Part shown: positions 1-64,000 of the stretch, one piece after another
Numbering within the stretch: the stretch's first letter is position 1
How the letters are laid out: each line of letters starts with the position of its first letter
Origin: Candidatus Omnitrophota bacterium
GTDB taxonomy: Bacteria > Omnitrophota > Gorgyraeia > B26-G9
Reading direction: 5' to 3'
NCBI GenBank assembly: GCA_043826565.1
Contig: JBDRPX010000021.1
Coordinates: 18,022-82,021 of the forward strand
DNA: 64,000 nucleotides
The notes under the pieces: generated by a model
Told to the model about the DNA's origin: nothing
What the model saw: the letters and a program-made list of their open reading frames with translations, nothing else
The model's database searches: none
Translations under genes and position numbers: made by a program

Positions 1-558
1 GGCTGCGGCGCGGTTTCCATAAGCAGTGCGGCCGTGGAAATGGCTAAGAAAATATTTGAAGATCTAACGCAGAAAAAAGTTTTAATTGTCGGCGCCGGCA
101 AGATCGGGGAGCTTTCGGCAACGCATTTATATAATCGGGGGGTACAGCTGGTGCTGGTAGCTAACCGGACTTTGTTAAAAGCCAGGGAGCTGGCAGAAAA
201 GTTTAAAGGTACCGCAATAGACTTCGGAAAACTTGATGCCGCGCTTGAAGAAGCGGATATTGTGATTAGTTCGACAAGCGCGCCGCATCTTTTAGTTACC
301 AAAAAGCAGGTTCAGGAGCTTATTCTGCGGCGCAAACAAAGGCCGATATTTTTTATTGATCTGGGGTTACCGCGTAATATTGACCCTCAGGCTAATGATG
401 TTGATAATGTTTATGTTTATAATCTTGATGACCTTCAAAAGGTTAAGGATATAAATTTGAAAGAACGGCTGAATGAAGCGAAAAAGGTGGAGCGGATCAT
501 TGACGAACATTTAGAACGTATAAGCGGTCGGCTGAAGGAGTTGTTTGATGACGAATAG
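1..558 (+). CDS. hemA: glutamyl-tRNA reductase, C-terminal part (5' end outside window)
   Basis: Frame 1 is open from nt 1. The translation GAVSISSAAVEMA...VLIVGAGKIGELSATHL matches the HemA NADPH-binding and dimerisation domains. It overlaps hemC by 14 nt. Confidence 0.8.
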   Translation, partial: GCGAVSISSAAVEMAKKIFEDLTQKKVLIVGAGKIGELSATHLYNRGVQLVLVANRTLLKARELAEKFKGTAIDFGKLDAALEEADIVISSTSAPHLLVTKKQVQELILRRKQRPIFFIDLGLPRNIDPQANDVDNVYVYNLDDLQKVKDINLKERLNEAKKVERIIDEHLERISGRLKELFDDE

Positions 559-1462
559 CGCTAGTACGATCATTATCGGTACCCGAAAAAGCCTTTTGGC
601 CATGACGCAGACGGAAAATGTTATCGAAGAGCTGAAGAATAAATTTCCGAATTATCAGTTTGTAATTAAAAAGATCACGACCAGCGGAGATGATCTTAAA
701 GAATGGCCGCAGACAGATGCTAAAGGTCTGTTTGTAAAAGAAATTGAAGAAGCTTTGCAAAGCGGAGAAATCGATCTGGCCGTGCACAGCATGAAAGATC
801 TGCCTTGCGAAACTCCCCAAGGATTGGAGATCGCGGCCATAACTAAACGGGAAAAGGCTAATGATGTTTTGATCTCCCGGGACGGGAAAAAGCTTGATGA
901 ATTACCTGCGGCAAGTAAAATCGGTACCTCAAGTCTGCGCAGGAAAATGCAGATACTTGAATATAATCCGGAGCTTGAAGTAGTGGAAATCCGCGGGAAT
1001 CTGGATACCCGGCTCAAAAAACTAAAAGATGGTGAGTGTGACGCGCTTATCGTTGCTGCTGCCGGGATGATCCGTTTGGGATGGCAGGATAAAATAACCG
1101 AAATTATCCGCGCGAGCATTATGCTGCCGGCTCCCGGACAGGGAGCTTTGGGCATAGAGATAAAAAAAGATAATGAAAAAGTGAGGGCTCTGGTAAATTC
1201 ATTACATGATGAAGATACGGCCGCGGAAGTAACCGCGGAAAGGTCTTTTTTAGAAGCCATGGGCGGCGGATGCCGTACCCCCTTGGGGGCTTTGGCCGGG
1301 GTAATCACCAATACATTGAATTTGAAAGGCGGCGTAGAAAGCGGAACAGAAGCGCCGATGCTTAAATTCTGTGCTAGCGGGCCAAAAACAAAAGCTAAAC
1401 AATTAGGGCAAATGCTTGCGGATATTATGAGAGAACAAAAAGGAGATAATCATGAAACGTAA
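545..1462 (+). CDS. hemC: porphobilinogen deaminase (hydroxymethylbilane synthase)
   Basis: The N-terminal IIIGTRKSLLAMTQTE and the dipyrromethane-cofactor region ...GGGCRTPLGA are typical of HemC. Length is 305 aa. Confidence 0.9.
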   Translation: MMTNSASTIIIGTRKSLLAMTQTENVIEELKNKFPNYQFVIKKITTSGDDLKEWPQTDAKGLFVKEIEEALQSGEIDLAVHSMKDLPCETPQGLEIAAITKREKANDVLISRDGKKLDELPAASKIGTSSLRRKMQILEYNPELEVVEIRGNLDTRLKKLKDGECDALIVAAAGMIRLGWQDKITEIIRASIMLPAPGQGALGIEIKKDNEKVRALVNSLHDEDTAAEVTAERSFLEAMGGGCRTPLGALAGVITNTLNLKGGVESGTEAPMLKFCASGPKTKAKQLGQMLADIMREQKGDNHET

Positions 1463-2915
1463 GAAGGCAGATAGGCCAACAATATTAATTGTTGATGACG
1501 AACCGCTTGCGTCTAAGACTCTGGCCGCAATTTTAGAGCTGCAGGAATATAGTGTTAACTATACGGCGTTTGGCCGTGAAGGGCTTGAGTATTTAAAAGA
1601 AGGCGTCGACTTGATGCTTCTGGATTTAAAACTGCCGGATATTAACGGGATCGAAGTACTTAAACAAGCAAAGCGCAAGTTTCCGGATACGATAGTTATT
1701 TTGATCACCGCTTATGCTACGGTAGAGACCGCGGTTACGGCGATGAATGAAGGAGCATTTACCTACCTGACTAAGCCTTTTGACGTGGAAGTATTGTTTA
1801 AGATTATTGAAGAAGCCTTGGCAAGTAAACAGAAAAGTTCGCGAAAAGAAAGATTGGTAAGTAATCTTTCGCTGGTTTATAAAATAAGCAAAGAATTAGA
1901 AGGAATCATAGAATTACACAGTATCGCCAGTTTAGCGTCAAGGTATTTATCAAATGCTATTGATGCGGATGTATGCGCGATCTTATTAATGGATAAAAAG
2001 ACTGGAGAATTTTATTTCGGAGCGCTTGACGGAGCAGAATATGATAAGAACGCCTTAAGCTATAAGCGGTTTAAACTCGATAATCGCATGCATAAACAAT
2101 TAGTCACCGAGCATAATGCCATCCTTATTCCGCAGTTGAAATCAAAACTGCCGATACTTAAATATATACCGGTTGAGGATCCGCAATCATTGTTTATTTT
2201 TCCTCTGGTTGCTAAGGATGAGCTGGTCGGGCTTACTTTGTTTGTTAGTAAACGGGAAGTGGAATTGAAAGAAGCAGAAATGGAGATTATTTCTACGATC
2301 AGTTCGGAAGTAGCCGTGTGTATTCAAAACGCGAATTTGTATCTTGGCCTAAAGAAAGATTATTTAAGCGCGGTAACCGCGCTGGTGAGTTCGATTGAAA
2401 GCAAACATGAATACCCCAAGCGTTCGGCAATGATTGCCGAGATGGCTGCTAAAGTAGCCAGAAAAATGGATCTTCCCGAGGATGAGGTGGAGTATATTAA
2501 AATCGCCGGGCTTCTGCATGATATCGGAAAGATGGCGATAAGTGAGCAGATACTTTTTAAGGAAGAAGCTTTGACGATCGAAGAATTTGTAAAATTGAAA
2601 ACGCATTCTCTGATATCCACAAGTATTGTCCGGAGTATTGACGCGGATAATCGTTTGATCCCGATAATTCTTTATCACCATGAACGCTATGACGGCGGAG
2701 GATATCCGGAAGGATTAAGAGGTGAGGGTATCCCGGTGGGCGCGCGGATTCTAGCGGTATGTGATGCTTTTGAGGCCATGATATCAAAGCGGCCGTATCG
2801 GCAGTCCCGAAGTACCCCGGAATCAATGCAGGAACTTAAGCGTTGTGCCGGCGCACAGTTTGATCCGAACATTGTGGATATTTTTCTTGATCTTTTTGAT
2901 GAGGAAAATAGTTAA
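1452..2915 (+). CDS. response regulator with receiver, GAF-like and HD-GYP domains
   Basis: The receiver domain shows ILIVDDEP...LLDLKLPD...TAYATVE. The C-terminal HD-GYP phosphodiesterase shows LLHDIGK ... HHERYDGGGYPEGL. It is embedded in the heme operon and overlaps hemC by 11 nt. Confidence 0.8.
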   Translation: MKRKKADRPTILIVDDEPLASKTLAAILELQEYSVNYTAFGREGLEYLKEGVDLMLLDLKLPDINGIEVLKQAKRKFPDTIVILITAYATVETAVTAMNEGAFTYLTKPFDVEVLFKIIEEALASKQKSSRKERLVSNLSLVYKISKELEGIIELHSIASLASRYLSNAIDADVCAILLMDKKTGEFYFGALDGAEYDKNALSYKRFKLDNRMHKQLVTEHNAILIPQLKSKLPILKYIPVEDPQSLFIFPLVAKDELVGLTLFVSKREVELKEAEMEIISTISSEVAVCIQNANLYLGLKKDYLSAVTALVSSIESKHEYPKRSAMIAEMAAKVARKMDLPEDEVEYIKIAGLLHDIGKMAISEQILFKEEALTIEEFVKLKTHSLISTSIVRSIDADNRLIPIILYHHERYDGGGYPEGLRGEGIPVGARILAVCDAFEAMISKRPYRQSRSTPESMQELKRCAGAQFDPNIVDIFLDLFDEENS

Positions 2916-2926
2916 GGTGATAATAT

Positions 2927-4447
2927 ATGAAACATAAAAATAAAGCAAAAGTATATCTGGCCGGAGTCGGCCCGGGCAATGATCGGTTGATTACTCAGAG
3001 AAGCTTAGATTGTATCCGGGAAGCGGATGTGATTGTCTATGACCGGCTAATGCCGGAATCTCTGCTTAGCTATAAAAAACCAACAGCGAAGTTGATTTAC
3101 GTGGGAAAATCTCCGAAGAAACATATTGTTCCGCAGGAAAAGATAAATAATTTACTAATTCGCCAGGCTAAAAAAGGTAATATTGTCGTCCGTTTAAAAG
3201 GCGGCGATCCGTTTTTATTCGGACGGGGCTCAGAAGAAGCCTTGGTTTTGGCTAAAGCGGGAATAGAGTTTGAAATTGTTCCCGGAGTAAATTCCGGGTT
3301 TGCCGCGGCAGCTTATGCGGGGATACCGCTTACTCATCGGGGAGTGTCTTCTCTGGTAACTTTTGTTACCGGTCATGAAGACCCCGCGAAAAAAGACAGC
3401 AGTGTGGACTGGCCTTTACTGGCAAAGACCTCCGGGACATTAGTGGTTTTTATGGGTATGGCCAGGCTGGCTAAAATAATTGATTCTTTAACCCGCAACG
3501 GAATGAATAAAAAAACTCCGGTGTGTGTCGTTCAGCAGGGTAGTTTGCCGGCACAGAGATCTGTTGTCGGAACTTTAGCAAATATCGCGGAAAAGGTAGA
3601 AAAAAATAAGCTGACGAATCCGGCGGTAATAATTATCGGTAAAGTTGTTGATTTAAAATCAAAGATCGACTGGTATGAAGGAAAACCTTTATTCGGAAAG
3701 AAGATCTTAGTTACCCGTCCGCACAAACAAGCCATGGGATTTACGCGTAAACTGCAGGATGAGGGAGCGCAGACAATAGAATATCCGTTAATCGAAATAG
3801 CTGCGGAGAAAAAAATATCCGGGCAATTGCTGATGCAAAAAATCAAACAGGCGGACTGGACAGTGTTTACCAGCCGCAATGCCGTGGATATTTGCTTTGA
3901 TATTTTGGCCCGGATTAATAAAGACGCGCGGATTTTTCAAAACGTAAAGATCGCGGTAATCGGAGAGGGCACAAAGGAATCTCTTTATCAGCGGGGCATT
4001 ATCGCGGATCTGATCCCCCGAAGATTTGTTATGGAAGGCTTACTCAGTGAATTAAAAAAATTAAATATAAAAGGTAAACGGGTTTTTATTCCGCATTCTA
4101 AGCAGGGACGTCCCATATTAACTAAGGGCTTAAAAGAGCAGGGAGCTTTAATTGACGAGTTGTTTATATATAATATTCAATGCCCAGCTAAGTCTAACCC
4201 CGCAGGATTAAAACAGTTATTAAAACAGGAAAAGATCGATTTGATCACCTTTACCAGTTCCAGCTGTGTGCATCAGTTTATGAAAATGGCGGCTAAGGAT
4301 AGAGAAATATTAAAGAAACAGGCTTTTTCGGTTATCGGCCCGATTACCGAAAAGACTTTACAGGACTATGGATATAAAGCTGAGGTAGTTGCCAAGGTGT
4401 ATACTATTGACGGCTTGTGCAAAGCAATAAAGGAGTATTATCGATGA
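2927..4447 (+). CDS. cobA: uroporphyrinogen-III C-methyltransferase / uroporphyrinogen-III synthase fusion (CobA/HemD)
   Basis: The N-terminal SUMT domain carries VYLAGVGPGNDRLITQRSL...VVRLKGGDPFLFGRG. The C-terminal roughly 250 aa is HemD-like. Total length is 506 aa. Confidence 0.85.
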   Translation: MKHKNKAKVYLAGVGPGNDRLITQRSLDCIREADVIVYDRLMPESLLSYKKPTAKLIYVGKSPKKHIVPQEKINNLLIRQAKKGNIVVRLKGGDPFLFGRGSEEALVLAKAGIEFEIVPGVNSGFAAAAYAGIPLTHRGVSSLVTFVTGHEDPAKKDSSVDWPLLAKTSGTLVVFMGMARLAKIIDSLTRNGMNKKTPVCVVQQGSLPAQRSVVGTLANIAEKVEKNKLTNPAVIIIGKVVDLKSKIDWYEGKPLFGKKILVTRPHKQAMGFTRKLQDEGAQTIEYPLIEIAAEKKISGQLLMQKIKQADWTVFTSRNAVDICFDILARINKDARIFQNVKIAVIGEGTKESLYQRGIIADLIPRRFVMEGLLSELKKLNIKGKRVFIPHSKQGRPILTKGLKEQGALIDELFIYNIQCPAKSNPAGLKQLLKQEKIDLITFTSSSCVHQFMKMAAKDREILKKQAFSVIGPITEKTLQDYGYKAEVVAKVYTIDGLCKAIKEYYR

Positions 4448-5655
4448 TCAATTTCACTAAATTATTAGGGGGCAAACCCAGTGTTTCCGACGCTTTAAAA
4501 GCCGTAAATAAAACCGGGCTTGATCATGCTTACAGCGAATCAAATGTGCCCAGCCCGATCGTGGTGTTTAATATTACGCGGCGGTGTAATCTGGACTGCC
4601 GGCATTGTTATCTGGAGTCTGAAGATAAGCAGTATCAGGGAGAGCTTTCTTTAGATCAGATAAAGAAGGTCGTTGATTCTCTTAGTAAAATGCAGGTTCC
4701 GGTGCTGCTGCTTTCCGGAGGAGAACCTTTAGCGCGTAAGGATATTTTTAAAATAATTGATCATGCTAAAGCCGTGAATTTGCGTATCGGCTTATCTACA
4801 AATGGAACATTGATCACGAAGCAGATGGCTAAAGATTTAAAATCAGCCGGAGTCGATTATGCCGGAGTAAGTATTGACGGCTTAAAAGATATTCATGATA
4901 AGTTCCGGAATTTACCCGGAGCATTTGATCGGGCCGTGAACGGGATCATTAACAGTTTAGAAGCAGGGATTAAAACCGGAATCAGATTTACCGTAAGTAA
5001 GGTAAATTATAAAGATCTTCCCAGTGTATTGGACTTATGTATAAAGGAACAGGTTCCGCGTTTTTGCATGTATCATTTGGTTTATACCGGAAGAGGAGAA
5101 GAACTGGTAGCTCAGGATATGGATAATGGGCAGCGCCGGGAAACTGCCCAGCTTTTGATTGACCGGGCGATAAAATATAATGAAAAAAAATATAATTTTG
5201 AGATGCTTACCGTGGATAACCATGCCGACGGAGTATTTATTTATAACTATCTAAAGAAACACGCTCCCGGGCGTGGACAGGAAGTCCTGGAGATCATGAA
5301 AACACACGGCGGATGTTCTTTGGGCAATAAGATCGTGGATATTTCTCCTTCCGGAGAGGTCTATGCCTGCCAGTTTTGGCATAAGGATTCTCTGGGAAAT
5401 GTAACGGAGAAAGATTTTCTGGATATATGGTATAATAAACAGAACCATAAACTGTGCCAGTTCCGGGATAAAACCGGGCTTTTAAAAGGAAAATGCGGCC
5501 GCTGTGATTTTAAAGCTTATTGCGGAGGCTGCCGGGTGCGGGCTCAGGTGGTGCATAATGATTTTTGGCAGGAAGACCCCTGTTGTTATCTGACTGATGA
5601 TGAAATAATTTTTGATACAGAAAGTAGAAAATTGAAAGTTGAAAGTTGTAAATAG
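4444..5655 (+). CDS. radical SAM/SPASM-domain protein, AhbD/AhbC/NirJ-like (alternative heme biosynthesis)
   Basis: The CNLDCRHCY radical-SAM motif is present, with a Cys-rich SPASM C-terminus (CQF...CGRCDFKAYCGGC). The start was moved to ATG 4444, which has AGGAG 8 nt upstream and an ATGA overlap with the cobA stop. Genomic context is hemA-hemC-cobA/hemD. Confidence 0.7.
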   Translation: MINFTKLLGGKPSVSDALKAVNKTGLDHAYSESNVPSPIVVFNITRRCNLDCRHCYLESEDKQYQGELSLDQIKKVVDSLSKMQVPVLLLSGGEPLARKDIFKIIDHAKAVNLRIGLSTNGTLITKQMAKDLKSAGVDYAGVSIDGLKDIHDKFRNLPGAFDRAVNGIINSLEAGIKTGIRFTVSKVNYKDLPSVLDLCIKEQVPRFCMYHLVYTGRGEELVAQDMDNGQRRETAQLLIDRAIKYNEKKYNFEMLTVDNHADGVFIYNYLKKHAPGRGQEVLEIMKTHGGCSLGNKIVDISPSGEVYACQFWHKDSLGNVTEKDFLDIWYNKQNHKLCQFRDKTGLLKGKCGRCDFKAYCGGCRVRAQVVHNDFWQEDPCCYLTDDEIIFDTESRKLKVESCK

Positions 5656-5711
5656 AAAAAAAGAAAAATATAATATAATAAAGTAGGGAGTATCGAGGGA
5701 GGGTAAATATT

Positions 5712-6401
5712 ATGCGTCAGGTTGCTGTTATTGGACTGGGAAGTTTTGGTTCGACTGTAGCGAAGACTTTGACCGATCAGGGAGTGGAAGTTTTAGCCTT
5801 TGATTCGGACCGGGAAAAAGTAGAAAATATCAAAGACTATGTTGCCGTAGCGGTGGCTTTAGACTCAACCGATGAAAAAGCTTTACGTTCGGTCGGCATT
5901 GAGCAGGTGGACGCGGCGATTGTCTGTATCGGTGAAAACGTAGAAGCCAATCTTCTGGCGACTACTTTGCTTAAAAAAATGGGGATTAAAAACATATACG
6001 GCCGTTCGGTAAATCCGCTTCAGGAAGAAATATTAAGGTCTTTGGATATTACCAAGATCATTAACCTGGAAAAGGAAATGGGAGAAACTATCGGCAAGAG
6101 CCTGACCAGCCCGAATATCCAGGTCTGTATGAAACTTGCCAGCGGACATACCATGGCGGAGATCAGGGTTCCTAAGGAATTTTCCGGAAAGACGATCAAA
6201 GAATTAAATTTAAGAAAACGCTTTGACGTTAATATTGTGGCGGTTAAAAGACAAGTCGCGGCTATTGATGACAAAGGGCAAAGGATATTAAAAGAGGTTA
6301 TCAATGACCTGCCTCAGGCTGAGGATATTGTAACGGAATCGAATTTTCTTATTGTTGTCGGAAAAGAAGAAAGTATTAATATGCTTTCCAAGCATCAATA
6401 A
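5712..6401 (+). CDS. TrkA/KtrA-type K+ transport regulatory subunit (RCK N and C domains)
   Basis: The Rossmann motif VAVIGLGSFGSTVAKTL is present, and the C-terminal region is a TrkA-C domain. Confidence 0.75.
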   Translation: MRQVAVIGLGSFGSTVAKTLTDQGVEVLAFDSDREKVENIKDYVAVAVALDSTDEKALRSVGIEQVDAAIVCIGENVEANLLATTLLKKMGIKNIYGRSVNPLQEEILRSLDITKIINLEKEMGETIGKSLTSPNIQVCMKLASGHTMAEIRVPKEFSGKTIKELNLRKRFDVNIVAVKRQVAAIDDKGQRILKEVINDLPQAEDIVTESNFLIVVGKEESINMLSKHQ

Positions 6402-6429
6402 ACAACTAATATAACACAAGGATGCGATA

Positions 6430-7143
6430 ATGAAGAGAAAGATAACTATATTATTTACGCTTGTTATTTTGATTTTATCAGTGTTTTGGTATCTCGGATT
6501 TTTTCAGATCAGTCACGGGCTTAAAGAAGTATTTGTGCTTTTGGCCGGGATCGGTATCGTCGTAACCCTTTATGTTTTGGGCCGGATAAATATCTTCCGC
6601 AAAAAACTCGCCTTAGCCTTAAGCCATATCTTAGAAAACAATTTTCAGACCGGAATATCTATGCCCGGTAAAGATGAACTCTCTACTCTTTCTAAGAGTT
6701 TTAATGCCGCGATCGAAAGGATCAATGAGTATGATGTGCTCCGGGAAAATCAGATCGTTTGTTTAAACCGGATCATCAGTATGCTTAACCGGAATATCCA
6801 GAACGGCGTAATGATCATGGATTTGGATTCCGCGCGTATTAAGATCAACCGGGCGGCGCAGGAAATGTTCGGGATAAATCAGGATGATTTAAGTATCGAC
6901 TCAGTAGTAAAGCTTAAGTCTAATGTTGAGTTTAATAAGATATATCAGGAGGTTGTTGACGGCCGGGCAAACACCATATCCGGGAACTTTGAATTTTTTC
7001 TGCCGGTCTTAAGGGCGAAAGCCGGCGTGAGCATGAAAATGTTCGCGATTAAAGATAAAGACGAAAAACTGCATACGATTATTTGTATCTTTACCCAAAC
7101 CTCGGCGCCTGTGCCTGTGGATCCGGAACCGGAAGCAATATAG
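6430..7143 (+). CDS. membrane protein with two N-terminal TM helices and a PAS-like domain
   Basis: A hydrophobic N-terminus is followed by a PAS-like segment (IVCLNRIISML...MIMDLDSARIKINRAAQEMFG). No output domain was found. Confidence 0.45.
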   Translation: MKRKITILFTLVILILSVFWYLGFFQISHGLKEVFVLLAGIGIVVTLYVLGRINIFRKKLALALSHILENNFQTGISMPGKDELSTLSKSFNAAIERINEYDVLRENQIVCLNRIISMLNRNIQNGVMIMDLDSARIKINRAAQEMFGINQDDLSIDSVVKLKSNVEFNKIYQEVVDGRANTISGNFEFFLPVLRAKAGVSMKMFAIKDKDEKLHTIICIFTQTSAPVPVDPEPEAI

Positions 7144-7149
7144 CATTCT

Positions 7150-9213
7150 ATGTATATACCGCGCAAATTTAAACAGCAGTACTTTATTCTCTTGAGTGTT
7201 TTAGGGATGGTACTGCTTTTTTCTTGCTGCCTTAGGGCGCAGGATGATGACCCCCGGGACAATCTCTATCAAGCCAGAATACTTTTTAATCAGGGAAAAT
7301 ACCAGCAGGCTATCGATGCTTATGAGCCGACTAAGCAGGAAGATTATTTCTTAAAAGTCGCGCTGCTTAATCAGGCGCTGATCTATAAAGATACCCGGCA
7401 GTATGAACAGGCAATTAAGCTCTATAAAAAATTATTGACCATCGAAGAAAATAAGATGGTTTTTTTTAATCTGGGAGAAGTCTATTATTTAAACTGCCTG
7501 CCGGATAAAGCAATTAGCGCGTTTAATCAGGCTTTAAACATGGGCTATCGCAACGGGATGATTTATTTTTGGCTGGGCAGGTGTTTGCAGGATAAGGGGA
7601 ATATCGAAAGTGCCAAGCAGAGTTTTCAGCAGGCTGTGGCCGTGGATGATTCTCTGGTGCTGGCGCATCTTGAATTGGGCAGTATTTACGCGCGCGAAAA
7701 GATCCTGTTAAAAGCTCAGGAGGAATTTGAAAAAGTCCGTGAGCTTGATCCCAGCATAACCGAAGTGTACCCGGCATTAGCGGAAGTTTACTTTGATAAA
7801 AAAGAATATGAAGAGGCTTTAAAAGCGTTTCACAAAGTGCTCACGATTGATCCGGATAATGCCAAAGCCCAGCAATACATTGACCTAATTCATAAGATAG
7901 TGGGTAAGGGATTAAAAAAGGATTTGGAAAAAAAAGAAGAAAAAAGGCTGGAAAGCGCTTTAGCCAAAGAGATCATTCCGAAAGAAGCGCCTACTGCTCC
8001 GGTAGTAAAGGTATTGATCGGAGAAGTAAAAAGTTTCCGGTTTAAATCCGGTAGTGATTTTTCTCTGTGCCGGCAGGCCGACGGAGCGGTGTTATTCAGC
8101 GGTGCCGCTAATACTTTATACGGCTTATCTGAATACGCGGGAAATATTTCTTTACTTAATAACGGAGAAAAGAAAAACAGTTTTACGGAAGCTATCGTAA
8201 TTATTCTGGCTGATCCGCACGCGACAATTCTCCTTTTTAATGTGGAATCCGGAAAAGGAGAATACTGGGCAAGTATAACCGACAGAAGTTATCGCGGGCA
8301 GTTGGAAGTAGCGGCCGCGCCCGGAATTCTGCGCTTAATTAATACGATCAATATGGAAGAATATTTATACGGAGTGGTTCCCAGTGAGATGTCCGCGAAT
8401 TGGCCGCAGGAAGCTTTAAAAGCCCAGGCAGTTGCCGCGCGCAGTGAAGCGTATGTAAAGATGAAACGCCATGCTAAAGAAGGTTATAATTTTTGTCCGG
8501 GAGTACATTGCCAGGTTTACGGCGGAGCAAATGTGGAAGCTAGCTCAACAAATAAAGCCGTAGACCAGACCTGCGGGCAGATCGGTCTTTATGAAGATAA
8601 GCCGATCGACGCGATCTACAGTAATAGCTGCGGCGGACATACCCAGAGTAATATTTTCGGTGAGTGTGAACCGATCCCTTATTTGCAGGGGATTCAGGAT
8701 GTCGCGGAAAATATCGGGTTCTTTTTTCCGCTTTCTCCTCTGGAGCTGGAAGACTGGCTTTGGATGAAGAACATCCCGGCTTTTTGTAATAATGTTAAAT
8801 TTTCCCGGGATAGTAATTTTCGCTGGATGCGCACTTATTCGCGTAAGCAGTTGGAAAAGTTGATCAATAAACAAATGGATATCGGCACATTAAAAGATAT
8901 TATTATCCGGGAAAGAAGCGATTCCTCGCATATCCAAAGAATAGAGATCATCGGCTCAAAGGGTAAGTTTGAGATGAAGAAGGAATTAAATATCCGCAAT
9001 CTGCTGGGTAATCTGCGCAGCAGTATGTTTAATATTGATGTTAAGCTTGATGAAAAAGGCAATCCGGAAGAATTTATCTTTTACGGCGGAGGCTGGGGGC
9101 ATGCGGTGGGGATGTGCCAGGTCGGCGCGGCAACCATGGCCCAACAAGGCTATTCTTATATAGATATACTGAAATTTTATTATAGCGGGATTGAGATAAA
9201 GAGGATGTATTAG
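7150..9213 (+). CDS. TPR-repeat protein fused to a SpoIID/LytB-like domain
   Basis: A signal peptide is followed by several TPR units in the first roughly 250 aa. The C-terminus has the SpoIID signature GHAVGMCQVGAATMAQQGYSYIDILKFYYSGIEI. Confidence 0.75.
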   Translation: MYIPRKFKQQYFILLSVLGMVLLFSCCLRAQDDDPRDNLYQARILFNQGKYQQAIDAYEPTKQEDYFLKVALLNQALIYKDTRQYEQAIKLYKKLLTIEENKMVFFNLGEVYYLNCLPDKAISAFNQALNMGYRNGMIYFWLGRCLQDKGNIESAKQSFQQAVAVDDSLVLAHLELGSIYAREKILLKAQEEFEKVRELDPSITEVYPALAEVYFDKKEYEEALKAFHKVLTIDPDNAKAQQYIDLIHKIVGKGLKKDLEKKEEKRLESALAKEIIPKEAPTAPVVKVLIGEVKSFRFKSGSDFSLCRQADGAVLFSGAANTLYGLSEYAGNISLLNNGEKKNSFTEAIVIILADPHATILLFNVESGKGEYWASITDRSYRGQLEVAAAPGILRLINTINMEEYLYGVVPSEMSANWPQEALKAQAVAARSEAYVKMKRHAKEGYNFCPGVHCQVYGGANVEASSTNKAVDQTCGQIGLYEDKPIDAIYSNSCGGHTQSNIFGECEPIPYLQGIQDVAENIGFFFPLSPLELEDWLWMKNIPAFCNNVKFSRDSNFRWMRTYSRKQLEKLINKQMDIGTLKDIIIRERSDSSHIQRIEIIGSKGKFEMKKELNIRNLLGNLRSSMFNIDVKLDEKGNPEEFIFYGGGWGHAVGMCQVGAATMAQQGYSYIDILKFYYSGIEIKRMY

Positions 9214-9320
9214 GGATGGCGTGTGGTCAGATGCCATTGCAATATAAGCAGTTACAGTATTTTGATTGATTCTCTTGATACTGTATAGTTGATAAAATAC
9301 TAATACTATTAGTATTTAGG

Positions 9321-9349
9321 TTGACAAATTAAACTTTATGATGTATTAT
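9321..9349 (+). promoter_or_regulatory. sigma-70-like promoter (TTGACA-17-TATTAT) giving a near-leaderless transcript of the NTase gene
   Basis: TTGACA lies at 9321-9326, followed by a 17-nt spacer and TATTAT at 9344-9349. The first ATG is at 9358, only about 8 nt downstream. No SD sequence is present. Confidence 0.5.
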
Positions 9350-9357
9350 TGTTGTGT

Positions 9358-10080
9358 ATGGAAGATGTTAATATTAAAATTATAGATGAATATTTAGACA
9401 AAACGTTGGAAGTTTTGTCAGGGGCGATAGATGATTTTTATCTTGCTGGAGGAACTGCTTTGTCAAAGTTTTATTTTGATCACAGAGGTTCTTTCGATTT
9501 AGATTTTTTCACTAAGAAGTTTTCTGAAAAGAGAGTTGAAGAAATCACAACATATATCGGGAAAAAATTAAATTTGCAAGTAAAACTAGCAGGTGTTACT
9601 GATCAAAAAGGAAAGATACAGGTTAGGACATATTATTTAATAATAGATACTGAAAATAAATTAAAACTTGATTTTGTGGAAGATAGATGTCCTGTGTTAA
9701 AGGGGTTAAATAGACGTGATGGAATTTATTTTCTTTCAAAAGAGGATTTATACCTAAGAAAAATATTTGCAATGTGTGGCAGCAGGAAAGATGTTGATGA
9801 TATTGGCCGAGATGCTTTTTTCGGGGGCAGACAAGAATCCAAAGATTATTTTGATGTTTATTGCCTTTCCAGCATTTTTATTCCCTTATCAGATTTTGTA
9901 TTACAATTTTGCGGAGATTCACAAATGGTTGAAAGGTTGATTCTTTGGCAAAGAACTTATGATAGATTTGCCATGAAAAGTGGATTAATAGATTTGATAA
10001 CAAAAACAGTTCCCGATGCGAGATTAATAGAAAAACATTTTGATAAAGAAATTGAAAAATTAATTAAGGCCGTGTCTTAG
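9358..10080 (+). CDS. nucleotidyltransferase of the AbiEii/AbiGii (DUF1814-like) toxin family
   Basis: The motif LAGGTALSKFYFDHRGSFDLDFF matches the GG-x-DxD pol-beta NTase motif typical of AbiEii. The gene lies in an AT-rich block. The start was moved from the track's TTG to ATG 9358. Confidence 0.6.
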   Translation: MEDVNIKIIDEYLDKTLEVLSGAIDDFYLAGGTALSKFYFDHRGSFDLDFFTKKFSEKRVEEITTYIGKKLNLQVKLAGVTDQKGKIQVRTYYLIIDTENKLKLDFVEDRCPVLKGLNRRDGIYFLSKEDLYLRKIFAMCGSRKDVDDIGRDAFFGGRQESKDYFDVYCLSSIFIPLSDFVLQFCGDSQMVERLILWQRTYDRFAMKSGLIDLITKTVPDARLIEKHFDKEIEKLIKAVS

Positions 10081-10100
10081 TAAGTCATAAGAGGAATAAA

Positions 10101-10667
10101 ATGAAAAGAATGTTTTGGGATAAAAATATATCTGAAAATGAAGTTAAACAAATTTTGAAAGATGATAAACAGGAAAGATTTGTTTATTTTGCGGCCATGT
10201 TGCTTTCCAGGGCCAATACTCCACAAATTGTGTTTGAAGAATTTTTAGAGAAAAAATGTTTTGTTAAATCATGGCAAAGGATTAAAAGAAAAATGCGGGA
10301 AAACAAGTGGAATGATAATCGTATTATTTTTTGGGATGCTATTTATAAAGTTTTAAAAGATAACCCAGAATATAAAAACATCAAATCACCCGGCAAGGGA
10401 AGGGAGATTGTTAGTAAAGAATTAGAAAAAATAGGGGGGCAGGTTAGAGCGATGAGAGCGGAGAAACGGATAACTCAACGCGCGCTGGCAATAGAGACAG
10501 GGGTATCGCAGCAAACAATATCGCTTATTGAAAGAGGGTATAGCAATATTTCTTTTTCAACTTTAGAAAAGATTGCAACGGCAGTTGGTTTAACAGTTAG
10601 CATAAGCGTATATCCTGCAGAAAAGATTTCTTTCCAGATGTTTGGTTCTGCCAATACGTCTTCATGA
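10101..10667 (+). CDS. protein with an unknown N-terminal domain and a C-terminal XRE-type HTH
   Basis: The C-terminal RITQRALAIETGVSQQTISLIERGYSNISFSTLEKIATAVGL is an XRE-family helix-turn-helix. It is encoded 20 nt downstream of the NTase gene in the same AT-rich block. Confidence 0.6.
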   Translation: MKRMFWDKNISENEVKQILKDDKQERFVYFAAMLLSRANTPQIVFEEFLEKKCFVKSWQRIKRKMRENKWNDNRIIFWDAIYKVLKDNPEYKNIKSPGKGREIVSKELEKIGGQVRAMRAEKRITQRALAIETGVSQQTISLIERGYSNISFSTLEKIATAVGLTVSISVYPAEKISFQMFGSANTSS

Positions 10668-10712
10668 TAATTCTTGTGTCCAAAAGGTGTAAAAACGCAA
10701 AACAACTTCCCC

Positions 10713-10741
10713 TTGAATTTCACCCCGCAACCTCGTATACT
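10713..10741 (+). promoter_or_regulatory. sigma-70-like promoter (TTGAAT-17-TATACT)
   Basis: TTGAAT at 10713-10718 is followed by a 17-nt spacer and TATACT at 10736-10741. The start codon is at 10750. Confidence 0.45.
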
Positions 10742-10749
10742 ATACCTGT

Positions 10750-11334
10750 ATGAAAAAGATCGATTTTAAGAAAATAACTTATATACTCGTCGGCATTGGG
10801 ATTGTCATGATCATCGGCTGTGCGGTCATGCTGAAACTCTATCTGCGCTCCTACCGGGTGTTTAGAGATATTGACCTTGTGGCTACGGTCCAATGTATGG
10901 AAAAAATTAAAGGAAAGCCGGAACTTGATGTTGTATTTCACGGCGGGCAGTTGTCCGGGGAAAAACGCACTTATCCGTTTACTGCCGATGAATGGGTAAT
11001 TGACTGCCGGATCGTGAAATGGAATTTTTTCCTGGAACTGCTGGGCATGAAAAGGCGCTACCGCTTAGAAAGAATAAGCAGTAGGTACTTTGAGATAAAC
11101 GATGAAAAAAACCTGCCGCGCATTGTTTACGGAATATATTCTGAGCCGGATAAAGTATGGAAGTTCATCTATAAGAACAAAAAATTAATTCCCGGGATTG
11201 ACGCGGTTTACGGCAATAGCGCGTTTGTGCCGTTTGCCAAAGGAAAAATATTTAAAGTCTATATCACCAATACCGGCCTGATGATCAGAGACATCTCGGA
11301 GCAGATAAAAAGAGACTGGCGCTCAGTAGGATAA
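10750..11334 (+). CDS. hypothetical membrane-anchored protein
   Basis: An N-terminal TM helix (ITYILVGIGIVMIIGCAVML) is present. No recognisable domain was found. Confidence 0.45.
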   Translation: MKKIDFKKITYILVGIGIVMIIGCAVMLKLYLRSYRVFRDIDLVATVQCMEKIKGKPELDVVFHGGQLSGEKRTYPFTADEWVIDCRIVKWNFFLELLGMKRRYRLERISSRYFEINDEKNLPRIVYGIYSEPDKVWKFIYKNKKLIPGIDAVYGNSAFVPFAKGKIFKVYITNTGLMIRDISEQIKRDWRSVG

Positions 11335-13552
11335 ACACACAAATCTTAATAACCGCGATTAGCAAGATCGTATTGATTATTCCTAAAATCGGGATAAGGA
11401 AGATCGAAACAAAAATCGCTCCGATAAAAGAGCCCAGCATATCCACAGCATAGAGTATGTTTTTATTTGAGTTTTCCAAATATATTTTATTCGCCAGAGG
11501 AAATTCAAAACCCACCATAAACCCCGCGAAAACAGACAGTATAAATAATATCGGAATAGTTAAGGGGATCGCACTGCTTACGCGAAGATATGTTTGTAAG
11601 CCGAGCAATGCCGGAATACAGGCCAGAGAAAAAACAATAAATAATCCTTCGACTTTAAGTAATAAGCTGGTTCGCATTTTTATTTTATCCAGCTGTTTGG
11701 TCATGAGCATGCCTCCGGAAGTGATCCCGATCATAAACGCGCTGATCAACAGCCCGATATATAAATATACATATCCGTAAAAAGTCTGCAGGCTCAGTAA
11801 AAAAATAAGATTAAGCGCTAAACCGGAAAATCCGCTGAACAGAACCATCAGGGGGATAGGCAAAGCGGGTTTCTTCTTTTTCCCGCGTGATATAAAAAAG
11901 ATAATTATTGTTACGAGCAGAATAAAAACAATTCCCTTGGCTAGGCTCCAGTTAGAAGCATTGGCAAATATTTTTTGGAAACCGGGGGTAAATAAAGCGC
12001 TCCATAAGCCTAATCCATAAAACACACCGATCGGCTCTAAGTCTTTATTTATGCGCGACGGTCTTTTTTCTAAAGAAGCATTGAACCATTGCTTTCGTTC
12101 CGGATTGAGACGTTCTTTAATATAAAAATCCGTAAACAAAGGGCTGTCGATAGAATATTTATTTAACTTAGCGGCGATTTGTTCAGGGCTAAGCAAGATG
12201 TTTTCTTCGGAGGCAAGAAGTATATTATAATAACCCGGGATCACTTCTGTATGGGGAAATACTGAGTTCATGGTGTTGATCGCGCAGTTATTAATATCGA
12301 TCTGTTCATTTGATAAATAACTTAAAGAACCAGGCAAGCTAAAACATATTAATCCGGCATTAGTTAGCTTTTGTTTGGCCAGGTTAAAAAACTCCTGGGT
12401 GTAAAACCGGTTTATTTGCAGAGTTGCCGGAGCCGGCAGGTTCATAATGATCACATCAAAAGTATTGTTGGTGTTTTTCAAAAATAAACGGCCGTCAACA
12501 TGGTGGATATGTAGCCGGGGGTCATTCAGCTCTTTTTCCGTAAGTTCGGTTTTGTATTTTTGGGCCATGCGGATAACTAAAGGATCGAGTTCCGCGTAAT
12601 GCACCTGTTCTACGGGAAATTTTAATATATTGCTGATAATTCCGCCTAAGCCTGAGCCTAAGACCAGGATATTTTTATGCGTCTGGGCAATTCCTAAAGG
12701 AAAATTAACAATATCCTGGGTGAAGACAATATCCGGGGTCGGGATGGTCATAAAAGACATTCCGTCATAATAAAATACATATTGTTCTTCCTGCTGGGTA
12801 ACCGCGATATTACCGTATATGGAATTGCGGTATTCAATAAGGTTAAAGCTTTTCCATTGTTCTCTGAGGGATTGTTTCTCAAGAGTATCGCTGAAGTTAA
12901 AATATCCCAGTAATAAAATAATTACTAAAGCCGGGAAAGCATAGCGATGAATTGTTTTTTTGCTTTTTAAGGTAAGTAAGGTATAAGCGCTGAGGATATT
13001 TATTCCGCTCATGAGAAAAGCGATGTTCATGGAATTAATATAGGGAATTAATAAAAAGGTTAAAATAATCCCGGCCAGGCCAAAACCTACTGCTTCTAAG
13101 AAATAACTTTTACCGATCGCTTGGGTCAGGGAAGTATTCTTAGTTTGTTTATATATCTGGCAGATCAGGGGAAACTGGCCGCCGAGTAAAAATCCTAAAG
13201 GCATCATTATTGCTAAAGAGCAGATTGCGATCGGCCATAAGCCGATTCCTTCTCCGGGAGACGCGGTAAGGATATTTTTTACAATCCGCGCTCCGTAAAT
13301 ACTTAGCGGAAATAATATGCCGGCACTGACCTGGGTCAGAGCATAGACAAGTTTGGGCGAGGACAGTTTTGAACTAAAGAGTCCGAATGTAAAACTGCCC
13401 GCGGCTTCTAATAGCAGCCAATTAGCCAGGATAACTCCGATGATCAGCTCATTACCGTAAAAGACGATTAAAAATTCCCGGATCAAGAGCACTTGTCCGA
13501 TACAGCAGGAAGCACCCATTAAAATTATAAGAAAAGTAATAAATTTAGACAT
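11285..13552 (-). CDS. fused multi-TM membrane domain / spermidine synthase-like (polyamine aminopropyltransferase fold) protein
   Basis: About 12 predicted TM helices are followed by a SpeE-like Rossmann domain (HILVLGSGLGG...HYAELDPLVIRMAQKY...DVIIMNLP). The start was moved to ATG at 13550-13552 (MSKFITF...), because the track start is a TTG. Confidence 0.6.
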   Translation of the reverse strand: MSKFITFLIILMGASCCIGQVLLIREFLIVFYGNELIIGVILANWLLLEAAGSFTFGLFSSKLSSPKLVYALTQVSAGILFPLSIYGARIVKNILTASPGEGIGLWPIAICSLAIMMPLGFLLGGQFPLICQIYKQTKNTSLTQAIGKSYFLEAVGFGLAGIILTFLLIPYINSMNIAFLMSGINILSAYTLLTLKSKKTIHRYAFPALVIILLLGYFNFSDTLEKQSLREQWKSFNLIEYRNSIYGNIAVTQQEEQYVFYYDGMSFMTIPTPDIVFTQDIVNFPLGIAQTHKNILVLGSGLGGIISNILKFPVEQVHYAELDPLVIRMAQKYKTELTEKELNDPRLHIHHVDGRLFLKNTNNTFDVIIMNLPAPATLQINRFYTQEFFNLAKQKLTNAGLICFSLPGSLSYLSNEQIDINNCAINTMNSVFPHTEVIPGYYNILLASEENILLSPEQIAAKLNKYSIDSPLFTDFYIKERLNPERKQWFNASLEKRPSRINKDLEPIGVFYGLGLWSALFTPGFQKIFANASNWSLAKGIVFILLVTIIIFFISRGKKKKPALPIPLMVLFSGFSGLALNLIFLLSLQTFYGYVYLYIGLLISAFMIGITSGGMLMTKQLDKIKMRTSLLLKVEGLFIVFSLACIPALLGLQTYLRVSSAIPLTIPILFILSVFAGFMVGFEFPLANKIYLENSNKNILYAVDMLGSFIGAIFVSIFLIPILGIINTILLIAVIKICVFILLSASLFLSAPRCL

Positions 13553-13780
13553 TATAGGAATTAGGTTGTTAGTTATTTCGATTATTATTAAAAAATATAT
13601 TTTGCCACTCGGGTACGATTTTTCTTGCGAACGCAAAAAATTGTCTAAAAATCGTCTCCCGGCCTTACGGGCTCGACGATTTTCTTACGCCTTTTTTTGC
13701 TAAAATCGTAACTCGTTCTAAAATATATGTATTAACAATTACTAACAAATGTTAATATATTTTTGTTATATTGTATTGCT

Positions 13781-13810
13781 AATTTGCAATCTGGAATTTG
13801 CAATGTGCAA
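13781..13810 (+). promoter_or_regulatory. AATTTGCAAT-CTGG-AATTTGCAAT direct-repeat element, related to the TTTGTAATTTGG motif at 24024 and 45378
   Basis: The sequence aatttgcaatctggaatttgcaatgtgcaat lies in a divergent intergenic region. Confidence 0.3.
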
Positions 13811-13862
13811 TAATTAATTGTACAATCATAGTAACAAATCGGCAGGTCTATTGCAAATAAAA

Positions 13863-13946
13863 CCCGCCATAAAGATTGGCGAGGTTCAATTCACCCAAAT
13901 CACTTATGTTCATGTCATTCCATAAGTGATGGGCTCATTGAAGGAG
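13863..13946 (+). promoter_or_regulatory. conserved structured leader element, family 1, copy A
   Basis: Hairpin 1 (CCCGCCAuaaagauUGGCG) is followed by GAGGUUCAAUUCACCC and then hairpin 2 (aUCACUUAUG-UUCAugucaUUC-CAUAAGUGAu). GGCUCAUUGAAGGAG follows and ends 8 nt before ATG 13954. The architecture recurs at 22333, 36481 and 50906. Confidence 0.6.
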
Positions 13947-13953
13947 AAAGATC

Positions 13954-14274
13954 ATGGCAAATGCTTTAATGCGTATCTGGGCGGAACGGGATATTGATGA
14001 GGTAAAGAAACACCTTTTATTAGCCGGGGAACTGAGTGCTAATTGTGATAATTGTCAGGAATTGGGAATTAATTTTATGAAGGAAGCGGTGTGCCCGTCC
14101 TGCGGCACTGCTTTTAAATATATTGCTTTACGCAAGAAAGACAGCTTTCGGGAAACCCAGAATATGATCGCCCGCCTAAAAGAAAACCGGCCCGATTTAA
14201 CGATCCTTGATTATGAGGATATTAAACGAGCCTGCGCTAAATCAAAAGCGAATGATATTTTCAGGATGAAATAA
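13954..14274 (+). CDS. hypothetical Zn-ribbon protein (CxxC...CxxC)
   Basis: Length is 106 aa, with CDNC and CPSC pairs. There is no known family match from memory. Confidence 0.45.
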   Translation: MANALMRIWAERDIDEVKKHLLLAGELSANCDNCQELGINFMKEAVCPSCGTAFKYIALRKKDSFRETQNMIARLKENRPDLTILDYEDIKRACAKSKANDIFRMK

Positions 14275-14323
14275 TCGGGTTCATTTACAGGATGTAAAAG
14301 CTTTGAACGGGATATTTTCGGTT
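14205..14323 (+). repeat. 119-bp direct repeat, copy 1 (last 23 codons of the upstream ORF plus a downstream hairpin motif)
   Basis: Identical to 14871-14989 by eye. Confidence 0.85.
14276..14311 (+). promoter_or_regulatory. conserved hairpin motif, family 2, copy i (CGGGUUCAUU-[UUACA-gga-UGUAA]-AAGCUUUGAACGGG)
   Basis: It starts 2 nt after the stop of the Zn-ribbon ORF and ends 44 nt upstream of the mgtC ATG. Related copies are at 14942 and 55007. Confidence 0.55.
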
Positions 14324-14355
14324 GAAAAATAGTGGAAAATTAGAAAGGGATAAAA

Positions 14356-14835
14356 ATGATAATAGATAATATACTTAATATTTCACCGTTTAGCTGGGTG
14401 GAGATAGGCAGCGCTTTAATTGCCGGGACAATCGTTGGGGTAGAAAGACAGATTTCCGGCAAACCTATTGGAATCAGGACAAGTATTCTGATTTGTTTAA
14501 GCACTTATATATTTACAACTTTCTGCAGTTTAACCACTCAGGCAACTCCGGATACCTCGCGGATAATCGGACAGATAATTACGGGAATAGGTTTTCTGGG
14601 AGCTGGAGTGATCCTTACGCGGGACGGAATTGTTTTAGGAGTGACTTCCGCGGCATGTATCTGGATATTAGCGGCCATAGGAATAACCATCGGATTAAAC
14701 TATCCTTTTACCGGCATCAAATTATCTTTATTAGCTGTTGTAATATTGACCGGTATTGATAATTTGGAAAAACGTATTCCGTTTTTAAGTAAAGGCGCAT
14801 ATCGTAAAAAAACTAAAGAAAGAAAAGAGCTATAA
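14356..14835 (+). CDS. mgtC: MgtC/SapB family membrane protein
   Basis: WVEIGSALIAGTIVGVERQISGKPIGIRT is the MgtC family signature. Length is 159 aa, with about 4 TM helices. Confidence 0.75.
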   Translation: MIIDNILNISPFSWVEIGSALIAGTIVGVERQISGKPIGIRTSILICLSTYIFTTFCSLTTQATPDTSRIIGQIITGIGFLGAGVILTRDGIVLGVTSAACIWILAAIGITIGLNYPFTGIKLSLLAVVILTGIDNLEKRIPFLSKGAYRKKTKERKEL

Positions 14836-14870
14836 TAAATCACTAAAGAAAACAGGCTCAATTTAATTAC

Positions 14871-14989
14871 CCTTGATTATGAGGATATTAAACGAGCCTG
14901 CGCTAAATCAAAAGCGAATGATATTTTCAGGATGAAATAATCGGGTTCATTTACAGGATGTAAAAGCTTTGAACGGGATATTTTCGGTT
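14871..14989 (+). repeat. 119-bp direct repeat, copy 2
   Basis: Identical to 14205-14323. It ends at the rpmB stop codon (on the - strand). Confidence 0.85.
14942..14977 (+). promoter_or_regulatory. conserved hairpin motif, family 2, copy ii
   Basis: Same sequence as copy i. It sits between the duplicated gene fragment and the 3' end of the convergent rpmB. Confidence 0.55.
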
Positions 14990-15215
14990 AAGCTTTGGTG
15001 ATTTTTCCTGAGCGGATACACGCGGTGCACACACCAGCTTTTTTCTTAGTTCCGTTAACGAGTATTCTAACGTTCTGAAGATTAGGTAGAAACCGACGTT
15101 TAGTTATCCCGGTAATCTTTATCCCTACTCCGCCTTTAGTTTTTGCTAAGCCGCGATGAGCATAAGACCTTCCAGCTACTGGTCCTTTTCCGCATATTTC
15201 ACAAATGTTTGCCAC
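14988..15215 (-). CDS. rpmB: 50S ribosomal protein L28
   Basis: [10 protein letters not shown]...[33 protein letters not shown] matches the L28 family. Length is 75 aa. Confidence 0.85.
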
Positions 15216-15446
15216 TTTGTACCTCCGGTTATTGTCTTCATATAAGTTATCACAAATTTATATCATAAATGCATATCTTTGTCAATGCTTTTGGACGCAT
15301 TATTTTCTTACAACAATCGCCGGATCAGGCTGCTTTTTAGGCACAAGCGCGGCATAATTAAAATAAATTTTCTTATCTCATTGTTCTTAAAGGTGTTATG
15401 AGAATTGCAGTCTTTTTGAAATACTTTAAAAAAATGCGTCAAAAAG

Positions 15447-15475
15447 TTGAAAAAAAGCAAAATGTGTGGTATACT
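15447..15475 (+). promoter_or_regulatory. sigma-70 promoter with extended -10 (TTGAAA-17-TGgTATACT)
   Basis: TTGAAA at 15447-15452 is followed by a 17-nt spacer and TATACT at 15470-15475, preceded by TG. It lies about 75 nt upstream of ATG 15550. Confidence 0.5.
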
Positions 15476-15549
15476 TTACTACCTTTGCTTAACTTTTACT
15501 TAACTTATTTTAAATCTTATAGTTATAGCACAATTCCACGGAGGTAATA

Positions 15550-18500
15550 ATGTCACAGAAAAAGGCGGGTTTCCAACGAGTATTTAAAAACTTTTTTGTT
15601 ATTTGCCTTATCAATTCCGTATCTTTACTTAGTATATTACCTACGTATGCTCTGGTTACAGACTCAGACAATAGATCTTCCCAAACTCCTACTCTTTCCC
15701 CGCGGGTTAATCTTGATACCGCAAAAATTCAAGGGTTATTTATGAGACCGATGGATTTTTCCGCGGCCGGAATCAATTATTATATGAGTATCCCGGAGCA
15801 GATGTTTACTTTTAGCGGCCAAGCAGTGGGAACCGGTTTAGCTGATGAGCTTACCTTGTTAAACGGACAGAAGCCGGAAGATGTTATTAAGCATATCCTG
15901 CAAAACCCGGGATTATACGATCAGATAGCGCCGATTATTCTAGCGCAGGACCGGATGACGAATAACTCCGGGTATCATATTGACCGCAGATGGGCGGAAG
16001 TTTTTAAGCATGAAGCCCTAAGAAGGGCAGCTAACCGGTTAAGGGGCCGGGATATTATTTTTCTGCAAATGGAATATGAATTATCCGCGGAATTTTTGCA
16101 AAAGTTTGAGAAGCATCTTATGGAAATGTATTGCTGTACTCAGGAGGAAGCAAGATACGCGGTTGGGCAATTCGCAAAACTTCAGATGGCCGGAGGATTA
16201 GGCAGTTTTAAACCGGACTTTGTCGGCGGTTTTTTTGATGATTTAAAAAAATTCTGGGGTGAAATTGAAGCGCGGGAACGTTTACATGTCATGGGAATTC
16301 TTTATGCCAAAGCGATTAAAGGAGAGGGAGATTTAATTAATGATCGGCGGCTTGATCCGGTCAAAGAGAAGATTGAAATAGTTCGTAATGAAAAGGCAAA
16401 AGCGGCAATTGTTAAAGAGCTTACGGAATTAATAAACAATCATGCGATAGATGGAGTCGTCGATGACGCTCTGGGCAAATTGATTTCAAATTTACGGCAG
16501 ATTTTAAGAGAAGGCGATGGAAAAATTCCGGAAAAGCTGGAAGCCCTTTTGGAAAAATCAAAAAATCATTCCGGAAATAAGAATGTAGAAGATGTCATAT
16601 TGCAGGTTAAGCAGATAATGTCTACTTATGGCCGACGGGCAGAGGGTGTGCATGAACTTGTGGGCGCGGCTATTGATTCCTTAGAAGAGATTGCCCGGTA
16701 TGACGTACCTGTAGATGCGGAGGGGTTGGATACTGTTACGGTGGTAATGTATAAAAATCCCTGGTCTGATTTAAATGAATATTGGATGTATTGCCCGGAA
16801 GTTTTTCAGGAAGCTTATCCCGGAAATAGTGATGATCACTTTAGAGCAGTGCAGACTTATGTTTATCGCGATGTATGTATGCAGCATGCGGCTTTTCTTT
16901 CGGAGAAAAAGGCGATTGGAGATCATGTGATCTTATCCAGCAGTGAGACAAGTACGGCTTTGGCAAATCCGTTTATTGCTAATCCTGATTCAGAAAAATA
17001 CGGTAAAAATGAAGGCGGTATGCGCCGGAGAATTTTGCAGATGCTGGCGAGAAAAGTTGATCTGATCCATTTATATAATCATACGATTGTTCCGGCGGGA
17101 TTAAACAAACCGCCGGCAAATATGTTTGAAGTTGCCAGGATCGCGTCTAAGTTTGGATTTGTTGTGCGCAAAGAAAATGATAAATGGGTTCTTGATCTGC
17201 GGACCTTAGGCGGAGAAACCGTTGATCTGATCACCGGGTGTTCCGACGCGCATACAGATATTTGCGCGGAGCAAGATGATTTGTATGCCCGGTTCTCATC
17301 ACAGGTTAAACGGGATTATTTATTCGGAAACAGTGAAGGGTCTGATGTTGAGCGCTGGCAGGGAGAGGATATTAAACGGGTTATTAATAAGTATACAACA
17401 CTTTTGATCCGTAAAGGTGATCTTGATGTAAAGGTTTTACAGGAAAGAATCAGCCCGTATCCGGAATTATTTTTGGCTTTAGATAAGCCGGAGAATAAAA
17501 AACTTAAAGCCCGGCTTATTCAGGAACTTGTTCAGGCCAAACGAATACAAAAACAGCGTTTTATTGATGAGCTGAATAAAGGTACATTTTTTATGGATCC
17601 AAAATCTGAATTAGCAAATATCCAGGGGGATATGAGTATAACTATTGACGGGAAAAAAGTCGCGCTTATTGACCGTCCGTTTATTACTTTTGTCCGTAGG
17701 ATGGTTGAATATAAGTGCAGTAATGATGTTTTGGATGCTATAGGTGCTCCGTCTGCAGACAAAGACCTAAGCCCGGAAGAATATCAAAAGATGCTGGATG
17801 GGGTTTTGGATAATTTGGAGATGCAGGAAAACCGGGACAAGATTAAAAAAAGCGGCGCGGTATTTTTTATCGGCGGCAGAAAATTCAGTGATTTTTCCGA
17901 ACAGCAATATTTAAGGATCCAGGAATTAATTAAACGTGACCCGGAAATGAAAAAACATATAATTTTTATTTCCAACCATAATATCCATACCTCCCATTTT
18001 ATCCAGCAGGGAACGGATTTCGGCGGAATGTTAGCCTGGGAGGGGATGGAAGCCGGCCCGACCAGTCCCAGCAATGCCGGAGAAAATTTCTCGGCAAAAT
18101 TCGGGGTGCAGGATGGAGATAATAAAGAACGTCTGATTCCGGTGGAAAAAGATGCAAAAGGAAAAGTTATCCGGGGTACGGGATATCATGTTAAATACGG
18201 TAATGAATATGCTCAAGAAGGCCAGGCCCAGCGCAGGAAACCGGATCACGCGTCTTTTCTCGAGCAATTAGAAGCCGCTTGTAATGATTATTTTACTGAT
18301 AACGGGCGCGCGTATCATATGGTCGCGTTTAATAATTTATGGCTGGAGATGACCCAGGGAGATATCCGGAATCAGGCTGCCGGAGAAATAATGTTATTTG
18401 ACGCGGCGATACAGCGCAAACAGCAGGAACAGCTAGAAATTGATACCGCAATTGATGCGTTTGTTGATTCAGGCCCGATAGAGCTGAGCAAAGAACAAAT

Positions 18501-18894
18501 CAAGACTATTCTTAAAGGCCGCAAAGATGTAAAAGCTTTTAAGTTTAATCTGGGAAGTAAACATGAGCCCAAAGATTCCGGGCTGGTTGCGTTTTTACTG
18601 GCTTATAAACAAAATACTAATGAAGCAAAACTCTATGTTAACGGCCATGATTTTACTAATTATATGCAGGCTTTGCTTGAGAGTATGGGAAATACTCAGC
18701 CGCTTATTGATCTTTTGCATAAAGTTGCCGAACTACCGATTACTCCGTATCAGCGGCAGACAAAATATATTTATATTTTCGGATTACTGATTAACAGGTT
18801 AGCGGAATTAGAAGATACCGCGCCTACAGCTGCGGAATTAGGAGTATCAGTCCAAAAAGTAGCGTATCAGGCAGTGGTTGAACACTCTATTTAG
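15550..18894 (+). CDS. large (1114 aa) hypothetical secreted protein, no recognisable domain
   Basis: A signal-peptide-like N-terminus (FVICLINSVSLLSILPTYALV) is present. The protein is charged and alpha-helical, with no motif I can assign. Confidence 0.55.
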   Translation: MSQKKAGFQRVFKNFFVICLINSVSLLSILPTYALVTDSDNRSSQTPTLSPRVNLDTAKIQGLFMRPMDFSAAGINYYMSIPEQMFTFSGQAVGTGLADELTLLNGQKPEDVIKHILQNPGLYDQIAPIILAQDRMTNNSGYHIDRRWAEVFKHEALRRAANRLRGRDIIFLQMEYELSAEFLQKFEKHLMEMYCCTQEEARYAVGQFAKLQMAGGLGSFKPDFVGGFFDDLKKFWGEIEARERLHVMGILYAKAIKGEGDLINDRRLDPVKEKIEIVRNEKAKAAIVKELTELINNHAIDGVVDDALGKLISNLRQILREGDGKIPEKLEALLEKSKNHSGNKNVEDVILQVKQIMSTYGRRAEGVHELVGAAIDSLEEIARYDVPVDAEGLDTVTVVMYKNPWSDLNEYWMYCPEVFQEAYPGNSDDHFRAVQTYVYRDVCMQHAAFLSEKKAIGDHVILSSSETSTALANPFIANPDSEKYGKNEGGMRRRILQMLARKVDLIHLYNHTIVPAGLNKPPANMFEVARIASKFGFVVRKENDKWVLDLRTLGGETVDLITGCSDAHTDICAEQDDLYARFSSQVKRDYLFGNSEGSDVERWQGEDIKRVINKYTTLLIRKGDLDVKVLQERISPYPELFLALDKPENKKLKARLIQELVQAKRIQKQRFIDELNKGTFFMDPKSELANIQGDMSITIDGKKVALIDRPFITFVRRMVEYKCSNDVLDAIGAPSADKDLSPEEYQKMLDGVLDNLEMQENRDKIKKSGAVFFIGGRKFSDFSEQQYLRIQELIKRDPEMKKHIIFISNHNIHTSHFIQQGTDFGGMLAWEGMEAGPTSPSNAGENFSAKFGVQDGDNKERLIPVEKDAKGKVIRGTGYHVKYGNEYAQEGQAQRRKPDHASFLEQLEAACNDYFTDNGRAYHMVAFNNLWLEMTQGDIRNQAAGEIMLFDAAIQRKQQEQLEIDTAIDAFVDSGPIELSKEQIKTILKGRKDVKAFKFNLGSKHEPKDSGLVAFLLAYKQNTNEAKLYVNGHDFTNYMQALLESMGNTQPLIDLLHKVAELPITPYQRQTKYIYIFGLLINRLAELEDTAPTAAELGVSVQKVAYQAVVEHSI

Positions 18895-21044
18895 AAACGA
18901 TATATCCAGGAAACTTCGTAGTAACGGCCCCTGGGTTCCCAGTCCCCATTGGCATATTGCAAAGATGCGCGTGTTCTGTTATCAAAAATATTTTTGCAGG
19001 AAAATCTCAAGTCACTGCTTTCTCGCCAAAAGTGTTCCCAAAAAACAGCCATATCAATATAGTAAATCGATCCTGTACTTGTCCATTCATAAACACCGGA
19101 ATTAAGATATGTTTCCCATTCTGCTCCGGACAAAGAAGTTGCTGGTAAAGGATAACGGCGGATGACTTGATTGTGGAAAGATCTTACTGTTGTGGTAAGA
19201 GAAATATCCTTAGTGTATTGGTAGAGCATGCCTAGATTAAGTGTGCTTTCCGGAACACCATTCATCTCTCCTGATGGGTTTTGCACATCTCCGTGGTCTC
19301 CGGATTGAGAACTGGAAAATTTTGCGCTTTGCCAGGAACCATTAACCCATACGGAAAGTGTATTGGTAAGCGGAACATCCCACTGCAGTTCTATTCCTTT
19401 ACCGGAAAAATCACCGATATTAGTAAATCCCGCTTGCCAGGCAATATAGTCGGCGATTCTCTGATTATAGACATTTATACTTAAACGAGATTTTCCGATA
19501 TAATGAATTGATTGTGCTTCATAAGTAGTTAATATTTCCGGTTCTTTTGCCGGGCCAAGGGGTGTTGCCCAGGCAGTCCCGCGTTCAAAATTCCATGCTG
19601 TATTATTTTCCGATTCCCAGGGGGATGGGAATTTTGTCGCTGTGTTCGACATAAGTTTAAACGTCCATTTTTTTGAAGGGATAAAGACTGCGGCTAAACG
19701 CGGAGATAAAAAAACTTTTTCCTCCCGGGTCATGGAGCTTCGATCAGCGCGCAAAGCTCCGATTAAGGTTACGGTATCGTTAAGAGTATATTCTTCTGAA
19801 GCAAAGATACCTATGACCTGATCATCGCTAATATCGACGAGATTGTTTACTGTGCCGGCAACAGTTGGATTTGAAGGGTCATAACTGTTAAAGGTGTAAT
19901 TATGGCGATTATTACTATGTGTAAGCTGAAGCCCGGTTTGAAAGAAATGTCGGTCCTGTTGTGACTGTAAGGCATATTCAAGTCCATATAATTTTTGATG
20001 TGTATCAAGTAAATTGCCGGTCAAGTTTTCTTCGGCGGCTCTTAGGAGCCGTTTATTGTCATAAGAAAATGTTAAGGTATAAATAAGGTCAGGATTTATT
20101 TCAGTTTTATTTTTCAGGACAAAAGCATCAACATAATTATAGCGGGTTGCCTTTCTGTTTAAGCTCTCGCGATTTTGGGAGTATTCAGGAAAGGCTTGAT
20201 TTAAGGAGCTTAATTGCGCTGACCAGTCATCCAAGTCGCCTTTAAAAAACAAAAAAGAACTTGGCCTGGTTATATCAAGTTTTCTAGATAAAACATCTTC
20301 GCCTTCTGAGGCAATTCTTTCTCCGGAATGACGATAAAATCCTTCGCTGGAAAAACCCTGACTTTCCGCATAAGTAGCGGAAGCAAAAAAACTTTTTGTC
20401 GCATCAAATCGTTCTCCACACATGATTGTATTTATAATAGTGTTATCCTGACGATGTGTACCGACAGATACAGTATTTTCTTTGCCGTCAATCTCTTTTG
20501 TTATTAAGTTAACAATCGCGGCTAAAGATTCTGCCGGGTAAAGAACCGACCCTGGTCCGACAATTATTTCGATACGTTCAACAGTATCCAGAGTTATGGG
20601 CAGAGCAAGATCAGTAGATTCATTCACATTGTTTATACGGTGCCCGTTTATCATATAAGTAATTTTATTATTCTCATTAGGAGCTATTCCGCGTATTTGA
20701 GCAATAGGTTCCAAAGGTCTGTAAGAAGTAAAAAATCCGGGGATTCTATCTAAAACATCGCGGATTGTCTGATATCCGTATTTTCGGATTTCATCCTTAG
20801 TTATTACATACATTACATTAGGAGTTGCGTCTAAGGATTCAGCTTTTCGTGAAGCTGTTATTACCTCAGGGATGTCTTGAAAAAGTATTGCTTCCGGAGA
20901 TTCTAATGCATTAGAGGTGCTGGTTAAACTAATAATAATCAAGAATAATTGCCCAAAAATTAACCATATCTTTAAAAAAGAGAATTTTTTTGAAAGCATA
21001 TCAGCTCCTTGTGTAGTATATAATAGTATATTATATAGATTCAA
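18891..21044 (-). CDS. TonB-dependent outer-membrane receptor
   Basis: A signal peptide and plug domain (YVITKDEIRKYGYQTIRDVLDRIPGF) are present. The protein ends with a C-terminal aromatic (...WIYRF). Confidence 0.8.
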   Translation of the reverse strand: MNLYNILLYTTQGADMLSKKFSFLKIWLIFGQLFLIIISLTSTSNALESPEAILFQDIPEVITASRKAESLDATPNVMYVITKDEIRKYGYQTIRDVLDRIPGFFTSYRPLEPIAQIRGIAPNENNKITYMINGHRINNVNESTDLALPITLDTVERIEIIVGPGSVLYPAESLAAIVNLITKEIDGKENTVSVGTHRQDNTIINTIMCGERFDATKSFFASATYAESQGFSSEGFYRHSGERIASEGEDVLSRKLDITRPSSFLFFKGDLDDWSAQLSSLNQAFPEYSQNRESLNRKATRYNYVDAFVLKNKTEINPDLIYTLTFSYDNKRLLRAAEENLTGNLLDTHQKLYGLEYALQSQQDRHFFQTGLQLTHSNNRHNYTFNSYDPSNPTVAGTVNNLVDISDDQVIGIFASEEYTLNDTVTLIGALRADRSSMTREEKVFLSPRLAAVFIPSKKWTFKLMSNTATKFPSPWESENNTAWNFERGTAWATPLGPAKEPEILTTYEAQSIHYIGKSRLSINVYNQRIADYIAWQAGFTNIGDFSGKGIELQWDVPLTNTLSVWVNGSWQSAKFSSSQSGDHGDVQNPSGEMNGVPESTLNLGMLYQYTKDISLTTTVRSFHNQVIRRYPLPATSLSGAEWETYLNSGVYEWTSTGSIYYIDMAVFWEHFWRESSDLRFSCKNIFDNRTRASLQYANGDWEPRGRYYEVSWIYRF

Positions 21045-21128
21045 AAAATCTAATATATAGTATATATTAGACTAAAATTAGAGTCAATAAGTTTAAATAC
21101 AGGAATCATTATTATTTAAAAATTATTC

Positions 21129-21157
21129 TTGACAAGAATCGGTCAGAGTGCTATATT
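21129..21157 (+). promoter_or_regulatory. sigma-70-like promoter (TTGACA-17-TATATT) whose -35 is embedded in the palindrome ATTCTTG-A-CAAGAAT
   Basis: TTGACA lies at 21129-21134 and TATATT at 21152-21157. The 7-1-7 palindrome spans 21125-21139 and is a candidate autoregulatory operator of the downstream Fur-family gene. Confidence 0.45.
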
Positions 21158-21166
21158 TGTCTAATT

Positions 21167-21583
21167 ATGAAAAACAAAATTAATATATTAAAGGAACAGG
21201 GCATTAGAATTACTCCTCAGCGCGTGAGGATATTTGAGCTTTTAGCCGCGGAAAAAAGACATTTGTGTGTTGAGGAACTTTATGAGAAAATAAAAGAATC
21301 ATTTCCCGCGGTTTCTTTGGCAACAGTGTATTCTATTTTAGAGCTTTTAAAAAAAAAAGGAATAATTCGCGAGATCAGGATTAAGTTTGATAAATCTTGT
21401 TATGAAGCAAGAACTGATCTGCATCATCATTTTTCCTGCAGGAAATGCAAAAAGATTTTTGATATTGATCTAACCCCGTGTCCGGCATTACAGAGCAAAG
21501 AAATTAACGGGCATATAATCGAGGAATTACAGGGATATTTTTACGGAATCTGCCGGGATTGCAAGGAGATAAACAGTGAATGA
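21167..21583 (+). CDS. Fur-family transcriptional regulator (PerR-like by context)
   Basis: ITPQRVRIFELLAAEKRHLCVEELYEKIK is the DNA-binding helix, and HHHF...CRKC...CRDC are the metal sites. It heads the peroxide-stress gene cluster. Confidence 0.8.
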   Translation: MKNKINILKEQGIRITPQRVRIFELLAAEKRHLCVEELYEKIKESFPAVSLATVYSILELLKKKGIIREIRIKFDKSCYEARTDLHHHFSCRKCKKIFDIDLTPCPALQSKEINGHIIEELQGYFYGICRDCKEINSE

Positions 21584-22283
21584 GTTTCGCGGCCGCTTAA
21601 TCCAACGGATCAAGAGAACGCCGGAGGTGGAAAGCTTTCGGTTTAAAACCAAAGAGCCGGTGGTTTTTTTAGCCGGGCAGTTCTTACGCGTAATTTTTGA
21701 TGCGAATAATAAACAAAACCAGGAATTGAATAAGTATTTGTCTTTTTCCTGTGCTCCGGGGAAAGAATATATAGAGGTAACTAAAAAATTAAGCGCGAGT
21801 GAATTCTCTCAGAGGCTTAAATCGCTTAAGACTGATGATGAAGTGCTCTTTGAAGGGCCGATGGGCAAATGTGTATTAAAAGACGGAGAGGGAAAAGCCG
21901 GATTCTTAGCCGGCGGGATCGGGATTACTCCGGTTATCTCCATGATCGAAGATATAAAGAACCGGGAGCTGGATATAAATGTTATCCTGTTTTATTCTAA
22001 TCGCAATCCCCAAGAGATCGCGTTTAAAAAGGAACTGGATTTATGGGAGTCGGATAATACTGAAATTGTGCATACTCTGACTGATTGTGAATCTGCGGAT
22101 ATAAAATGTGTTTACGGATATATTGATAAAGAACTAATTCTACGGTATACGGCGGATATTAAAACCCGCCCATTTTTCATTTTCGGTCCGCCGAAAATGG
22201 TACAGTCCATGAAAAATGTGTGTTTAGAAGCCGGGTGTGATCAGAACATGATTAAAAGTGAAGGGTTTATGGGGTATGAGTGA
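21576..22283 (+). CDS. FAD/NAD(P)-binding oxidoreductase (ferredoxin-NADP reductase-like FR-type domain)
   Basis: An RxYS-like FAD motif (KYLSFS) and GGIGITP NAD-binding motif are present. It overlaps the Fur-family gene by 8 nt. Confidence 0.6.
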   Translation: MNEFRGRLIQRIKRTPEVESFRFKTKEPVVFLAGQFLRVIFDANNKQNQELNKYLSFSCAPGKEYIEVTKKLSASEFSQRLKSLKTDDEVLFEGPMGKCVLKDGEGKAGFLAGGIGITPVISMIEDIKNRELDINVILFYSNRNPQEIAFKKELDLWESDNTEIVHTLTDCESADIKCVYGYIDKELILRYTADIKTRPFFIFGPPKMVQSMKNVCLEAGCDQNMIKSEGFMGYE

Positions 22284-22332
22284 AGACATAAATTGCAGAG
22301 CAAAGTGAATGCAATTTATAAGTCTGAACTCA

Positions 22333-22448
22333 CCCCGCCTTTTCTGCTGTCAAGGGTAGTTATAGGGTAAGAAAGGGCGGGGTTAATTCGCGCAGATCAT
22401 TTATGTTGCTAAAGCTGCCATAAATGATGCGCTCATTAAAGAGAGGAG
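22333..22448 (+). promoter_or_regulatory. conserved structured leader element, family 1, copy B
   Basis: Hairpin 1 (CCCCGCCUUUUC...GAAAGGGCGGGG) is followed by UUAAUUCGCGCAG and then hairpin 2 (AUCAUUUAUG-UUGCuaaagCUGC-CAUAAAUGAU). GCGCUCAUUAAAGAGAGGAG follows and ends 7 nt before ATG 22455 (rubrerythrin). Confidence 0.55.
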
Positions 22449-22454
22449 AATATT

Positions 22455-22958
22455 ATGCATAGAATGACAGAAGAAAACGAACAAAATGCGTTTGCCGGAG
22501 AATCACAGGCGCACATGAAGTATCTGGTATTTGCGGATGTCGCGGAAAAAGAAGGCAAAGCGAATATCAGCCGCTTATTTCGGGCGATCGCGTATGCCGA
22601 ACAGGTACATGCGACTAATCATCTTAAAGTCTTGGGCGGAGTAGGAAAGACAGTTGATAATCTGGCGGCCGCAATAAAAGGGGAGAATTTTGAAGTTAAT
22701 GAAATGTATCCGGCATATTTAGAAGAGTCAAAGCTGCAGGGGGAAAAAGAAGCGGAAAAAGCCCAGCATTATGCATTGGAAGCGGAAAAAATTCATGAGC
22801 AGATGTATAAAAGTGCCAAAGAAACTGCGTTGCGGGGTAAAGATATTCAATTAGGAGAAGTGGGTATTTGTCAGATATGCGGTTATACGGTAGAGGGAGA
22901 AGCTCCTGATTTTTGTCCGGTATGCGGAGCGAAACGTAGTGTATTTAAGATGTTTTAA
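22455..22958 (+). CDS. rbr: rubrerythrin
   Basis: A ferritin-like di-iron domain (NAFAGESQAHMKY...EQVHATNH) is joined to a C-terminal rubredoxin-like CQICG...CPVCG. Confidence 0.9.
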   Translation: MHRMTEENEQNAFAGESQAHMKYLVFADVAEKEGKANISRLFRAIAYAEQVHATNHLKVLGGVGKTVDNLAAAIKGENFEVNEMYPAYLEESKLQGEKEAEKAQHYALEAEKIHEQMYKSAKETALRGKDIQLGEVGICQICGYTVEGEAPDFCPVCGAKRSVFKMF

Positions 22959-23035
22959 AAAACAAGGCTAGGTGAAGACCTCTCCCCATGAAGGGTTCGA
23001 GGTTAATTTGCTAGCGCAAATTAAGGGGGAGTATT

Positions 23036-23431
23036 ATGGCTTCTATAAAAGAAATATTGCAGACCGCGGATTGGAAATCGGAAAAACATGTTCCGGTCAT
23101 TGATTCGCCGGATGCGGTGAAAAAGGGAGAAGAAATTGAGATTACGGTAAGCGTGGGCAAAGAGATCGCCCATCCGAATACAACCGAGCATTATATCAGC
23201 TGGATCGAACTATATTTTTTAGCGGAAGGGGCAAAGCTGGCAGTGGAGCTCGGAAGATTTGAATTCGCCGCACACGGAGCATCCGCGCAGGGACCGAATA
23301 CCAGCATGATCTTTACAAAGCCGTCGGTAACGATTAAAATAAAAACAGAAAAATCCGGGACATTGTTTGCTTCTAGTTATTGCAATATCCATGGATTATG
23401 GGAAAGTGCGAAGGGTATCATGGTTAAGTGA
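23036..23431 (+). CDS. superoxide reductase (neelaredoxin-type desulfoferrodoxin family)
   Basis: EKHVPVI, HP..T.EHYI.WIEL and the C-terminal CNIHGLWES iron-site motifs are present. There is no N-terminal desulforedoxin Cys cluster, so it is a 1Fe-SOR. Confidence 0.85.
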   Translation: MASIKEILQTADWKSEKHVPVIDSPDAVKKGEEIEITVSVGKEIAHPNTTEHYISWIELYFLAEGAKLAVELGRFEFAAHGASAQGPNTSMIFTKPSVTIKIKTEKSGTLFASSYCNIHGLWESAKGIMVK

Positions 23432-23465
23432 AATCACAAACTGTAATAATTGAAGGGAGAGAAAG

Positions 23466-23786
23466 ATGGCACTAGAGATAAATGCGGTTAACTTTGAACA
23501 GGAAGTAATAAAATCAGACCTTCCGGTGCTTGTGGATTTTTGGGCAGCCTGGTGCGGCCCTTGCCGGATGGTTGGGCCGGTAATTGAAGAGTTAGCCAAA
23601 GAATACGAAGGTAAACTTAAAGTTTGTAAGGTTAATGTTGATGAAGCTTCTGAGGTTGCGTCTAAATTCGGGGTAATGAGTATTCCGACTTTGATCGTGT
23701 TTAATAAAGGGGAAGTGGCTGCTCAGACTGTAGGAGCAATGTCTAAAGAAAAATTAATTGGGTTTGTTACCCCGTATTTAAAATAG
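23466..23786 (+). CDS. trxA: thioredoxin
   Basis: The WCGPC active site ([11 protein letters not shown]) is present. Length is 106 aa. Confidence 0.9.
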
Positions 23787-23796
23787 AAAGAAAGTT

Positions 23797-23937
23797 ATGG
23801 ATAAGTACAAATGTCTTGTATGCGGATATATATATGATCCGGCGGAGAATGGTAATGTTTCGTTTGCGAATTTACCGGAAGACTGGGTATGCCCGGAATG
23901 CGGAGTTGGCAAGGATCAATTTGAAAAGTCAGAGTAA
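23797..23937 (+). CDS. rubredoxin (46 aa; absent from the supplied ORF track because it is under 60 aa)
   Basis: [19 protein letters not shown]...[18 protein letters not shown] carries two CxxCG knuckles. A GAAAG RBS is upstream. Confidence 0.8.
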
Positions 23938-24023
23938 ATAGACAATTTACAATGAACAAATTACAAACAATATATAATATTAAATATTTAAATATACAAT
24001 ATTTGTTTATTGTTGCTTGTTAT

Positions 24024-24058
24024 TTGTTTGTAATTTGGAATTTGTATATTGTAATTTA
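24024..24058 (+). promoter_or_regulatory. TTTGTAATTTGGAATTTGTATATTGTAATTTA operator-like repeat element upstream of the flavodiiron gene
   Basis: It is near-identical to 45378-45411 and sits within a larger AT-rich imperfect palindrome spanning 23945-24060. Confidence 0.45.
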
Positions 24059-24077
24059 AAAAAGAAGGATTACATTT

Positions 24078-25256
24078 ATGCATAAAATTGGAAACGATAT
24101 ATACTGGACCGGGTATATTGATTGGGAGTTGCGGAATTTTCATGGATATTCTACGCCTTTCGGCTCGACATATAATGCCTATCTTATTACCGATGAAAAA
24201 CCGACGCTCATTGATACGGTTAAACATTATGGTTTTGAAGAAATGAGTTCTCGGATAGAGGAGATCATTGACCCGGCAAAAATTCAGTATATTATTTCCA
24301 ATCATACGGAAATGGATCATTCCGGAACAATTGATAAACTTCTGGAGCTTTGTCCGAATGCCGAAGTGGTGTGTTCTCCTAAGGGAGCGGAAGGCTTAAA
24401 GCGTCATTTTAAAAAAGATTGGAAGTTTAAAGTTGTCAATACCGGAGATACTCTTAATATCGGTAAGAAAACTCTAAAATTTTTTTTAATGCCCATGGTG
24501 CATTGGCCGGATTCAATGGCCACATATTCTGAAGACGATAAAATGCTTTTTTGTAATGATGCTTTCGGCCAGCATTACGCTAGTGAGGAAAGATTCGTTG
24601 ATGAGGTGGCGATGGATGTTGTCCTGCCGGAAGCCGCGAAATATTACGCGAATATTGTTTTGCCTTATGGCGCACAGGTATTAAAAGTTTTAGAAGCCTT
24701 AAAGACTCTGCCGATAGATATGATCTGTCCCTCTCATGGTTTGATCTGGCGGAAGAAAGAAGATATCCAAAAGATCGTTACTTTATATGAGAAATGGGCA
24801 AGTCACCAAACAGATAACCGGGCGGTTATTATTTATGATACGATGTGGCATTCCACAGAGCAGATGGCCTTAAAATTATTTGAGTTTATTAATAAGCAAG
24901 GGATTCCCACCAAGATAATTAATCTGCAAAAAGAGCATATGTCGGATGCGATTACGGAGATCATGTTTTCTAAAATGGTCTTGATCGGCAGTCCGATCCT
25001 CAATAATAAGATATTGCCGACAATGGCCGGATTTTTAACTTATATGGCCGGACTAAAACCGAAAAACAGGTTTGGTTTTACTTTTGGCTCTTATGGCTGG
25101 GCAACTGTCGGGTTTAAAGAATTAGAAGCTTTTGTGAAAGAATCCGGGATTGAGCTTATTAGTGAAGGTAAATATGTTAAATTTATTCCCGATCAGCAAG
25201 AGCTGGATAGTTTGCGGGAGATATCTGTCAAAATTAAAGAAAAACTAATATCATAA
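24078..25256 (+). CDS. flavodiiron protein (FprA / rubredoxin:oxygen or NO oxidoreductase; metallo-beta-lactamase plus flavodoxin domains)
   Basis: The N-terminal MBL-fold di-iron motif (SNHTEMDHSG) and a C-terminal flavodoxin-like domain are present. Length is 392 aa. Confidence 0.85.
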   Translation: MHKIGNDIYWTGYIDWELRNFHGYSTPFGSTYNAYLITDEKPTLIDTVKHYGFEEMSSRIEEIIDPAKIQYIISNHTEMDHSGTIDKLLELCPNAEVVCSPKGAEGLKRHFKKDWKFKVVNTGDTLNIGKKTLKFFLMPMVHWPDSMATYSEDDKMLFCNDAFGQHYASEERFVDEVAMDVVLPEAAKYYANIVLPYGAQVLKVLEALKTLPIDMICPSHGLIWRKKEDIQKIVTLYEKWASHQTDNRAVIIYDTMWHSTEQMALKLFEFINKQGIPTKIINLQKEHMSDAITEIMFSKMVLIGSPILNNKILPTMAGFLTYMAGLKPKNRFGFTFGSYGWATVGFKELEAFVKESGIELISEGKYVKFIPDQQELDSLREISVKIKEKLIS

Positions 25257-25274
25257 TATCCTCAGGAGGGAAAA

Positions 25275-27800
25275 ATGTTCCGGAAATTAATTCGAATTTC
25301 TTTTAATCGGCCTAAATTGATCATGTGGCTGACGCTGATCGTAATTATTGCCGCGCTGATCCAATTCCCGCGGATCAAGGTTGATACTGATCCGGAAAAT
25401 ATGCTTTCAGAAAAAGAATTCGTGCGAGTGTTTCATCATGAGGTGAAAAAAGAATTTGGTTTGTATGATTTTATTGTCTTAGGCGTAGTAAATACCAAGC
25501 ACCAAGCCGGAGTCTTTAATGTCGAGACCTTGAATAATGTTTACGGGATCACCGCGGAAATTAAAAACATTGATGGTGTTATCGCGCGCGAACTTATTGC
25601 TCTCTCGACAAAAGATAATATCCGCCAGGGCGGGATCGGAGCGGTGGTCTTTGAATGGCTGATGAAAGAGCCTATTGATACTCAGGAACAAGCGTTGTTT
25701 ATCCGGGATGAGGCTCAGGATAATCCGATGTTTAACGGAACGATTATTTCTGAGGACGGTAAAGCGCTGTGCGTATATGTGCCGATAAAAGAAAAGAAAA
25801 TGAGTTACCGGATTTCCCGGGAAATACTAGATATTGTAAAAAAATATCAGGGAGACCAGCAGTTTTATATTACCGGATTGCCGGTGGCCGAGAATACTTT
25901 TGGCGTAGAGATGTTTAAACAGATGGCCATTTCCGCCCCTTTGGCCGGATTAATAATATTCTTATTAATGCTATTTTTCTTTAAAAGTATCCAGTTAATT
26001 GTTTCTCCGATGATCCTGGCGGTGGCGACGGTATTAAGTACGATGGGTTTACTTATCGGCATGGGGTTTCCGGTGCATATTATGAGTTCGATGATCCCGA
26101 TATTTTTAATGCCGATCGCGGTTTTGGACTCGGTTCATATTTTAAGTGAGTTCTTTGATAAGTACCGGATTATCGGAAATAAGCGCGAGACAATGTTCGC
26201 GGTTATGGATGAATTATTCACCCCGATGTTATATACTTCGTTAACCTCGGCAGTGGGGTTTTTTTCTCTTTCCTTTTCGCCGATTCCTCCGGTGCAGGCT
26301 TTTGGGGTTTTTGTCGCGGTGGGAGTTATGATCGCCTGGATATTGACCATGACGTTTATTCCCGCGTATATCGCCTTACTTAATGAAGCGTCATTTAAAA
26401 AGATCGGTAAGGCCGATGAAGGCGCAGATCACCACGGGTTTATTGATATAATGCTTATTAATATAAGGAAGTTTACTTTAAGGCATGCTAAGGGAATTGT
26501 TATTTTTAGCATTATCCTGATGATTATCTCCGGATACGGGATATCCCGGATAACTGTTAATGATAATCCGGTGCGCTGGTTTACGAAAAACCATCCCATC
26601 CAGATTGCGGATAAAGTTTTGAATCATCACTTTGCCGGAACATATACCGCGTACCTTGTCCTGGCGGCAAAGGATAGGCCGGCGGAGGTATTTAAAGAGC
26701 CGGAAATGCTTAGGTATGTTGAAAGGCTGCAGAACTATCTTTTAGAAAAAGGCGATGTCGGGAAAACAACATCATTGGCAGATGTTGTAAAAAAAGTATA
26801 TTATGAACTACTTGGCGGCGATAAAACAAATAATGTTATCCCTGATTCCAAAAGAGCGGTAGCGCAATGCCTGATCTCCTATGAGAATTCGCATAAGCCG
26901 GATGATCTGTGGCATATGACGGTTCCGGATTCTTCCAAGATAAATATCTGGATACAGTTAAAAAGCGGCGATAATAAAGATATGGGCAAAGTTGTTAAGC
27001 AGGTAGATGAATATTTTAAAGAAAATAGATCTCCGTTTGAATTTGAGTATAATTGGGCCGGCCTGACCTATATTAATCTGGTCTGGCAGAATAAAATGGT
27101 CACCGGGATGCTCATGAATTTTCTGGGCAGTTTTATTATTGTGTTCTTTATGATGACGTTTCTTTTTAAATCGCCTTTGCGCGGTTTAATATCAATGATT
27201 CCGCTGACGGTAACGATAATGTTTATCTATAGTCTGCTGGGATTTATCAGTAAGGATTATGATATGCCGGTAGCGGTTCTTTCAGCTTTGACATTAGGCT
27301 TATCCATAGATTTCGCGATTCATTTTATTCAGCGGGCCAGAGAAATATACCAGACGAACAATAGCTGGGAAAAAACCGCCGAAGAAATGTTTCAGGGCCC
27401 GGCCCGGGCGATCTCGCGCAATGCTTTGGTTGTGGCTATCGGATTTCTGCCGCTTCTGGTGGCGCCGCTTGTTCCGTACCGCACAGTAGGATTTTTTATG
27501 TTCAGTATTATGTTTATTTCGAGTATCGCAACATTGTTTATACTGCCGGCAATTATGAGTCTGTTTCCCGCGGTTGTTTTTGAATATGAGGATAAGCGCA
27601 TGATCTGTAATTGCCGTTATTGTGTAATCGTCGGAGTTGCCGCGTCAATAGCCGTGGCATATATTTTGCGCGGATATACCGCTGTAGGGTGGCCGCTGAC
27701 ATTGACAATTAGCATTGCTATTGTCGCGGTTGCCTCCGGAGTATGCGCGCAAATTGCCAAGCAGAAATTTTGTATGACCGATAAAAAAGGGGGAGAGTAA
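25275..27800 (+). CDS. RND-superfamily exporter of the MMPL/HpnN-like family
   Basis: Length is 841 aa, with 12 TM helices in two 6-TM blocks (sterol-sensing-like) and two large periplasmic loops. Confidence 0.7.
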   Translation: MFRKLIRISFNRPKLIMWLTLIVIIAALIQFPRIKVDTDPENMLSEKEFVRVFHHEVKKEFGLYDFIVLGVVNTKHQAGVFNVETLNNVYGITAEIKNIDGVIARELIALSTKDNIRQGGIGAVVFEWLMKEPIDTQEQALFIRDEAQDNPMFNGTIISEDGKALCVYVPIKEKKMSYRISREILDIVKKYQGDQQFYITGLPVAENTFGVEMFKQMAISAPLAGLIIFLLMLFFFKSIQLIVSPMILAVATVLSTMGLLIGMGFPVHIMSSMIPIFLMPIAVLDSVHILSEFFDKYRIIGNKRETMFAVMDELFTPMLYTSLTSAVGFFSLSFSPIPPVQAFGVFVAVGVMIAWILTMTFIPAYIALLNEASFKKIGKADEGADHHGFIDIMLINIRKFTLRHAKGIVIFSIILMIISGYGISRITVNDNPVRWFTKNHPIQIADKVLNHHFAGTYTAYLVLAAKDRPAEVFKEPEMLRYVERLQNYLLEKGDVGKTTSLADVVKKVYYELLGGDKTNNVIPDSKRAVAQCLISYENSHKPDDLWHMTVPDSSKINIWIQLKSGDNKDMGKVVKQVDEYFKENRSPFEFEYNWAGLTYINLVWQNKMVTGMLMNFLGSFIIVFFMMTFLFKSPLRGLISMIPLTVTIMFIYSLLGFISKDYDMPVAVLSALTLGLSIDFAIHFIQRAREIYQTNNSWEKTAEEMFQGPARAISRNALVVAIGFLPLLVAPLVPYRTVGFFMFSIMFISSIATLFILPAIMSLFPAVVFEYEDKRMICNCRYCVIVGVAASIAVAYILRGYTAVGWPLTLTISIAIVAVASGVCAQIAKQKFCMTDKKGGE

Positions 27801-28591
27801 TGAGGAAGTTTTTATTGGGGGCGGGATTATTGGTGAGCATACTTTTTTTTAGCGGAAGCTTGTATGCTCAGACGAGTGTTGATGAGATTATAACTAAGGC
27901 AAATAACACAGCCTATTATGCGGGGAATGACGGAAAAGCAAAAATTACCATGACCATAACCGACAACCAGGGCCGGGTACGCAAAAGAGTGTTTAAGATT
28001 TTACGCATGGATATTGCTGACGGCCAAGAACAAAAATATTATGTGTATTTCAGCCAGCCCGCGGATGTTCAGGATATGGTTTATATGGTTTGGAAATACC
28101 TGGATAAAGATGATGACCGCTGGATGTATCTGCCGGCGCTTGATCTGGTAAGAAGGATCGCGGCCAGTGATAAGCGTTCCAGTTTTGTTGGGTCTAATTT
28201 TGTTTATGAGGATATTTCCGGCCGCAGTCTGGCCTTGGATAATCATGAATTAGTTTCTGCCGAAGGAGATCGTTACAAGATAAAAAATACGCCTAAAGAT
28301 GCTTCGGAGGTTGAATTTTCTTACTATGATGTGTATATCCGCAAAGATAATTTTATGCCGGTCAAGGCAGAGTACTATGACAAGCAGGGGAAATTATCTC
28401 GCATTGTGGAAGCCTTGGAAGTGAAAGATATTAATGGACATCCTACGGTAACAAAATCAAAAACTACAGATCTGGTTACCAATGGTAATACGGTAATTGA
28501 ATTTGGAGAAGTGGCGTATGACCTGGGATTAGAGAATGATATTTTTACGGAAAGATATCTAAGGAAGCCGCCCCGAAAGTTGTTAGAATGA
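27800..28591 (+). CDS. LolA-like outer-membrane lipoprotein-sorting family protein (DUF1329-like partner of RND exporters)
   Basis: A signal peptide is present and the protein is 263 aa. It is typically co-encoded with MMPL-type RND genes. Its start overlaps the RND stop. Confidence 0.5.
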   Translation: MRKFLLGAGLLVSILFFSGSLYAQTSVDEIITKANNTAYYAGNDGKAKITMTITDNQGRVRKRVFKILRMDIADGQEQKYYVYFSQPADVQDMVYMVWKYLDKDDDRWMYLPALDLVRRIAASDKRSSFVGSNFVYEDISGRSLALDNHELVSAEGDRYKIKNTPKDASEVEFSYYDVYIRKDNFMPVKAEYYDKQGKLSRIVEALEVKDINGHPTVTKSKTTDLVTNGNTVIEFGEVAYDLGLENDIFTERYLRKPPRKLLE

Positions 28592-29895
28592 AGAAAAGTA
28601 GATTGTGTTTTATCTGTATTTTATTGATAACTGTTATCCTTATGTTTTCATGTGATGCTCATGCGGCTTTTCGTTTAGGAGAAAACGGCCCGAAGGTAAG
28701 CGCTTTTGTGGAAAACGATTTTGGTATTAAGCTGGGCAATGATACGACGAAGCGCGATGAATTCAATATGTTTGAGCAGAGACTGCAGTTAAAGACTTCG
28801 GTTTATCCGGAATATACAGAGTTGCTGGAAGACTGGATGGCTCAAGTGAATGTTAAAGCGGATTTTACCGTGGATGAGTACTTTAACGGCCGTACGGATG
28901 CGCAAATGAGAGAATTGAATTTGGCGATAGCTCCGCTAGATTGGATGGATACAAAAATCGGGAGGCAGGTATTTACCTGGGGAACCGGAGATTATTTGTT
29001 TGTCAATGACCTGTTTCCTAAAGATTATGTATCTTTTTATATCGGTAGAGATGACGAGTATCTTAAAAAACCGAGTGACGGAGCAAAAGTTTCTTTGTAT
29101 TCGGAAAAAGCAAACCTTGATCTGGTGGTTATTCCGTTTTTTGAACCGAATACGATTTTTAACGGACAGCGTTTGTCATTTTTTGATCCGTTCCAGGGAG
29201 GCATTGCCGGAGTTAATTCTAACCGTACCTTAACCGAGCCGGATCAAAACCCGGATAATATCGAGTATGCTGCCCGGGTGTATAAAAGTTTTGATAGTTA
29301 TGAAACAGCTTTTTATTTATTCCGCGGATATTATAAAATGCCGCGCGGCTACTTAAATGAATTTAACCGCGAACTTTTTTATCCCCGGCTGGATGCGTAC
29401 GGCGCGAGCATTAGAGGCCCGGTGTTTGGCGGTGTTGGGTATGCCGAAGGCGCATACTATAATTCTCCTCAGGATAATATGGGAGATAACCGCTTAATTG
29501 AAAATCCGATGTTTAAATATATGCTGGGCTTTGAAAAAGACCTGGGTAATGATTTGAAAGCCGGAATGCAATATTTATATGAGCAGATCTTAGAGTATAC
29601 AAATTACCGGAATACTTTACTTGGGCGGGATTATTATTGGGATGAATACCGGCATCTAACAACATTAAGAGTGACAAAGCTGTACAAAAATCAGACGGTT
29701 ATGGCCGGATTATTTGTGTTTTTCTCTCCGTCCGACCTTGACGGATATGTGCGGCCAAGTATAACTTATGATGTTTCGGATGTATTAAAAATTACTTTGG
29801 GAGCTAATCTTGTCTGGGGAGAAGATGTGCAGACAGAATTCGGCCAGATGGAGCATAATAAAAATATATACACGCGGGTGAAATATAGCTTCTAA
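28588..29895 (+). CDS. putative outer-membrane beta-barrel protein (DUF1302-like partner)
   Basis: A signal peptide is present and the composition is Tyr/Gly-rich with alternating pattern. The C-terminus ...VKYSF is an OMP signature. Its start overlaps the upstream gene by 4 nt. Confidence 0.45.
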   Translation: MKKSRLCFICILLITVILMFSCDAHAAFRLGENGPKVSAFVENDFGIKLGNDTTKRDEFNMFEQRLQLKTSVYPEYTELLEDWMAQVNVKADFTVDEYFNGRTDAQMRELNLAIAPLDWMDTKIGRQVFTWGTGDYLFVNDLFPKDYVSFYIGRDDEYLKKPSDGAKVSLYSEKANLDLVVIPFFEPNTIFNGQRLSFFDPFQGGIAGVNSNRTLTEPDQNPDNIEYAARVYKSFDSYETAFYLFRGYYKMPRGYLNEFNRELFYPRLDAYGASIRGPVFGGVGYAEGAYYNSPQDNMGDNRLIENPMFKYMLGFEKDLGNDLKAGMQYLYEQILEYTNYRNTLLGRDYYWDEYRHLTTLRVTKLYKNQTVMAGLFVFFSPSDLDGYVRPSITYDVSDVLKITLGANLVWGEDVQTEFGQMEHNKNIYTRVKYSF

Positions 29896-29941
29896 ATGAC
29901 GACATTAGTTATGGAACATAACTGATGAAAAGGAGGGAATT

Positions 29942-30104
29942 CAAAAGTCAAAGGTCAAAACTCAAAACTGCAAGTTAAAAGTCAAAAATAATCAAGAAAG
30001 ATTTTAATTGTTAGTATTTTTAATAATATAACTTTATGATAATAAATAAGTTTTAAATTTTGAATTGAATTTTTGAATTTTGCCTTTTGATTTTTGACAT
30101 ATAA
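29942..30104. repeat. imperfect inverted repeats built from TCAAAA(C)/GTTTTGA heptamer-like units flanking an AT-rich core
   Basis: The left arm aaaagtcaaaggtcaaaactcaaaactgcaagttaaaagtcaaaaat faces the right arm aaattttgaattgaatttttgaattttgccttttgatttttgacat. Related units are at 30414-30450 and 30733-30757. Confidence 0.4.
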
Positions 30105-30188
30105 AGCAGGTTAGTTAGAAAAACTTACTGATAAATATTGAATTAACTTAGAATTTTGACAATACGGGTAAGGAATAGGGAGGTTGTT

Positions 30189-30371
30189 ATGATAGAAAAA
30201 ATATTAAGAGGCATGGCGGGGTTTTTTATTTTAGTAAGTTTGGCATTAGCGCATTTTGTTGACCCCCGATGGCTGTGGTTTACGGCGTTTGTGGGATTAA
30301 ATCTTTTGCAATCGGCATTTACGAATTGGTGCCCGATGATGACAATACTTAAAAAAATTGGGGTAAAATAG
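30189..30371 (+). CDS. DUF2892-family small membrane protein
   Basis: MIEKILRGMAGFFILVSLALAHFV...WCPMM is typical of DUF2892. GGGAGG lies 7 nt upstream of ATG 30189. Confidence 0.55.
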   Translation: MIEKILRGMAGFFILVSLALAHFVDPRWLWFTAFVGLNLLQSAFTNWCPMMTILKKIGVK

Positions 30372-30466
30372 GGTTGCATGTTGCAGGTTTCATGTAACAG
30401 GTTTTTTTTGTCCGGGTTGTGACTTGAAACTTGAGATAAGCTTGACATTGAATCAGGAGAATAAAT

Positions 30467-30688
30467 ATGCCGATTTACACATATGTATGTAAAGACTGCG
30501 GGGAGCAGTTTGACTTGTTAGTGGGAGTGACCAGCGATAAGACCGCGAAAAAATGCTCCAAATGCGGAAGTAAAAAAATCGAGAAAATATTTTCCGCCTT
30601 CAGTGTCGGAAAACAGACTAAAGCATGCGGATTTAAACCCAGCACCTGTCCAACTTCTGGCAAAGGATGCTGTCCGGGGTGCCAATAA
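30467..30688 (+). CDS. FmdB-family zinc-ribbon protein
   Basis: MPIYTYVCKDCGEQFDLLV...KCSKCGS is the FmdB/zinc-ribbon signature. Confidence 0.7.
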   Translation: MPIYTYVCKDCGEQFDLLVGVTSDKTAKKCSKCGSKKIEKIFSAFSVGKQTKACGFKPSTCPTSGKGCCPGCQ

Positions 30689-30761
30689 TAAAAGTGAAAA
30701 ATTATAAACCAAAAGCTAAAAATGAGTTTTTAACCTTTGACTTTGCAGTTTTGATTTTATT

Positions 30762-31676
30762 ATGAAGATATATGATTTAATAATTTTGGGTGCCGGGCCG
30801 GCGGGGATTACCGCTGCGGTTTATGCCAGCCGCAAAAAACTGGATTTTTTGATCATCACCCAAGATGTCGGGGGACAGGCAATATGGAGCGGAGATATTG
30901 AAAATTATACAGGATATCAGTTTATTTCCGGTCCGGAGCTGGTGATGAAGTTTCAGGAACATCTGAAGGCTTTTTCCATTCCGGTGAATATGTCTGAGGA
31001 TGTAAGAGCATTGATAAAAGAAGATGATATTATAAAAGTAATAACGGATAAGGCGGAATATTTATCCCGGACCGTTATAATCGCTACCGGTAAACGGCCG
31101 AAAGCATTAAATGTGCCCGGAGAAGTTGAGTTTAGGAACAAAGGATTAACCTACTGCGCGACCTGTGACGGCCCGTTATTTAAAAGTAAAGATGTGGCTG
31201 TCATCGGCGGAGGCAATTCCGGATTAGACGCGGCATTGCAGATGATGAAAATTTCTCCCAAGGTGTATATTATTACTAATTCCGAGGAACTTACCGGTGA
31301 TCCGGTCATGGTAGAAAAAATAAAACAAGCTAATAATGTGGAAATTTGGTATAATTCCAGCGTAATAAAGATTTCCGGAGAAAAATTTGTTGAGGCTTTA
31401 GAGCTGAAAAAACAAGGGCAAATACATACTATTCCGGTAAAGGGTATATTTGTAGAGGTAGGATTAATCCCCAATACGGGTTTTGCCGGAATCACCGAAA
31501 GAAATGAGAAAGAGGAAGTTATTGTAGATTGTGCTAATAAGACCGATATTGCCGGGATTTTTGCGGCCGGTGATGTTACTAATGTCCCGGAAAAACAGAT
31601 TATTGTTGCTTGCGGAGAAGGAGCTAAAGCCGCTCTTTCGGCAGGCAAATATTTATCAACCCATGTCTTTACTTAG
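30762..31676 (+). CDS. trxB: thioredoxin-disulfide reductase
   Basis: FAD motif ILGAGPAGITAAVYA, redox-active CATCDG and NAD motif VIGGGNSG are present. Length is 304 aa. Confidence 0.75.
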   Translation: MKIYDLIILGAGPAGITAAVYASRKKLDFLIITQDVGGQAIWSGDIENYTGYQFISGPELVMKFQEHLKAFSIPVNMSEDVRALIKEDDIIKVITDKAEYLSRTVIIATGKRPKALNVPGEVEFRNKGLTYCATCDGPLFKSKDVAVIGGGNSGLDAALQMMKISPKVYIITNSEELTGDPVMVEKIKQANNVEIWYNSSVIKISGEKFVEALELKKQGQIHTIPVKGIFVEVGLIPNTGFAGITERNEKEEVIVDCANKTDIAGIFAAGDVTNVPEKQIIVACGEGAKAALSAGKYLSTHVFT

Positions 31677-31695
31677 AGAGAAAGGGAATTAAAAA

Positions 31696-32199
31696 ATGGA
31701 ATTATCTGCTGTAATCGTTAATTTTTTCAAAAAACAGAAGTTTGTTGTTGTTTCCACGATTAATAAATCCGGGTATATTCACTGTTCCGCAAAAGGGATT
31801 GTCGGGATAGAAAAAGATGGAAAAGTATATTTGATAGACGCTTATCGGGCAAGTACTTTGGAAAACCTTAAAAATAATCCCAAAATTACGCTGACTTCAG
31901 TCGACGGGCAGGATTTTATCGGATATTCTTTAAAAGGAACAGCAAAGATTGTGGAACGGGAAAAGATAAAAGAGCATATTATTGCCGAATGGGAACAGCG
32001 GATTATCAAAAGGATATCCGACCGCCTGATTAAAAATGTTCAGGCGCAAAATCCCGGATTACATCATCCGGAAGCAATGATCCCGCCGCCGCAATATCTG
32101 ATTGAAGTTGATGTGGAAGCGGTTATTGATCTTGCCCCGCATAATTTAAAAAGCTCGATTATTCTGCAGACAGAAAACGGTAATGCAAATAGCGATTAA
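31696..32199 (+). CDS. pyridoxamine 5'-phosphate oxidase-like FMN-binding family protein (putative)
   Basis: The split-barrel-like pattern VVVSTINKSGYIHCSAKG...NLKNNPKITL is present. The assignment is weak. Confidence 0.4.
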   Translation: MELSAVIVNFFKKQKFVVVSTINKSGYIHCSAKGIVGIEKDGKVYLIDAYRASTLENLKNNPKITLTSVDGQDFIGYSLKGTAKIVEREKIKEHIIAEWEQRIIKRISDRLIKNVQAQNPGLHHPEAMIPPPQYLIEVDVEAVIDLAPHNLKSSIILQTENGNANSD

Positions 32200-33400
32200 T
32201 TTTCTTAAAGAGATTCTCAGCTTATGGCTGGAAGTATCTCCCTATCTGCTTTTGGGAATGGTGTTTGCCGGGTTACTGCATGTATTTTTAGGCAAGGAGT
32301 TTATTACGCGGCAGTTGGGAAAAGCCGGGATCGGATCGGTAATAAAAGCGACTTTGCTGGGTATTCCGCTTCCGGTTTGCTCCTGCGGAGTTATTCCGGT
32401 GGTAAGTTCTTTAAGAAAAGACGGAGCGCATAAATCAAGCATCCTTTCTTTTTTAGTATCCACGCCGACAACCGGCATTGACTCTATATTGGCATCGTAT
32501 TCCCTCCTGGGTCCTTTATTCGCGCTATTTCGGCCGCTGGGCGCGGCACTTGCCGGGATAATTTTAGGCGTTCTTGATTATATTATTGAGGGCAAGGACG
32601 AGCAGCAAAAAGCAATTCCTGAGCATGATCATCCCAAACTGCATATTGTTTTTCGCGGGAAAGAATTTTTGCGCTATTGCTTCTTGGAAATCCCTCAGGA
32701 TATCGGAAAGGCTTTGATCATCGGTATTGTTGCCGGAGGCGCGATCTCTGCTTTTATCCCGCAGGAATTATTTTCCCAATATGTGAGCTTCCCGTTTGAT
32801 TTTATTGTCGCCTTAGTGATTGGTATTCCGCTTTATGTGTGCGCGACCGGATCTATTCCTGTTGCCGTGACTTTGATCCAGAAAGGATTTTCTCCCGGAG
32901 CGGGGTTAGTCTTTTTGATCGTCGGGCCGGCAACTAATGCGATCACGCTTTCTTTTGTGCGCGCAAAACTGGGGAAAAAGTCTTTTTATTTATACCTGAT
33001 AACGATCATTGTTGTTGCTGTTGTTTTAGGTTTTGTGTTTAATTATGTCTGGGCAACTTTAGGTGAGGATTCTCGCCTGGTTACCGGAGGGGGGAAGATG
33101 CTTCCGGAGCAGGTAAAGATAATCTGCGGCCTGATCATGGCGGTTTTAATCGGTAATGGATTAAGAAAAGAAAAAACCTGCTCTGGTTTGCTCAATCCGG
33201 ATCTGGAGATCATTGTCCCGGATATGGATTGTGATCATTGCAAAATAACCTTAGAAAATAAGCTGAAAGAATTAGATGGTATTACCGCGGTACACATAGA
33301 TATTCCCCAAAAATCAGTAAAAATAACCGGAAAAATTGATAAGCAGTTGGTAATAAATAAGATAATAGAATCCGGATATACCCCGCAGAAGCTTAATTAG
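32183..33400 (+). CDS. DUF318/COG0701 permease with C-terminal heavy-metal-associated (HMA) domain
   Basis: The multi-TM region carries the CSCGVIP motif, and the C-terminal MDCDHCKITLENKLKELDGITAVHID is an HMA fold. Confidence 0.7.
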   Translation: MQIAINFLKEILSLWLEVSPYLLLGMVFAGLLHVFLGKEFITRQLGKAGIGSVIKATLLGIPLPVCSCGVIPVVSSLRKDGAHKSSILSFLVSTPTTGIDSILASYSLLGPLFALFRPLGAALAGIILGVLDYIIEGKDEQQKAIPEHDHPKLHIVFRGKEFLRYCFLEIPQDIGKALIIGIVAGGAISAFIPQELFSQYVSFPFDFIVALVIGIPLYVCATGSIPVAVTLIQKGFSPGAGLVFLIVGPATNAITLSFVRAKLGKKSFYLYLITIIVVAVVLGFVFNYVWATLGEDSRLVTGGGKMLPEQVKIICGLIMAVLIGNGLRKEKTCSGLLNPDLEIIVPDMDCDHCKITLENKLKELDGITAVHIDIPQKSVKITGKIDKQLVINKIIESGYTPQKLN

Positions 33401-33532
33401 AAAACGTCTTATTATTATAAGATAAATTATTATATTTGACAAAATTACCCAAATTAAGTAGCATAATCAGTATGAATTTATAATATACTGTAATAAGATA
33501 TGATAATATTTCCTGCTTTAAGGAGGTAATTC

Positions 33533-35533
33533 ATGAATTATTTAAAAGAATTTTTCAAGGTTTTCCTCATCGGTTTTTTTGTTGTTTTAACAGCCACCTC
33601 ATCATATTCCTCCGAGATTGCGGCAAATGAAGAATTACTCTGGATGGATATTCCTGATATTACCGGTGTTTCTAAAGCTGTGCAAAGTTATAAAGATGTG
33701 CCCATGTCTGTTTATGTTATTACGAATGAAGAGATGGACAGATGGGGGGTCCGGTCGCTTTATGAATTATTTCAAAGAGTGCCGGGATATTCTTTTTATA
33801 ATACGGATTATTATGGACAGTATGGCTGTATCGGAAGAGGTTTGCAATCAGTTTGGCGGTATGGCTGCAGTTTTGAACTTATGAATGTTGTTGATTTCGG
33901 CCACATGACATTTTCTCCGCATTTTTTTGATTCAATAGAGATTGCCCGCGGCAATGCCGGAATTATGTGGGGCAGCGGAGCAGAAGCGGGATTAATAAAT
34001 TTTAATATTCGCAGTGACCTGGAGGGATTAGAAACTGTTGTAGAAGCAGGTAATTTAGATCGTCAGTCGGTTGATATATTATACGGAGAAAAACTTGATA
34101 ATGGCAATGCCGGAGACGGATTCTTTATTGGCTGGCATATGGAAAATCAGGACTATGAACTGCAGAATGATGCTTTTGATACCAGCGGCGCGACATGGAA
34201 GGAAAACGGCTTAAATAATTCCCAAACACTGCTGGGTAAAATCAAATATAATCAGTTTAAATTTATTATCTTCCAGGATAATCCTGACCATATCGCGCCG
34301 AAACAGTGGTTTGGCAATGCCGGACTACAGGCCTCGATAGAGGATTTTCAGGATGACCTTCATGATACCCTGGAGGTTTTGGCCTACCGGGCGGAATATC
34401 ATCTTTTGGAAGAAGACATTCCTTTGGAGAATACCGAAATGTATTTCTACCACGATTACTATAAAAAGCAATGGTGGATGGAATCCGTGGCTTTAGATAC
34501 TCAGAGAAAGCGGTCGATCGGTGTTAACGCGGAGACTATTTTTGGGGATGATAAGATGCTTTTAAATTACGGAGGTGATTTATGGGGAGAGGATCAAAAC
34601 TTCGCCCCGTCTTTTACCACTAACTGGAGCCGTCCCTGGGGTATAACCTGGTACGATACTAATATCTCTCCGGAAAAATATACCTATCGGAATTTTTATG
34701 CCGATAGTAAATATACTGTTAATGACCAGTGGAAAGTTTTTTTCGGTTCCCGTGTGGATTATCAGCGCCCCAGCGATTCGGATAAGACAATAGTTTCCGG
34801 GCCGCGCACCGGACTGATCTATACTCCACAGGATCAATTAACTTTGAAATATATCTACAATAGCGGCAAACGCAGGCCGCAGGCTAATGAACGGGCTGCC
34901 GGTATATCCGAAGAGCAGATCACGGCGCATGAGTTTATTATGATGTTTGAATTAGCGGAAAAGTTAAAACTGGATACAACGATTTTTTATCAAAAACTGA
35001 CCGACCAAATAACCCGGGATAATAGCCCGTCGGCATTAAATGCTTTTGTAAATACCGGAGGAATATCTACCAAGGGATTGGAATGGGCCTTGAAATATCA
35101 GCCGCAAAAAGATCTTTTGGTTTATTGGAACGGAACTGTTCTCCGGGGCAAGGTGAGTGAGGGGCAATCCGGATTGGGAGAGGCGCGCAATGATAAGAAT
35201 GAACCGTTGTTTGTGCCGAAGATCACCAGCTTTTTAGGAGCGGAAACTTCTGCTTTTCCCCTGTGCACGCTAAATGTCGATCTGCGCACAATTGCCGATA
35301 TCCCCTATCAGGCTATTAATGGAGATTATTCCAGTGCCGGAACTTATTTTGTCGATTTTACGGCAAGATCAAAAAAACTCTGGCAAAACAAAATGGTTCT
35401 CTCTCTTGTATGCCTAAATGTCCTGGATAAGCAAAATAAAATTCCGGCTTTTGGGGAACATGCCGGAAATTCCGCAGGGACGCTTGAACCGGAAGGCCGC
35501 CGCTGGTATCTGCAGGCCACTATAGACTGGTAA
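33533..35533 (+). CDS. TonB-dependent receptor-like outer-membrane protein
   Basis: A signal peptide and plug-like DVPMSVYVITNEEMDRWGVRSLYELFQRVPGY are present. The C-terminus is aromatic (...ATIDW). Confidence 0.6.
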   Translation: MNYLKEFFKVFLIGFFVVLTATSSYSSEIAANEELLWMDIPDITGVSKAVQSYKDVPMSVYVITNEEMDRWGVRSLYELFQRVPGYSFYNTDYYGQYGCIGRGLQSVWRYGCSFELMNVVDFGHMTFSPHFFDSIEIARGNAGIMWGSGAEAGLINFNIRSDLEGLETVVEAGNLDRQSVDILYGEKLDNGNAGDGFFIGWHMENQDYELQNDAFDTSGATWKENGLNNSQTLLGKIKYNQFKFIIFQDNPDHIAPKQWFGNAGLQASIEDFQDDLHDTLEVLAYRAEYHLLEEDIPLENTEMYFYHDYYKKQWWMESVALDTQRKRSIGVNAETIFGDDKMLLNYGGDLWGEDQNFAPSFTTNWSRPWGITWYDTNISPEKYTYRNFYADSKYTVNDQWKVFFGSRVDYQRPSDSDKTIVSGPRTGLIYTPQDQLTLKYIYNSGKRRPQANERAAGISEEQITAHEFIMMFELAEKLKLDTTIFYQKLTDQITRDNSPSALNAFVNTGGISTKGLEWALKYQPQKDLLVYWNGTVLRGKVSEGQSGLGEARNDKNEPLFVPKITSFLGAETSAFPLCTLNVDLRTIADIPYQAINGDYSSAGTYFVDFTARSKKLWQNKMVLSLVCLNVLDKQNKIPAFGEHAGNSAGTLEPEGRRWYLQATIDW

Positions 35534-35632
35534 TTTAAAAAAACTTTCAAAATACCTTGACAAATACCCAAAATGATACTAAACTAGTATTATATTGAAG
35601 GTATTTGTTTTTTTAATGAAGGTGAGGCAGAT

Positions 35633-36466
35633 ATGAAGAGAAATATAATAAAGATTGCTGAAGATAAGTGCAATGGATGCGGGCTGTGTATGCCGAATTG
35701 TCCGGAAGGTGCAATTCAGATAATCGATGATAAGGCTCGATTGATCAGTGATCTCTTTTGTGATGGGTTGGGAGCTTGTATCGGTCATTGCCCGGAAGGC
35801 GCGATAACTATAGAGGAAAGAGAAGCCGTGGAGTATGATGAAAAAAAGACGATGGAGAATATTATTAAAGCCGGGTCGAATGTCATAAAAGCGCATTTAA
35901 AACATTTGCAGGACCATGGGCAAACCGATTTTTATAATCAGGCCTTAGAGGTTTTAAAAGATAAAAACATCGAGGTTTCTTTGGAAAATGAAAAACCGTC
36001 TATGCATAGTCATGAGGGCGGATGCCCGGGAATGAAAATGATGGATTTTAGAAAAGAGCAGACTTCTCGTCCGGATAATAAACCGGCTGTGTCAATGCAG
36101 TCGGAACTTAGGCAATGGCCTATACAATTGAAATTACTCAATCCCCAGGCGCCGTATTTTAAGGGCGCGGATTTACTTATTGCCGCGGATTGCGCTCCGT
36201 TTACTTATGCTAATTTTCATCAGAAATTTTTAAAGGGAAAGATACTGGTGATTTTCTGCCCGAAATTAGATGACGGGTTAGAAGGCTATGTGGAAAAACT
36301 GGCAGCAATTTTAAAGAATAGTAATATTAAGTCGATCACTACGGTGCACATGGAAGTACCGTGTTGTTCAGGTGTAGTTGGTATAGTAGAGAAGGCTCTG
36401 GAGAAATCCGGTAAAAATATAATCGTCAAAGATTATACGGTTTCTTTGCAGGGAGAATTAATTTAA
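35633..36466 (+). CDS. 4Fe-4S dicluster ferredoxin-domain protein
   Basis: CNGCGLCMPNCPEG and CDGLGACIGHCPEG are present, plus a Cys-containing C-terminal domain. It is encoded upstream of hcp. Confidence 0.6.
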   Translation: MKRNIIKIAEDKCNGCGLCMPNCPEGAIQIIDDKARLISDLFCDGLGACIGHCPEGAITIEEREAVEYDEKKTMENIIKAGSNVIKAHLKHLQDHGQTDFYNQALEVLKDKNIEVSLENEKPSMHSHEGGCPGMKMMDFRKEQTSRPDNKPAVSMQSELRQWPIQLKLLNPQAPYFKGADLLIAADCAPFTYANFHQKFLKGKILVIFCPKLDDGLEGYVEKLAAILKNSNIKSITTVHMEVPCCSGVVGIVEKALEKSGKNIIVKDYTVSLQGELI

Positions 36467-36480
36467 CTAGACAGAAGGAA

Positions 36481-36574
36481 GTCCGGGCACCAAAAAGATG
36501 TGCCACGGACATAAATTCGCCCAGATAACTTATGTTCACTTAGGTCCATAAGTTAGGGGCTCATTTAGGAGGGG
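36481..36574 (+). promoter_or_regulatory. conserved structured leader element, family 1, copy C
   Basis: Hairpin 1 (GUCCGGGCACC...GUGCCACGGAC) is followed by AUAAAUUCGCCCAG and then hairpin 2 (AUAACUUAUG-UUCAcuuagGUC-CAUAAGUUAg). GGGCUCAUUUAGGAGGGG follows and ends 7 nt before ATG 36582 (hcp). Confidence 0.55.
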
Positions 36575-36581
36575 ATAAATC

Positions 36582-38273
36582 ATGACAACAATGTTTTGCC
36601 GGCAGTGTGAACAGACAATAAATGGAAAGGGATGTGAAAAAACGCAGGGAGTTTGCGGAAAGACCGCGGAGACTTCTGTGCTTCAGGATTTGCTGATCCA
36701 CGTGCTTATCGGGATTGGTATTTACGGTAATCTTGCCCGGGAATTAACCGGGATCAAGGATAATAACCTGGATCTTTTTGTGATTGAAGGATTATTTACG
36801 ACGGTGACCAATGTTAATTTTGACCAAGCAAGGATCGCCGGCTTGATTTGGACAGCTTGTGAAAAGAAAGAAAAAATTAAAAATGTGTTTTTGGAACAGT
36901 ATAAAATTAATACCGGTAAAGAATTTGACCGGAAACTGCCGCTAGCGGCAAATTTCCAGCCGGCAGATACTTTAGAGGAATTGATTGAACAAGCAGGTAC
37001 TGTTGGGATTATGGCTGATCCTGATCTGAATGAAGATATCCGCAGCTTGCGTGAATTGCTTCTTTACAGTCTTAAGGGCATGGCCGCATATGCGGATCAC
37101 GCTTTGATCTTAGGTGAAAGAAATGAACAGGTAAACGCGTTTTTTTATAAGGGGTTGAATGCCTTGGCAGATGATAGTTTATCGGCGGATGATCTGGTCG
37201 GTTTATTGATGGAATTCGGCCAGGTAAATTTAACTTGTATGGAAACATTAGATCATGCGCATACAAATCATTTTGGGCATCCGGTGCCGACAAAAGTATC
37301 TTTAGGAATTAAAAAAGGCCCGGCAATTATTGTTTCCGGGCATGACCTTGCCGATTTAGAACAGCTTTTGGAGCAGACAAAAGATAAAGGAATAAACATT
37401 TATACTCACGGAGAAATGCTTCCGGCACACGGCTATCCGGGATTGAAAAAATATTCGCATTTGGCGGGGCATTTCGGCACGGCTTGGCAAAATCAGCAAA
37501 AAGAATTTGACGGAATCCCGGCAGTGGTGCTGATGACGACAAATTGTATTCAAAAACCGAAAGATTCATATAAGGATAATATTTTCACAACCAGCCTGGT
37601 TGCCTGGCCGGAGATTACGCATATTCAGGCACAATCTGACGGTAAGAAAGATTTTACCGCGGTAATCAATAAAGCGATTGGATTAGGCGGTTTTAGTGAA
37701 GATAAACCGGATAAAGATATTTTGGTAGGGTTTGGCCACAATGCTGTATTAGGGGTTGCGGATAAGGTAATTGCCGCGGTTAAAAACAAAGCCATAAGAC
37801 ATTTTTTTCTTATCGGCGGATGTGACGGAGCAAAGCCGGGAAGGAATTATTATACGGAATTTGCGCAGAAAGTTCCCGCGGACTGTGTAATCCTGACTCT
37901 GGCCTGCGGTAAATTTAGATTTAATACTCTTGATTTCGGAACTATCGGAGAACTGCCGCGGCTATTGGATTGCGGTCAGTGTAATGACGCTTATTCGGCG
38001 ATCAAGATCGCGGCAGCTTTAGCAGAAGCTTTTAATTGTTCGGTTAATGATTTACCGTTATCAATGATCCTTTCCTGGTATGAGCAAAAGGCGGTATGTA
38101 TACTAATTACTTTACTGTCCCTGGGAATAACAAAAATAAAGCTGGGGCCGTCCTTGCCGGCTTTTGTTTCTTCGAATGTGCTGAAGATCTTAGTGGAAAA
38201 ATTTACGATTGCGGCGATTACCACTCCGGATAAAGATTTAAAAGAGATACTCCCGGACCTGCAGATGGTATAA
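36582..38273 (+). CDS. hcp: hybrid-cluster protein (hydroxylamine reductase)
   Basis: The N-terminal MFCRQCEQT...GKGC...GVCGK cubane-cluster motif is present. Length is 563 aa and the C-terminus is typical of Hcp. Confidence 0.9.
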   Translation: MTTMFCRQCEQTINGKGCEKTQGVCGKTAETSVLQDLLIHVLIGIGIYGNLARELTGIKDNNLDLFVIEGLFTTVTNVNFDQARIAGLIWTACEKKEKIKNVFLEQYKINTGKEFDRKLPLAANFQPADTLEELIEQAGTVGIMADPDLNEDIRSLRELLLYSLKGMAAYADHALILGERNEQVNAFFYKGLNALADDSLSADDLVGLLMEFGQVNLTCMETLDHAHTNHFGHPVPTKVSLGIKKGPAIIVSGHDLADLEQLLEQTKDKGINIYTHGEMLPAHGYPGLKKYSHLAGHFGTAWQNQQKEFDGIPAVVLMTTNCIQKPKDSYKDNIFTTSLVAWPEITHIQAQSDGKKDFTAVINKAIGLGGFSEDKPDKDILVGFGHNAVLGVADKVIAAVKNKAIRHFFLIGGCDGAKPGRNYYTEFAQKVPADCVILTLACGKFRFNTLDFGTIGELPRLLDCGQCNDAYSAIKIAAALAEAFNCSVNDLPLSMILSWYEQKAVCILITLLSLGITKIKLGPSLPAFVSSNVLKILVEKFTIAAITTPDKDLKEILPDLQMV

Positions 38274-38309
38274 TAGTTTAAATGTAAACTAATTATCAGG
38301 AGGGGTGCG

Positions 38310-38705
38310 ATGTGCAGAAGAACTTTAATTGTGCTGATCGGATTATTTTTTCTGGTTACGCCGGTTTACGGGGGCTCGGCACAGGATATTTCTGTGCAAA
38401 AGGATAAGGCTAAACAGGAACTGCAGATAAAAGTGCGCTATCCTACGCGGCAGCCCCGGAATCAATATATCCGGACAATCGAGGTTTTTATTGATGATCA
38501 GGCGCCCATTGAAAGGAGATTTTCTTTTCAGAGAGGTAATTTTCAGAAGATGACTGTTCCGGTGCCTGAGCTGGCCGCGGTAAAAAAGGTTACGGTTAAG
38601 GCAAATCCAAAGACCGGTACTTATATTGAAAGAACTTTTTCCGAAAAAGAAATTCCGGAAGTAACCGAAGAAAAAGCTCCAAACCCACAAGAAGCTGATT
38701 ACTAA
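38310..38705 (+). CDS. hypothetical secreted protein
   Basis: A signal peptide is present and the protein is 131 aa. There is no family match from memory. Confidence 0.4.
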   Translation: MCRRTLIVLIGLFFLVTPVYGGSAQDISVQKDKAKQELQIKVRYPTRQPRNQYIRTIEVFIDDQAPIERRFSFQRGNFQKMTVPVPELAAVKKVTVKANPKTGTYIERTFSEKEIPEVTEEKAPNPQEADY

Positions 38706-38756
38706 ACCCCGTGGGGGGGAGGAAATGAAAAATTTTTATTAGGGGAGGCTTTGTTT

Positions 38757-39509
38757 GTGGGGAAAAGCAAAATTGCCATAGCTGCTGTATGTATTATTCT
38801 GGCGGCCTGGAGCGTACAGCTGATATTTGCCGAAGAAGAACAGTCAGGATTTGATCATTCGCTTTACGCGCAAACTTTGCGTATATCTGTTGTCGAGGGG
38901 CTGGTCAATTATACCGGATTGAAAATGAATTCGTTGAATCTTGACCGTTATTTAACGCTTGTCGGAGCAATGAATCCGCGGGCTCTGGATATTATGACGC
39001 GGAATGAAAAAACGGCATTTTATATAAATGTATATAATGCCCGCACTCTGCAGGTGATCCTTGAGCATTATCCGGTTTCTTCAATTAAAGAAATTCCCGG
39101 GGTATGGAATAAAATAAAGTTCAAAATTGCCGGAAAACAAATAACCCTTGATGAAATAGAACATGGTATTTTACGGGCTGAGTCTAAAGATCCGCGAATA
39201 CATTTTGCTTTAGTTTGCGCGGCCAAAGGATGCCCCGGCCTAAGAAATACTCCGTTTACCGAGAAAAATTTCCCGGCCCAGCTTAATGATGCCGGCCGTA
39301 AATTTCTTAATGATAAAACCAAAAACAGGCTGGATAAAGAAAACAATATTCTGTACCTTTCTTCGATATTCAAATGGTTTAAAGAAGATTTTGGGAATGT
39401 TAAAAATTTTATCGAAAAGTATATGTCTAAAAATGACATTGAATTTATTGAAAAGAACAGGCCGAAGATCCGGTATCAGTATGACTGGTCTTTAAACGAG
39501 TTGAAATGA
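38757..39509 (+). CDS. DUF547-domain protein
   Basis: FYINVYNARTL and ALVCAAKGCP are hallmark DUF547 motifs. The start was placed at GTG 38757, which has AGGGGAGG 8 nt upstream. The track start is a TTG. Confidence 0.55.
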   Translation: MGKSKIAIAAVCIILAAWSVQLIFAEEEQSGFDHSLYAQTLRISVVEGLVNYTGLKMNSLNLDRYLTLVGAMNPRALDIMTRNEKTAFYINVYNARTLQVILEHYPVSSIKEIPGVWNKIKFKIAGKQITLDEIEHGILRAESKDPRIHFALVCAAKGCPGLRNTPFTEKNFPAQLNDAGRKFLNDKTKNRLDKENNILYLSSIFKWFKEDFGNVKNFIEKYMSKNDIEFIEKNRPKIRYQYDWSLNELK

Positions 39510-39556
39510 TATCGATAATTATTCCGACATATAATGAGGAGAAAAATAATTAGAAG

Positions 39557-40018
39557 ATGATTATGTTTAAAAAAGCTGGTTTATTTATGCTCCTATTGTT
39601 AGTGTGCATATTGTCTTCAGCTTGTTCTACTCCGGGAACGCTTAAATTGTATTGTCACAATAGGCCTTATTACTTACCGCGTACGACAAATAAGGGATTA
39701 ATGTTTATTTACCGGGAGCCGACTTCTCTGGCTAAGAATCGAGGTATATACATTAATGCCGGCAGTGCCCGGATCGGAGGCGTTAATAACGGTACTTATT
39801 TTGTTTATGAAGCCGACCCCGGGAGAGTAGAATTATCTGTTGAGAATAAATTTAAAAAGAGTCCGGCGTATGCGGTTAATATTGAATCAGGCAAGTACTA
39901 TTTTTTTAGAGTGGGATTCAGTGATGGATTATGGGATTATGAACCGTTTATAATGCGGGTACAGGATGCTGTGGGAAAGATCGTTATACCTAGTCTTATA
40001 TATGCTACGCTTGAATAG
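39557..40018 (+). CDS. hypothetical lipoprotein
   Basis: A signal peptide with an LSSAC lipobox is present. Length is 153 aa. Confidence 0.45.
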   Translation: MIMFKKAGLFMLLLLVCILSSACSTPGTLKLYCHNRPYYLPRTTNKGLMFIYREPTSLAKNRGIYINAGSARIGGVNNGTYFVYEADPGRVELSVENKFKKSPAYAVNIESGKYYFFRVGFSDGLWDYEPFIMRVQDAVGKIVIPSLIYATLE

Positions 40019-40035
40019 TTATAGGAATTATAACA

Positions 40036-40494
40036 ATGAAAGTAATAAAAGGAGACCTTATAAAAAAAGCGCAAGCCGCTGAATTTGATGTGATCATTCA
40101 TGGATGTAATTGTTTCTGTGCCATGGGCGCCGGAATTGCCAAAAGCATAAAAACAGCTTTTCCCCAGGCGTACGAGGCGGATTTAAAAACCACAAAAGGG
40201 GATAAAGCAAAACTGGGAACCTGCAGTGTTGCCGCGGTGCAAACGGGAAAAGGTAAAGTTTACGTAGTTAATGCTTATACACAGTATAATTTTAGCGGCC
40301 GGGGTGTTTTAGTTGATTATGAGGCTATACGGTCGTGTATGAAGTGGGTAAAAAAGAATTTTAGTTCCCAAAGAATAGGAATTCCCAAGTTGGGCGCTGG
40401 ATTAGCCGGAGGTGATTGGCAGGTAATTTCAGCAATTATAAATGAGGAGCTTTCCGGAGAAGATGTGACTCTGGTCGAATATTTGCCAGGGTAA
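40036..40494 (+). CDS. macro-domain (ADP-ribose-binding / O-acetyl-ADP-ribose deacetylase-like) protein
   Basis: MKVIKGDLIKKAQAAEFDVIIHGCNCFCAMGAGIAKSIK is the macro-domain N-terminus. Length is 152 aa. Confidence 0.7.
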   Translation: MKVIKGDLIKKAQAAEFDVIIHGCNCFCAMGAGIAKSIKTAFPQAYEADLKTTKGDKAKLGTCSVAAVQTGKGKVYVVNAYTQYNFSGRGVLVDYEAIRSCMKWVKKNFSSQRIGIPKLGAGLAGGDWQVISAIINEELSGEDVTLVEYLPG

Positions 40495-40664
40495 CGTCTT
40501 ATTAATAAAATAGTTAAGTAAATTATTAAAAAGACTATTGACAAATAATTTTTTTTCATTATAATTACTAGTAAAGAGATAGTAATACTAGTGATTAAAT
40601 AATCTTCTTCGGGAGTGAGTGTTATTAGGCTATATATACTAGTAAAGCAATGGAAAAGTAGGGT

Positions 40665-40892
40665 ATGAATATGGATCATCCAAAAAGATCGTTAATCAAA
40701 GCACTTTCATGGAGAACGTTTGGTTTTATTACTACAACTGTAATTGTTTATATTTATAGTGGTAACGTTGCGGAATCATTTGCTGTGGGTATAGGGGTGG
40801 AGAGTGTAAAGCTATTGTTGTATTACATGCATGAGAGAATTTGGAATAAGGTGGAGTATGGGAGAGTGAAAGAACCAGAGTATCAAATTTAG
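40665..40892 (+). CDS. DUF2061-family small membrane protein
   Basis: SWRTFGFITTTVIVYIYSG matches DUF2061. It directly precedes cysH. Confidence 0.5.
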   Translation: MNMDHPKRSLIKALSWRTFGFITTTVIVYIYSGNVAESFAVGIGVESVKLLLYYMHERIWNKVEYGRVKEPEYQI

Positions 40893-40920
40893 TTGATAAT
40901 TAAGAACGAGGAGGTTAAAT

Positions 40921-41637
40921 ATGGGATTACTGGAAGCTAAAGAAGATATTAGATCATTGGTGGAAAATTTGAATTTTAAGGAAAAAGTTGATCGGTCTTT
41001 GCGTTTGATTGGAGAAGTATATGAAAAATATGGAGACGGATTAGTTGTTGCTAATAGCTTAGGTAAGGATTCAGTGGTGGTGTGGGATTTGGCTAAAAGA
41101 GTAAGTGTTAATATTCAGGGTTTTATTGTAACGACCAGATTTAAGCCTGTAGAAACTGTGGCATTTATGAATGAGGAAGTAGCGCGTTATCCGGAATTGA
41201 AGGTCTATAAAAATGATGTTAGAATTCCGGAAAAATTGTATGAGACAAACCCTGACCAATGTTGTGATCTGTTAAAAGTAGATCCGGTAAAAAGAGCGGT
41301 TGAAGAAATGAAAGTGAGTTGCTGGGTCACTGGTCTGCGTTGTACAGAGGGGCGAACACGTACAGATTACAAGGAAGTTGAGGAAAGAGATAAAGACTTA
41401 TTAAAACTTAATCCTATTCTTATTTGGAAAGAACGCGAAGTTTGGCAGTATTTAGCTGTATATGGTGTAAAGGTGAATTCATTGTATGCGCAAGGGTATC
41501 GTTCTTTAGGATGCTTGCCATGTACAAAGATAACAAGTGATGATAATGAACGTGCCGGCCGCTGGATCGGGACAAGTAAGTGCGGCGGAGAGTGTGGCAT
41601 TCATACCAGACCGCTAAAAACAGTGCAAGGGAGCTAA
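40921..41637 (+). CDS. cysH: phosphoadenosine/adenosine phosphosulfate reductase (CysH family, Fe-S type with CC...CxxC)
   Basis: A PAPS-reductase fold is present. CC is at DQCCDLL and CxxC at GCLPC. The C-terminal ECGIH catalytic motif is present. Confidence 0.8.
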   Translation: MGLLEAKEDIRSLVENLNFKEKVDRSLRLIGEVYEKYGDGLVVANSLGKDSVVVWDLAKRVSVNIQGFIVTTRFKPVETVAFMNEEVARYPELKVYKNDVRIPEKLYETNPDQCCDLLKVDPVKRAVEEMKVSCWVTGLRCTEGRTRTDYKEVEERDKDLLKLNPILIWKEREVWQYLAVYGVKVNSLYAQGYRSLGCLPCTKITSDDNERAGRWIGTSKCGGECGIHTRPLKTVQGS

Positions 41638-41638
41638 A

Positions 41639-42358
41639 ATGGAAATTAATAATGCAAAACTTGATCTACTGAAAAAAGTAGGATTTTTAAAAGCAAAGCA
41701 AGAAGATTTTTTTACGTTAAGGACCAGAATGCCTGCGGGCAATTATACGGCAGAACAGCTTATTAAGCTGGGAGAGCTTGCTCGTAAGTATGGAAAGGGA
41801 TTTGTTCATCTTACGGTGCGGCAGGGCATTGAAATACCGTTTATAAATGCTCTTGATATTGATGCTGTCGGAAAAGAGCTAGATGATAGCGGTGTTCAGC
41901 GAGGTACCTCCGGGCCGCGTTTGCGTGCTACCACTTGTTGTCCGGGTAATAGCTGGTGTAAAAGGGGCATGATCGACACGTTTTCTTTCTTTGATGCTGT
42001 TGAAAAGTTTGGGATACGCTGTGCTATGGATTTGCCGCACAAATTTAAGATTGCTATTGCGGGATGTTCAAATATGTGTACTCGAGGGCAGAGTTCTGAG
42101 GTAGGAATATTCGGTGCCGCGGATATACAAAGAAATCAGATTGGATATGGAGTGTATGTTGGCGGCTGCGGGGGACGGAATCCCCGGTTAGGTATTAGGT
42201 TAAAAAGGATTTTTAATGAAGAGGAAGTGTTGTCTTTAATTGAGAAAATAGTTGCTTATTATAAGTATAATGCCCGGGCCAAGCAAAGGTTGGGAGCTTT
42301 GATAGAAGAAGCCGGAGAAGAAAAGCTTCTAGAGTCAATTGGAGAAGAAAAAGCTTAA
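41639..42358 (+). CDS. small assimilatory-type sulfite reductase (siroheme/4Fe-4S; alSiR-like)
   Basis: The NiR/SiR cluster motifs C-x5-C (CPGNSWC) and C-x3-C (CSNMC) are present. Length is 239 aa and its start overlaps the cysH stop. Confidence 0.65.
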   Translation: MEINNAKLDLLKKVGFLKAKQEDFFTLRTRMPAGNYTAEQLIKLGELARKYGKGFVHLTVRQGIEIPFINALDIDAVGKELDDSGVQRGTSGPRLRATTCCPGNSWCKRGMIDTFSFFDAVEKFGIRCAMDLPHKFKIAIAGCSNMCTRGQSSEVGIFGAADIQRNQIGYGVYVGGCGGRNPRLGIRLKRIFNEEEVLSLIEKIVAYYKYNARAKQRLGALIEEAGEEKLLESIGEEKA

Positions 42359-42414
42359 TAAAAGACAATCTTCTTGACATTAAATGGGAAAAAGGAGTAC
42401 ATTGCTACTAAAAC

Positions 42415-42455
42415 TAGTAAATTAGTAGTAAATTAGTAGTAAATTAGTAGTAAAT
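42415..42455 (+). repeat. tandem TAGTAGTAAAT repeats (about 3.7 copies) in the leader of the Rrf2 gene
   Basis: The sequence is tagtaaat-tagtagtaaat-tagtagtaaat-tagtagtaaat. The related ACTAGTAAAG appears twice upstream of the DUF2061-cysH operon, at 40570-40660. Confidence 0.6.
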
Positions 42456-42465
42456 GGAGGTATTG

Positions 42466-42906
42466 ATGAAAATTTCAACACGAGCACGATACGGAACACG
42501 TTTAATGCTGGAGCTGGGGCTGCATTATGGAGAAGGCCCGGTGTTCTTAAGAGAGATTGCTAAGGCCGAAGATATATCGGAGAAATATTTAAGCCAGATA
42601 ATTATTCCTTTAAAAGCAGTCGGCCTGGTAAACTCATTCCGCGGAGCGCGCGGCGGTTATATTTTAGCCAGAGATCCTGAAGAAATTACAGTTAAAGAGA
42701 TCGTGGAAGTATTAGAAGGCGGCTTTACTCTTGTTGAATGTATAAATAATTCGGAGTTATGTAATCGTACTTCAAGATGCGTGACCAGAAAACTGTGGCG
42801 TGATTTGGGAAATCAGATTGCGATCATGCTGGGCTCGGTTACGCTCAAAGAATTAGTAATTCAATGTAAAAGTAAAAATCAGGACGCGATGATGTATAAT
42901 ATATGA
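42466..42906 (+). CDS. Rrf2-family transcriptional regulator (IscR/CymR-like, with three C-terminal Cys)
   Basis: MKISTRARYGTRLMLELG...GARGGYILAR is the Rrf2 wHTH. The start was moved to ATG 42466, which has GGAGG 6 nt upstream. Confidence 0.8.
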   Translation: MKISTRARYGTRLMLELGLHYGEGPVFLREIAKAEDISEKYLSQIIIPLKAVGLVNSFRGARGGYILARDPEEITVKEIVEVLEGGFTLVECINNSELCNRTSRCVTRKLWRDLGNQIAIMLGSVTLKELVIQCKSKNQDAMMYNI

Positions 42907-43007
42907 AATAGGTGGTAGGTGGTAAGTGTTAAGTAAAAACAAAAAGCTCAATTTTAAAAGATGAAAAAGAAGAACTAAAAGATTTAGAGTAGAGATGATC
43001 CAAAACT

Positions 43008-43035
43008 AAACGCTAGACGCTCTACGCTAAACGCT
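43008..43035 (+). repeat. four tandem heptamers (nnACGCT) in the metY leader
   Basis: The units are aaacgct-agacgct-ctacgct-aaacgct. Confidence 0.4.
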
Positions 43036-43037
43036 AA

Positions 43038-44351
<1,314 letters not shown>

Positions 44352-44368
44352 AAAAAAGGGAGATAATT

Positions 44369-45295
44369 ATGTCACGTATATATAATGATATTACACAGAC
44401 GATCGGAAATACACCGTTAGTTAAGTTAAATAAATTAGCCGAAGGTTTATCCGCGACTATCCTGATGAAGGTGGAGTCATTTAATCCGCTTTCCAGTGTG
44501 AAAGATAGAATTGGATTGGCTATGATCGAAGCCGCGGAAAAAGAAGGAAAAATAAATAAGGACTCAGTGATCATTGAGCCGACCAGCGGAAATACCGGAA
44601 TTGCCTTAGCTTTTGTGAGCGCGGCAAAAGGATATAAATTGATTCTGACGATGCCGGACACAATGAGCCTCGAGCGCAGAAAACTATTAAAGATATTAGG
44701 CGCGGAATTAGTCTTGACCGACGGAACTAAAGGGATGAAAGGTGCGGTAGAAAAAGCCGAAGAACTTGTAAAAAATACACCAAATGGTTTTATGCCTCAG
44801 CAGTTTAATAATCCCATAAATCCCCAAATACATCGCCGGACAACCGCAAAAGAAATATGGGATGATACTGACGGAGGTGTGGATGTTTTTATTGCCGGAG
44901 TCGGTACCGGAGGTACGATCACCGGAGTAGGTGAAATCTTAAAGGCGAAAAAACCTTCGGTAAAGGTTATTGCTCTTGAGCCGACAGGTTCTCCGGTATT
45001 ATCCGGAGGTGACCCCGGGCCGCACAAGATCCAGGGTATTGGCGCGGGATTTATCCCGGGAGTATTGGACCGGAAAGTTGTCGATGAAATTTTGAAGGTT
45101 GACGAAGCTGATGCCGGAGTTACAGCTCGCCGTTTGGCTAAAGAAGAAGGAATATTTGTCGGAATATCCAGCGGAGCCGCGGTTTGGGCAGCCATAGAAG
45201 TGGCCAAGCGTCCGGAATCTAAGGGGAAAACCATTGTGGTTATTTTGCCGGATTCCGGGGAAAGATATTTATCAACGTGGCTGTTTGAAGACTAG
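44369..45295 (+). CDS. cysK: cysteine synthase A (O-acetylserine sulfhydrylase)
   Basis: [17 protein letters not shown] and the GTGGT glycine loop are present. Length is 308 aa. Confidence 0.9.
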
Positions 45296-45377
45296 AAGAC
45301 AGAAAACAGAGGTCAGAAGTCAGAAAAAAGCATTCTGATAACCGACAAAGAGTTCAATTTTAAAGGGAATAAAATAA

Positions 45378-45411
45378 TGTTTGTAATTTGGATTTTGTTT
45401 ATTGTAATTTA
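45378..45411 (+). promoter_or_regulatory. TGTTTGTAATTTGGATTTTGTTTATTGTAATTTA operator-like repeat element upstream of metX
   Basis: Near-identical to 24024-24058. Confidence 0.45.
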
Positions 45412-45435
45412 TTAAAAAGAGGTCAAGACATTAAG

Positions 45436-46572
45436 ATGGATAAAAGTATAGGTATCGTTAAGCCAGAATATTTTACATTTGCCCAGCCGCCGGAGGAATT
45501 GGTTCTTGACTCCGGGCAAAAACTGGGGCCGATAACAATTGCTTATGAGACTTACGGAGACCTGAATAAGGACAAGAGTAATGCGATCCTTATTTTACAT
45601 GCGTTTTCCGGGGATGCTCATGCCGCGGGTTTTCACCAGGGGGAGGATAAACCGGGCTGGTGGGATAACTTGATCGGCCCGAGTAAAGCATTTGATACAG
45701 ATAAATACTTTGTTATTTGTTCTAATGTTATTGGCGGTTGTCAGGGAAGCACCGGGCCTTCCTTAACTGATCCTCTAACAGGAAAGCCCTATGCGCTGGA
45801 TTTCCCTTTGATCACGATCGCGGATATGGTTAATGCTCAGAAAAAACTCATTGATTATTTGGGGATAGGAAAACTTTTATGTGTTAGCGGAGGGTCCATG
45901 GGCGGGATGCAGGTTTTGCAATGGGTAGCATCGTATCCGGATATGGTTCGCTGTGCGATCCCGATTGCTACGGCTTTAAAACATTCATCCCAGCAGATCG
46001 CTTTTGATGAAGTCGGCCGGCAGGCAATAATGGCGGATCCGGAATGGCGGGAGGGAAATTATTACGGCCTGGGACAGCCGGAACGCGGCTTGTCTGTAGC
46101 GCGCATGGTCGGACATATTACCTATATGAGTGAAAAATCCATGGAGGATAAATTTTCCCGGAAACTTAAAGATGATAAATACAGTTTTACTTTTAAGACT
46201 GATTTTGAAGTAGAAGGATATTTGCGTCATCAGGGAGATAATTTTGTAAAGCGCTTTGACGCGAATTCTTATTTATATATTACTAAGGCAATGGATTATT
46301 TTGACCTTTCTCAAGGGAAGCTTTTTCCTACCGGCAAAACTGTGGATACGCGGTTTTTGGTAATCGCGTTTCGTTCGGATTGGTTATATCCTTCGGCGCA
46401 GTCAAAAGAATTGGTACGGGAGTTAAAGATGAGGCATGTGGATACAACATATTGCGAGATTGCGTCTACTTATGGGCATGACGCGTTTTTACTTGAAGTT
46501 GAAGAAGAAACTCATTTGATAAAGCATTTTCTAAAAGAAGAAGTCAGACGGCAGAGGTCAGATGTCAGATAA
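45436..46572 (+). CDS. metX: homoserine O-acetyltransferase
   Basis: An alpha/beta-hydrolase MetX fold is present (GGSMGGMQ). The start was set at ATG 45436 (MDKSIG...), because the track start is a TTG inside the upstream motif. Confidence 0.85.
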
Positions 46573-47179
46573 AAAAACAGAAAAAAATATAAATTATAAA
46601 ATCAAATTAGATATTAAAGTAATCTTTGATACCATTGAGCCGGAATCCCGAGTGCTTGATTTAGGCTGCGGGGACGGGACTCTTTTACATTTGCTGGCGG
46701 ATAAAAAGCAAGCAAAAGTACAAGGTATCGAACTTGATGAACAGCAAATCTACAAATGCGTGGAAAAGGGTGTAAGCGTGTTCCACGGAAATATTGAAAC
46801 CGGATTACGTGATTATCCGGATAAATCATTTGATTATGTTATTCTTAATCAAAGTATGCAGGAAACAAAAAAAGTTACTTTTGTTATTGAAGAAGCTTTG
46901 CGGGTAGGGAAAAAGGTTATTATCGGGTTTCCCAACTTTGCTTTTTATAATGCCCGGATCAGGTTATTCTTTCAGGGCAAAACTCCGATCACGGCTTCCT
47001 TGCCGTATCATTGGCATGATACTCCTAATCTGCATTTTTTGAGCATTACGGATTTTTTTGATTTTTGCAAAGAAAAGAAAATTACTGTGCTTAAAAAATG
47101 CTATCTGGGGAAAACTAAAGCAGTTCCCTTTTTTCCTAATCTCTTCGCGATTAACGCGGTTTTTGTAATTACGAGATAA
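46562..47179 (+). CDS. metW: methionine biosynthesis protein MetW (methyltransferase-like partner of MetX)
   Basis: [12 protein letters not shown] is present and the gene overlaps the metX stop. Length is 205 aa. Confidence 0.75.
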
Positions 47180-47207
47180 CTCCCATGGTTTAGCGGGGAT
47201 TTTTTTT
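47180..47207 (+). terminator. weak intrinsic terminator after metW
   Basis: A short stem (UCCC...GGGG) is followed by an 8-U run. Confidence 0.35.
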
Positions 47208-48179
47208 GCGGATAAAAAAGCCGGATAAAAGTCCAAAGATAAAAAGCAGAAAAGTAGAAGGTTCCGGGACAAGGTGGAAAAATACCCCTTCAGTAATTCC
47301 CCAATCCCAATATCCTCCGTCGTAGCTGTATCCGTTAGTTGCGGAAACATCCAAAAACGGCCACCATTCCACACCGTTTTCATCAATCATCGACTGGATT
47401 GTTTCCTCATCCCATCCCAGCCAGCTGCTTTGTGATGAGGAAATATCCCAAGTATCCCAAATCGCGAATCCGCCGACTGTAATATTTTTCCATTCACCGT
47501 CATATATTTTAATATTAAACAGGTTTTCTTTATATCCGTAGCCGACGACAGAATGTCCGTACCAGCCTTCGTCGCCATGATATTCCACCATGTTTAATAT
47601 AGTAGGATTGCCTTGATCAATTTCCGATTTAAAAGTGTTCCAGTTAAAAGATCCAGCATACCGCTGAACAGGATTTTGCCAACTTTCCGCTTCGTATGAT
47701 TCATTAGTAAGAGTATCGGGATTATCCCACTTGGCGAATTCTTTAAGTCCGTAAGGGATATATTGCCCTAAGGTGCCGCCGTCGTTTAATCCTCCGGCGG
47801 AGCGGGAAGTATGCATAAAATCAGCAATACAGTTATTATCATGCCCCTCCGGATTCGGATCAGGGGTTCCCCAATAATCACGGATATGCTCGGGGCTGGC
47901 AACCATGTTTCTAGCGGTATAATTCCATGTTGAGACATCTCCTTCGACCAGATTAGACCAGTTCCCGCTCGGGTGGCTGTCCCAGTATCCCAGGAGCATG
48001 CCGCCGGCAGTGGGAGAACATCCATACCACCAGTTGTATTGAGGAATGTTTTCAATCGGGTTGCTTCCTAAGGGGATATCTCTGTCGAAAAGCTGTGAAA
48101 TTATGGGAGCGGCCTGGCTATAAGGGCTTAAGGCCGTAAGAATAAGCAGTAATACTATAAAAGGTATGTACTTTTTCAC
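47190..48179 (-). CDS. PEP-CTERM-anchored secreted protein with C39-like cysteine-peptidase motif
   Basis: A signal peptide is present. NWWYGCSPTAGGMLLGYWD resembles the C39-like peptidase family Cys motif. The C-terminal VPEPSTFLLFIFGLLSGFFIRKKNPR is a PEP-CTERM sorting signal. Confidence 0.6.
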   Translation of the reverse strand: MKKYIPFIVLLLILTALSPYSQAAPIISQLFDRDIPLGSNPIENIPQYNWWYGCSPTAGGMLLGYWDSHPSGNWSNLVEGDVSTWNYTARNMVASPEHIRDYWGTPDPNPEGHDNNCIADFMHTSRSAGGLNDGGTLGQYIPYGLKEFAKWDNPDTLTNESYEAESWQNPVQRYAGSFNWNTFKSEIDQGNPTILNMVEYHGDEGWYGHSVVGYGYKENLFNIKIYDGEWKNITVGGFAIWDTWDISSSQSSWLGWDEETIQSMIDENGVEWWPFLDVSATNGYSYDGGYWDWGITEGVFFHLVPEPSTFLLFIFGLLSGFFIRKKNPR

Positions 48180-48345
48180 AGGTTTATTGAAATTTGATAA
48201 AACTTAAATAAAGAATAGAAACTTATAAGAAAGTATAGCATGTCTTTTGGTTTCTGTCAAAATCCATAAATTTTGGCAATTGTATTGACAACTGAGTGTA
48301 AATATGGTACCTTTATAACAGACATTGAAGTTGTCTAAAGCGATG

Positions 48346-48377
48346 ACGCTTGGAAGATGAATTCCAAGCGTTTTTTT
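48346..48377 (+). terminator. intrinsic terminator 1 in the long leader upstream of the sigma-factor gene
   Basis: The hairpin ACGCUUGGAAGAUGAAUUCCAAGCGU is followed by UUUUUUU. Confidence 0.6.
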
Positions 48378-48392
48378 ATTGAGGCACTGATG

Positions 48393-48438
48393 CCCCTGAA
48401 ATTAAGCAGTGAGAGCTGTTTTTTCAGGGGCTTTTTTT
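48393..48438 (+). terminator. intrinsic terminator 2 (tandem)
   Basis: A 9-bp stem CCCCUGAAA...UUUCAGGGG is followed by CUUUUUUU. Confidence 0.65.
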
Positions 48439-48499
48439 ATAATCCAAAGGATTATAAACCCGCCAAGTTTTGTGGCGGGTCAATGTGTAGGAGCAGAAA

Positions 48500-49027
48500 G
48501 TGGAATTTAAAAAAATAGTTAAAAAATTAGATCCCAGGCTAAAAGCAATTGTTCGCAGGCTTGACGGCAAATATACAGCTTTTAATGATGATGATCTATA
48601 TCAGGAAGCGATGTTATATTTATGGGAAAAACATAAGGCCAGAGAGCTTGAGGATAAAACAGATAGTTTTATCCTGCAGGGATGTTTTTTTAATATGAAA
48701 AACTATATTCGTACGGTGAATAAGACTATAGATAAAAACTCGATGAGTTTAAATATCCCGTTAAATGAAGGGGGAGATACTTTGGAAAGTCTGCTTACGG
48801 ATAGTGAGGCAGTCAACACCTTTGACGCGGTAGAGGGAAAAATTCTTTCGGAAAAGATTAAGGGGATGCTTGATGTGCGGGAGATGAAAGTGTTTTCCAT
48901 GAATTGTGCCGGGTTGACAACGCGTGAAATCGGAAAAAGAATCGGTATTTCTCATGTTATGGTGGGGAAAATAAATAAAAAGATCCGCTATAAATGTAAA
49001 GAATTAAAGAAAGAAAATATTTTTTAG
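48500..49027 (+). CDS. sigma-70 family (ECF-like) RNA polymerase sigma factor
   Basis: Region 2 (DDLYQEAMLYLWEK) and the region-4 HTH (LTTREIGKRIGISHVMVGKI) are present. The start is a GTG with AGGAG upstream. Confidence 0.6.
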   Translation: MEFKKIVKKLDPRLKAIVRRLDGKYTAFNDDDLYQEAMLYLWEKHKARELEDKTDSFILQGCFFNMKNYIRTVNKTIDKNSMSLNIPLNEGGDTLESLLTDSEAVNTFDAVEGKILSEKIKGMLDVREMKVFSMNCAGLTTREIGKRIGISHVMVGKINKKIRYKCKELKKENIF

Positions 49028-49132
49028 GGTGCCGGGCAGTTTTATTTTTGACACCTTTAGCCTTCCAGAGTATAATACTATTAAACTATCCCCTAATTCT
49101 CCGGTAAATTCAATTAGAAAGGGCTGTAAACG

Positions 49133-50197
49133 ATGAGCGCAGACAACTCTAAAATTAAAGAAGACAAAGAACGCCTTGAGGGCCTAATCAGGAGTATGGC
49201 GGAAGGATTAATTGTTGTTGATAAAAATGGAAAGGTCTTAGCGGTTAATCCGGCAGCAGAACTGATTTTGGGCAGTACGCTGAAAGAAAAATTAGGCATT
49301 AATATTCTGGAAGGATTAAAAGAAGAGCATGTAATAAGCCTGGTCAGTCAAAAAGAAAAAAAGATTGAAGTAGAAATTATGGCAAAAGATCCTGAGGTGA
49401 ATGCAATAATACGTGCAAGTTCGGCAATTATTGAGGATGAAGAGGGAAATGTTCAGGGGATGATTTCAGTCTTAAATGATATCACTAAGCAAAAAGAATT
49501 ATCGCGGGTAAAAGAAGCGTTTATTTCGAATGTGTCGCATGATCTGCGCGCTCCATTGATATCTATTCAAAAGAGTTTGGAAATGGCCCTGGAGGATATG
49601 GAAAAAGGAGACCTAAATCCGCAGACAAAAAGGTTTGTGGAAATTGCCGGTAAGAATGCGGAAAGATTGACGATTCTCATGAAAGACCTTTTGGATATTA
49701 ATAAACTTGAATCAGCGGGCATAGACATTAAATATCAGCGAATTAAAATAAGATCTATGATAAATGATGTTTTTGATATGTTTAAGGTATGGGCAGAAAG
49801 CAAAGCTATTGAGCTTTCGTGTGACGGCCTGGAGGATATTGAAGTGGAAGCAGATGAAGCACTGATGACTCAGGTTTTTACGAATCTGGTGGGTAATGCT
49901 TTGAAATTTACCGGACAAAACGGAAGGGTCAATGTTTCTTCAGAGTCTGATTCTGAGAGAATAAAGATTGTGGTTAAGGATACAGGTTGTGGTATTGCTC
50001 CGGGAAGCTTAGAGAAGATCTTTGAGAAATTCGAACAGGTTGAGTCTACAAGAAAGCATTGCGCTGTTCCGGGAACGGGTTTGGGGCTTTCTATTGTTCG
50101 GGATATCGTCAAACTTCATAAAGGAAAAGTTGATGTGGAAAGTTCTCTGGGCCGGGGCAGTAGTTTTTATGTGGAAATCCCCATCGTAAACAGTTAA
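49133..50197 (+). CDS. sensor histidine kinase (PAS, HisKA, HATPase_c)
   Basis: A PAS domain is followed by the H-box SHDLRAPL and then N, G1 and G2 boxes (GTGLGLSIV). Confidence 0.85.
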   Translation: MSADNSKIKEDKERLEGLIRSMAEGLIVVDKNGKVLAVNPAAELILGSTLKEKLGINILEGLKEEHVISLVSQKEKKIEVEIMAKDPEVNAIIRASSAIIEDEEGNVQGMISVLNDITKQKELSRVKEAFISNVSHDLRAPLISIQKSLEMALEDMEKGDLNPQTKRFVEIAGKNAERLTILMKDLLDINKLESAGIDIKYQRIKIRSMINDVFDMFKVWAESKAIELSCDGLEDIEVEADEALMTQVFTNLVGNALKFTGQNGRVNVSSESDSERIKIVVKDTGCGIAPGSLEKIFEKFEQVESTRKHCAVPGTGLGLSIVRDIVKLHKGKVDVESSLGRGSSFYVEIPIVNS

Positions 50198-50207
50198 TCT
50201 TTTCTTT

Positions 50208-50230
50208 AGCTTGTCTTGAAGCTTTTTTCT
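50208..50230 (+). terminator. intrinsic terminator after the histidine kinase gene
   Basis: The hairpin AGCUUgucuugAAGCU is followed by UUUUUU. Confidence 0.5.
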
Positions 50231-50315
50231 GATATAATATTGACATAGAAACCTATGTTTTTCATGTAAAAAGAGAAGTGGAGATATAGTTTATTTTAAA
50301 AAAAGGAGACATTAA

Positions 50316-50687
50316 ATGAATTTTTGTACATCAATACATTGCATGGACGGCAGTATCCAGGAGCCGATAATAAAGTATTTAAAAGAAAACTATAAAGCTG
50401 AAAATGTGGATAGTATCACGGAACTTAGCCCGTGTCATATATTAGCGTCATTAGGGCAGAAACAGCTGATTGATTCTATCCGCCGCCTGGCGGATGTATC
50501 TGTTAAAAAACACGGATCTTCTTTGATCGCGGTTTCCGGGCATGCTGATTGTGTGGCTAATCAGGTCAGTGAAGAAAAACAAAAGGAGCAGGTCCTCATC
50601 GCCTGCCAGAATATCAAGGCCTATTATCCGGCGGCTCAGGTGATCGGGTTATGGGTTAGCAAAGCAGGAGAAGTGGAACTGCTTTAG
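50316..50687 (+). CDS. hypothetical protein (123 aa)
   Basis: The ORF has a plausible RBS (AAGGAG). There is no family match from memory. Confidence 0.4.
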   Translation: MNFCTSIHCMDGSIQEPIIKYLKENYKAENVDSITELSPCHILASLGQKQLIDSIRRLADVSVKKHGSSLIAVSGHADCVANQVSEEKQKEQVLIACQNIKAYYPAAQVIGLWVSKAGEVELL

Positions 50688-50780
50688 CAGAATATTAATT
50701 AAGGTTACCAAATCATCATAGTATTTACTTGTAAGGGCATAGAGATTAATTAGAACACAGCGATGTGTTTATATAAACAA

Positions 50781-50814
50781 AGGCGTTCTTGAGATAAGAA
50801 CGCCTGGGTTTTTA
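50781..50814 (+). terminator. terminator-like hairpin (AGGCGUUCUUGagauAAGAACGCCU + GGGUUUUUA); sequence-related to 54956
   Basis: It lies about 95 nt after the stop of the 50316 ORF. Its near twin sits in the glnN leader. Confidence 0.5.
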
Positions 50815-50905
50815 TGACAGAGATGTCTTTTGATCCCTCGAAGGAGGGAAAAAGGCATCTCTTTTGTATTTAGGTCTTTGACATAAAAATATAAATATCG
50901 GAAAA

Positions 50906-50990
50906 CCCGCCAAAAAAATGGCGAGGTTAAATTCGCCTGCGCACTTATGTTCACGATGTTCCATAAGTGCTGGCTCATTGAAGAAAGGGG
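50906..50990 (+). promoter_or_regulatory. conserved structured leader element, family 1, copy D
   Basis: Hairpin 1 (CCCGCCAaaaaaaUGGCG) is followed by AGGUUAAAUUCGCCUGCG and then hairpin 2 (CACUUAUG-UUCAcgaugUUC-CAUAAGUG). CUGGCUCAUUGAAGAAAGGGG follows and ends 4 nt before ATG 50995. Confidence 0.6.
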
Positions 50991-50994
50991 AAAG

Positions 50995-51747
50995 ATGAAT
51001 AGATTTATGATTATAGTGTTGAGTAGTGTTATATGTATGGGGATGTTTGCAAATCCGGCGCAAGCTGAATATAAAGACGGGATTTTACCGGCACTGGAAA
51101 TTGAGGCATCGGGAACTTTGGATGTGTATTCACGTTATGTATGGAGAGGTTTTACCTTGGACACTGATCCGGTGGTACAGCCAGGATTTAATTTAAGCGG
51201 TTATGGGGTGACGTTATCGTTCTGGAGTAGTTTTGATGCTGATAGTAATGACGGAACAAATTCCGATGAAGTTGATTTTGTGATAGATTATACTAAGGAA
51301 TTCGATGGGTTTAGTGTTTCCGCGGGGCACACAAATTATGATTTCCCAGGAGTTGCTACTTATAGTAAAGAATGGTATGTGGGAGCGTCATTTGATGTAT
51401 TGCTGGCGCCTTCGATCACTTACTACCAGGATTATGGTAAAGAAGAAAACGGCGGAGCAGACGGCAGGTATATCAGCTTAGGTATTTCCCATAGTTTCAC
51501 AATTGTTGAAGATCCGTCCATAACTCTTGATCTGGGCGCGAACATCGGATTTAACAATGAATTGTTTATTAAAGGAGATGGCGGTGATTATCTGTTAACC
51601 GCGGGATTAACTGTTCCTTTGACCAAGACATTATCAATGTCTCCGGTTATGGGTTACGCGATACCGTTTGGTGATTTAGAAGATGTTAATGTCGGCAGCC
51701 AAAAGAACAGGTTCTATGCCGGACTTAGTTTAGGATTTGATTTTTAA
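50995..51747 (+). CDS. outer-membrane porin-like beta-barrel protein (first gene of the amt-glnK operon)
   Basis: The signal peptide is MNRFMIIVLSSVICMGMFANPAQA and the C-terminus is ...LSLGFDF. The start was moved to ATG 50995, because the track's upstream start runs through the conserved leader. Confidence 0.5.
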   Translation: MNRFMIIVLSSVICMGMFANPAQAEYKDGILPALEIEASGTLDVYSRYVWRGFTLDTDPVVQPGFNLSGYGVTLSFWSSFDADSNDGTNSDEVDFVIDYTKEFDGFSVSAGHTNYDFPGVATYSKEWYVGASFDVLLAPSITYYQDYGKEENGGADGRYISLGISHSFTIVEDPSITLDLGANIGFNNELFIKGDGGDYLLTAGLTVPLTKTLSMSPVMGYAIPFGDLEDVNVGSQKNRFYAGLSLGFDF

Positions 51748-51761
51748 GAAGGGAGGAAGAA

Positions 51762-53111
51762 ATGTTTATAAGAAAGAAAAAAAATATACTGCGGAGGATT
51801 ATCTTTAATGTATTGTTGTTTACCTTGGCTATGGCAGTCCCGGTATTCGCAGCAGACACGGAAATAGGTGATGTGGTCAGAGGCTTAGATACGATGTGGG
51901 TATTAGTAACCGCGTTTCTAGTGTTTTTTATGCAGGCGGGATTCGGCATGGTTGAGGCTGGATTTATCCGGGCGAAAAATACCTGTAATATTTTAACCAA
52001 AAACTTTCTGGATTTCTGTATGGCTTCTATAGGATTTTTTATTTTTGGTTATGCGATTATGTTTGGCGCGGGGAACGGTTTTTTGGGATGGACCGGATGG
52101 TTTCTGCGCGGCGCAAACAGCGGCGCGGATATTCCTTTATATGCGTTTTGGCTGTTTCAGGCGGCGTTTTGCGGAGCTGCGGCAACGATTGTTGCCGGCG
52201 GAATGGCTGAGCGCATGAAATTTCCCGCGTATCTAATTTATTCATTTTTGATTTCCGCGTTTATTTATCCGGTTGTCGGCCACTGGATCTGGGGCGGCGG
52301 TTGGTTAGCGCAGAAAGGGTTTGCTGATTTTGCCGGTTCTACGGTTGTTCATTCTGTCGGCGGATTAGCGGCATTAATCGGTACGATAATATTAAAACCC
52401 AGGCTGGGGAAATATAATCCGGATGGTTCCGCTAATGCGATTGCCGGACATTCTATTCCTTTGGCTTCTTTAGGTGTGTTTATTTTATGGTTTGGGTGGT
52501 TTGGATTTAATCCCGGATCTACCTTAAGTGTGGGTAATGGAGATCTAATTGCCCGGGTCGCGATAAATACCAATCTGGCCGCGGCTGCCGGAGGAATTAT
52601 CGCCATGATCGCGGTATGGAGACAATTCGGCAAGCCGGATCTTTCCATGGCCATGAACGGTGCTTTAGCGGGTTTGGTGGCGATAACCGCTCCCTGCGCT
52701 TATGTTGATCCACCGGCGGCAATACTCATCGGCGCGATCGGCGGAATGGTCGTGGTTATGGGAGTTATATTACTGGATAAACTGCATATTGATGATCCGG
52801 TAGGTGCGGTACCGGTACACGCTTTAAATGGAATATGGGGGACTTTATCTATCGGTTTGTTTGGGAAAGAAGCTCTTGGCGTAGCACATAACGGTTTGTT
52901 TTACGGCGGCGGGTTTGCCCAGCTGGGAATTCAGGCATTAGGAGCTGTTTGTGTGGCGGCATTTGTAATTATAACGATGGGCATTGTTTTTCTGGTTATT
53001 GACAAAACTATTGGTTTGCGCGTATCCAGAGAAGAAGAGTTGAAAGGACTGGATATCGGAGAACATGGGATGGAATCATATGCCGGGTTCCAGATATTTG
53101 TGACTGATTAA
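51762..53111 (+). CDS. amt: ammonium transporter
   Basis: An Amt/MEP fold with 11 TM helices and the conserved [13 protein letters not shown] region is present. Length is 449 aa. Confidence 0.9.
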
Positions 53112-53124
53112 AGGAGGTAATATT

Positions 53125-53466
53125 ATGAAGTTAATAATAGCAATGATCCAGCCGCACAAATTGCCGGATGTAAAAAAAGCTTTGTTTGATGCGGATGTGC
53201 ATAAGATGTCTGTAACCAATGCCTTAGGCTGTGGGCAGCAAAAAGGATTTACGGAAACATATCGCGGAGTTATTCATGAGGTTACTTTGCTTAAGAAAAT
53301 CCGCCTGGAGATCGCGGTTAATGCCGACTATGTTGAACCGACAATTAAGGCGATCATTAAAGGCGCACGCACCGGAAAAATCGGCGACGGCAAGATTTTT
53401 GTGCTTGATCTTCCGGAATGTATCCGTATCCGGACCGGAGAAAGAGGGCATAAGGCGATAGGGTAG
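53125..53466 (+). CDS. glnK: nitrogen regulatory protein P-II
   Basis: [20 protein letters not shown] matches PII, and the T-loop region is conserved. It is adjacent to amt. Confidence 0.9.
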
Positions 53467-53559
53467 AGAGGATACCTCTATTTTGACAATGATATTCGGG
53501 GATAGTATAATGTTGTAAAGAAAAGCAGGCGGAAGGATTGATTTTTATTAGGAAGCTTA

Positions 53560-54126
53560 ATGATTAAAATTACTGAAAAAGGCCAAGAAGGAGATACTGT
53601 AGTAGAATTAGGATATATTAAAAGCCGCGGTATCGCCGGAAAAATTATTTTACCGGTCACCAGATATTTTCGGGCAATGAATGCCCGAAAGTATGTTTCC
53701 GGCGGAGAGCGTTTGCTGGATATCGGCTGCGGAGACGGATATTTTCTTAAGAGAGTTAAGTGTAAAGAAAGATACGGACTGGATAAATTACTGGGTGATG
53801 AAGTTATTGACGATCTGGATTTCCCGGATAATTATTTCGACTATGTTACGATGCTGGCAGTTATCGAGCATTTAAAAGACCCTCAGGTTTTGGTGCGAGA
53901 GATCCACAGAGTTTTAAAGCCGGCGGGAAAGTTTATATTTACTACGCCCAGAAAAGAAGCGGAAAAATTCATTAAATTATACGCGAAAGATATTCAGCAG
54001 GAGCATGAATCTTACTTTGATTATACAAAAGTTAAAGAACTAACCGGTGATTTGTTTAAAATCGCTGAGTTTAAGTATTTCTTTTTTGGATTAAACCAGA
54101 TTTTTTGCCTGAAGAAGTTATCTTAA
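53560..54126 (+). CDS. class I SAM-dependent methyltransferase
   Basis: LLDIGCGDGYFL is motif I. Confidence 0.65.
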   Translation: MIKITEKGQEGDTVVELGYIKSRGIAGKIILPVTRYFRAMNARKYVSGGERLLDIGCGDGYFLKRVKCKERYGLDKLLGDEVIDDLDFPDNYFDYVTMLAVIEHLKDPQVLVREIHRVLKPAGKFIFTTPRKEAEKFIKLYAKDIQQEHESYFDYTKVKELTGDLFKIAEFKYFFFGLNQIFCLKKLS

Positions 54127-54178
54127 GCCTCGTTTCTTGTTTCTCGACAAACTATCCTAAAAGTTATAGAATAGGCCT

Positions 54179-54415
54179 ATGAATAATGATATCCCGAGAG
54201 ATTTAGGAGAACAGCCGATTGCCCGGATAATGCAGGAGCGGAATTTAAAGCCAAATGATCTTGTGCGTGTTTCCCCAGAACAGATGACCCATAAAATGGT
54301 TTCCCGGGCGTGTAAAGGCAGAAGGCTGACATCAAATGTTAAAGTTAAGATCCTTAAGGCCTTGAATCTGGCTTGCGAGAGCACTTATGCGATGAAAGAT
54401 ATTTTTAACTATTAA
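54179..54415 (+). CDS. hypothetical small protein (78 aa)
   Basis: ORF only; no recognisable domain. Confidence 0.3.
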   Translation: MNNDIPRDLGEQPIARIMQERNLKPNDLVRVSPEQMTHKMVSRACKGRRLTSNVKVKILKALNLACESTYAMKDIFNY

Positions 54416-54431
54416 GGAAAGAATATATAAG

Positions 54432-54827
54432 ATGAACCAATACAGTATCGAACATATCGGTATCGCTGTAGACGATCCCCTGGCTATGGCTCAATGGTAT
54501 GAGGAAAACCTGGGGTATATTATCAAATTTTCCGAAGGCAATAAAGAAAAGGGAGTAGCGTTTATTTCCGATGCTTCCGGGAAGGTGACTTTTGAATTGT
54601 TAAAAGTGCCGGAAGTAAAGTCCGCGAGAACGGATCTAACGCATCGTCTGCAGGTTCATGTCGGAGTTTTTAGTGAGAATCCCGACGAAGAAGCCCGGAC
54701 GCTGGAAGCTAAAGGGGCAAAATTTGTGGAAAGATGCACCTTAACTCTTCCGGGAGATTATCTGGTTATTCTCGAAGATCCCTGGGGCAATTATATTCAA
54801 TTAGTCAGGCGGAGCCGGAAATTTTAA
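54432..54827 (+). CDS. VOC-family (glyoxalase/bleomycin-resistance/dioxygenase fold) protein
   Basis: IEHIGIAVDDPLAMAQWYEENLGY is a VOC N-terminal module. Confidence 0.65.
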   Translation: MNQYSIEHIGIAVDDPLAMAQWYEENLGYIIKFSEGNKEKGVAFISDASGKVTFELLKVPEVKSARTDLTHRLQVHVGVFSENPDEEARTLEAKGAKFVERCTLTLPGDYLVILEDPWGNYIQLVRRSRKF

Positions 54828-54955
54828 ATAATTATTGGAAAAATTAATTTTTTTTAGCTAAAATAGGTTACCAAAACATGTATCAGTTTACTTGTATTAT
54901 TAAATGCACATTGAAGTGCTGTAATTTAAAGCAAGGTTTGCAAAAATATTAAGAC

Positions 54956-54988
54956 AAAGACGTTCTTGGACAGAGAACGTCTTTTTTC
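54956..54988 (+). terminator. terminator-like hairpin (AAGACGUUCUUGgacagAGAACGUCUU + UUUUUCG); sequence-related to 50781
   Basis: It lies about 130 nt after the VOC gene stop and about 150 nt upstream of glnN. Confidence 0.55.
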
Positions 54989-55006
54989 GTTTCAGGACGA
55001 AATGAC

Positions 55007-55042
55007 CGGGTTCATTGGCAGGACGCCAAGCTTTGAACGGGG
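55007..55042 (+). promoter_or_regulatory. conserved hairpin motif, family 2, copy iii (CGGGUUCAUU-[UUGGC-aggac-GCCAA]-GCUUUGAACGGGG) in the glnN leader
   Basis: It shares CGGGUUCAUU and AGCUUUGAACGGG with the mgtC-flank copies, while the inner stem covaries (UUUACA/UGUAAA versus UUGGC/GCCAA). Confidence 0.55.
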
Positions 55043-55139
55043 TGGTTTCACGATGAAATGATCCGCCAATAGTACAGGAGGTACGTTTTGTGGCGGATAG
55101 AAAGAAAATGACACGTAATTAAAAAAAGGAGATAGGATA

Positions 55140-57245
55140 ATGTTTAAAGCTAGTGAAATTTTTGGAGAATTGACGTTTAGTAAAAAAGCAATGCAAGAGA
55201 AGATGAGCAAGGTGGTTTATAATAAGCTCATTTCTACGATTGAAAGCGGAGTGCCGCTGGATCAATCTATTGCCGGAGATGTGGCACATGCGATGAAAGA
55301 ATGGGCTATGGAAAACGGAGCCACACATTTTACCCACTGGTTTCAGCCGCAGCGCGGGGGAACAGCGGAGAAACACGATGCGTTTCTTAGCTATGGTAAA
55401 AACGGTGAGATGATCGAACGGTTTTCCGCAAAACAGCTTATTCAGTCTGAACCGGATGCTTCTTCTTTTCCCTCCGGCGGAATTCGTTCCACTTTTGAAG
55501 CGCGCGGGTATACGGCATGGGATCCGACTTCCCCGGCCTTTTTATTGGAAGCCGGCGATACGAAGACATTGGTAATCCCTTCGGTATTTTTGTCATGGAC
55601 CGGGGAGGTTTTGGATATTAAAACTCCTTTACTGCGTTCAATGAAGTCATTAAACGAGGCGACATTATCTTTACAAAAAGTTTTAGGGAATAAAAAAGTA
55701 AACCGTATTAAAGTTTTTGGTGGCCCGGAACAGGAATACTTTTTGTTTTCAAAAGATTTATATCAAACGCGCCCGGATTTGATTGTTTGCGGAAGAACGC
55801 TTTTCGGCGCGCCTCCGGCAAAAGGGCAGCAGATGGAGGATCATTATTTTGGTTCAATTAATGCTACTGTTATCCAGTTTATGGAAACTTTTGACCGAGA
55901 GTTGTATCGCCGGGGGATTCCGGCAAAAACCCGCCACAACGAAGTCTCTCCGAACCAGTTTGAAATTGCTCCTTTATATGAGGAAGCAAATCTTGCCATA
56001 GATCATAACCTTCAGCTTATGGAGATTATGAAAAAAGTAGCGGATGAGTTTGATATGGTTGCGGTTCTTCATGAAAAACCTTTGGCCGGAGTAAATGGTT
56101 CCGGAAAGCATTTTAATTGGTCCATCGGAGATAATACCGGAGAAAATTATTTTGAACCGACAGGTTCTCCGCAGAAAAAGATAATGTTTTTGCTGTCCTT
56201 AGGCGCGATTTGTCTGGGAGTCAGTAAGTATGGCGGCTTACTGCGCGCGGCTGTTGCCGACGCGGGGAATGATCATCGTTTGGGGGCAAATGAAGCTCCG
56301 CCGGCAATTATCTCTGTGTATCTGGGGGAATATCTTGATGCCTTATTGGATGAAATTGAAGGCATCGGAAAAGTAACCGATAAGAAAATGTCCGAGATCT
56401 ATCTGGGGGTGCAGGATTTGCCGAAAGTTGCTAAAGATACATCAGACAGAAACAGAACTTCGCCGCTGGCGTTTACCGGAAATAAGTTTGAATTCCGCGC
56501 GGTTGGTTCAACTCAAAATTGCTCGGAAGCCGCGACAGTGCTGAATTTGCTCATGGCTTATGGTTATGATGAGATAGCCAAAAGGATAAGTGCTCATAAA
56601 GGCAGTGTTGATGTTAAAGCAAAAGCAATCGCGGTATTGGAAAAAGTATTAAAAGAGACTAAACATGTGCGTTTTGAAGGAAACAACTATGATGAGAAAT
56701 GGCACAAAGAAGCGGCAAAACGCGGTTTACCGAACACCAAGAATACTCCGGAAGCACTGGAGTTGTTCTTTAAAAAAGATGCGATCAAACTGTTTGAAAA
56801 ATTCGGTGTTTTAAGTGAAAAGGAATTACATTCAAAAATTGAGATCAGACTTGAAGCATATGTTAAGACAAAAGATATCGAGTTAAAAACTGCTTTAAAT
56901 ATTGCCCGGACGCTGGTATTGCCGGCAGTAGCTGATCAGATAACCTTGCTGGCTAATGCTAATACGGGAGTAAAAGCCGCCGGAGCAAAACCTAAAGGAT
57001 TAAGCGCGGACATCAGAACACTCAACGGCTTATATAATGATATTAAGTCCGGTATTTCCGAATTGGAAAAAGCCATGATTGTTTGTGAAAAGCAGTCGGA
57101 GATATTAAAGGCGGCAAAAGGTTATGCCAGCGTGGGAGCTGCGGCTTTAAATAATTTACGCGATGCGGTAGATGAAGCGGAAGAACTTATTGCCGACGAT
57201 TTATGGCCGATGGCAAAGTACCAGGAATTACTTTTAGTACTATAA
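55140..57245 (+). CDS. glnN: glutamine synthetase type III
   Basis: At 701 aa the length is characteristic of GSIII. A GS catalytic core is present mid-protein. Confidence 0.8.
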   Translation: MFKASEIFGELTFSKKAMQEKMSKVVYNKLISTIESGVPLDQSIAGDVAHAMKEWAMENGATHFTHWFQPQRGGTAEKHDAFLSYGKNGEMIERFSAKQLIQSEPDASSFPSGGIRSTFEARGYTAWDPTSPAFLLEAGDTKTLVIPSVFLSWTGEVLDIKTPLLRSMKSLNEATLSLQKVLGNKKVNRIKVFGGPEQEYFLFSKDLYQTRPDLIVCGRTLFGAPPAKGQQMEDHYFGSINATVIQFMETFDRELYRRGIPAKTRHNEVSPNQFEIAPLYEEANLAIDHNLQLMEIMKKVADEFDMVAVLHEKPLAGVNGSGKHFNWSIGDNTGENYFEPTGSPQKKIMFLLSLGAICLGVSKYGGLLRAAVADAGNDHRLGANEAPPAIISVYLGEYLDALLDEIEGIGKVTDKKMSEIYLGVQDLPKVAKDTSDRNRTSPLAFTGNKFEFRAVGSTQNCSEAATVLNLLMAYGYDEIAKRISAHKGSVDVKAKAIAVLEKVLKETKHVRFEGNNYDEKWHKEAAKRGLPNTKNTPEALELFFKKDAIKLFEKFGVLSEKELHSKIEIRLEAYVKTKDIELKTALNIARTLVLPAVADQITLLANANTGVKAAGAKPKGLSADIRTLNGLYNDIKSGISELEKAMIVCEKQSEILKAAKGYASVGAAALNNLRDAVDEAEELIADDLWPMAKYQELLLVL

Positions 57246-57260
57246 ATAACTGCGGCAAAA

Positions 57261-57295
57261 GAATAGGGCTTTACTTTTAAGCCCTATTCTTTTTA
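57261..57295 (+). terminator. intrinsic terminator after glnN
   Basis: The hairpin GAAUAGGGCuuuacuuuuaaGCCCUAUUC is followed by UUUUUAUU. Confidence 0.7.
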
Positions 57296-57357
57296 TTAGT
57301 TAATGCTGTAAAATTAAGCAAAAAATGAGTGTTTTTTAATAACGGGTAGAAAAACAA

Positions 57358-57615
57358 ATGACAGAACAAGACAGGGCTAAAAAATTGCAGGAATTCATTC
57401 GGGATACGGAGCATTTCTTTCCGGGAAATAAAAAGAAAGAGGTGTATAAGAATATTCTTGAGATGGTCGAAAGGCCGCTGCTCGAGATGGTTTTAGAGAA
57501 GACTGACGGGAACCAGAAAAAAGCGGCAAAAATACTCGGGATCAATCGAAATACTTTGCATGCGAAGATAAAAAAACTTAAGATTGACGTTAAAAAGTTT
57601 AAATTTGATTATTAA
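57358..57615 (+). CDS. Fis-family small DNA-binding protein
   Basis: The C-terminal Fis-type HTH is GNQKKAAKILGINRNTLHAKIKKLKI. Length is 85 aa. It lies immediately upstream of gltB. Confidence 0.55.
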   Translation: MTEQDRAKKLQEFIRDTEHFFPGNKKKEVYKNILEMVERPLLEMVLEKTDGNQKKAAKILGINRNTLHAKIKKLKIDVKKFKFDY

Positions 57616-57636
57616 AAGTCAGGACAATAATAAAAA

Positions 57637-60600
57637 ATGAAGCATATGCATTTCCCCGGGAAACAAGGATTATACGACCCGCAGTTTGAAAAAGATTCTT
57701 GCGGAGTAGGGTTTATCTGTAATATTAAGGGCAAAAAAAATAATAGTATTGTTAAGGATGGACTAACGATTCTTCGGCGCTTATCTCATCGCGGTGCGGT
57801 GGGAGCTGACCCGAACACCGGAGACGGAGCGGGGATTCTTATTCAGACGCCGCATGAATTTTTTAAAAAAATAGCAGAGCAGGAAAAAATCAAACTTCCG
57901 GAACCGGGGCAATACGGAAGCGGAATTGTCTTCTTTCCTACCGATAAAAAAGAAAGAGAGTTTTGCAAAGAATTATTTGACAAAGTTATTAAAGAGGAAG
58001 GACAGATACTGCTGGGCTGGCGCAATGTCCCGGTAGATAACTCCGACATCGGAGAATCGGCTAAACAAACGCAGCCGGTTATCGAACAGATATTTATTAA
58101 GAAGAACCGCAAAGACCAGGACCCTCTTGATTTTGAGCGGACTCTTTATGTCGTTAGGAAAAAATTAGAAAACCGTGTCGGTGCTTCTAATATCAAACAG
58201 AAAAAATATTTTTATATTACAAATCTTTCCTTCCGCACTTTTTCTTATAAAGGATTATTAATGCCGGAGCAGGTAGAGAGTTTTTTTCTTGACCTGCAGG
58301 ATGAAAGCCTCAAGAGCGCGATTGCCTTAGTGCATTCCCGTTACAGTACGAATACCTTCCCTTCATGGGATTTAGCCCAGCCGTTTCGCTTCTTAGCGCA
58401 TAACGGAGAGATTAATACTTTACGCGGCAATACTAATTGGATGAGGGCAAAAGAAGGATTGCTGCAAAGTGAATTATTCGGGGAAAAGATCAGCTCAATT
58501 AAGCCGATTATTATCCCGGGCGGCAGTGATTCCGCGGCCCTGGATAATGTGTTGGAATTGCTGGTACTTTCCGGCAGATCTTTACCTCATGCAATGGCGA
58601 TGCTGATACCGCCGGCCTGGGAACAGAATAATCTGATGAATAATCAGCTGAAGGATTTTTATAAATATCATACCTGTTTAATGGAGCCGTGGGACGGACC
58701 GGCGGCAGTTGCGGTAACTGATGGAATTCGGGTGAGCGCGGTATTAGACAGAAACGGACTGCGTCCGGCGCGGTATATCGTAACTAAAGACGATTGCATT
58801 GTCATGGGCTCAGAAGTAGGAGTGTTGGATATTAAACCGAAGAATATTCTAATTTCCGGAAGGATTGAACCCGGAAAGATGCTTTATATTGATACGGAAG
58901 AAGGACGAATTATCCAGGACGAAGAAGTAAAAGAAAAAATGTCTAGCATCAAACCTTATGTCCAGTGGGTTAAGGATGAGATTGTTGATCTTGATCAGGT
59001 TAAAGAAGGGAAACCCGTAGCCGCGGAAAAGGAAAATATCCTTAAACGGATGAAGGTTTTTGGTTACACCCGGGAAGACCTGCGCATGATCATAAAGCCG
59101 ATGGCGGAAAACGGACAGGAACCAACCGGTTCGATGGGTAATGATACCCCGCATGCGATATTATCCCAGCATCCACAGCTGCTTTACAATTATTTTAAAC
59201 AGTTATTTGCCCAGGTCACTAACCCGGCGATTGATCCGATCCGGGAAGAACTGGTTATGAGTTTTGAATGTTATATGGGAGGCCGAAAGAATCTTCTGGA
59301 TGAAACTCCGGAGCATTGTCATAAAGTTCATTTGCCGCAGCCGATATTGACGAATGAAGAACTGGCGAAAATTCGTGATCTTAATGAAAAAAGATTTACC
59401 ACAAAGACAATATCGCTTCTTTTTAAGGCCGGGTCGGAAAAAGAATTCATGCATACGCTTAATAGTATTTGCTTTGAGGCCAGACAGGCAATCGATGAAG
59501 GATATACTTTTATAATTTTAAGCGACCGCGGAGTTAACGAAGAATATGCGGCAATACCTGTGCTTTTAGCGGTTGGCGCGGTGCACCAGCATTTAGTTAA
59601 AGACGGGTCCCGTTCGCAGATTGCCTTGATCATTGAAAGTGCCGAACCCAGAGAAGTGCATCATTTTGCTGTTTTGTTTGGTTTTGGTGCCGGATGTGTT
59701 AATCCGTATCTTGCCTATGAAACAATTGATAATATGATTCAGGAAAAAGTTCTGGATATTGATTTTAAGGCCGCTCAGAAAAATTATATCAAAGCGATAA
59801 ATAAAGGAATTAAGAAAGTCCTCTCCAAGATGGGGATCTCGACATTGCAGGGATACCGCGGCGCGCAGATATATGAAATATTAGGTTTGAATGAAAAAGT
59901 TGTCGAACGCTGCTTTGCCGGAACGGTATCCCGTATCGGCGGGGCCGGGTTTGAAATTATTGAGGCAGAAACTGTTATCCGCCACAAGCAGGCTTACCCG
60001 GAAAGGCAAACAGAAAAAGAAATGCTTAATAGCGGAGGCCTTTACCAGTGGCGCAAAGACGGAGAATTTCATCTCTGGAATCCGGAAAGCATCGCGCTTT
60101 TGCAGGATGCCACGCGTTTAAATGATTATGCTAAATATAAAGAATTCGCGGCAAGTATTAATGATCAGTCCAAAGCGCCGGCGACTTTGCGCGGTTTGCT
60201 TAAACTAAAAAAAGTTAAGCCGATCTTTATAAATAAAGTTGAACCGGTCGAGGAAATTTTTAAACGTTTTGCTACCGGAGCAATGAGTTTTGGTTCGATA
60301 AGTAAAGAGACGCATGAATCTTTGGCCATTGCCATGAACCGTATCGGGGGCCGTTCCAATACCGGAGAAGGCGGAGAAGATACCGAGCGTTTTATTCCTT
60401 TGCCAAACGGTGATTCCCGGCGCAGTGCGATCAAACAGATCGCGTCCGGCAGGTTTGGTGTGACCACGAATTATTTAGTTAATGCCGATGAATTACAGAT
60501 AAAGATCGCACAGGGTGCTAAACCCGGAGAAGGCGGACAGCTGCCCGGGCATAAGGTCAGCGCGATCATTGCCAAGACCCGCTATACTACTCCGGGAGTT

Positions 60601-62166
60601 ACCTTGATCTCACCGCCTCCGCATCATGATATTTATTCGATCGAAGATCTGGCGCAGTTGATCTTTGATCTGAAAAATGTAAATCCCAAGGCCCGCGTTA
60701 GCGTGAAACTGGTTTCTGAGGTCGGAGTCGGAACGATTGCCGCCGGTGTGGCTAAAGGTTACGCGGATATGATCTTAATTTCCGGAGGTGACGGAGGAAC
60801 CGGAGCTTCTCCGATGAGTTCAATCCGTCATGCCGGGCTTCCCTGGGAATTAGGGCTTTCGGAAACACATCAGACCTTAGTATTGAATGATCTGAGAAGC
60901 CGGGTGCGTTTGCAGACAGACGGGCAATTGCGTACCGGCCGGGATGTAGCGATCGCCGCTTTACTCGGCGCGGAAGAATACGGGTTCTGTACCGCGGCTT
61001 TGGTTATCTTAGGATGTGTAATGCTCAGGCATTGTCATCTTAATAATTGTTCTGCCGGTGTTGCTACGCAGGATGAAATATTAAGAAAGCGTTTTAAGGG
61101 AAGGCCGGATTATGTTGTGAATTTTTTCCATTTTGTCGCACAAGAATTGCGCGAGATCATGGCGGAACTAGGTATAAAGACGATTGATGAGATGGTGGGA
61201 AGAACTGATCTTTTAGAAGTTAATAAAGAAATTATTCCGTGGAAAGCAAAAGAGATAGATTATTCCCGGATTCTTTATAAACCGCAGGTCGGTAAAGAAG
61301 TGGGAGTATATTGTCAGCATAAGCAGGAACATAAGATCGCGGATATTTTGGATAGAAAACTTATTGAACTGGCCAAACCTGCTTTGGAAAAAGCAAAAGC
61401 AGTAAAAAAAACAGTGGAGATACAGAATTCCGACCGCACTGTCGGCGCGATGTTAAGCGGCGAGCTTGTACGGCATCAGGGAGAAAGCGGATTGCTCGAA
61501 GATACGATTCATTTTAAATTCAACGGAGTTGCCGGACAGAGTTTTGGGGCCTGGTTAATGAAAGGGATCACTTTTGAGCTTGAAGGCTTAGCGAATGATT
61601 ATGTCGGTAAAGGAATGTTTGGCGGCAAGATAATTGTTTATCCGGATAAAAAGAGTTCCTATCTAGCGGAGGAAAACAGCCTTATCGGTAATACGACTTT
61701 TTACGGCGCGATCCGGGGAGAAGCTTATATCCGCGGATTAGCCGGTGAGCGATTCTGTATCCGCAATTCCGGATTATACGCGGTTGTCGAAGGTGTCGGC
61801 GATCACGGCTGTGAATATATGACCGGAGGAAGAGTTGTTATCCTGGGTAAGACCGGAAGAAATTTTGGGGCCGGAATGAGCGGCGGGATTGTGTATGTAT
61901 ATGATGAAGATAATACATTTAAAGATAGATGTAATATGAGCATGGTGGAATTAGACATCCCTGATGAAGAAGATAAGAGTGTTATTTATAATCTTGTGCG
62001 TAATCATCTGAAATATACGGACAGCCTCCGGGCCAAGAAAGTTCATGATGATTTTGAAACAGAACTTAAAAAATTTATAAAAGTAATGCCTTTGGAATAT
62101 AAGAGAATATTAGAACAAAAGAAATTAGCCGAGAGTCTTGGTGTTTCGGAGATGACTGATGGGTGA
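57637..62166 (+). CDS. gltB: glutamate synthase large subunit
   Basis: The N-terminal amidotransferase CGVGFI motif is followed by FMN and GXGXG domains. Length is 1509 aa. Confidence 0.9.
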   Translation: MKHMHFPGKQGLYDPQFEKDSCGVGFICNIKGKKNNSIVKDGLTILRRLSHRGAVGADPNTGDGAGILIQTPHEFFKKIAEQEKIKLPEPGQYGSGIVFFPTDKKEREFCKELFDKVIKEEGQILLGWRNVPVDNSDIGESAKQTQPVIEQIFIKKNRKDQDPLDFERTLYVVRKKLENRVGASNIKQKKYFYITNLSFRTFSYKGLLMPEQVESFFLDLQDESLKSAIALVHSRYSTNTFPSWDLAQPFRFLAHNGEINTLRGNTNWMRAKEGLLQSELFGEKISSIKPIIIPGGSDSAALDNVLELLVLSGRSLPHAMAMLIPPAWEQNNLMNNQLKDFYKYHTCLMEPWDGPAAVAVTDGIRVSAVLDRNGLRPARYIVTKDDCIVMGSEVGVLDIKPKNILISGRIEPGKMLYIDTEEGRIIQDEEVKEKMSSIKPYVQWVKDEIVDLDQVKEGKPVAAEKENILKRMKVFGYTREDLRMIIKPMAENGQEPTGSMGNDTPHAILSQHPQLLYNYFKQLFAQVTNPAIDPIREELVMSFECYMGGRKNLLDETPEHCHKVHLPQPILTNEELAKIRDLNEKRFTTKTISLLFKAGSEKEFMHTLNSICFEARQAIDEGYTFIILSDRGVNEEYAAIPVLLAVGAVHQHLVKDGSRSQIALIIESAEPREVHHFAVLFGFGAGCVNPYLAYETIDNMIQEKVLDIDFKAAQKNYIKAINKGIKKVLSKMGISTLQGYRGAQIYEILGLNEKVVERCFAGTVSRIGGAGFEIIEAETVIRHKQAYPERQTEKEMLNSGGLYQWRKDGEFHLWNPESIALLQDATRLNDYAKYKEFAASINDQSKAPATLRGLLKLKKVKPIFINKVEPVEEIFKRFATGAMSFGSISKETHESLAIAMNRIGGRSNTGEGGEDTERFIPLPNGDSRRSAIKQIASGRFGVTTNYLVNADELQIKIAQGAKPGEGGQLPGHKVSAIIAKTRYTTPGVTLISPPPHHDIYSIEDLAQLIFDLKNVNPKARVSVKLVSEVGVGTIAAGVAKGYADMILISGGDGGTGASPMSSIRHAGLPWELGLSETHQTLVLNDLRSRVRLQTDGQLRTGRDVAIAALLGAEEYGFCTAALVILGCVMLRHCHLNNCSAGVATQDEILRKRFKGRPDYVVNFFHFVAQELREIMAELGIKTIDEMVGRTDLLEVNKEIIPWKAKEIDYSRILYKPQVGKEVGVYCQHKQEHKIADILDRKLIELAKPALEKAKAVKKTVEIQNSDRTVGAMLSGELVRHQGESGLLEDTIHFKFNGVAGQSFGAWLMKGITFELEGLANDYVGKGMFGGKIIVYPDKKSSYLAEENSLIGNTTFYGAIRGEAYIRGLAGERFCIRNSGLYAVVEGVGDHGCEYMTGGRVVILGKTGRNFGAGMSGGIVYVYDEDNTFKDRCNMSMVELDIPDEEDKSVIYNLVRNHLKYTDSLRAKKVHDDFETELKKFIKVMPLEYKRILEQKKLAESLGVSEMTDG

Positions 62167-63607
62167 TGTAAAAGGATTCTTAAAAATTAAACGCCGAAAA
62201 TCAGAATACCGCCCGATGTGTGAGCGGGTTAAAGATTTTAAAGAAGTTACGAAACTTCGCGATGACGCGCATTCTCAGGAACAGGCTTCCCGATGCATGG
62301 ATTGCGGAACACCGTTTTGTCAGTGGGCCTGTCCGGTGGCAAACCATATCCCGGAATGGAACGACCTTGTTTATCGGGGGCGTTGGAAGCAGGCGTTTGA
62401 ATTGCTGCAGTCAACGAATAATCTGCCGGAAATTACCGGACGCATTTGTCCGGCTTTGTGTGAATATTCCTGTGTGCTGGGAATAAATGATGACGCGGTA
62501 ACTATACGTGAAGATGAACTGGCGATAATCGAGCATGCGTTTAAACAGGGATATGTCCAGCCTAATCCGCCTCAAATACGTACCGGGAAAAAAGTAGCAA
62601 TTATTGGTTCCGGGCCCGCAGGTTTAGCCTGTGCGGATCAGTTAAATAAAGCCGGGCACCAAGTGAGTTTGTTTGAAAAAGATGAGAAGATCGGCGGGCT
62701 TTTGCGTTATGGTATCCCGGATTTTAAGCTGGAAAAAGATTTGCTGGAGCGCCGATTGGATATTTACAAAAAAGAAGGTATTCAATTAAAACCCGGAGTT
62801 GATGTGGGTAAAGATATTACTGCCGAACAATTAAAAAAAGATTTTGACGCGATTTGTTTAACCGGAGGTTCCCGCGAGCCGCGCGATCTGAAAATTCCCG
62901 GACGGGAATTAAACGGGATTCATTTTGCCATGGAGTTCCTTACTCAGGCGAATGTGCGTGTGGATGGCAAAGATATTCCCAGTGCCGAAGCAATTAATGC
63001 TAAGGCTAAGAGTGTAGTGGTTATCGGCGGCGGAGATACCGGAGCGGATTGCGTTGGGGTAGCGAATCGTCAGGGAGCGGGTTGTGTTGTGCAGATCGAA
63101 GTTTTGCCTAAGCCGCCTTTAAACCGGACTGAAGATTTTCCCTGGCCGCAGTATCCGATGTTATTAAAGACTTCTACCAGTCATGAAGAAGGCGGAGAGC
63201 GTCACTGGGCGGTTCTGACCAAATGTTTTAGCGGAGAGAACGGGCAGGTTAAAAAAATTGAGTGTGTACAGGTTGAATTTGTTAAAGAAGAAGGCAGTCC
63301 GCGCCCCGTAATGCGGGAAGTTCCGGGTAGTGAGTTTGAGATAGATGCGGATCTGGTTATTTTAGCAGTCGGGTTCTTACATCCGGAACACAATACTTTA
63401 TTATCCGATCTAAAGGTTGAGTTTGATGAGCGGGGGAATGTAAAGACGGATGAAACTTTCATGACCGGTCAAAAAGGTGTTTTCGCGGCTGGTGATCTGC
63501 GCCGCGGGCAGTCTTTAATTGTCTGGGCGATTTCCGAGGGCCGAAAAGCCGCGCATTATATGGATACTTATTTAATGGGCGAGGAAAGCACTTTAGCGAA
63601 GATGTAA
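62159..63607 (+). CDS. gltD: glutamate synthase small subunit (NADPH-dependent)
   Basis: Fe-S Cys motifs (CMDCGTPFC...CP) and the FAD/NAD motif VAIIGSGPAGLACA are present. It overlaps gltB by 8 nt. Confidence 0.9.
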   Translation: MGDVKGFLKIKRRKSEYRPMCERVKDFKEVTKLRDDAHSQEQASRCMDCGTPFCQWACPVANHIPEWNDLVYRGRWKQAFELLQSTNNLPEITGRICPALCEYSCVLGINDDAVTIREDELAIIEHAFKQGYVQPNPPQIRTGKKVAIIGSGPAGLACADQLNKAGHQVSLFEKDEKIGGLLRYGIPDFKLEKDLLERRLDIYKKEGIQLKPGVDVGKDITAEQLKKDFDAICLTGGSREPRDLKIPGRELNGIHFAMEFLTQANVRVDGKDIPSAEAINAKAKSVVVIGGGDTGADCVGVANRQGAGCVVQIEVLPKPPLNRTEDFPWPQYPMLLKTSTSHEEGGERHWAVLTKCFSGENGQVKKIECVQVEFVKEEGSPRPVMREVPGSEFEIDADLVILAVGFLHPEHNTLLSDLKVEFDERGNVKTDETFMTGQKGVFAAGDLRRGQSLIVWAISEGRKAAHYMDTYLMGEESTLAKM

Positions 63608-63614
63608 TTCATAC

Positions 63615-63646
63615 GGGTGGTTCTTAATCGAACCACCCTTTTTTTA
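63615..63646 (+). terminator. intrinsic terminator after gltD
   Basis: The hairpin GGGUGGUUCUUAAUCGAACCACCC is followed by UUUUUUU. Confidence 0.75.
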
Positions 63647-63779
63647 CTGGTTCCGCATTATATTTTGACAATTCTTTTGCTTAAGCCGTATAATAATATA
63701 ATAGTTTTAAAAATAAAAAAAAAGTTCGCCTATTAATTGTTGGGAAAAAATATAATAATTATGAAAGTGGAGGTGAAAT

Positions 63780-64000
63780 ATGAAAAAATTGGATGTAATA
63801 ATAGGTATAATTATCCTGATCGCTGCAGTATTAACAACAAACTATGCGCCGGCGCAAAGTGTCAGCGGGGATTATTATCTTACCATGGGATCTTTAAGAA
63901 TAGATTATGAATATTTGCAAAGCTGGAAAAGCAGGAGGATAAATTCCGGAAATATATTAGGATGTAAAGTTATCGAACATAGAACATTTAATACCGAAAG
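63780..64000 (+). CDS. hypothetical secreted protein, 5' part only (continues beyond the window)
   Basis: ATG 63780 has GGAGGTG 7 nt upstream. A signal-peptide-like MKKLDVIIGIIILIAAVLTT is present. The frame is open to the window end. Confidence 0.4.
   Translation, partial: MKKLDVIIGIIILIAAVLTTNYAPAQSVSGDYYLTMGSLRIDYEYLQSWKSRRINSGNILGCKVIEHRTFNTE

Follow-up and report, generated by a model that had tools for sequence, protein, structure and literature searches.

Does a low-GC block of two genes in an Omnitrophota genome form a toxin-antitoxin (TA) or defence module, and if so, how does it compare with the modules already described? The block is a cassette of about 1.5 kb at positions 9214–10749 (no strand assigned) of the window, that is, of the whole 64-kb stretch of DNA that was analysed. 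It lies between the stop codon (9213) of a SpoIID-TPR gene and the ATG (10750) of a gene for a 194-aa protein. The upstream gene (7150–9213) encodes SpoIID and TPR domains according to Pfam; the downstream product is hydrophobic near its N-terminus and matches nothing in Pfam. A sequence-only reading of this DNA had described an AT-rich island inserted between a SpoIID-like gene and a membrane protein gene, and both the flanks and the base composition bear this description out. The GC content is 0.326 in the two genes, 0.30 in the intergenic stretch upstream of them and 0.411 in the window, which places the cassette among the lowest 0.6% of 1310-nt sliding windows across the 64 kb.

An empty site was located through protein searches and contig look-ups. 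On a related metagenome contig (L088), a SpoIID homologue, 75% identical at the C-terminus, stands 34 nt upstream of a homologue of the 194-aa gene, and on another (L087) the corresponding spot is occupied by fur-feoB-feoA as an alternative cargo. A metagenome scan for the 194-aa neighbour returned no match, and no terminal direct or inverted repeats were found bounding the cassette. Rfam identified no RNA family over positions 8800–11500, and hence gave no hint of a riboswitch or of an antitoxin made of RNA. Other dips in GC content occur in the window at approximately 21.0, 30.0 and 40.5 kb. They fall, in this order, on a Fur gene or intergenic sequence, on the gene of a Zn-ribbon protein and on a DUF2061 gene, and on the basis of this content were rejected as further TA cassettes.

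The first ORF of the cassette (9358–10080, plus strand), counted from its ATG and including LAGGTALSKFYFDHRGSFDLDFF, encodes a nucleotidyltransferase (NTase) of 240 aa, and the NCBI annotation (P0001) gives it the identical 240-aa start. The protein belongs to the AbiEii/DUF1814 family and is a putative toxin. It matches Pfam PF08843 over residues 24–179 (E=2e-14), scoring 54.6 bits where the gathering threshold is 22.5, and eleven PADLOC AbiEii models match it weakly (best 1.6e-6), so the earlier assignment to an AbiEii-family NTase with a GG...DxD motif holds. NCBIfam returned no family for it. PF08843 is present in all 120 listed homologues except a truncated fragment of 156 aa (P0004). The motifs of the pol-beta superfamily have been defined as hG[GS]x9-14DhD followed by a third carboxylate, a lysine and an acidic pair (Dy et al., 2014), and the NTase contains the full set: G31 G32...D47-L-D49, D105 as the third carboxylate, K135 as motif III and R158..D163..D166 as motif IV, with equivalence assigned by the order of the motifs and not by superposition of structures. 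All 78 NTase homologues keep G31, G32, H42, R43, S45, D49, D105, K135, R158 and D166; D47 and D163 are each kept in 77.

All 78 sequences carry a serine two residues ahead of the first Asp of the DxD motif (S45-F-D47). In MenT1 the phospho-acceptor T39 stands two residues before the first Asp (D41), and the equivalent residues are S78 in MenT3 and T65 in AbiEii. Read from sequence, S45 is thus at the position that is phosphorylated in MenT and AbiEii toxins. By the same measure, the NTase is distant from the characterised toxins; its family profile recovered no MenT or AbiEii chain among PDB sequences, only a spurious match to TRIM69.

This distance, too great for a PDB sequence search to reach MenT, would suit a non-toxic accessory pair under XRE control, in which the NTase modifies a benign substrate such as a small molecule or antibiotic, or repairs RNA, and has no part in addiction or defence. 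NTases with the pol-beta fold include resistance and repair enzymes, and a weak secondary Pfam match links this NTase to DUF6036, a family of NTases without assigned function. However, AbiEii is the best and only significant family, and the S-x-D-x-D signature is strictly conserved. The tight translational coupling of the two genes, their patchy mobile spread, their unrelated flanks, their low GC content and a partner domain exclusive to the NTase are typical of TA and defence loci. An accessory function is consequently considered unlikely.

The second ORF (10101–10667, plus strand) encodes a partner of 188 aa with an HTH_3 match, and the sequence shows a Shine-Dalgarno (SD) motif, AGAGGA (10090–10095, plus strand), 5 nt ahead of its ATG. 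An XRE/Cro-type HTH occupies the C-terminal part (residues 115–166; 10443–10598, plus strand; HTH_3 E=1e-12), and an N-terminal five-helix domain of unknown family (residues 1–90; 10101–10370, plus strand) precedes it. Pfam finds nothing over residues 1–105, in agreement with the earlier description of an unknown N-terminal domain joined to a C-terminal XRE HTH. The HTH is matched by the PADLOC models HTH_VI and 'Control_protein', the latter from restriction-modification (R-M) systems. Its nearest folds are those of C.AhdI, C.BclI, C.Esp1396I, ClgR and HipB (TM 0.7-0.86 on target, rmsd 1.1-1.4 Å), and a Foldseek search of the PDB with the full partner model returned XRE HTH proteins only. The partner was also considered as an AbiEi/COG5340 antitoxin. 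This was ruled out, as the AbiEi models of Pfam, NCBIfam and PADLOC gave no match at E<=1 and the XRE HTH is C-terminal.

The N-terminal domain (N-domain) is modelled by AF2 with a pLDDT of 89 and a pTM of 0.80, and its invariant residues are W6, D7, F27, A31, R37, V44, F54, W58, I61, K62, M65, R66, W70, R74 and W78. Searches of Pfam and NCBIfam and a profile search of PDB sequences gave no match, and Foldseek found nothing at E<1 for the model in the PDB or among the viral structures of BFVD. Out of 1.84 billion representatives, no more than 117 clusters contain the domain, and in every case it is N-terminal. Alignments by hhalign with the partners at two other loci (L084 and L086) are colinear but not significant, and no homology is therefore claimed.

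Partners are usually 165-205 aa long and have no effector domain. Some homologues (P0162-P0168) are longer and carry an Mrr_cat nuclease, TPR or PIN-TPR-GreABC regions after the N-domain and HTH; a 755-aa ORF at locus L045 is identical to one of them (P0164). Such Mrr-like nuclease, TPR and PIN extensions are odd for a simple antitoxin. Being effector-like and located in the partner, they would suit a defence system with reversed roles, or regulatory ones in the manner of type VII HEPN-MNT modules, in which the partner is the effector or sensor and the NTase a safety catch that nucleotidylylates and silences it. In type VII modules the gene order is MNT then HEPN, which the order NTase then partner matches. 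Against this, the common partners of 165-205 aa lack any effector domain, and the characterised PF08843-family proteins cited here are all toxins. A HEPN-like reading of the N-domain was itself rejected, since the domain has no conserved His, no Rx4-6H and no similar fold in the PDB by Foldseek. Reversed roles are thus improbable, slightly more so than an accessory function.

Evidence that the two genes work together comes from their relatives. In approximately 75 of 80 independent loci, mostly from Omnitrophota MAGs, the NTase gene is followed on the same strand by an adjoining gene for a partner with N-domain and HTH, and the others are mostly interrupted by contig ends. The NTase gene precedes the partner gene in the window, as it does in all related loci that have both. 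In 39 of 77 loci the two genes overlap by 4 nt (a stop-to-start distance of -4 nt), whereas in the window they are 20 nt apart, and an SD-like motif precedes the partner gene in 49 of the 77.

The module is lower in GC than its flanks in 48 of 53 loci (p=2e-8), and only 63 of 2926 locus pairs have a flanking homologue in common. Together with the empty site, these unshared flanks and the low GC content lead us to infer that the cassette is mobile. No relatives of the NTase were found in IMG/VR viral contigs, and the plasmid collection contained a single distant one (Variovorax, 31% identical), so mobility is argued from context, with no known vehicle.

The promoter region is equally distinctive. 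A sigma-70-type promoter, TTGACA-17-TATTAT (9321–9349, plus strand), matches the consensus at 11 of 12 positions, with its -35 element at 9321–9326, a 17-nt spacer and its -10 element at 9344–9349. The -10 element ends 8 nt before the NTase ATG (9358), and no SD is present. The sequence-only reading had noted this arrangement and had taken it as the sign of a leaderless transcript; the promoter was confirmed, and its geometry is conserved. In 56 of 77 related loci, a near-consensus promoter (>=10/12, with the -10 element ending 5–9 nt ahead of the NTase start) is present, compared with 6 of 491 control ORF starts. In the 64-kb window such a promoter precedes 2 of 44 gene-like ORFs, while an SD precedes 32 of the 44. 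The predicted transcription start coincides with the NTase ATG or adjoins it, and from this a leaderless mRNA, with leaderless translation of the putative toxin, would follow. The claim of an NTase gene placed before an HTH gene gains strength in the same way, as both this order and the leaderless promoter recur over dozens of loci.

Two palindromes surround the promoter in most loci with the leaderless promoter, as seen in a DNA-level alignment of 55 loci, and one clear palindrome is found in the window. This operator candidate, O1 (9295–9317, no strand assigned), is the perfect palindrome AAATACTAATA-c-TATTAGTATTT directly upstream of the -35 element, with 11+1+11 nt and 100% complementarity. 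Most related loci have a palindrome at this place, which spans approximately -62 to -41 relative to the start codon, although its half-site varies (TACAAC, TACTAA, TACCAA). The full O1 palindrome occurs nowhere else in the 64-kb window, and other operator copies there are not above chance. In the main clade a second palindrome, O2, with the sequence ATACAAC-N6-GTTGTAT, is located in the spacer and overlaps the -10 element. The corresponding position in the window, between the -35 and -10 elements (9327–9347, no strand assigned), is degenerate; as in the rest of its subclade, the right half alone is retained (GATGTAT, 9340–9346; GTTGTAT in the family). The palindromes keep their position across relatives, and they are candidate operators.

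In AT-rich DNA, a promoter-like sequence or an adjacent pair of ORFs might arise by chance, and the ORFs could be unrelated or decaying remnants. Indeed, promoter-like sites number 7 in the 2.6-kb region where 9.2 are expected from shuffles. Yet dozens of loci with protein identities of 33-61% retain the pair and its order along with the promoter geometry and the palindromes, and the two ORFs are uninterrupted and keep their invariant motifs. This conserved pairing, geometry and symmetry already contradict coincidence, which is considered extremely improbable.

The block is probably best explained as a mobile, self-regulated, toxin-first TA or abortive-infection cassette. By analogy with MenT and AbiEii, the NTase would act as a toxin that extends the 3' ends of tRNAs with extra nucleotides and so arrests growth, and the partner would combine antidote and repressor in one protein. 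The N-domain may bind the NTase and switch it off through sequestration, induced autophosphorylation of Ser45, or both. The HTH, which resembles those of controller proteins, may bind the palindrome or palindromes at the promoter and repress the operon, as the conserved operator-like DNA suggests. The strong promoter would start the transcript at or next to the NTase ATG, so that the toxin would be made from a leaderless message. The antidote would be translated via its SD or through coupling at the 4-nt overlap, which could give an excess of antidote despite the toxin-first order. Two features of the window count against this explanation: the degenerate O2 and the 20-nt gap in place of an overlap.

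Since the N-domain has no detectable similarity to known antitoxins, its role as a toxin-binding and neutralising domain is proposed from its position and conservation. A more far-reaching version is that the N-domain represents a new class of antitoxin for AbiEii-type NTases. It would bind the NTase and make it phosphorylate itself on Ser45. In a toxin-first operon, the domain would be joined to an HTH of the controller-protein type, and the leaderless toxin message would set the ratio of the two proteins. In addition, it would bring the NTase to the larger Mrr-nuclease, TPR and PIN defence proteins, within a modular family found largely in Omnitrophota and neighbouring uncultured phyla. This version is a conjecture, with chances that fall a little short of even.

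The suggestion in the sequence-only reading of an unusual TA or defence module is supported. The family, the pairing, the order and the promoter agree with such a module, but the inverted order, which departs from AbiE and MenAT, has experimental precedent among DUF1814 systems (SanaTA, SdenTA, RlegTA). Given these earlier toxin-first systems, what is new is the domain of the partner and the leaderless arrangement that the loci keep. Many uncultured bacteria carry the pair, and the cassette is therefore probably a variant of a known TA or phage-defence family and not a new kind of system. A literature search found no paper on the partner family or on AbiEii modules in Omnitrophota.

The DUF1814/AbiEii NTases are among the most widespread toxin families, and recent work has argued that antitoxins of very different kinds all make the toxin phosphorylate itself. 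The generality of this mechanism could naturally be tested with a third type of partner, unrelated to the others. The partner described here is suited to such a test by its strict pairing, the intact phospho-acceptor serine of its NTase and a compact, high-confidence model. The consensus promoter, the start codon at the predicted +1 and the flanking palindromes make the cassette a clean case in which leaderless translation could set the toxin-to-antitoxin ratio. The cassette also adds a candidate mobile defence or TA element to Omnitrophota, a phylum of mostly uncultured and often host-dependent nanobacteria in which phage defence and mobile elements have been little described. The overall picture of TA biology is unchanged, and the cassette is an incremental but well-defined addition to it.

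AbiE and MenAT are among the known systems closest to the cassette. Their toxins are in the same PF08843/DUF1814 family, with GG...DxD, the third Asp, the Lys, R..D..D and the S/T position, and the systems are likewise bicistronic and mobile, with inverted repeats in the promoter. In AbiE the regulator or antitoxin gene precedes the NTase gene, and AbiEi, which joins an N-terminal wHTH to a C-terminal domain for antitoxicity, autoregulates through two inverted repeats (Dy et al., 2014). The cassette, in contrast, is toxin-first with a toxin mRNA predicted to be leaderless, and its NTase has diverged too far for sequence searches to reach MenT structures. Its partner has neither the features of COG5340/AbiEi nor an N-terminal wHTH, and instead combines a novel five-helix bundle with a C-terminal XRE HTH. 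The cassette thus has neither the COG5340/AbiEi antitoxin nor the antitoxin-first order of AbiE, and because AbiEi is absent, PADLOC makes no complete AbiE call.

The toxin-first DUF1814 systems SanaTA, SdenTA and RlegTA were recovered in shotgun-cloning screens. They resemble the cassette in having two genes, the DUF1814 NTase gene followed by that of a small antitoxin, and they have a link to phage defence that the cassette may share; SanaTA and RlegTA have a phage-defence phenotype, and SanaTA restricts T7 lacking gp4.5. RlegA and SdenA are COG5340-like, and SanaA distantly so (2026 preprint). The cassette shares the upstream DUF1814 gene with these systems, but its partner shows no COG5340 similarity by Pfam or Foldseek and has an XRE HTH, and is set apart from the AbiEi/COG5340-related antitoxins, with their conserved loop, as these have been described.

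The type II systems HigBA and MqsRA resemble the cassette in layout only. The toxin comes first and the antitoxin has two domains, N-terminal and toxin-binding (as in MqsA) and C-terminal with an XRE HTH, through which the operon would be repressed, but their toxins are RelE-like RNases and not NTases, and the N-domain of MqsA is a zinc ribbon, which the domain described here does not resemble. The R-M controller (C) proteins, which rely on a pair of operators and on leaderless mRNAs for the timing of toxic-gene expression, provide the closest HTH fold. They share with the cassette family two palindromes at the promoter, operators in the one and candidate operators in the other, a first cistron that is leaderless or predicted to be so, and the control of a product that is toxic or, in the cassette, putatively toxic. 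C proteins are, however, approximately 80 aa long and encoded by the first cistron, whereas the cassette's controller is encoded second and has an extra N-domain of 90 aa. No R-M genes are found beside the cassette, and the partner falls outside the R-M controller class. Lastly, C promoters are weak and dependent on activation, whereas the cassette promoter is near-consensus, and repression is therefore the expected mode of control.

The window derives from a Candidatus Omnitrophota MAG contig, as judged from the names carried by 100%-identical proteins. On its forward strand, a SpoIID-TPR gene (ORF and Pfam; 7150-9213) is followed by a 144-nt AT-rich spacer, the ORF of a nucleotidyltransferase or NTase (9358-10080; 240 aa counted from the ATG), a 20-nt gap containing AGAGGA, the ORF of its partner (10101-10667; 188 aa) and, from 10750, a gene for a 194-aa protein with a hydrophobic N-terminal stretch. 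A mechanical ORF list starts the NTase at TTG 9349; NCBI annotation and homologue alignments start it at ATG 9358. The 194-aa gene overlaps tail to tail with a reverse-strand gene for a 783-aa membrane spermine-synthase-like protein, and this 50-nt convergent overlap (11285-11334) is also called for the counterparts of both genes in the related locus L087 (6551-6600). The sequence-only reading had described an AT-rich block, an NTase-motif string in the first ORF and a promoter close to its start, and all three were confirmed as written. The two genes have a GC content of 0.326, compared with 0.411 across the window, which ranks them among the lowest 0.6% of sliding windows of equal size. Other GC dips (0.30-0.32) correspond to the Fur gene and intergenic DNA (21001-21500), a small Zn-ribbon gene (30001-30500) and a DUF2061 membrane-protein gene adjoining a macro-domain gene (40501-41000); no further toxin-antitoxin (TA)-like pairs were found at these three.

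The proposed AbiEii-family membership of the first ORF is borne out by Pfam (PF08843, E=2e-14, 54.6 bits, well over the gathering score); PADLOC AbiEii models match weakly, and NCBIfam gave no match. By sequence profile, the putative toxin is placed in the AbiEii/DUF1814 family. Its motifs are intact: residues invariant or near-invariant among 78 homologues (G31-G32, H42-R43, S45, D47-x-D49, D105, K135, R158, D163, D166) match in order motifs I-IV described for DUF1814 (Dy et al., 2014), and the NTase looks catalytically competent, as predicted from these motifs. MenT1 T39 (next to D41), MenT3 S78 and AbiEii T65 are autophosphorylated upon antitoxin binding; judged by motif order, S45, which precedes the first Asp by two residues, occupies the same position. 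The NTase family is remote from the solved MenT proteins; its profile finds none of them in the PDB.

The partner contains an XRE-type HTH_3 domain (residues 115-166), and Pfam, PADLOC and NCBIfam found no recognisable domain in residues 1-105. Its first 90 residues, a five-helix unit called here the N-domain, are strongly conserved (W6 D7 ... R37 ... W58 I61 K62 M65 R66 W70 R74 W78). Searched against 1.84 billion representative proteins, the N-domain profile retrieved only 117 clusters, at the N-terminus in every case and mostly in proteins of 165-205 aa. The HTH superposes best on the restriction-modification controllers C.AhdI, C.BclI and C.Esp1396I and next on ClgR and HipB antitoxins, and PADLOC "Control_protein" models also match the partner. 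Long partner homologues (P0162, P0163, P0166, P0168 and L045:3678-5945, the last 755 aa and identical to P0164) continue after the N-domain and HTH_3 into an Mrr_cat restriction-endonuclease-fold domain, TPR repeats and/or a PIN domain of the PIN-TPR-GreABC type; in L045 an AbiEii NTase and a leaderless promoter still lie directly upstream. These extended partners suggest that larger defence proteins also make use of the proposed NTase-binding unit. They also lend some weight to a reading in which the NTase modifies its partner, as in type VII HEPN-MNT systems, but the usual short partners lack an effector domain and HEPN features are absent from the N-domain, making such a reading quite unlikely.

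Pairing and order are conserved. A protein search returned more than 300 NTase homologues, almost all from Omnitrophota where named, and 14 partner homologues. When one genome was scanned for each species, 80 loci were returned. In about 75 of them, an HMM search of ORFs detected the N-domain and HTH in the gene that directly follows the NTase in the same orientation. The remaining five gave no partner match: contig ends truncate two (L060, L085), two look like fusions or extensions (L069, L045) and one has a different partner (L084). In 39 of 77 loci the NTase stop and the partner start overlap as ATGA (-4 nt), and in 27 more the distance between them is -1 to +2 nt, so the two genes are predicted to be co-transcribed and often translationally coupled. 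The intergenic gap of the window, with its own Shine-Dalgarno (SD), is at the loose end of this range. The module is also present outside Omnitrophota, in MAGs carrying the labels Thermodesulfovibrionia, WOR-1, Hydrogenedentes and, in some cases, Planctomycetia.

Several loci depart from this layout. A single 421-aa ORF (L069:454-1719) has matches to the NTase at 13-201, to part of the N-domain at 229-274 and to the HTH at 337-389; it may have arisen by natural fusion or from a frameshift in the assembly. More distant AbiEii NTases (31-34% identity) in a Deltaproteobacteria MAG (L084:2899-4181) and on Variovorax sp. WDL1 plasmid 3 (L086:2402-3702) overlap by 4 nt with downstream genes for 172-186-aa proteins with a C-terminal winged HTH (PF25212 HVO_A0114, E=2e-10, in L084; weak TrmB in L086). 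The N-terminal FWS...W..I...WDALW pattern of these proteins is colinear with the N-domain but falls short of significance in hhalign. These proteins may belong to a broader toxin-first superfamily whose members have exchanged DNA-binding domains. In L057 (4496-6134) and L067 (3046-4736), a second gene pair follows the module at a distance of about 0.3 kb: a ~275-aa ORF and then a ~270-aa weakly AbiEii-like ORF (E about 1e-5). It resembles the canonical AbiE arrangement with the regulator first, so these loci may hold two NTase modules side by side.

The NTase promoter, TTGACA-17-TATTAT (9321-9349, forward strand), matches at 11/12 positions, and its -10 ends 8 nt upstream of the ATG with no SD, as had been claimed. 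With starts in related loci picked by alignment to the family model, a promoter of at least 10/12 with the -10 ending 5-9 nt before an SD-less NTase start was present in 56 of 77 loci; of 491 other ORF starts from these loci, 6 passed this test. Most often, 6 nt separate the -10 from the start codon, so that the A of ATG falls at the usual +1. SD-like motifs precede 32 of the window's 44 gene-like ORFs, and only the NTase gene and the 194-aa gene downstream of the pair have such a promoter. The element of the 194-aa gene (TTGAAT-17-TATACT, 9/12; 10713-10752), which ends 8 nt before the ATG with no SD, may be a chance occurrence, since it is not conserved in L087, where the counterpart has a leader with an SD. 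Alignment of 55 promoters at their -35 elements revealed two palindromes: O1 just upstream of the -35 (typical form TACAACTTATAAGTTGTA) and O2 in the spacer, extending into the -10 (typically ATACAAC-N6-GTTGTAT). In the window O1 is perfect (9295-9317) and O2 retains only its right half, GATGTAT (9340-9346). Half-sites vary by subclade (TACAAC, TACTAA, TACCAA), the pattern expected if these are operators evolving together with a repressor. The predicted leaderless design seems typical of the main clade and not universal, since leaders of 16-47 nt, some of them with an SD, occur in a more divergent subclade (L064-L082). Chance adjacency of the genes or promoter, excluded by these conservation data, is exceedingly improbable.

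Homologous ORFs within ~3 kb of the module were common to only 63 of 2926 locus pairs, and none of the related loci compared had flanks in common with the window. The module is lower in GC than its flanks in 48 of 53 loci (mean difference -4.6 points; Wilcoxon p=2e-8), and its GC follows host GC (r=0.80). The 194-aa neighbour has two useful relatives, in L087 and L088. In L088 a SpoIID homologue (75% identical, last 98 residues) ends 34 nt before the 194-aa gene homologue, and this gap is an empty site. A fur-feoB-feoA iron-uptake cluster (L087:2624-6000) fills the corresponding gap in L087; the window also has a Fur gene elsewhere (21167-21583). The spot between the SpoIID-TPR and 194-aa genes is a recurrent variable site, and from these two loci it follows that 9214-10749 is a cassette in a variable intergenic spot. 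No terminal repeats were found at the cassette ends and no NTase relatives on IMG/VR contigs, and the only plasmid relative is distant. Homologous ~120-130-aa and ~400-aa flanking ORFs in seven otherwise unrelated loci (L017, L026, L034, L037, L054, L058, L059) may indicate a neighbourhood that the module favours. A benign NTase with its regulator is unlikely, as it leaves mobility, coupling and exclusive pairing unexplained.

The cassette is real, conserved and mobile, and the analysis supports its interpretation as a TA or defence pair. The best reading of it, taken as a whole, is reasonably probable. The NTase would be a toxin that acts on tRNA 3' ends and arrests growth, by analogy with MenT and AbiEii, and the N-domain would bind it and turn it off by sequestration and/or induced Ser45 autophosphorylation. 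The HTH dimer would repress the strong promoter via O1 and O2. Inefficient leaderless translation of the toxin and SD-led or coupled translation of the partner would give an excess of antidote despite the toxin-first order, in a cassette that may serve addiction, phage defence or both.

The module is not canonical AbiE or MenAT, because its putative antitoxin is not COG5340-like, the DNA-binding domain is of another class and at the opposite protein end, and the gene order is reversed. Toxin-first DUF1814 systems are known experimentally (SanaTA, SdenTA and RlegTA, with SanaTA protective against T7 lacking gp4.5); their antitoxins are described as AbiEi-like, and by that description the partner is set apart. 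Public annotation names the genes separately ("AbiEii/AbiGii toxin family protein" and "helix-turn-helix transcriptional regulator"), and no paper was found on the partner family or on these modules in Omnitrophota. The layout resembles that of MqsRA and HigBA. The two palindromes recall AbiEi, which autoregulates via two inverted repeats (Dy et al., 2014), and the regulatory logic resembles controller-protein circuits, in which two operators and a leaderless first cistron time a toxic gene. The toxin family, TA logic and toxin-first order are already known, whereas the novelty lies in the partner domain and in a conserved design that combines a leaderless start with two palindromes.

Follow-up and report, generated by a model that had tools for sequence, protein, structure and literature searches.

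The four structured leaders found in the present stretch of Candidatus Omnitrophota DNA are probably MITE-like derivatives, without an open reading frame (ORF), of a palindromic element that is associated with a GIY-YIG nuclease gene and occurs mainly in this phylum. In the present study, we observed the architecture of this element, its phylum-wide multiplicity, a covariation limited to Watson-Crick pairs, its presence or absence at orthologous sites and its physical link with GIY-YIG ORFs. The MITE-like reading is favoured because the copies are short, non-coding and multi-copy, carry terminal inverted repeats and are polymorphic at orthologous sites. In addition, longer ORF-bearing elements with the same ends exist, in which the GIY-YIG protein is the candidate mobiliser. 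We found no description of the element in the literature on GIY-YIG proteins, Omnitrophota, MITEs, Patescibacteria or UPF0213.

Within the 64,000 nucleotides that were analysed (the window), the four plus-strand copies (A to D) reported by the first-pass annotation were all found in place by sequence, folds and covariance models (58-80 bits, E 1e-15 to 1e-21). Each is composed of a GC-rich 5' hairpin abutting a second hairpin of 55-58 nt, the core, after which the Shine-Dalgarno (SD) sequence follows 0-5 nt on and the ATG 11-14 nt on. A covariance model was built from these four copies, as that annotation had suggested, and scored them at 73-80 bits. Covariance models also found two further cores in the window, together with many Omnitrophota loci, and it was an improved model that detected the degenerate sixth copy. 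The features of the window, in which IR stands for inverted repeat, are the following.

13798-13826, plus strand: promoter-like TTGCAA-17-TACAAT, 5' of copy A; the box is kept in orthologous loci without the element
13862-13885, plus strand: IR hairpin of copy A ('hairpin 1'), class CCCGCCA/UGGCG(A)GG, from the fold
13886-13942, plus strand: type-1 core of copy A (71-80 bits), with SD directly after it and ATG at 13954
22276-22332, minus strand: type-3 core, inverted partner of copy B (48-64 bits)
22332-22382, unstranded: IR hairpin of copy B, common to the divergent pair, class CCCCGCC(U/C)UUU/GAA(A)GGGCGGGG
22383-22440, plus strand: type-1 core of copy B, 5' of rubrerythrin (ATG 22455), from covariance model and Pfam
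29892-29943, minus strand: degenerate core with shortened apical loop (29.6 bits, E 3e-6)
36481-36510, plus strand: IR hairpin of copy C, class ...GUGCCACGGACA, from the fold
36512-36568, plus strand: type-1 core of copy C, 5' of hcp (ATG 36582), from covariance model and Pfam
48458-48480, plus strand: lone IR hairpin CCCGCCA-N7-UGGCGGG, then UCAAU and SD, without core, from sequence
50904-50927, plus strand: IR hairpin of copy D, same class as copy A, from the fold
50928-50982, plus strand: type-1 core of copy D, 5' of the ORF-amt-glnK operon (probable ATG 50995), from covariance model and Pfam

The density of the element in the window is about 1 per 11 kb. Composite B (22276-22440) folds as three abutting hairpins, and the reverse complement of its minus-strand core holds the TGA stop (22281-22283) of ORF 21576-22283; likewise, the degenerate core directly follows the stop codon of ORF 28588-29895. 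The hairpin-only copy at 48458-48480, which had also been noticed in the first pass, was confirmed and belongs to the copy A/D class. The UCAAU that follows it equals the first 5 nt of the core, and the site may be core-less or core-deleted. The ORF downstream of it (48500-49027) gave no Pfam match, and neither the 'sigma-factor' nor the 'porin' label of the earlier gene descriptions was confirmed by Pfam. The mechanical call of the first ORF of the amt operon begins at ATG 50947, inside the core hairpin; the true start is likely the in-frame ATG 50995, after the SD. Copy A is probably transcribed, since it is located between a conserved promoter-like box and the SD. No plus-strand terminator was called at any of the four copies, copy A alone scoring on the minus strand only, and an intrinsic terminator for 'hairpin 1' was rejected because a GC-rich stem with a U-tract is not found on the transcribed strand. 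An antisense sRNA ending at hairpin 1 was also discarded: the minus-strand terminator-like site exists at copy A only, no conserved promoter was found within the downstream coding sequences, and antisense covariance-model scores are 17-24 bits.

The 57-nt core has an outer part made of P1, (U)xAAU/AUUx(A), a 2x2 UC/UC internal loop and a P2 of 4 bp, and an inner part made of a 3-nt bulge, a P3 of 9 bp, a UUC/UC internal loop, a 2-bp P4 and an apical loop of 3-5 nt; the core of copy A shows the tiers P1, UC/UC loop, P2, P3, UUC/UC loop and P4. The UU(C/A)AAUUCGCC and GGCUCAUU stretches had been described as single-stranded, but by fold and alignment they pair together, forming P1 and P2 around the UC/UC internal loop. 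The compensatory changes that had been pointed out in the arms of hairpin 2 proved correct on alignment of the copies. In the core at 22276-22332 all three helices differ in sequence with every pair compensated, and the unpaired UC/UC and UUCAC..UC nucleotides are kept. P4, within the apical loop, covaries as well (A-U 72 vs G-C 28). Single-sequence fold z-scores of the window copies are -2.9 to -4.1; the short motifs alone occur in the window at chance frequency, the combined element does not. At permissive as well as gathering thresholds, Rfam gave no credible match to the element, which agrees with the first pass, where it could not be matched to a riboswitch or leader family. The covariation holds in homologous copies elsewhere: among the collected cores, pairing holds in 97% of cells and double changes are seen at 16 of 18 pairs (14-16 over the covariance-model and MAFFT analyses), the observed pairing was reached by 0 of 500 shuffles, and slid controls gave 31-45%. 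MAFFT with RNAalifold on 32 diverse copies that were not fitted to the model recovered the same fold, with 149 double-sided changes vs 4 one-sided.

The substitution pattern is not RNA-like, as the covariation is of the Watson-Crick kind only. The cores contain G·U in 30 cells and A·C in 32, vs 2579 Watson-Crick cells, and the IR hairpins 17 G·U and 19 A·C. The compensatory changes had been taken as a signature of RNA structure; since G·U is as rare as A·C, the complementarity is instead strand-symmetric. The small number of one-sided changes (4, vs 149 double-sided) likewise departs from an RNA-type pattern. The interrupting TC/TC dinucleotides and the loop motifs are strand-specific. Counting G·U against A·C, together with looking for inverted partner copies, is a simple test to separate hairpins selected as RNA from those selected as DNA.

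One pattern scan of species-representative genomes gave at least 119 loci, and among the 80 matches listed nearly all are from Omnitrophota, including the complete genome of Ca. Velamenicoccus archaeovorus. The covariance model made 127 matches in the first 80 loci and 150 matches at E<1e-6 across 100 sources, and the core is present at more than 100 Omnitrophota MAG loci. Six non-Omnitrophota pattern matches (L016, L024, L034, L047, L062 and L063) had no covariance-model match, and their number is that expected by chance for the pattern. A viral origin was dismissed because the single IMG/VR pattern match had no covariance-model match and is a chance match. High-scoring cores were also seen on contigs labelled as other phyla, namely Candidatus Scalindua rubra (L065, which carries six cores), Ratteibacteria (L006 and L074) and a Neomarinimicrobiota bin (L020); mis-binning, coarse taxonomy labels or horizontal transfer could account for them.

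The link with the nuclease is found in the arrangement of neighbouring copies. Divergent orientation was seen in 34 of 53 neighbouring match pairs less than 1.5 kb apart, with gaps of either 30-107 nt or 264-291 nt. In the short-gap pairs the 5' hairpin is common to two outward-facing cores, as in the window at 22276-22440; in the long-gap pairs an ORF separates the two arms of that hairpin, its ATG directly after the left arm and its stop before or overlapping the right arm. The 'variable 5' hairpin' of the first pass is therefore present as a pairing, and is reinterpreted as an inverted-repeat pair that in other copies flanks an ORF. The long-gap ORFs match Pfam PF01541 GIY-YIG (E 3e-9 to 4e-12) and encode 78-97 aa, the full range of these nuclease ORFs being 72-97 aa, with the catalytic domain only and no separate DNA-binding domain; the closest solved structures are the UPF0213 entries 1ZG2 and 1YWL, and SLX1 is a weak match. 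By tblastn over the collected loci we found nine such ORFs, all adjoining a core, and none in the window. A protein-homologue search retrieved two new loci, L128 (ftsA-ORF-cupin) and L132 (cdhD-ORF-cdhD-like), in both of which the core to the left of the ORF is of type 2 and the one to its right of type 1 (62-72 bits). There are at least four IR classes, each with its own ORF-bearing version; the class of copy B brackets a GIY-YIG ORF in L053 and L004, and that of copy C recurs in L121, L018 and L080. Overall, the unit is a GC-rich IR hairpin ending GGGN that abuts the 57-nt three-tier core, and the complete element runs from a reverse-complement type-2/3 core through the left IR arm, the GIY-YIG ORF and the right IR arm to a type-1 core. 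In this order the cores and IR arms act as terminal inverted repeats of about 75 bp, and loss of the ORF would leave 'hairpin 1'. In L053 (215-250), a perfect TTGACA-17-TATAAT directly adjoins a full-length element, on the outer side of its left core; judged by its sequence, this promoter would drive the nuclease ORF, the right core and the host gene.

Homologous IR-ORF-IR units are present in Patescibacteria (CPR) without the cores, which indicates that the IR cassette and the cores are separable layers. The cores may thus have an identity of their own, perhaps with a host function, and be no more than a target of the nuclease cassette. In a Parcubacteria MAG (L127:1940-2300), a 72-aa GIY-YIG ORF with CCCCGCCCCC/GGGGGCGGGG flanks is located between nusG and rplK, with unrelated hairpins on either side and no Omnitrophota-type core. 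In a Patescibacteria MAG (L124:1475-2310), a class A RNase P RNA gene is split by a GIY-YIG ORF with CCCCCCCACCACTTTTG/CAAAAGTGGTGGGGGG on its two sides; the match of the RNA gene to Rfam ends at model position 324/367, and past the right repeat the conserved ACAGAAUUCGGCUUA resumes. About 100 nt upstream, still within that RNA gene, there is another hairpin of this repeat class but without an ORF, and a Y1_Tnp gene is nearby.

The elements fill short spacers between genes. Type-2/3 cores end at, or supply, the upstream stop codon, and the inverted partner copies point back towards the gene upstream, into its 3' end. Read in reverse complement, type-3 cores begin with RTAAGTGA, and they often provide the stop of the upstream gene, as in composite B and at sites in L044, L112 and L003. 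To the left of type-2 ends there is usually an AAGG- or GGAGG-like sequence, and then UCAAAUG. A leader peptide in the reverse complement of type-2 cores was considered and rejected, the AUG being conserved and the frames ending after 3-20 codons at variable positions. Type-1 cores end 0-3 nt from the downstream SD, start codon or tRNA 5' end. An ORF start lies within -2 to +19 nt of 89 of the 131 cores with a CTCATT 3' end, and the core-to-start distance is bimodal: 23 starts at -2 to +1 nt are without SD, and 57 at 7-14 nt have the SD directly after P1. In 42 of the 131 no ORF start was called within -2 to +45 nt; among these, several are followed by ORFs that are short or truncated, and two stand before tRNA genes. 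For two cores, the distance to the mature 5' end of the tRNA (tRNA-Met and tRNA-Ser) is 0-1 nt. The downstream genes are about 90 and unrelated, among them those for ribosomal proteins, EF-Tu, aminoacyl-tRNA synthetases, accA, prfA and pyrD, and the 80 downstream proteins gave 618 NCBIfam families, none with more than 3 members.

Furthermore, accA, prfA, pyrD, S11 and S9 carry type-1 cores in distant genomes, and orthologous genes of distant genomes show the same core-to-start distance class. This tight position and orientation at the same genes suggests selection beyond neutrality. The SD-less starts at the hairpin foot include those of the essential genes S19, L29, L11, prfA and accA, which, at the level of sequence, implies that translation can at least start in the presence of the core and may even require it. 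Such starts are not explained by an SD left behind at the other end ('split RBS'), since an SD at the left boundary is not enriched (5 of 22 SD-less copies vs 11 of 53). They pose a concrete question on translation initiation or mRNA processing in an uncultured phylum, and they allow for a co-opted function at the RNA level, be it in processing, in stabilisation of 5' ends or in initiation.

Comparison of orthologous loci revealed filled and empty sites. The 5' UTR of the Zn-ribbon gene is filled in the window only. In a 78%-identical relative it reads TACAAT...ATTGCAAT joined directly to GAGGAGG...ATG with the element absent, and in the window the same promoter-like box and a ATTGCAAAT motif are followed by the 80-nt element and then GAAGGAG...ATG; three further Zn-ribbon orthologues are also empty. 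The orthologous hcp loci L138 (2088-5622) and L139 (2084-5471) have no core. There hcp stands in a cluster of Rrf2, a 4Fe-4S protein, a small gene and hcp, and for that reason hcp is more likely to be regulated by a repressor of the Rrf2 family. The spacer between TrkA and the next gene holds a 221-nt composite in L003 and is empty, at 10-28 nt, in the window, L001 and L002. Recent copying is visible in L032, with two near-identical copies 2.4 kb apart, and in L075 (4510-4729), where three cores, each with a short hairpin, form a tandem array with an 81-nt period. The first two cores of that array have a diverged 3' end, with CCTCTTTCTTAAT in place of CTCATTAAA. Direct repeats at the flanks of pairs were clear in L079 (11 bp), and L052 showed a 5-bp GGAGG; most pairs had none.

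On the MITE-like reading, we infer that the hairpins are selected at the DNA level, their hairpin or cruciform ends being recognised or cut by a structure-specific nuclease, and that this cleavage would mediate copying into new sites beside a purine-rich SD-like sequence. Insertion would take place directly 5' of an SD or start codon, in the window at four unrelated genes, where the copies would be co-transcribed as part of the 5' UTR, forming stable hairpins that do not occlude the SD and sense no signal. Against this reading, a clear target-site duplication was seen only once (L079), and CPR units without cores, tightly positioned type-1 cores and SD-less starts also exist. UPF0213-type GIY-YIG proteins are not known to transpose or home, and their lack of a DNA-binding domain also speaks against this reading. 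If the nuclease link is causal, the widespread UPF0213/COG2827 GIY-YIG proteins of ultra-small bacteria (Omnitrophota, CPR) would be placed in a biological context for the first time, and the junction of stop, SD and start in compact genomes would emerge as the target of a mobile-element strategy. Tentatively, and with more doubt than belief, nuclease cassette, spacer-invading hairpin ends and host dependence might be taken jointly as one undescribed kind of prokaryotic mobile element. Such an element would consist of a minimal Slx1/UPF0213-type GIY-YIG gene, GC-rich inverted repeats and two outward-facing hairpin ends, and its target would be the few nucleotides between the stop of one gene and the SD or start of the next. 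One end would have evolved to give stop codons and the other a translation- or tRNA-compatible 5' hairpin, and Omnitrophota would have come to need the type-1 hairpin for many SD-less essential genes.

Other explanations have to be weighed against the MITE-like reading. It is unlikely, although part of the evidence speaks for it, that the transcribed type-1 core is a host-co-opted RNA module, a generic 5' end element of highly expressed genes. In that case an RNase would cleave the IR stem or the hairpin foot, for example RNase III, which acts in this way on rRNA intervening sequences. Operon transcripts would thereby be punctuated, and cleavage would leave behind a 5' hairpin that protects the transcript, an AUG without leader or the mature 5' end of a tRNA. 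Alternatively, initiation without an SD could be assisted by the hairpin. The bimodal, tight core-start distance shared with distant orthologues, the essential genes starting at the hairpin foot, the cores ending at mature tRNA 5' ends and the strand-specific conservation of the unpaired UC/UC and UUC/UC nucleotides all fit this idea. So do the three abutting hairpins of composite B, the promoter of L053 just outside the element, by which the whole element would be transcribed, and the interruption of RNase P RNA in L124, which can be tolerated only if it is closed off by the IR stem or processed. However, G·U is not in excess over A·C, the inverted type-2/3 cores keep the strand-specific motifs yet point antisense into upstream genes, and 42 of the 131 CTCATT-type cores have no called start; moreover, close relatives manage without the element at the same genes, and the left-boundary SD count gives the 'split RBS' no support.

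A regulatory leader sensing a ligand or protein and coordinating the Zn-ribbon, rubrerythrin, hcp and amt genes is extremely unlikely. The position of all four window copies, in the 5' UTR in sense orientation and with the SD directly after them, the conserved internal loops that could form a binding pocket, the strong covariation and the lack of an Rfam family made such a riboswitch-like element attractive, but more than 80 downstream genes show no functional coherence and include tRNAs, the element recurs about once per 11 kb in the window, and MFE folds gave no conserved alternative pairing that sequesters the SD. This reading, together with that of a regulon, fails on gene coherence, on the orientation of the inverted partners, on the G·U test and on the absence of the element from the orthologous hcp and Zn-ribbon loci; nuclease-ORF-bearing copies also speak against it. 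It is thus largely refuted by the gene-association and orientation data, and a tempting false riboswitch candidate is removed. What stands of the 'structured leader' of the first pass is the conserved paired structure and the probable transcription of copy A; its role as a dedicated regulator linking stress and nitrogen genes does not. It is also very unlikely that the element is a hairpin- or cruciform-forming promoter element, or the site of a global DNA-binding protein, at highly expressed genes, the loop of the IR hairpin giving -10 boxes for divergent transcription. Watson-Crick-only complementarity and a position before mRNA and tRNA genes alike speak for such a DNA element, many IR loops are A/T-rich with TAAAAT-like boxes, the L056 junction reads by eye as TTGACT-16-TAAAAT, and CATAAGT resembles a -10 box. 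Nevertheless, the cores have no consistently placed sigma-70-like hexamer pair, none was predicted at copies B, C and D, and a sigma-70 promoter in the core or IR loop, fitting L056 and L015 by eye, is not general. Copy A has its own upstream promoter, conserved in loci without the element, many IR loops (L008, L048) lack a -10-like sequence, cores occur inside ribosomal-protein operons (L038), and arm-to-arm covariation within a genome is atypical of a protein-bound palindrome.

Among known bacterial MITEs, the Correia/NEMIS elements of Neisseria and the Rickettsia palindromic elements are co-transcribed with neighbouring genes. The present element resembles them in being short (80-220 bp), non-coding, multi-copy, IR-bounded and intergenic, with transcript hairpins and orthologous presence or absence. 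It differs from them in that it is conserved phylum-wide rather than in a genus, each terminal repeat is a covarying three-tier hairpin, the ORF-bearing form encodes a GIY-YIG nuclease of about 80 aa instead of a DDE transposase, the ends lie 0-3 nt from stop and SD/start codons, and target-site duplications are seen only irregularly. Free-standing GIY-YIG homing endonuclease genes, such as phage T4 seg/mob and those of I-TevI type, share with it the catalytic domain, ORFs placed between genes and even in conserved operons (nusG and rplK in L127), and nuclease variants that go with different flanking repeat classes. This identity was rejected since the catalytic domain stands alone in 72-97 aa, without a separate DNA-binding domain, within perfect inverted-repeat brackets, and there are many sites per genome, in place of a single long asymmetric target, and many ORF-less derivatives. 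The UPF0213/COG2827 (YhbQ-like) and Slx1 nucleases are similarly single-domain and of similar size, and in the literature we found no description of mobile-element association or flanking repeats for the UPF0213 family. REP/REPIN-RAYT systems are marked by a Y1 (HUH) transposase and a GTAG/CGTC-tagged palindrome of 20-40 nt. Like REP, BIME and REPIN sequences with their RAYT (Y1 HUH) genes, the element forms extragenic palindromes, often as inverted doublets, shows compensatory evolution preserving a DNA or RNA hairpin, and has a single small nuclease-type gene flanked by repeats (PMC3733652). It cannot be assigned to them because the associated ORF is GIY-YIG (PF01541), not Y1_Tnp (PF01797), and the core is a 57-nt hairpin that starts U(N)AAUUC, lacks the GTAG/CGTC tag and has two conserved pyrimidine internal loops; unlike them, it is also strongly biased to the 5' side of genes. 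Integron attC sites were rejected in the absence of the associated integrase and the defining sequence boxes, and IS200/IS605 ends in that of the Y1 gene and the defining boxes. The GCUCAUUAAA stretch presumably resembles boxA; antitermination of the boxA/NusB type was discarded, as the stretch is base-paired here and adjoins start codons.

In Omnitrophota MAGs these elements probably lead to broken contigs and wrongly called start codons, as with the ORF called from 50947. An extra GC-rich palindrome was seen inside the apical loop at L040:7288-7395, L043:6050-6126, L065:6878-6962 and L014:1369-1445, one example being CCCCGCCGCATTC...GGCGGGG; hence IR hairpins also nest inside cores. After the degenerate core, in the intergenic region at 29940-30115 of the window, A-rich short repeats (AAAGTCAAA, AAACTCAAAA) are followed by the T-rich counterparts TTTTGAATT and TTTGATTTTTGACA, so that this tract is a long imperfect palindrome-like sequence.

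Follow-up and report, generated by a model that had tools for sequence, protein, structure and literature searches.

An mgtC gene between a zinc-ribbon gene and rpmB in an Omnitrophota genome: an insertion scar with a plausible integron connection

Gene cassettes can leave integrons and come under the control of a host promoter, which has been demonstrated experimentally in E. coli and Vibrio, and to our knowledge such exits have rarely been traced in environmental genomes. Integron integrases cut at the triplet GTT. Concerted evolution by gene conversion is a further process known in bacteria, with tufA/tufB and the rRNA operons as examples. Insertion outside integrons has been shown experimentally, with IntI placing cassettes at genomic GWT ('attG') sites, and the authors suggested that attC is easily deleted after genomic insertion (bioRxiv 10.1101/2022.09.11.507474). 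Cassette insertion at secondary sites is also discussed in PMC4889954.

Here we describe an mgtC gene bracketed by direct repeats in a 64-kb stretch of DNA from a Candidatus Omnitrophota bacterium, the whole of which is called the window below. The locus resembles cassettes that have inserted outside integrons, at secondary or attG sites, and were later 'domesticated': it has a promoterless ORF, a short leader, a junction whose GTT is consistent with GWT, a close homologue that is a real cassette, a putative attC that is mostly gone and probable expression from a host promoter. It differs from them in that a 145-bp duplication of the target flank, of a kind that IntI does not make, stands in place of attC, and in that the window holds no integrase or other cassette and attC-like sequence of no more than 16 nt. 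The same geometry, in which direct repeats of host sequence bracket the insert and excision restores the locus, would result from templated insertion or if a circle with a fragment of the upstream zinc-ribbon gene (ZnR) integrated in the Campbell manner; here, however, no source circle with mgtC and the ZnR 3' fragment is evident, and perfect and diverged parts alternate within the repeats as a mosaic. With concerted evolution between nearby direct repeats the locus shares a sharp border between an identical tract and diverged homology and a partner under selection, whereas the second partner is a 145-nt pseudogene fragment 666 bp away and conversion is something that we infer rather than observe. 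Our overall reading, to which we assign a probability of roughly 0.55, is that an old, cassette-derived and promoterless mgtC was inserted between ZnR and rpmB, that the flank was duplicated and that 119 bp of the duplication were later converted.

The mgtC locus and its ancestral state

Direct comparison of 14205-14323 with 14871-14989 revealed exact identity over 119 bp, not extendable at either end, so that the first-pass annotation was correct in the coordinates and description of a perfect direct repeat around mgtC. It had also read each copy as C-terminal codons of ZnR followed by an inverted repeat, which is borne out: each contains the last 22 sense codons of ZnR and its stop codon, then 49 nt with an imperfect inverted repeat. 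The ORF and repeat coordinates likewise confirm that the second copy is a 3' gene fragment lacking the 5' part and that it adjoins the stop codon of the convergent, minus-strand rpmB, ending 2 nt inside it. The geometry of repeat, mgtC segment and repeat holds as well, with mgtC carried on the 547-bp spacer between the 119-bp copies (14324-14870). What had been overlooked is that the 26 nt to the left of the 119-bp repeat are also homologous (20/26 identical, 6 mismatches), and a repeat search returned the same pair as 145 nt at 96% identity (14179-14323 versus 14845-14989). The chance expectation for a 38-nt probe from the repeat was 0.00 occurrences. The features of the locus are listed here.

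13954-14274, plus strand: Zn-ribbon ORF (ZnR), 106 aa, source of the duplication through its 3' end (ORF list; weak Zn_ribbon_6 match)
14179-14204, plus strand: copy 1, left 26 nt of the duplicated unit, codons KENRPDLTI; functional, with the derived synonymous CGG
14205-14323, plus strand: copy 1 of the exact 119-bp repeat, ZnR 3' end and 49 nt of 3' UTR, last bases CGGTT
14267-14320, no strand: hairpin (imperfect inverted repeat), copy 1; fold -13.8 kcal/mol, z -1.3
14324-14355, plus strand: short mgtC leader, 32 nt, with ribosome-binding site GGGATAAAAATG and without a promoter of its own
14356-14835, plus strand: mgtC, encoding a 159-aa membrane protein of the MgtC/SapB family, the inserted gene (PF02308, E=5e-29)
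14829-14844, plus strand: GCTATAATAAATCACT, putative remnant of the 5' (R'' box) end of attC, overlapping the TAA TAA stops
14845-14870, plus strand: copy 2, left 26 nt, decayed pseudogene piece KENRLNLIT, with the ancestral AGG kept
14871-14989, plus strand: copy 2 of the exact 119-bp repeat, ZnR 3' fragment without 5' part, and hairpin 14933-14986
14988-15215, minus strand: rpmB (ribosomal protein L28), convergent, ancestral neighbour of ZnR (Pfam Ribosomal_L28; synteny)

Two novel junctions delimit the insert (a slash marks the join). The left one reads CGGTT/GAAAA and has a site-specific look. The right one reads CACT/AAAGAAAAC, that is, ...AAATCACT/AAAGAAAAC, and joins the attC-like start to ZnR position 14179, with microhomology of at most 2-5 nt.

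ZnR belongs to a small family that is confined to Omnitrophota and the PVC group and conserved in Omnitrophota. We found 14 homologues at 56-100% identity, in which the CxxC pairs and the RPDL..D.ED block (RPDL..DYED) are invariant. At the distinct related Omnitrophota loci with enough flank to judge (ZnR identity 55-71%), the gene order was a spermidine-synthase-like membrane protein (minus strand), ZnR (plus) and rpmB (minus); in 12/12 of them ZnR was directly convergent with rpmB across a gap of 0-72 nt, without mgtC. The first-pass annotation had deduced this ancestral order from the window, and it is what these 12 loci display. From this comparison, mgtC is best read as an insertion between ZnR and rpmB in the lineage of the window, and copy 2 as its scar. 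Scans of genome and metagenome contigs returned nothing above 78% ZnR protein identity, and among them no sister with an empty site or with diverged repeats.

Exceptions to the direct ZnR-rpmB arrangement were also found. In a 65% relative (L002) a non-coding insert of 280 nt (4319-4597) lies exactly in the ZnR-rpmB spacer, L018 has a 365-aa reverse-strand ORF there (647-1744), and in L004, the closest ZnR relative (78%), a degenerate RAYT-like transposase remnant lies downstream of ZnR, followed by yicC and not rpmB. Given these different insertions, the spacer 3' of ZnR is a recurrent insertion point. The L002 insert is G+C-richer and contains long inverted repeats. In L004, positions 740-1135 hold the remnant resembling a REP-associated tyrosine transposase (..IIMPNHLHGILII..), between the G+C-rich inverted repeats GGGGCGCCGCTTGCCTGCGCC and GGCGTAGGCAAGCGGCGCCCC. 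The L018 genome also holds the closest MgtC (83%), at another locus.

The ZnR of the window ends in ...DIFRMK*, whereas its relatives end in ...DIFG*. Dropping one A after TTC at position 14263 (and 14929) restores TTC GGA TGA (F G stop), so the window ZnR bears a 1-nt insertion at its very end, in both repeat copies.

The hairpin within the repeat had been named as a member of a family and proposed as a possible bidirectional terminator in the ancestral arrangement, and neither proposal found support. At up to 3 mismatches the 64-kb window contains only the two copies inside the repeat, and a dispersed repeat, MITE or REP hairpin family was rejected for want of copies at unrelated loci in the 64 kb. 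Compared with shuffles of its sequence the hairpin shows no superior fold (z -1.3 for the plus and -1.9 for the minus strand), its stem is A/T-rich, and it was not called in a simple intrinsic-terminator scan; a weak terminator role between the convergent genes is possible but unsupported. It matched no Rfam leader such as the M-box. Its 3' arm, CGGGATATT..TTT, aligns with the 3' UTR of the 78% relative L004, which makes the hairpin native 3' UTR rather than a mobile element. Since its GTT, where the left junction falls, lies outside the stem and a complementary R'' box is absent, the hairpin is not attC-like. Elsewhere in the window, a hairpin at 57248-57301 has a perfect 15-bp stem (AAAGAATAGGGCTT..AAGCCCTATTCTTT) directly after an ORF ending at 57245, and looks like an ordinary strong terminator, unlike the weak repeat hairpin.

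Relation of mgtC to integron cassettes

The mgtC product matched Pfam MgtC (PF02308) with 101.5 bits against a gathering cutoff of 31.4 (E=5e-29). The membrane domain of the MgtC/SapB family is matched full-length, and the protein is a short, 159-aa form that scores below the Salmonella/E. coli equivalog cutoffs. Its closest relatives come from other Omnitrophota (83% and 78% identity), in unrelated contexts. On contig locus L023, a divergent intI is followed downstream by an array of ORFs that all point the same way, and the eighth of these encodes the 78% homologue, P0017. This intI scored 418.9 bits against TIGR02249 (cutoff 265), and a canonical attC site (...YAAC-hairpin-GTTR...) is present in every intergenic space of the array, including both sides of mgtC. 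As P0017 is a true cassette, MgtC belongs to the integron cassette pool of the Omnitrophota phylum. The suggestion in the earlier annotation that an mgtC cassette was inserted therefore fits better than could have been known from the window, since the 78%-identical MgtC is a true integron cassette.

The integron itself (L023 4056-13200, JBDRCZ010000073.1) is a complete chromosomal integron in another Omnitrophota MAG. Its IntI has 443 aa, with about 100 extra N-terminal residues before the TIGR02249 match, and it carries at least 8 cassettes with homogeneous attC sites, most of whose products are without a Pfam match.

Two attC finders based on regular expressions and folding proved too strict and missed even the true L023 sites; the L023 intergenic regions were therefore read directly and a position weight matrix was used. 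Window positions 14829-14844 (GCTATAATAAATCACT) match, in register, the R''-box end of the L023 mgtC attC (CCTACAACAACGCACT) in an alignment that places TAA TAA opposite CAA CAA. Against the matrix of L023 attC 5' ends this stretch scored 10.1 bits, a value reached at 20 of 127,970 window positions; when the mgtC cassette's own attC was left out of the matrix, it scored 8.4 bits (46 of 127,970 positions as high). The scores resemble those of genuine attC sites, as against 0.8-5.0 bits for the same region in non-cassette MgtC homologues. After correction for the positions searched, the chance probability of the attC-like 16 nt is about 0.02, for a sequence that is A/T-rich and a hypothesis that was post hoc. 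In the R''-like stretch (GCTATAAT) AAC is changed to AAT, and ZnR-derived sequence follows. At the other end of the insert, the left junction falls directly after GTT and the ancestral site GGTTAAGC (GTTAAGC) fits GTTRRRY, a trinucleotide being weak evidence. The gene has further traits of a cassette, namely a promoterless ORF, a short 5' UTR (32 nt) and a homologue in a bona fide integron. Taken as a reading of sequence, an origin of mgtC in the integron-cassette pool is suggested but unproven, and on balance we think it probable.

The alternative is that there is no integron link, and that illegitimate or microhomology-mediated recombination placed a copy of an ordinary chromosomal mgtC in the spacer, the attC-like 16 nt and the GTT being coincidental. 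Most close MgtC homologues do occur in non-integron contexts; three of them, L006, L008 and L024, are not in integrons. A search for a full attC site at the mgtC 3' end (R''-L''...L'-R', RYYYAAC...GTTRRRY) found no attC-like fold, tblastn with the L023 IntI detected no intI in the 64-kb window, and the window contains no attC array or hairpin either. The attC-like score is moreover only moderately unusual, and the same spacer took unrelated insertions in L018, L002 and L004. Such copying would nevertheless leave to chance the in-register alignment, TAA TAA against CAA CAA, to the homologous cassette's R'' box and the 8.4-10.1 bits as against 0.8-5.0 in non-cassette homologues, and the gene unit is minimal, consisting of a ribosome-binding site, the ORF and about 10 nt. 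We therefore consider it unlikely that integrons had no part in the event. A foreign origin judged by base composition received no support, the GC content being 39% for mgtC and 41% for the window.

Age of the duplication

The identity of the 119-bp copies had been taken to imply a recent event. This can be upheld for the homogenisation of the 119 bp alone; the duplication appears to be old, given the 6 mismatches in the adjoining 26 nt and their interspecies-like distance. All 6 mismatches of the 145-nt homology sit in the leftmost 26 nt (Fisher p=2e-5; (26/145)^6=3e-5). In this stretch copy 1 differs from copy 2 at 6 positions and from the orthologues L004 and L001 at 6 and 5, whereas the 54 nt that follow show 0 differences between the copies and 6-9 for the orthologues. 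Derived changes are found on both copies. The Arg codon is AGR in 14/14 outgroup sequences and in copy 2, so the CGG of copy 1 is derived and synonymous. Three substitutions are private to copy 2, namely CCC>CTC (P>L), GAT>AAT (D>N) and ATC>ACC (I>T), and the residues that they alter are conserved or invariant across the family.

Derived changes on both sides, together with a distance like that between species, go most of the way to showing that the duplication is old and not a recent event, with a split about as deep as between species. Since the separation, one copy has therefore evolved under purifying selection and the other as a pseudogene. Copy 2 was also considered as a foreign functional allele, which was rejected because conserved or invariant residues are altered and 5 changes are non-synonymous against 1 synonymous. 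The mismatch pattern, taken by itself, makes later intragenomic gene conversion the most likely source of the perfect 119 bp. After the copies had diverged, conversion would have made them identical again over the right-hand 119 bp, as far as the homology extends, and the left 26 nt would record the divergence.

A single recent event, in which insertion and duplication occurred together, would account for the perfect identity of the 119 bp, and both junctions may show microhomology (GGTT and CT/AAAG). The imperfect 26 nt would then stem from the joining itself, for instance because a template switch was followed by error-prone synthesis or because the junction was homeologous. Yet 6 changes in 26 nt far exceed any polymerase error rate and the changes are not strand-coordinated. 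Copy 2 has the ancestral AGG and the functional copy 1 the derived CGG, a pattern that a cluster of mutations made at joining on the new copy cannot explain. We regard a recent origin of the whole structure as improbable.

The window ZnR and MgtC are 100% identical to consecutive proteins (MFH2137989.1 and MFH2137990.1) of a Candidatus Omnitrophota MAG. The structure is known from this single MAG assembly, whose deposited record is the only one with both proteins. It is conceivable that the assembly has misled us, either because a 119-bp repeat was misthreaded, the true state being an empty ZnR-rpmB site and a circular or tandem 666-bp mgtC unit, or because near-identical copies were made identical by bubble-popping or polishing. 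The dependence on one metagenome-assembled genome and a repeat length of 119 bp, near read and k-mer length, speak for such an error. However, both novel junctions must exist in real molecules in order to assemble, and coverage sufficient for assembly would hardly be attained by a 666-bp circle that does not replicate. In addition, sister MAGs of the data set come from MEGAHIT contigs made at k=141, longer than 119 bp, a setting that may not apply to this assembly. An artefact seems improbable.

Formation of the scar, expression and significance

We propose that a promoterless mgtC was inserted into the short ZnR-rpmB spacer of an Omnitrophota lineage. The left junction would have formed at GTT beside the rpmB stop codon (ancestral ...TTTTCGG/TTAAGC), while the right junction would have joined an attC-like stretch of about 16 nt, at the stop codon of mgtC, to ZnR position 14179, leaving at least 145 bp of the left flank (the ZnR 3' end and its 3' UTR hairpin) on both sides of mgtC. 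The gene probably came from the cassette pool of the phylum by insertion at an attG-like GTT, with most of the attC hairpin lost or bypassed at the second junction or afterwards. IntI recombination makes no 145-bp target duplication, so a second, unobserved step is needed. In one option the insertion was normal, and replication then switched templates and skipped the folded attC by copying the 145 nt that lie upstream. Another option is a one-ended event with the second junction made illegitimately. In a specific form of the latter, IntI would join the cassette at GTT and a template switch at the folded attC would land 145 bp upstream, to which we give only a slim chance. The result could be a cassette outside an integron, excisable by homologous recombination between repeats kept identical by conversion. 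If it were true, it would offer a natural route to cassette domestication and possibly to new flanking recombination sequences.

A transposon with a short target-site duplication of fixed length was also considered and rejected: the 521-bp insert holds only mgtC, no terminal inverted repeats were found on it, and the duplication is 145 bp. It is hardly credible that the repeat is itself a functional recombination site and the repeat-mgtC-repeat unit a newborn mobile cassette with an 'attC' made from a chromosomal 3' UTR hairpin ending in GTT, since for all that the direct repeats each have a hairpin and end in GTT, and that GTTAAGC at copy 2 fits GTTRRRY, the complementary R'' box (RYYYAAC) is absent, the GTT lies outside a stem that folds no better than shuffles, 70 nt of the repeat are plain coding sequence and no integrase is nearby.

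The 32-nt leader upstream of the mgtC ATG contains no usable sigma-70-like site. The gene starts 81 nt past ZnR on the same strand and lacks its own promoter, so it is probably transcribed together with ZnR, from the promoter and leader of that gene. No Rfam covariance model matched at gathering score in the window, nothing relevant appeared at E<=1 in 13600-15600, and no M-box or mgtCBR-type leader was found for mgtC. Together with the low equivalog score, the lack of such a leader makes an analogy with the Salmonella mgtC leader unwarranted. The ZnR fragment of copy 2 lies in the mgtC reading frame (14836-14940) with TAA TAA in between, which we judged to be coincidence, the stops standing where the homologous attC has CAA CAA. 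Because these two consecutive TAA stops intervene, translational read-through out of mgtC into the fragment was rejected.

A conserved leader of about 95 nt occurs three times in the window (13860-13953, 36486-36581 and 50900-50995), with a start codon at the end of each copy. The copies stand in front of ZnR, of the gene for a hybrid-cluster (Prismane) protein and of an operon that encodes an unknown protein, an ammonium transporter and P-II. The leader consists successively of a G+C hairpin (CCCGCC..GGCGAGG), AAATTCGCCC, a hairpin with a perfect stem of 8 bp (CACTTATG..CATAAGTG), GGCTCATTGA and a ribosome-binding site; in the second copy the arms of the G+C hairpin are different yet still complementary. 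No Rfam match was found for it, and it is absent from the loci of relatives that were examined. It may be a nitrogen-related leader or operator, and mgtC would be under the control of the copy upstream of ZnR. Furthermore, an A/T-rich motif, TTTG[CT]AAT..TGGAATTTG[CT]A, occurs four times (13781-13808, 23942-23978, 24025-24063 and 45378-45416), in intergenic positions upstream of genes and once inverted, and could be a shared promoter or operator element.

In conclusion, the insertion scar at this locus is real and its general kind is known, and a connection with integrons is plausible. At 119 bp, the perfect direct repeat has sufficient length for a precise, RecA-dependent deletion of mgtC, which would restore the ancestral locus. 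Practical consequences are modest. The perfect repeat proves to be an unsafe clock, as the adjoining diverged homology points to an old event and a secondary identity. Overall, the locus provides a clean natural example, from a poorly studied phylum, of a small accessory gene placed between core genes, with a scar whose details are legible. Should the integron link be real, the locus would be a case in which a cassette left its integron and became fixed under a host promoter in Omnitrophota.

Follow-up and report, generated by a model that had tools for sequence, protein, structure and literature searches.

The type III glutamine synthetase gene glnN starts with an ATG at position 55140 of the window, the 64-kb stretch of Candidatus Omnitrophota DNA that was analysed as a whole. 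Its leader contains an intrinsic terminator hairpin with a 12-bp stem and a T-run and, placed between this terminator and the glnN ribosome-binding site, two hairpin units that we termed el1 and el2. An earlier note had recorded part of el1, at 55007-55042, as a hairpin motif about 98 nt upstream of the glnN start codon and behind a separate terminator-like hairpin; both the distance (98 nt) and the separate hairpin were confirmed. The same motif occurs at the 3' end of ORF106, a conserved 106-aa gene whose last codons are broken by the element, and once more on the other side of the gene mgtC (Table 1).

Table 1 Copies of the repeat unit and associated features in the window.
Feature	Position	Strand	Description
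el1, glnN leader copy	54990-55049	+	Contains the earlier-noted 55007-55042; 5' box TTTCAGGACGAAATGACC; GAAAU/GUUUC; ACC/GGU; GG-GG internal loop; GUUCA/UGAAC; UUGGC/GCCAA with loop AGGAC; predicted fold -19.8 kcal/mol, z -2.25
el2, diverged tandem copy	55046-55104	+	Box TTTCACGATGAAATGATC; outer stem AUCCGCCA/UGGCGGAU; inner stem GUAC/GUAC with loop AGGAG; predicted fold -17.4 kcal/mol, z -3.49; structural scan and three-way alignment
ORF106 3'-end copy, upstream of mgtC	14259-14319	+	Box TTTCAGGATGAAATAATC; inner stem UUUACA/UGUAAA with loop GGA
Second ORF106/mgtC copy	14925-14985	+	Identical to the first; in the downstream repeat arm; abuts the rpmB stop codon; not independent
Left copy of the 9-nt flanking duplication GATATTTTC	14254-14262	+	Native codons D-I-F of ORF106
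Right copy of GATATTTTC with GGT-TGA	14311-14325	+	Ancestral ORF106 end D-I-F-G-stop, shifted 57 nt downstream
145-nt direct repeat, upstream arm	14179-14323	+	ORF106 3' end and element; arms 96% identical, spacing 666 nt
145-nt direct repeat, downstream arm	14845-14989	+	Degenerate ORF106 3' fragment and element; ends GGTTAAGC, overlapping the rpmB stop codon
mgtC	14356-14835		Bracketed by the arms of the 145-nt direct repeat
Intrinsic terminator of the glnN leader	54956-54984	+	Outside the element; also kept by relatives

A repeat unit dispersed over two loci

The pattern CGGGTTCATT-N(8-20)-AGCTTTGAACGGG was found at exactly three places in the window (14276-14311, 14942-14977 and 55007-55041) and at none in 100 shuffles, in agreement with the three copies of the outer sequences described before. 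Since the copies at 14276 and 14942 share a single 145-nt direct repeat, they were counted as one observation. The earlier note would have regarded its reading as refuted if all three copies were parts of one recently duplicated unit; this holds for two of the three, which leaves two independent copies and, newly added, the diverged el2. The copy at 14925-14985 is also reached by an independent Logan contig of the same sequencing run, which breaks off 28 nt into it.

The motif at 55007-55042 is real, but the conserved unit is longer, at about 60 nt (54990-55049), and 49 of 61 columns are identical between this segment and 14259-14319. The unit, about 57-60 nt long, combines an 18-nt 5' box (TTTCAGGAYGAAATRAYC), which is a small palindrome in its own right (TTTCA-N3-TGAAA), with a two-tier hairpin behind it. 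It is palindromic throughout, without separate terminal repeats, and two box palindromes bracket each hairpin at a constant spacing of 56-57 bp. As had been proposed, the inner stem differs between the loci yet stays paired (UUUACA/UGUAAA vs UUGGC/GCCAA), and GUUCA/UGAAC closes an outer helix in the predicted folds. Additional helices are present in el1 and the ORF106/mgtC copy, namely GAAAU/RUUUC and AUC/GAU vs ACC/GGU.

The second unit of the glnN leader, el2, directly follows el1 head-to-tail on the same strand, with a TTTC junction common to both. Its box is identical at 15 of 18 positions and can be found within three mismatches, a cut-off at which two chance matches occur in 1.4 Mb, and its nested hairpin is arranged as in the other copies, with a CAGGAGG loop. 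A covariance model built from the other two copies alone did not recover el2, and box identity, register and architecture are the grounds for counting it as a member. The el2 box carries CGA where the others have GGA. In el2, C-G and G-C pairs stand in place of the GG/GG internal loop, which is thus not conserved as an unpaired feature.

When el1, el2 and the ORF106/mgtC copy are aligned three ways without gaps, 30 of 61 columns are invariant. The terminal loops read CAGGAUG, CAGGACG and CAGGAGG, with C, A, G, G, A and G constant while the stems change. Compensatory double changes are present in 5 of the 17 scored pairs, a result reached by 2 of 500 shuffles, and sliding the structures by 1-3 columns gave a much lower covariation score. 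Some unpaired nucleotides are also the same in el1 and the mgtC copy. Folding of the latter is weak (-8.7 kcal/mol, z -0.57), and neither of these two copies forms the box hairpin in its minimum-energy fold. The two strands fold with similar stability and almost every pair is Watson-Crick, with one G-U in el1, as expected of a DNA-level palindrome.

No reading frame is conserved through the unit, which has no coding capacity. A leader peptide was rejected because the 19-codon ORF running through el1 is not kept in the mgtC copy. We also rejected a sigma-54 promoter (TGGCA...GC in el1), as its spacing deviates by one position and the mgtC copy lacks the motif.

Occupied and putative empty sites

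At the first locus, the three closest orthologs of ORF106 end in DIFG-stop and the window gene ends in DIFRMK-stop. Its new stop codon (14272-14274) comes from the box of the element. The order in the window is GATATTTTC|AGGATGAAATAA...GAACGG|GATATTTTC-GGT-TGA. After a perfect 9-nt duplication, the ancestral GGT-TGA reappears 19 codons (57 nt) downstream, and the original end of ORF106 is regenerated. The native target, TTTTC-GGT-TGAAAA, is box-like. In two relatives with long contigs, the convergent gene rpmB lies directly after ORF106 and mgtC is absent. The empty ORF106-rpmB site can be reconstructed, tentatively, as ...AATGATATTTTCGGTTAAGC....

At the second locus, the motif was found in none of the 80 related glnN loci retrieved, whose GlnN proteins are 50-80% identical to that of the window; the nearest GlnN among 5.8 billion proteins is 80% identical. 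The glnN leaders of six relatives (L001, L004, L005, L012, L063 and L064) retain a promoter-like box (GTTACCA-N14-15-TTTACTT), a small GCAC-hexaloop-GUGC hairpin and an intrinsic terminator, and five of these six leaders were aligned with the window. From GTTACCA to the ATG, five relatives have 145-168 nt and L063 has 220 nt, as against 273 nt in the window, and the extra length of about 110 nt equals el1 plus el2. The corresponding empty site would read ...TTTTTTCGTTTC-AAAATGACACG....

The part of the glnN leader that relatives conserve is the upstream promoter-like box, small hairpin and terminator, not the repeat element. The hairpin had been taken for a functional structure as opposed to a chance terminator. 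It is indeed a repeated hairpin beyond chance, with compensatory pairing, and with no U-tract it is no plain intrinsic terminator. A conserved regulatory RNA of glnN found no support, the motif being absent from the related loci. Since the closest relatives are only 80% (GlnN) and 78% (ORF106) identical, insertion is inferred across a large evolutionary distance.

Searches for further copies and for a mobilising enzyme

Rfam gave no family at the gathering threshold over the whole window and nothing relevant at E<=10 over 54850-55200 and 14150-14400, where the matches were at chance level (DUF3800-I, CRISPR-DR61, DUF2815, tobamovirus IRES, hairpin ribozyme and CsrB). Searches of the window by blastn-short, by a structural descriptor and by two covariance models run unfiltered returned the known copies only. 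The same searches found no copy in 27 Omnitrophota loci and about 10 kb more flanking sequence of the same organism. A 19-bit match at 31752-31814, inside an ORF, was judged to be chance.

The motif is likewise missing from loci around ORF106 or mgtC homologs and from 1.34 Mb of other retrieved sequence. A metagenome scan with the hairpin core, CGGGTTCA-N(8-30)-AGCTTTGAACGGG, gave no credible copy; in hindsight, we judged the 5' box to be the better pattern for such a scan. Four metagenome matches were rejected as G+C-rich and without box and inner hairpin, the one in L083 lying within a 1193-aa ORF. Viral scans with the core and box patterns yielded 78 and 30 matches, respectively, none of them followed by the hairpin, and BLAST against plasmid and phage collections gave no match.

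The searches for copies and enzymes covered about 74 kb of this genome. No transposase, recombinase, integrase or Y1-transposase domain was found among the roughly 50 ORFs of the window, no parent insertion sequence in the window or the collections searched, and no RAYT in the 74 kb. Six-frame translations of the window and all loci contained no CsrA signature. In the closest relative (L164), a RAYT-like gene with GTAG-headed palindromes adjoins the ORF106 ortholog, which indicates that REP-type systems exist in the clade; these palindromes are unrelated to the present element.

Origin and possible roles of the element

We consider it probable that this family (family-2) is a lineage-specific, non-coding, insertion-derived dispersed palindromic repeat of the REP or MITE kind, and not a conserved glutamine-sensing switch. 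At least three insertions would have taken place within 41 kb, one in the last codons of ORF106 and two in tandem in the glnN 5' leader, where they would have fallen downstream of the ancestral terminator. The ORF106 copy would later have been duplicated along with the acquired mgtC. An enzyme encoded elsewhere may mobilise the unit in trans, presumably recognising the hairpin, as in REP or MITE-type elements. Such an enzyme could work by cut- or copy-and-paste transposition that duplicates the target, or by recombining site-specifically at TTTC...GAAA palindromes similar to the box of the element. Effects on glnN or mgtC expression, through hairpins in the mRNA or protein-binding loops, would be secondary and not the reason why the sequence exists.

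Insertion is supported by the unrelated contexts of the copies, a gene 3' end facing a convergent gene vs a 5' leader, as well as by the TTTC junction of the tandem pair and the box-like native target in ORF106. Several points speak against it. The independent copies number only three, of which el2 is weakly supported. The ORF106 copy has a flanking duplication of 9 nt, whereas el1 has only 5 nt (GTTTC) and el2 none, and because the right-hand 'duplicate' also pairs in a covarying helix (AUC/GAU vs ACC/GGU), the boundaries of the element are ambiguous. Moreover, that the CAGGANG loop is invariant although the stems drift suggests selection for contact with RNA or a protein, which would not be expected of a purely selfish element.

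Among known repeats, the REP/REPIN elements mobilised by RAYT are likewise short imperfect palindromes that are non-coding, dispersed, mostly extragenic and lineage-specific, with hairpins kept by compensatory change and frequent positions beside stop codons or between convergent genes (PMC3116915, PMC3337134). Our short non-coding palindrome is present in three independent copies at two loci within 64 kb. However, it lacks the GT[AG]G head and has TTTCAGGAYGAAAT as its conserved 5' part, and since the adjacent el1 and el2 are direct and not inverted, they do not form a REPIN doublet. Mobilisation of the IS200/IS605 type leaves no flanking duplication, whereas one copy here has 9 nt.

Small repeats of this general sort include Correia/NEMIS, RUP, BOX and ERIC. 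Bacterial MITEs resemble the element in being small, non-autonomous and self-complementary, absent at orthologous loci and flanked by a direct duplication, seen here at one site; by analogy, it may also be co-transcribed into mRNAs and form hairpins there. The uninterrupted target can be recognised at both loci, in the regenerated DIFG-stop and in the excess leader length of glnN. Unlike most MITEs, the unit is shorter, at about 57 nt, lacks clear terminal inverted repeats apart from the central palindrome, and has a duplication length that is inconsistent between copies.

It is unlikely that the unit is instead a cis-acting RNA module for a CsrA/RsmA-type or similar protein, which in the 5' leaders of glnN and mgtC would attract or titrate a regulator of translation; such a module would be compatible with spread by insertion. 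The loop C, A, G, G, A and G are invariant while the stems vary, and GGA is exposed in the loops AGGAU, AGGAC and AGGAG. As in CsrA/RsmA sites and CsrB/RsmZ decoys, each unit in a 5' leader could display GGA in two hairpin loops separated by about 26 nt, which could be a suitable distance for a dimer. Two of the three boxes can fold as UUUCA-GGA-UGAAA, but the el2 box has CGA in place of GGA, and at minimum energy neither el1 nor the mgtC copy forms the box hairpin.

CsrB repeats have the form CAGGA(U/C/A)G, to which we take the heptamer of the element, CAGGA(U/C/G)G, to be identical, and the RsmE site in hcnA is UUCACGGAUGAA. All intergenic CAGGANG sequences of the window, Shine-Dalgarno sites apart, fall in these elements, and both loci are transcribed towards the downstream gene, whose ribosome-binding site also has GGA. 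The inner hairpin of the mgtC copy (UACAGGAUGU) is one base short of the SELEX consensus RUACARGGAUGU, in which ACA and GGA are invariant and GGA lies in a hairpin loop (PMC4347634, PMC13443453). CsrA reportedly has a wide distribution and is frequent in Planctomycetota (PMC13443453).

However, no csrA gene was seen in the sequence examined (window and all loci), and GGA-rich loops also look like plain Shine-Dalgarno sequence. The CsrB model of Rfam scored 6.6 bits vs a gathering score of 71 (E = 7.9), which places the element outside these families, and each locus has only two or three hairpins. Unlike CsrB/Rsm RNAs, the element is not conserved in orthologous leaders, those of glnN having no equivalent, and the ORF106 copy, before mgtC arrived, faced a convergent gene and led nothing. 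Insertion and protein binding could also be combined in a mobile 'regulatory cartridge', a pair of CAGGANG-loop hairpins (CsrA-type or anti-Shine-Dalgarno-binding) that inserts at TTTC...GAAA palindromes and wires glnN and the newly acquired mgtC into a post-transcriptional regulon, but we regard this as improbable, like the related idea of an exceptionally small element that inserts through its own 5-3-5 palindromic box by site-specific recombination.

A role as a transcription terminator or 3'-end mRNA stabiliser of the ORF106 transcript, which would also punctuate the glnN leader, appears quite improbable. The hairpin begins at the ORF106 stop codon and, before mgtC, stood between the convergent ORF106 and rpmB, and REP-type hairpins stabilise upstream mRNA. 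Nevertheless, the 3' tails after the element hairpins (AUAUUUUCGG and GGUUUCACG) contain no U-tract, the terminator scan called the neighbouring hairpin at 54956-54984 but not the element, and the mgtC copy folds weakly. The glnN copies already lie past a canonical terminator, and ending transcription there, in the leader of a gene from an essential pathway, would be counter-productive.

We give only a slight chance to the boxes being DNA operators, in which a dimeric transcription factor regulating glnN and mgtC would bind to the TTTCA-N3-TGAAA palindromes, spaced by about 56 bp. The constant box spacing and the equivalence of the strands would fit such operators, but at mgtC the right-hand 'box' belongs to the native coding sequence of ORF106 and is present in orthologs, and the compensatory changes in the hairpin between the boxes would be left unexplained. 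Moreover, the boxes lie far downstream of the promoter-like region of glnN kept in relatives, whose loci lack them.

A metabolite-sensing riboswitch for glnN and mgtC, responding to glutamine or another nitrogen- or Mg-related ligand, is very improbable, although the hairpin is sited in the glnN 5' leader and upstream of mgtC, is kept by compensatory changes and has unpaired nucleotides common to el1 and the mgtC copy. The glutamine riboswitch, with which the earlier note had thought a comparison warranted, found no support. With the glnA RNA and Downstream-peptide families the element has in common only a position upstream of a glutamine synthetase gene; it shows no similarity to their covariance models, and neither these nor other Rfam families gave a relevant match at threshold or even at E<=10. 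The element is a simple extended hairpin without junction or pseudoknot and is not conserved in type III glutamine synthetase leaders, and the GG/GG loop is fully paired in el2. It sits downstream of the leader terminator, the ribosome-binding site follows at least about 40 nt later, and no expression platform is evident. Both sites look like insertions, one of them into coding sequence.

An integron attC-like site, with mgtC as a cassette bounded by two copies, is hardly credible. An mgtC homolog (L170, 78% identical) does lie in an array of same-strand small ORFs with canonical RYYYAAC...GTTRRRY sites between them; here mgtC is bracketed by two hairpin copies, the arms end in CGG|TTGAAAA and CGG|TTAAGC, the latter giving a perfect GTTRRRY, and conserved lower stems with a variable terminal stem are loosely attC-like. 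Yet this GTTAAGC has no paired inverse core RYYYAAC, the site fails the R''/R' test and, whichever strand is read, the GTT...AAC order in the hairpin is the opposite of that in attC. About 80 nt of ORF106 coding sequence is carried in the duplicated arms and would not be copied by the site-specific insertion of a cassette, the glnN copies flank no cassette, and the window lacks an integrase.

Taken as an inserted palindromic repeat, the element represents a small repeat family not described before in Candidatus Omnitrophota, a phylum in which hardly any mobile or regulatory elements have been characterised, and its insertion site in ORF106 is unusually clean, with the last codons of a conserved gene rewritten. 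It also serves as a caution, since a covarying hairpin before a metabolic gene resembled a riboswitch and ortholog comparison shows a recent lineage-specific insert. If the GGA loops bind a CsrA-like protein, the family would be an example of regulatory sites spread by insertion, and a mobile cartridge of such hairpins would mean that mobile DNA spreads RNA-binding-protein sites in an uncultivated phylum. For the regulation of glnN in this clade, the upstream leader common to the relatives, with its hexaloop hairpin and terminator, is more promising than the element.

Copies and structure of the Family-2 hairpin

The pattern CGGGTTCATT-N(8-20)-AGCTTTGAACGGG, which the earlier note had placed at three sites as the core of the Family-2 hairpin, was recovered exactly at 14276-14311, 14942-14977 and 55007-55041 of the window and in none of 100 shuffled sequences. 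The inner stems indeed differ while staying paired (UUUACA/UGUAAA in the mgtC copies vs UUGGC/GCCAA in el1, the copy in the leader of the type III glutamine synthetase gene glnN), the proposed GUUCA/UGAAC outer helix formed in the predicted folds, and 98 nt separate the end of the motif from the glnN ATG at 55140, the distance estimated before. The terminator-like hairpin said to precede this copy was located at 54956-54984, with a canonical form, 12 pairs and a T-run. However, the three copies are not independent of each other, since both mgtC copies lie within one 145-nt direct repeat and thus count as a single observation.

Alignment of el1 with the mgtC copy gave 49 identical columns out of 61, with conservation over about 60 nt. 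The unit opens with an 18-nt 5' box, TTTCAGGAYGAAATRAYC, and two more helices lie beneath the known outer helix: GAAAU/RUUUC, and AUC/GAU in the mgtC copy vs ACC/GGU in el1. A diverged tandem copy, el2, matches the box at 15 of 18 positions and has the same nested hairpin as the others (AUCCGCCA/UGGCGGAU enclosing GUAC-AGGAG-GUAC). A covariance model of just el1 and the mgtC copy did not recover el2, which is therefore assigned to the family by its box, its exact register and its architecture. In the gapless alignment of all three, 30 of 61 columns were invariant and compensatory double changes occurred in 5 of 17 pairs, a level reached in 2 of 500 shuffles, while structures slid by 1-3 columns gave a far lower covariation score than the true register. 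What is a GG/GG internal loop in el1 and in the mgtC copy is paired as C-G and G-C in el2 and is therefore not a conserved unpaired feature. In predicted folds, neither strand did much better than the other, almost every pair was Watson-Crick, and the mgtC copy folded weakly (-8.7 kcal/mol, z -0.57).

Coordinates of the Family-2 copies and of other elements; positions are those of the window unless a fetched locus (L number) is named
Feature	Position	Remark
mgtC copy of Family-2	14259-14319	compared with el1
el1	54990-55049	copy in the glnN leader
el2	55046-55104	diverged copy, head-to-tail after el1, TTTC junction common to both
ORF106	13954-14274	conserved 106-aa gene
145-nt direct repeat	14179-14323 and 14845-14989	arms 96% identical, 666 nt apart; brackets mgtC 14356-14835
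ORF106-rpmB interval	14179-14989; L163 3001-3633; L166 3001-3825	mgtC not between the two genes in the relatives
Shared glnN leader	54867-54990; L001 2844-2960; L004 2847-2950; L005 2834-2950; L012 2833-2950; L064 451-560
Second repeat family, about 75 nt	13888-13939, 36514-36565, 50929-50980
Toxin gene pair	9349-10667	AbiEii-family nucleotidyltransferase toxin gene, then HTH (Cro/C1-type) gene

The hairpin at ORF106 and in the glnN leader

ORF106, whose 3' end carries the mgtC copy, is identical to a hypothetical protein from a Candidatus Omnitrophota MAG (locus tag ABII88_05725). Its three closest orthologs end in ...DIFG-stop, as in GATATTTTCGGATAA and GATATTTTTGGGTGA, and two relatives with long contigs have the convergent rpmB gene immediately after ORF106, with no mgtC between. 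In the window, this end reads GATATTTTC|AGGATGAAATAATCGGG...TTTGAACGG|GATATTTTC-GGT-TGA: ORF106 now ends in DIFRMK-stop with a stop codon that comes from the Family-2 box, and the ancestral D-I-F-G-stop is displaced 57 nt (19 codons) downstream, after a perfect 9-nt duplication of GATATTTTC. Judged from the sequence, these features are what an insertion into the 3' end of a coding region leaves behind, and they are the clearest evidence of all. The corresponding sequence in the other arm of the mgtC repeat ends in GGT-TAA and overlaps the rpmB stop, which is what the arrangement before mgtC predicts. Until mgtC arrived, the ORF106 copy faced a convergent gene and formed the 5' leader of nothing.

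The bracketing of mgtC by repeats and its absence in relatives point to a recent acquisition by recombination. In the downstream arm, the first ~35 nt are only ~75% identical to ORF106 and the other ~110 nt are identical, which suggests that the arm arose by recombination or gene conversion and not by plain tandem copying. In the same sequencing run (SRR26275510), an independent Logan contig breaks off 28 nt inside the rpmB-side element (L201 3229-3256), as a k-mer graph does where there is a true branch; the boundary of the repeat is thus present in the reads, consistent with one genome or two strains.

At the other locus, glnN is preceded by genes for AmtB, P-II, a methyltransferase and a glyoxalase and followed by the one for the large subunit of glutamate synthase, and the closest GlnN among 5.8 billion proteins is 80% identical. 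The Family-2 motif was present in none of 80 glnN loci from genomes with GlnN 50-80% identical, so that the motif is not conserved with glnN. The window and six Omnitrophota relatives (L001, L004, L005, L012, L063 and L064) share a different leader, made up of GTTACCA-N14-15-TTTACTT, which is promoter-like, a GCAC-hexaloop-GUGC hairpin and a U-tract terminator of 12-14 bp; the terminator carries compensatory changes in the alignment of the window with five of the six. Five relatives have a GTTACCA-to-ATG distance of 145-168 nt, L063 one of 220 nt and the window one of 273 nt; the ~110-nt excess of the window consists of el1 and el2, placed between the ancestral terminator and the ribosome-binding site. 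Since the relatives' leaders lack this segment, the conserved regulatory part is the upstream one and Family-2 is a lineage-specific addition. For GS type III, the shared leader would probably act as a transcription attenuator. Its hexaloop hairpin has the form GCAC-[A/G]NNG[A/U]A-GUGC and is followed by a second box, GGCAnAAUGAA, before the terminator; the hexaloop, with A at position 1 and G at position 4, presumably recalls ANTAR targets.

Alternative readings of the hairpin

As the main rival explanation, or as a secondary function, the GGA loops could bind a protein of the CsrA/RsmA type at the RNA level. GGA in a hairpin loop is a hallmark of such sites; the CsrB repeat is CAGGA(U/C/A)G and the RsmE site in hcnA is UUCACGGAUGAA. 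The terminal loops of the three hairpins (CAGGAUG, CAGGACG and CAGGAGG) are invariant while the stems beneath them change, which is not explained by a purely selfish repeat. Two of the three boxes contain UUUCA-GGA-UGAAA, and all intergenic CAGGANG of the window, Shine-Dalgarno sites aside, fall within Family-2 elements. We also set the inner hairpin of the mgtC copy, UACAGGAUGU, beside the SELEX consensus RUACARGGAUGU, in which ACA and GGA are invariant (PMC4347634; PMC13443453). On the other hand, no csrA was found in the available DNA, the Rfam CsrB model gave a negligible score (6.6 bits; threshold 71), and the loops also resemble common Shine-Dalgarno sequence.

An integron attC site was considered because an mgtC homolog (78% identical) in another Omnitrophota MAG (L170 1-5000) lies in an integron-like cassette array, and the arms in the window have GTT-core-like ends (CGG|TTGAAAA and CGG|TTAAGC). 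The array is textbook-looking, with small same-strand ORFs and 80-180-nt sites between them that start with RYYYAAC and end with GTTRRRY. We rejected this reading, as no paired inverse core is present in the Family-2 hairpin and ~80 nt of coding sequence from ORF106 recur in the arms, which a cassette insertion would not produce. A DNA operator pair is unlikely as well, because native coding sequence makes up the right-hand box at mgtC and the covariation of the hairpin would be left unexplained. The view that the element is no plain terminator held: it has no U-tract, the terminator scan did not call it, and the fold of the mgtC copy is weak. The suggested comparison with the glutamine riboswitch gave nothing, as no Rfam family reached threshold anywhere in the window and permissive scans of both loci returned chance-level matches only, none to glnA RNA or Downstream-peptide; a riboswitch is not supported, on these grounds together with the lack of conservation, the simple junctionless hairpin, the non-conserved internal loop and the lack of an evident expression platform.

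Origin of the repeat and neighbouring elements

The best-supported explanation is that Family-2 is a small non-autonomous dispersed palindromic repeat. It occurs at two loci, is absent from the orthologous loci of relatives and regenerates its target; its hairpin is kept by compensatory changes, it has no coding capacity, and its two strands fold equivalently. Such a repeat would be mobilised in trans by an enzyme encoded elsewhere. One route would be transposition with target duplication: the flanking duplication spans 9 nt at ORF106 but is limited to GTTTC at el1 and missing at el2, an unevenness that could reflect decay. Another would be site-specific recombination at palindromes of the form TTTC...GAAA. 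In its native form, the end of ORF106 (TTTTC-GGT-TGAAAA) resembles the box TTTCA-GGA-TGAAA, and boxes bracket each hairpin (box-hairpin-box-hairpin at glnN, box-hairpin-native pseudo-box at ORF106). Since the right-hand 'duplicate' pairs with the left arm in a covarying helix, the element boundaries cannot be fixed from three copies.

No further copies were found in the window by blastn-short, a structural descriptor and two covariance models with filters off. The ~10 kb of extra flanking DNA of the same sample and 27 Omnitrophota loci likewise yielded none. A covariance-model match at 31752-31814 (19 bits, rough E = 0.04; TTTCCACGATTAATAAATCCGGG...CGGGATAGAAAA) shares a box-like start and the end GGGATAGAAA with el2, but this weak match lies within a PNPOx-family ORF and is probably due to chance. 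The 18-nt box was absent from 1.34 Mb of other fetched DNA save two three-mismatch chance matches, and the hairpin descriptor matched 620 kb of related loci at the background rate only. Four G+C-rich matches in one metagenome pattern scan were judged chance, and viral, plasmid and phage searches yielded no credible copy.

No transposase, integrase or recombinase domain was found among the ~50 ORFs of the window. In the closest relative, an ORF resembling a REP-associated tyrosine transposase (RAYT; NCBIfam NF047646, E = 4e-10, below the curated cut-off; L164 673-1134) lies directly downstream of the ORF106 ortholog, with an in-frame stop and two inverted GTAG-headed, G+C-rich palindromes (GTAGGGGCGCCGCTTGCCTGCGCCCG). 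REP-type systems thus exist in the clade, but these palindromes are unrelated to Family-2.

The toxin gene and HTH gene of the window form a probable type IV toxin-antitoxin or abortive-infection pair. The second repeat family has the form AAATTCGCC..ACTTATG-TTCAnnnnnnTTC-CATAAGT..GGCTCATTGAAG plus a Shine-Dalgarno site and ends 10-20 nt before the starts of ORF106, a hybrid-cluster protein (prismane) gene and an unannotated ORF upstream of amtB. Its stems covary between copies, it has no Rfam match, and it seems a better candidate than Family-2 for a true cis-regulatory element (RNA or operator).

We regard Family-2 as a new small, lineage-specific, insertion-derived hairpin repeat in an Omnitrophota genome, with GGA loops that were possibly exapted. 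Nearby, the conserved glnN leader and the second repeat family before three start codons hold more regulatory promise.
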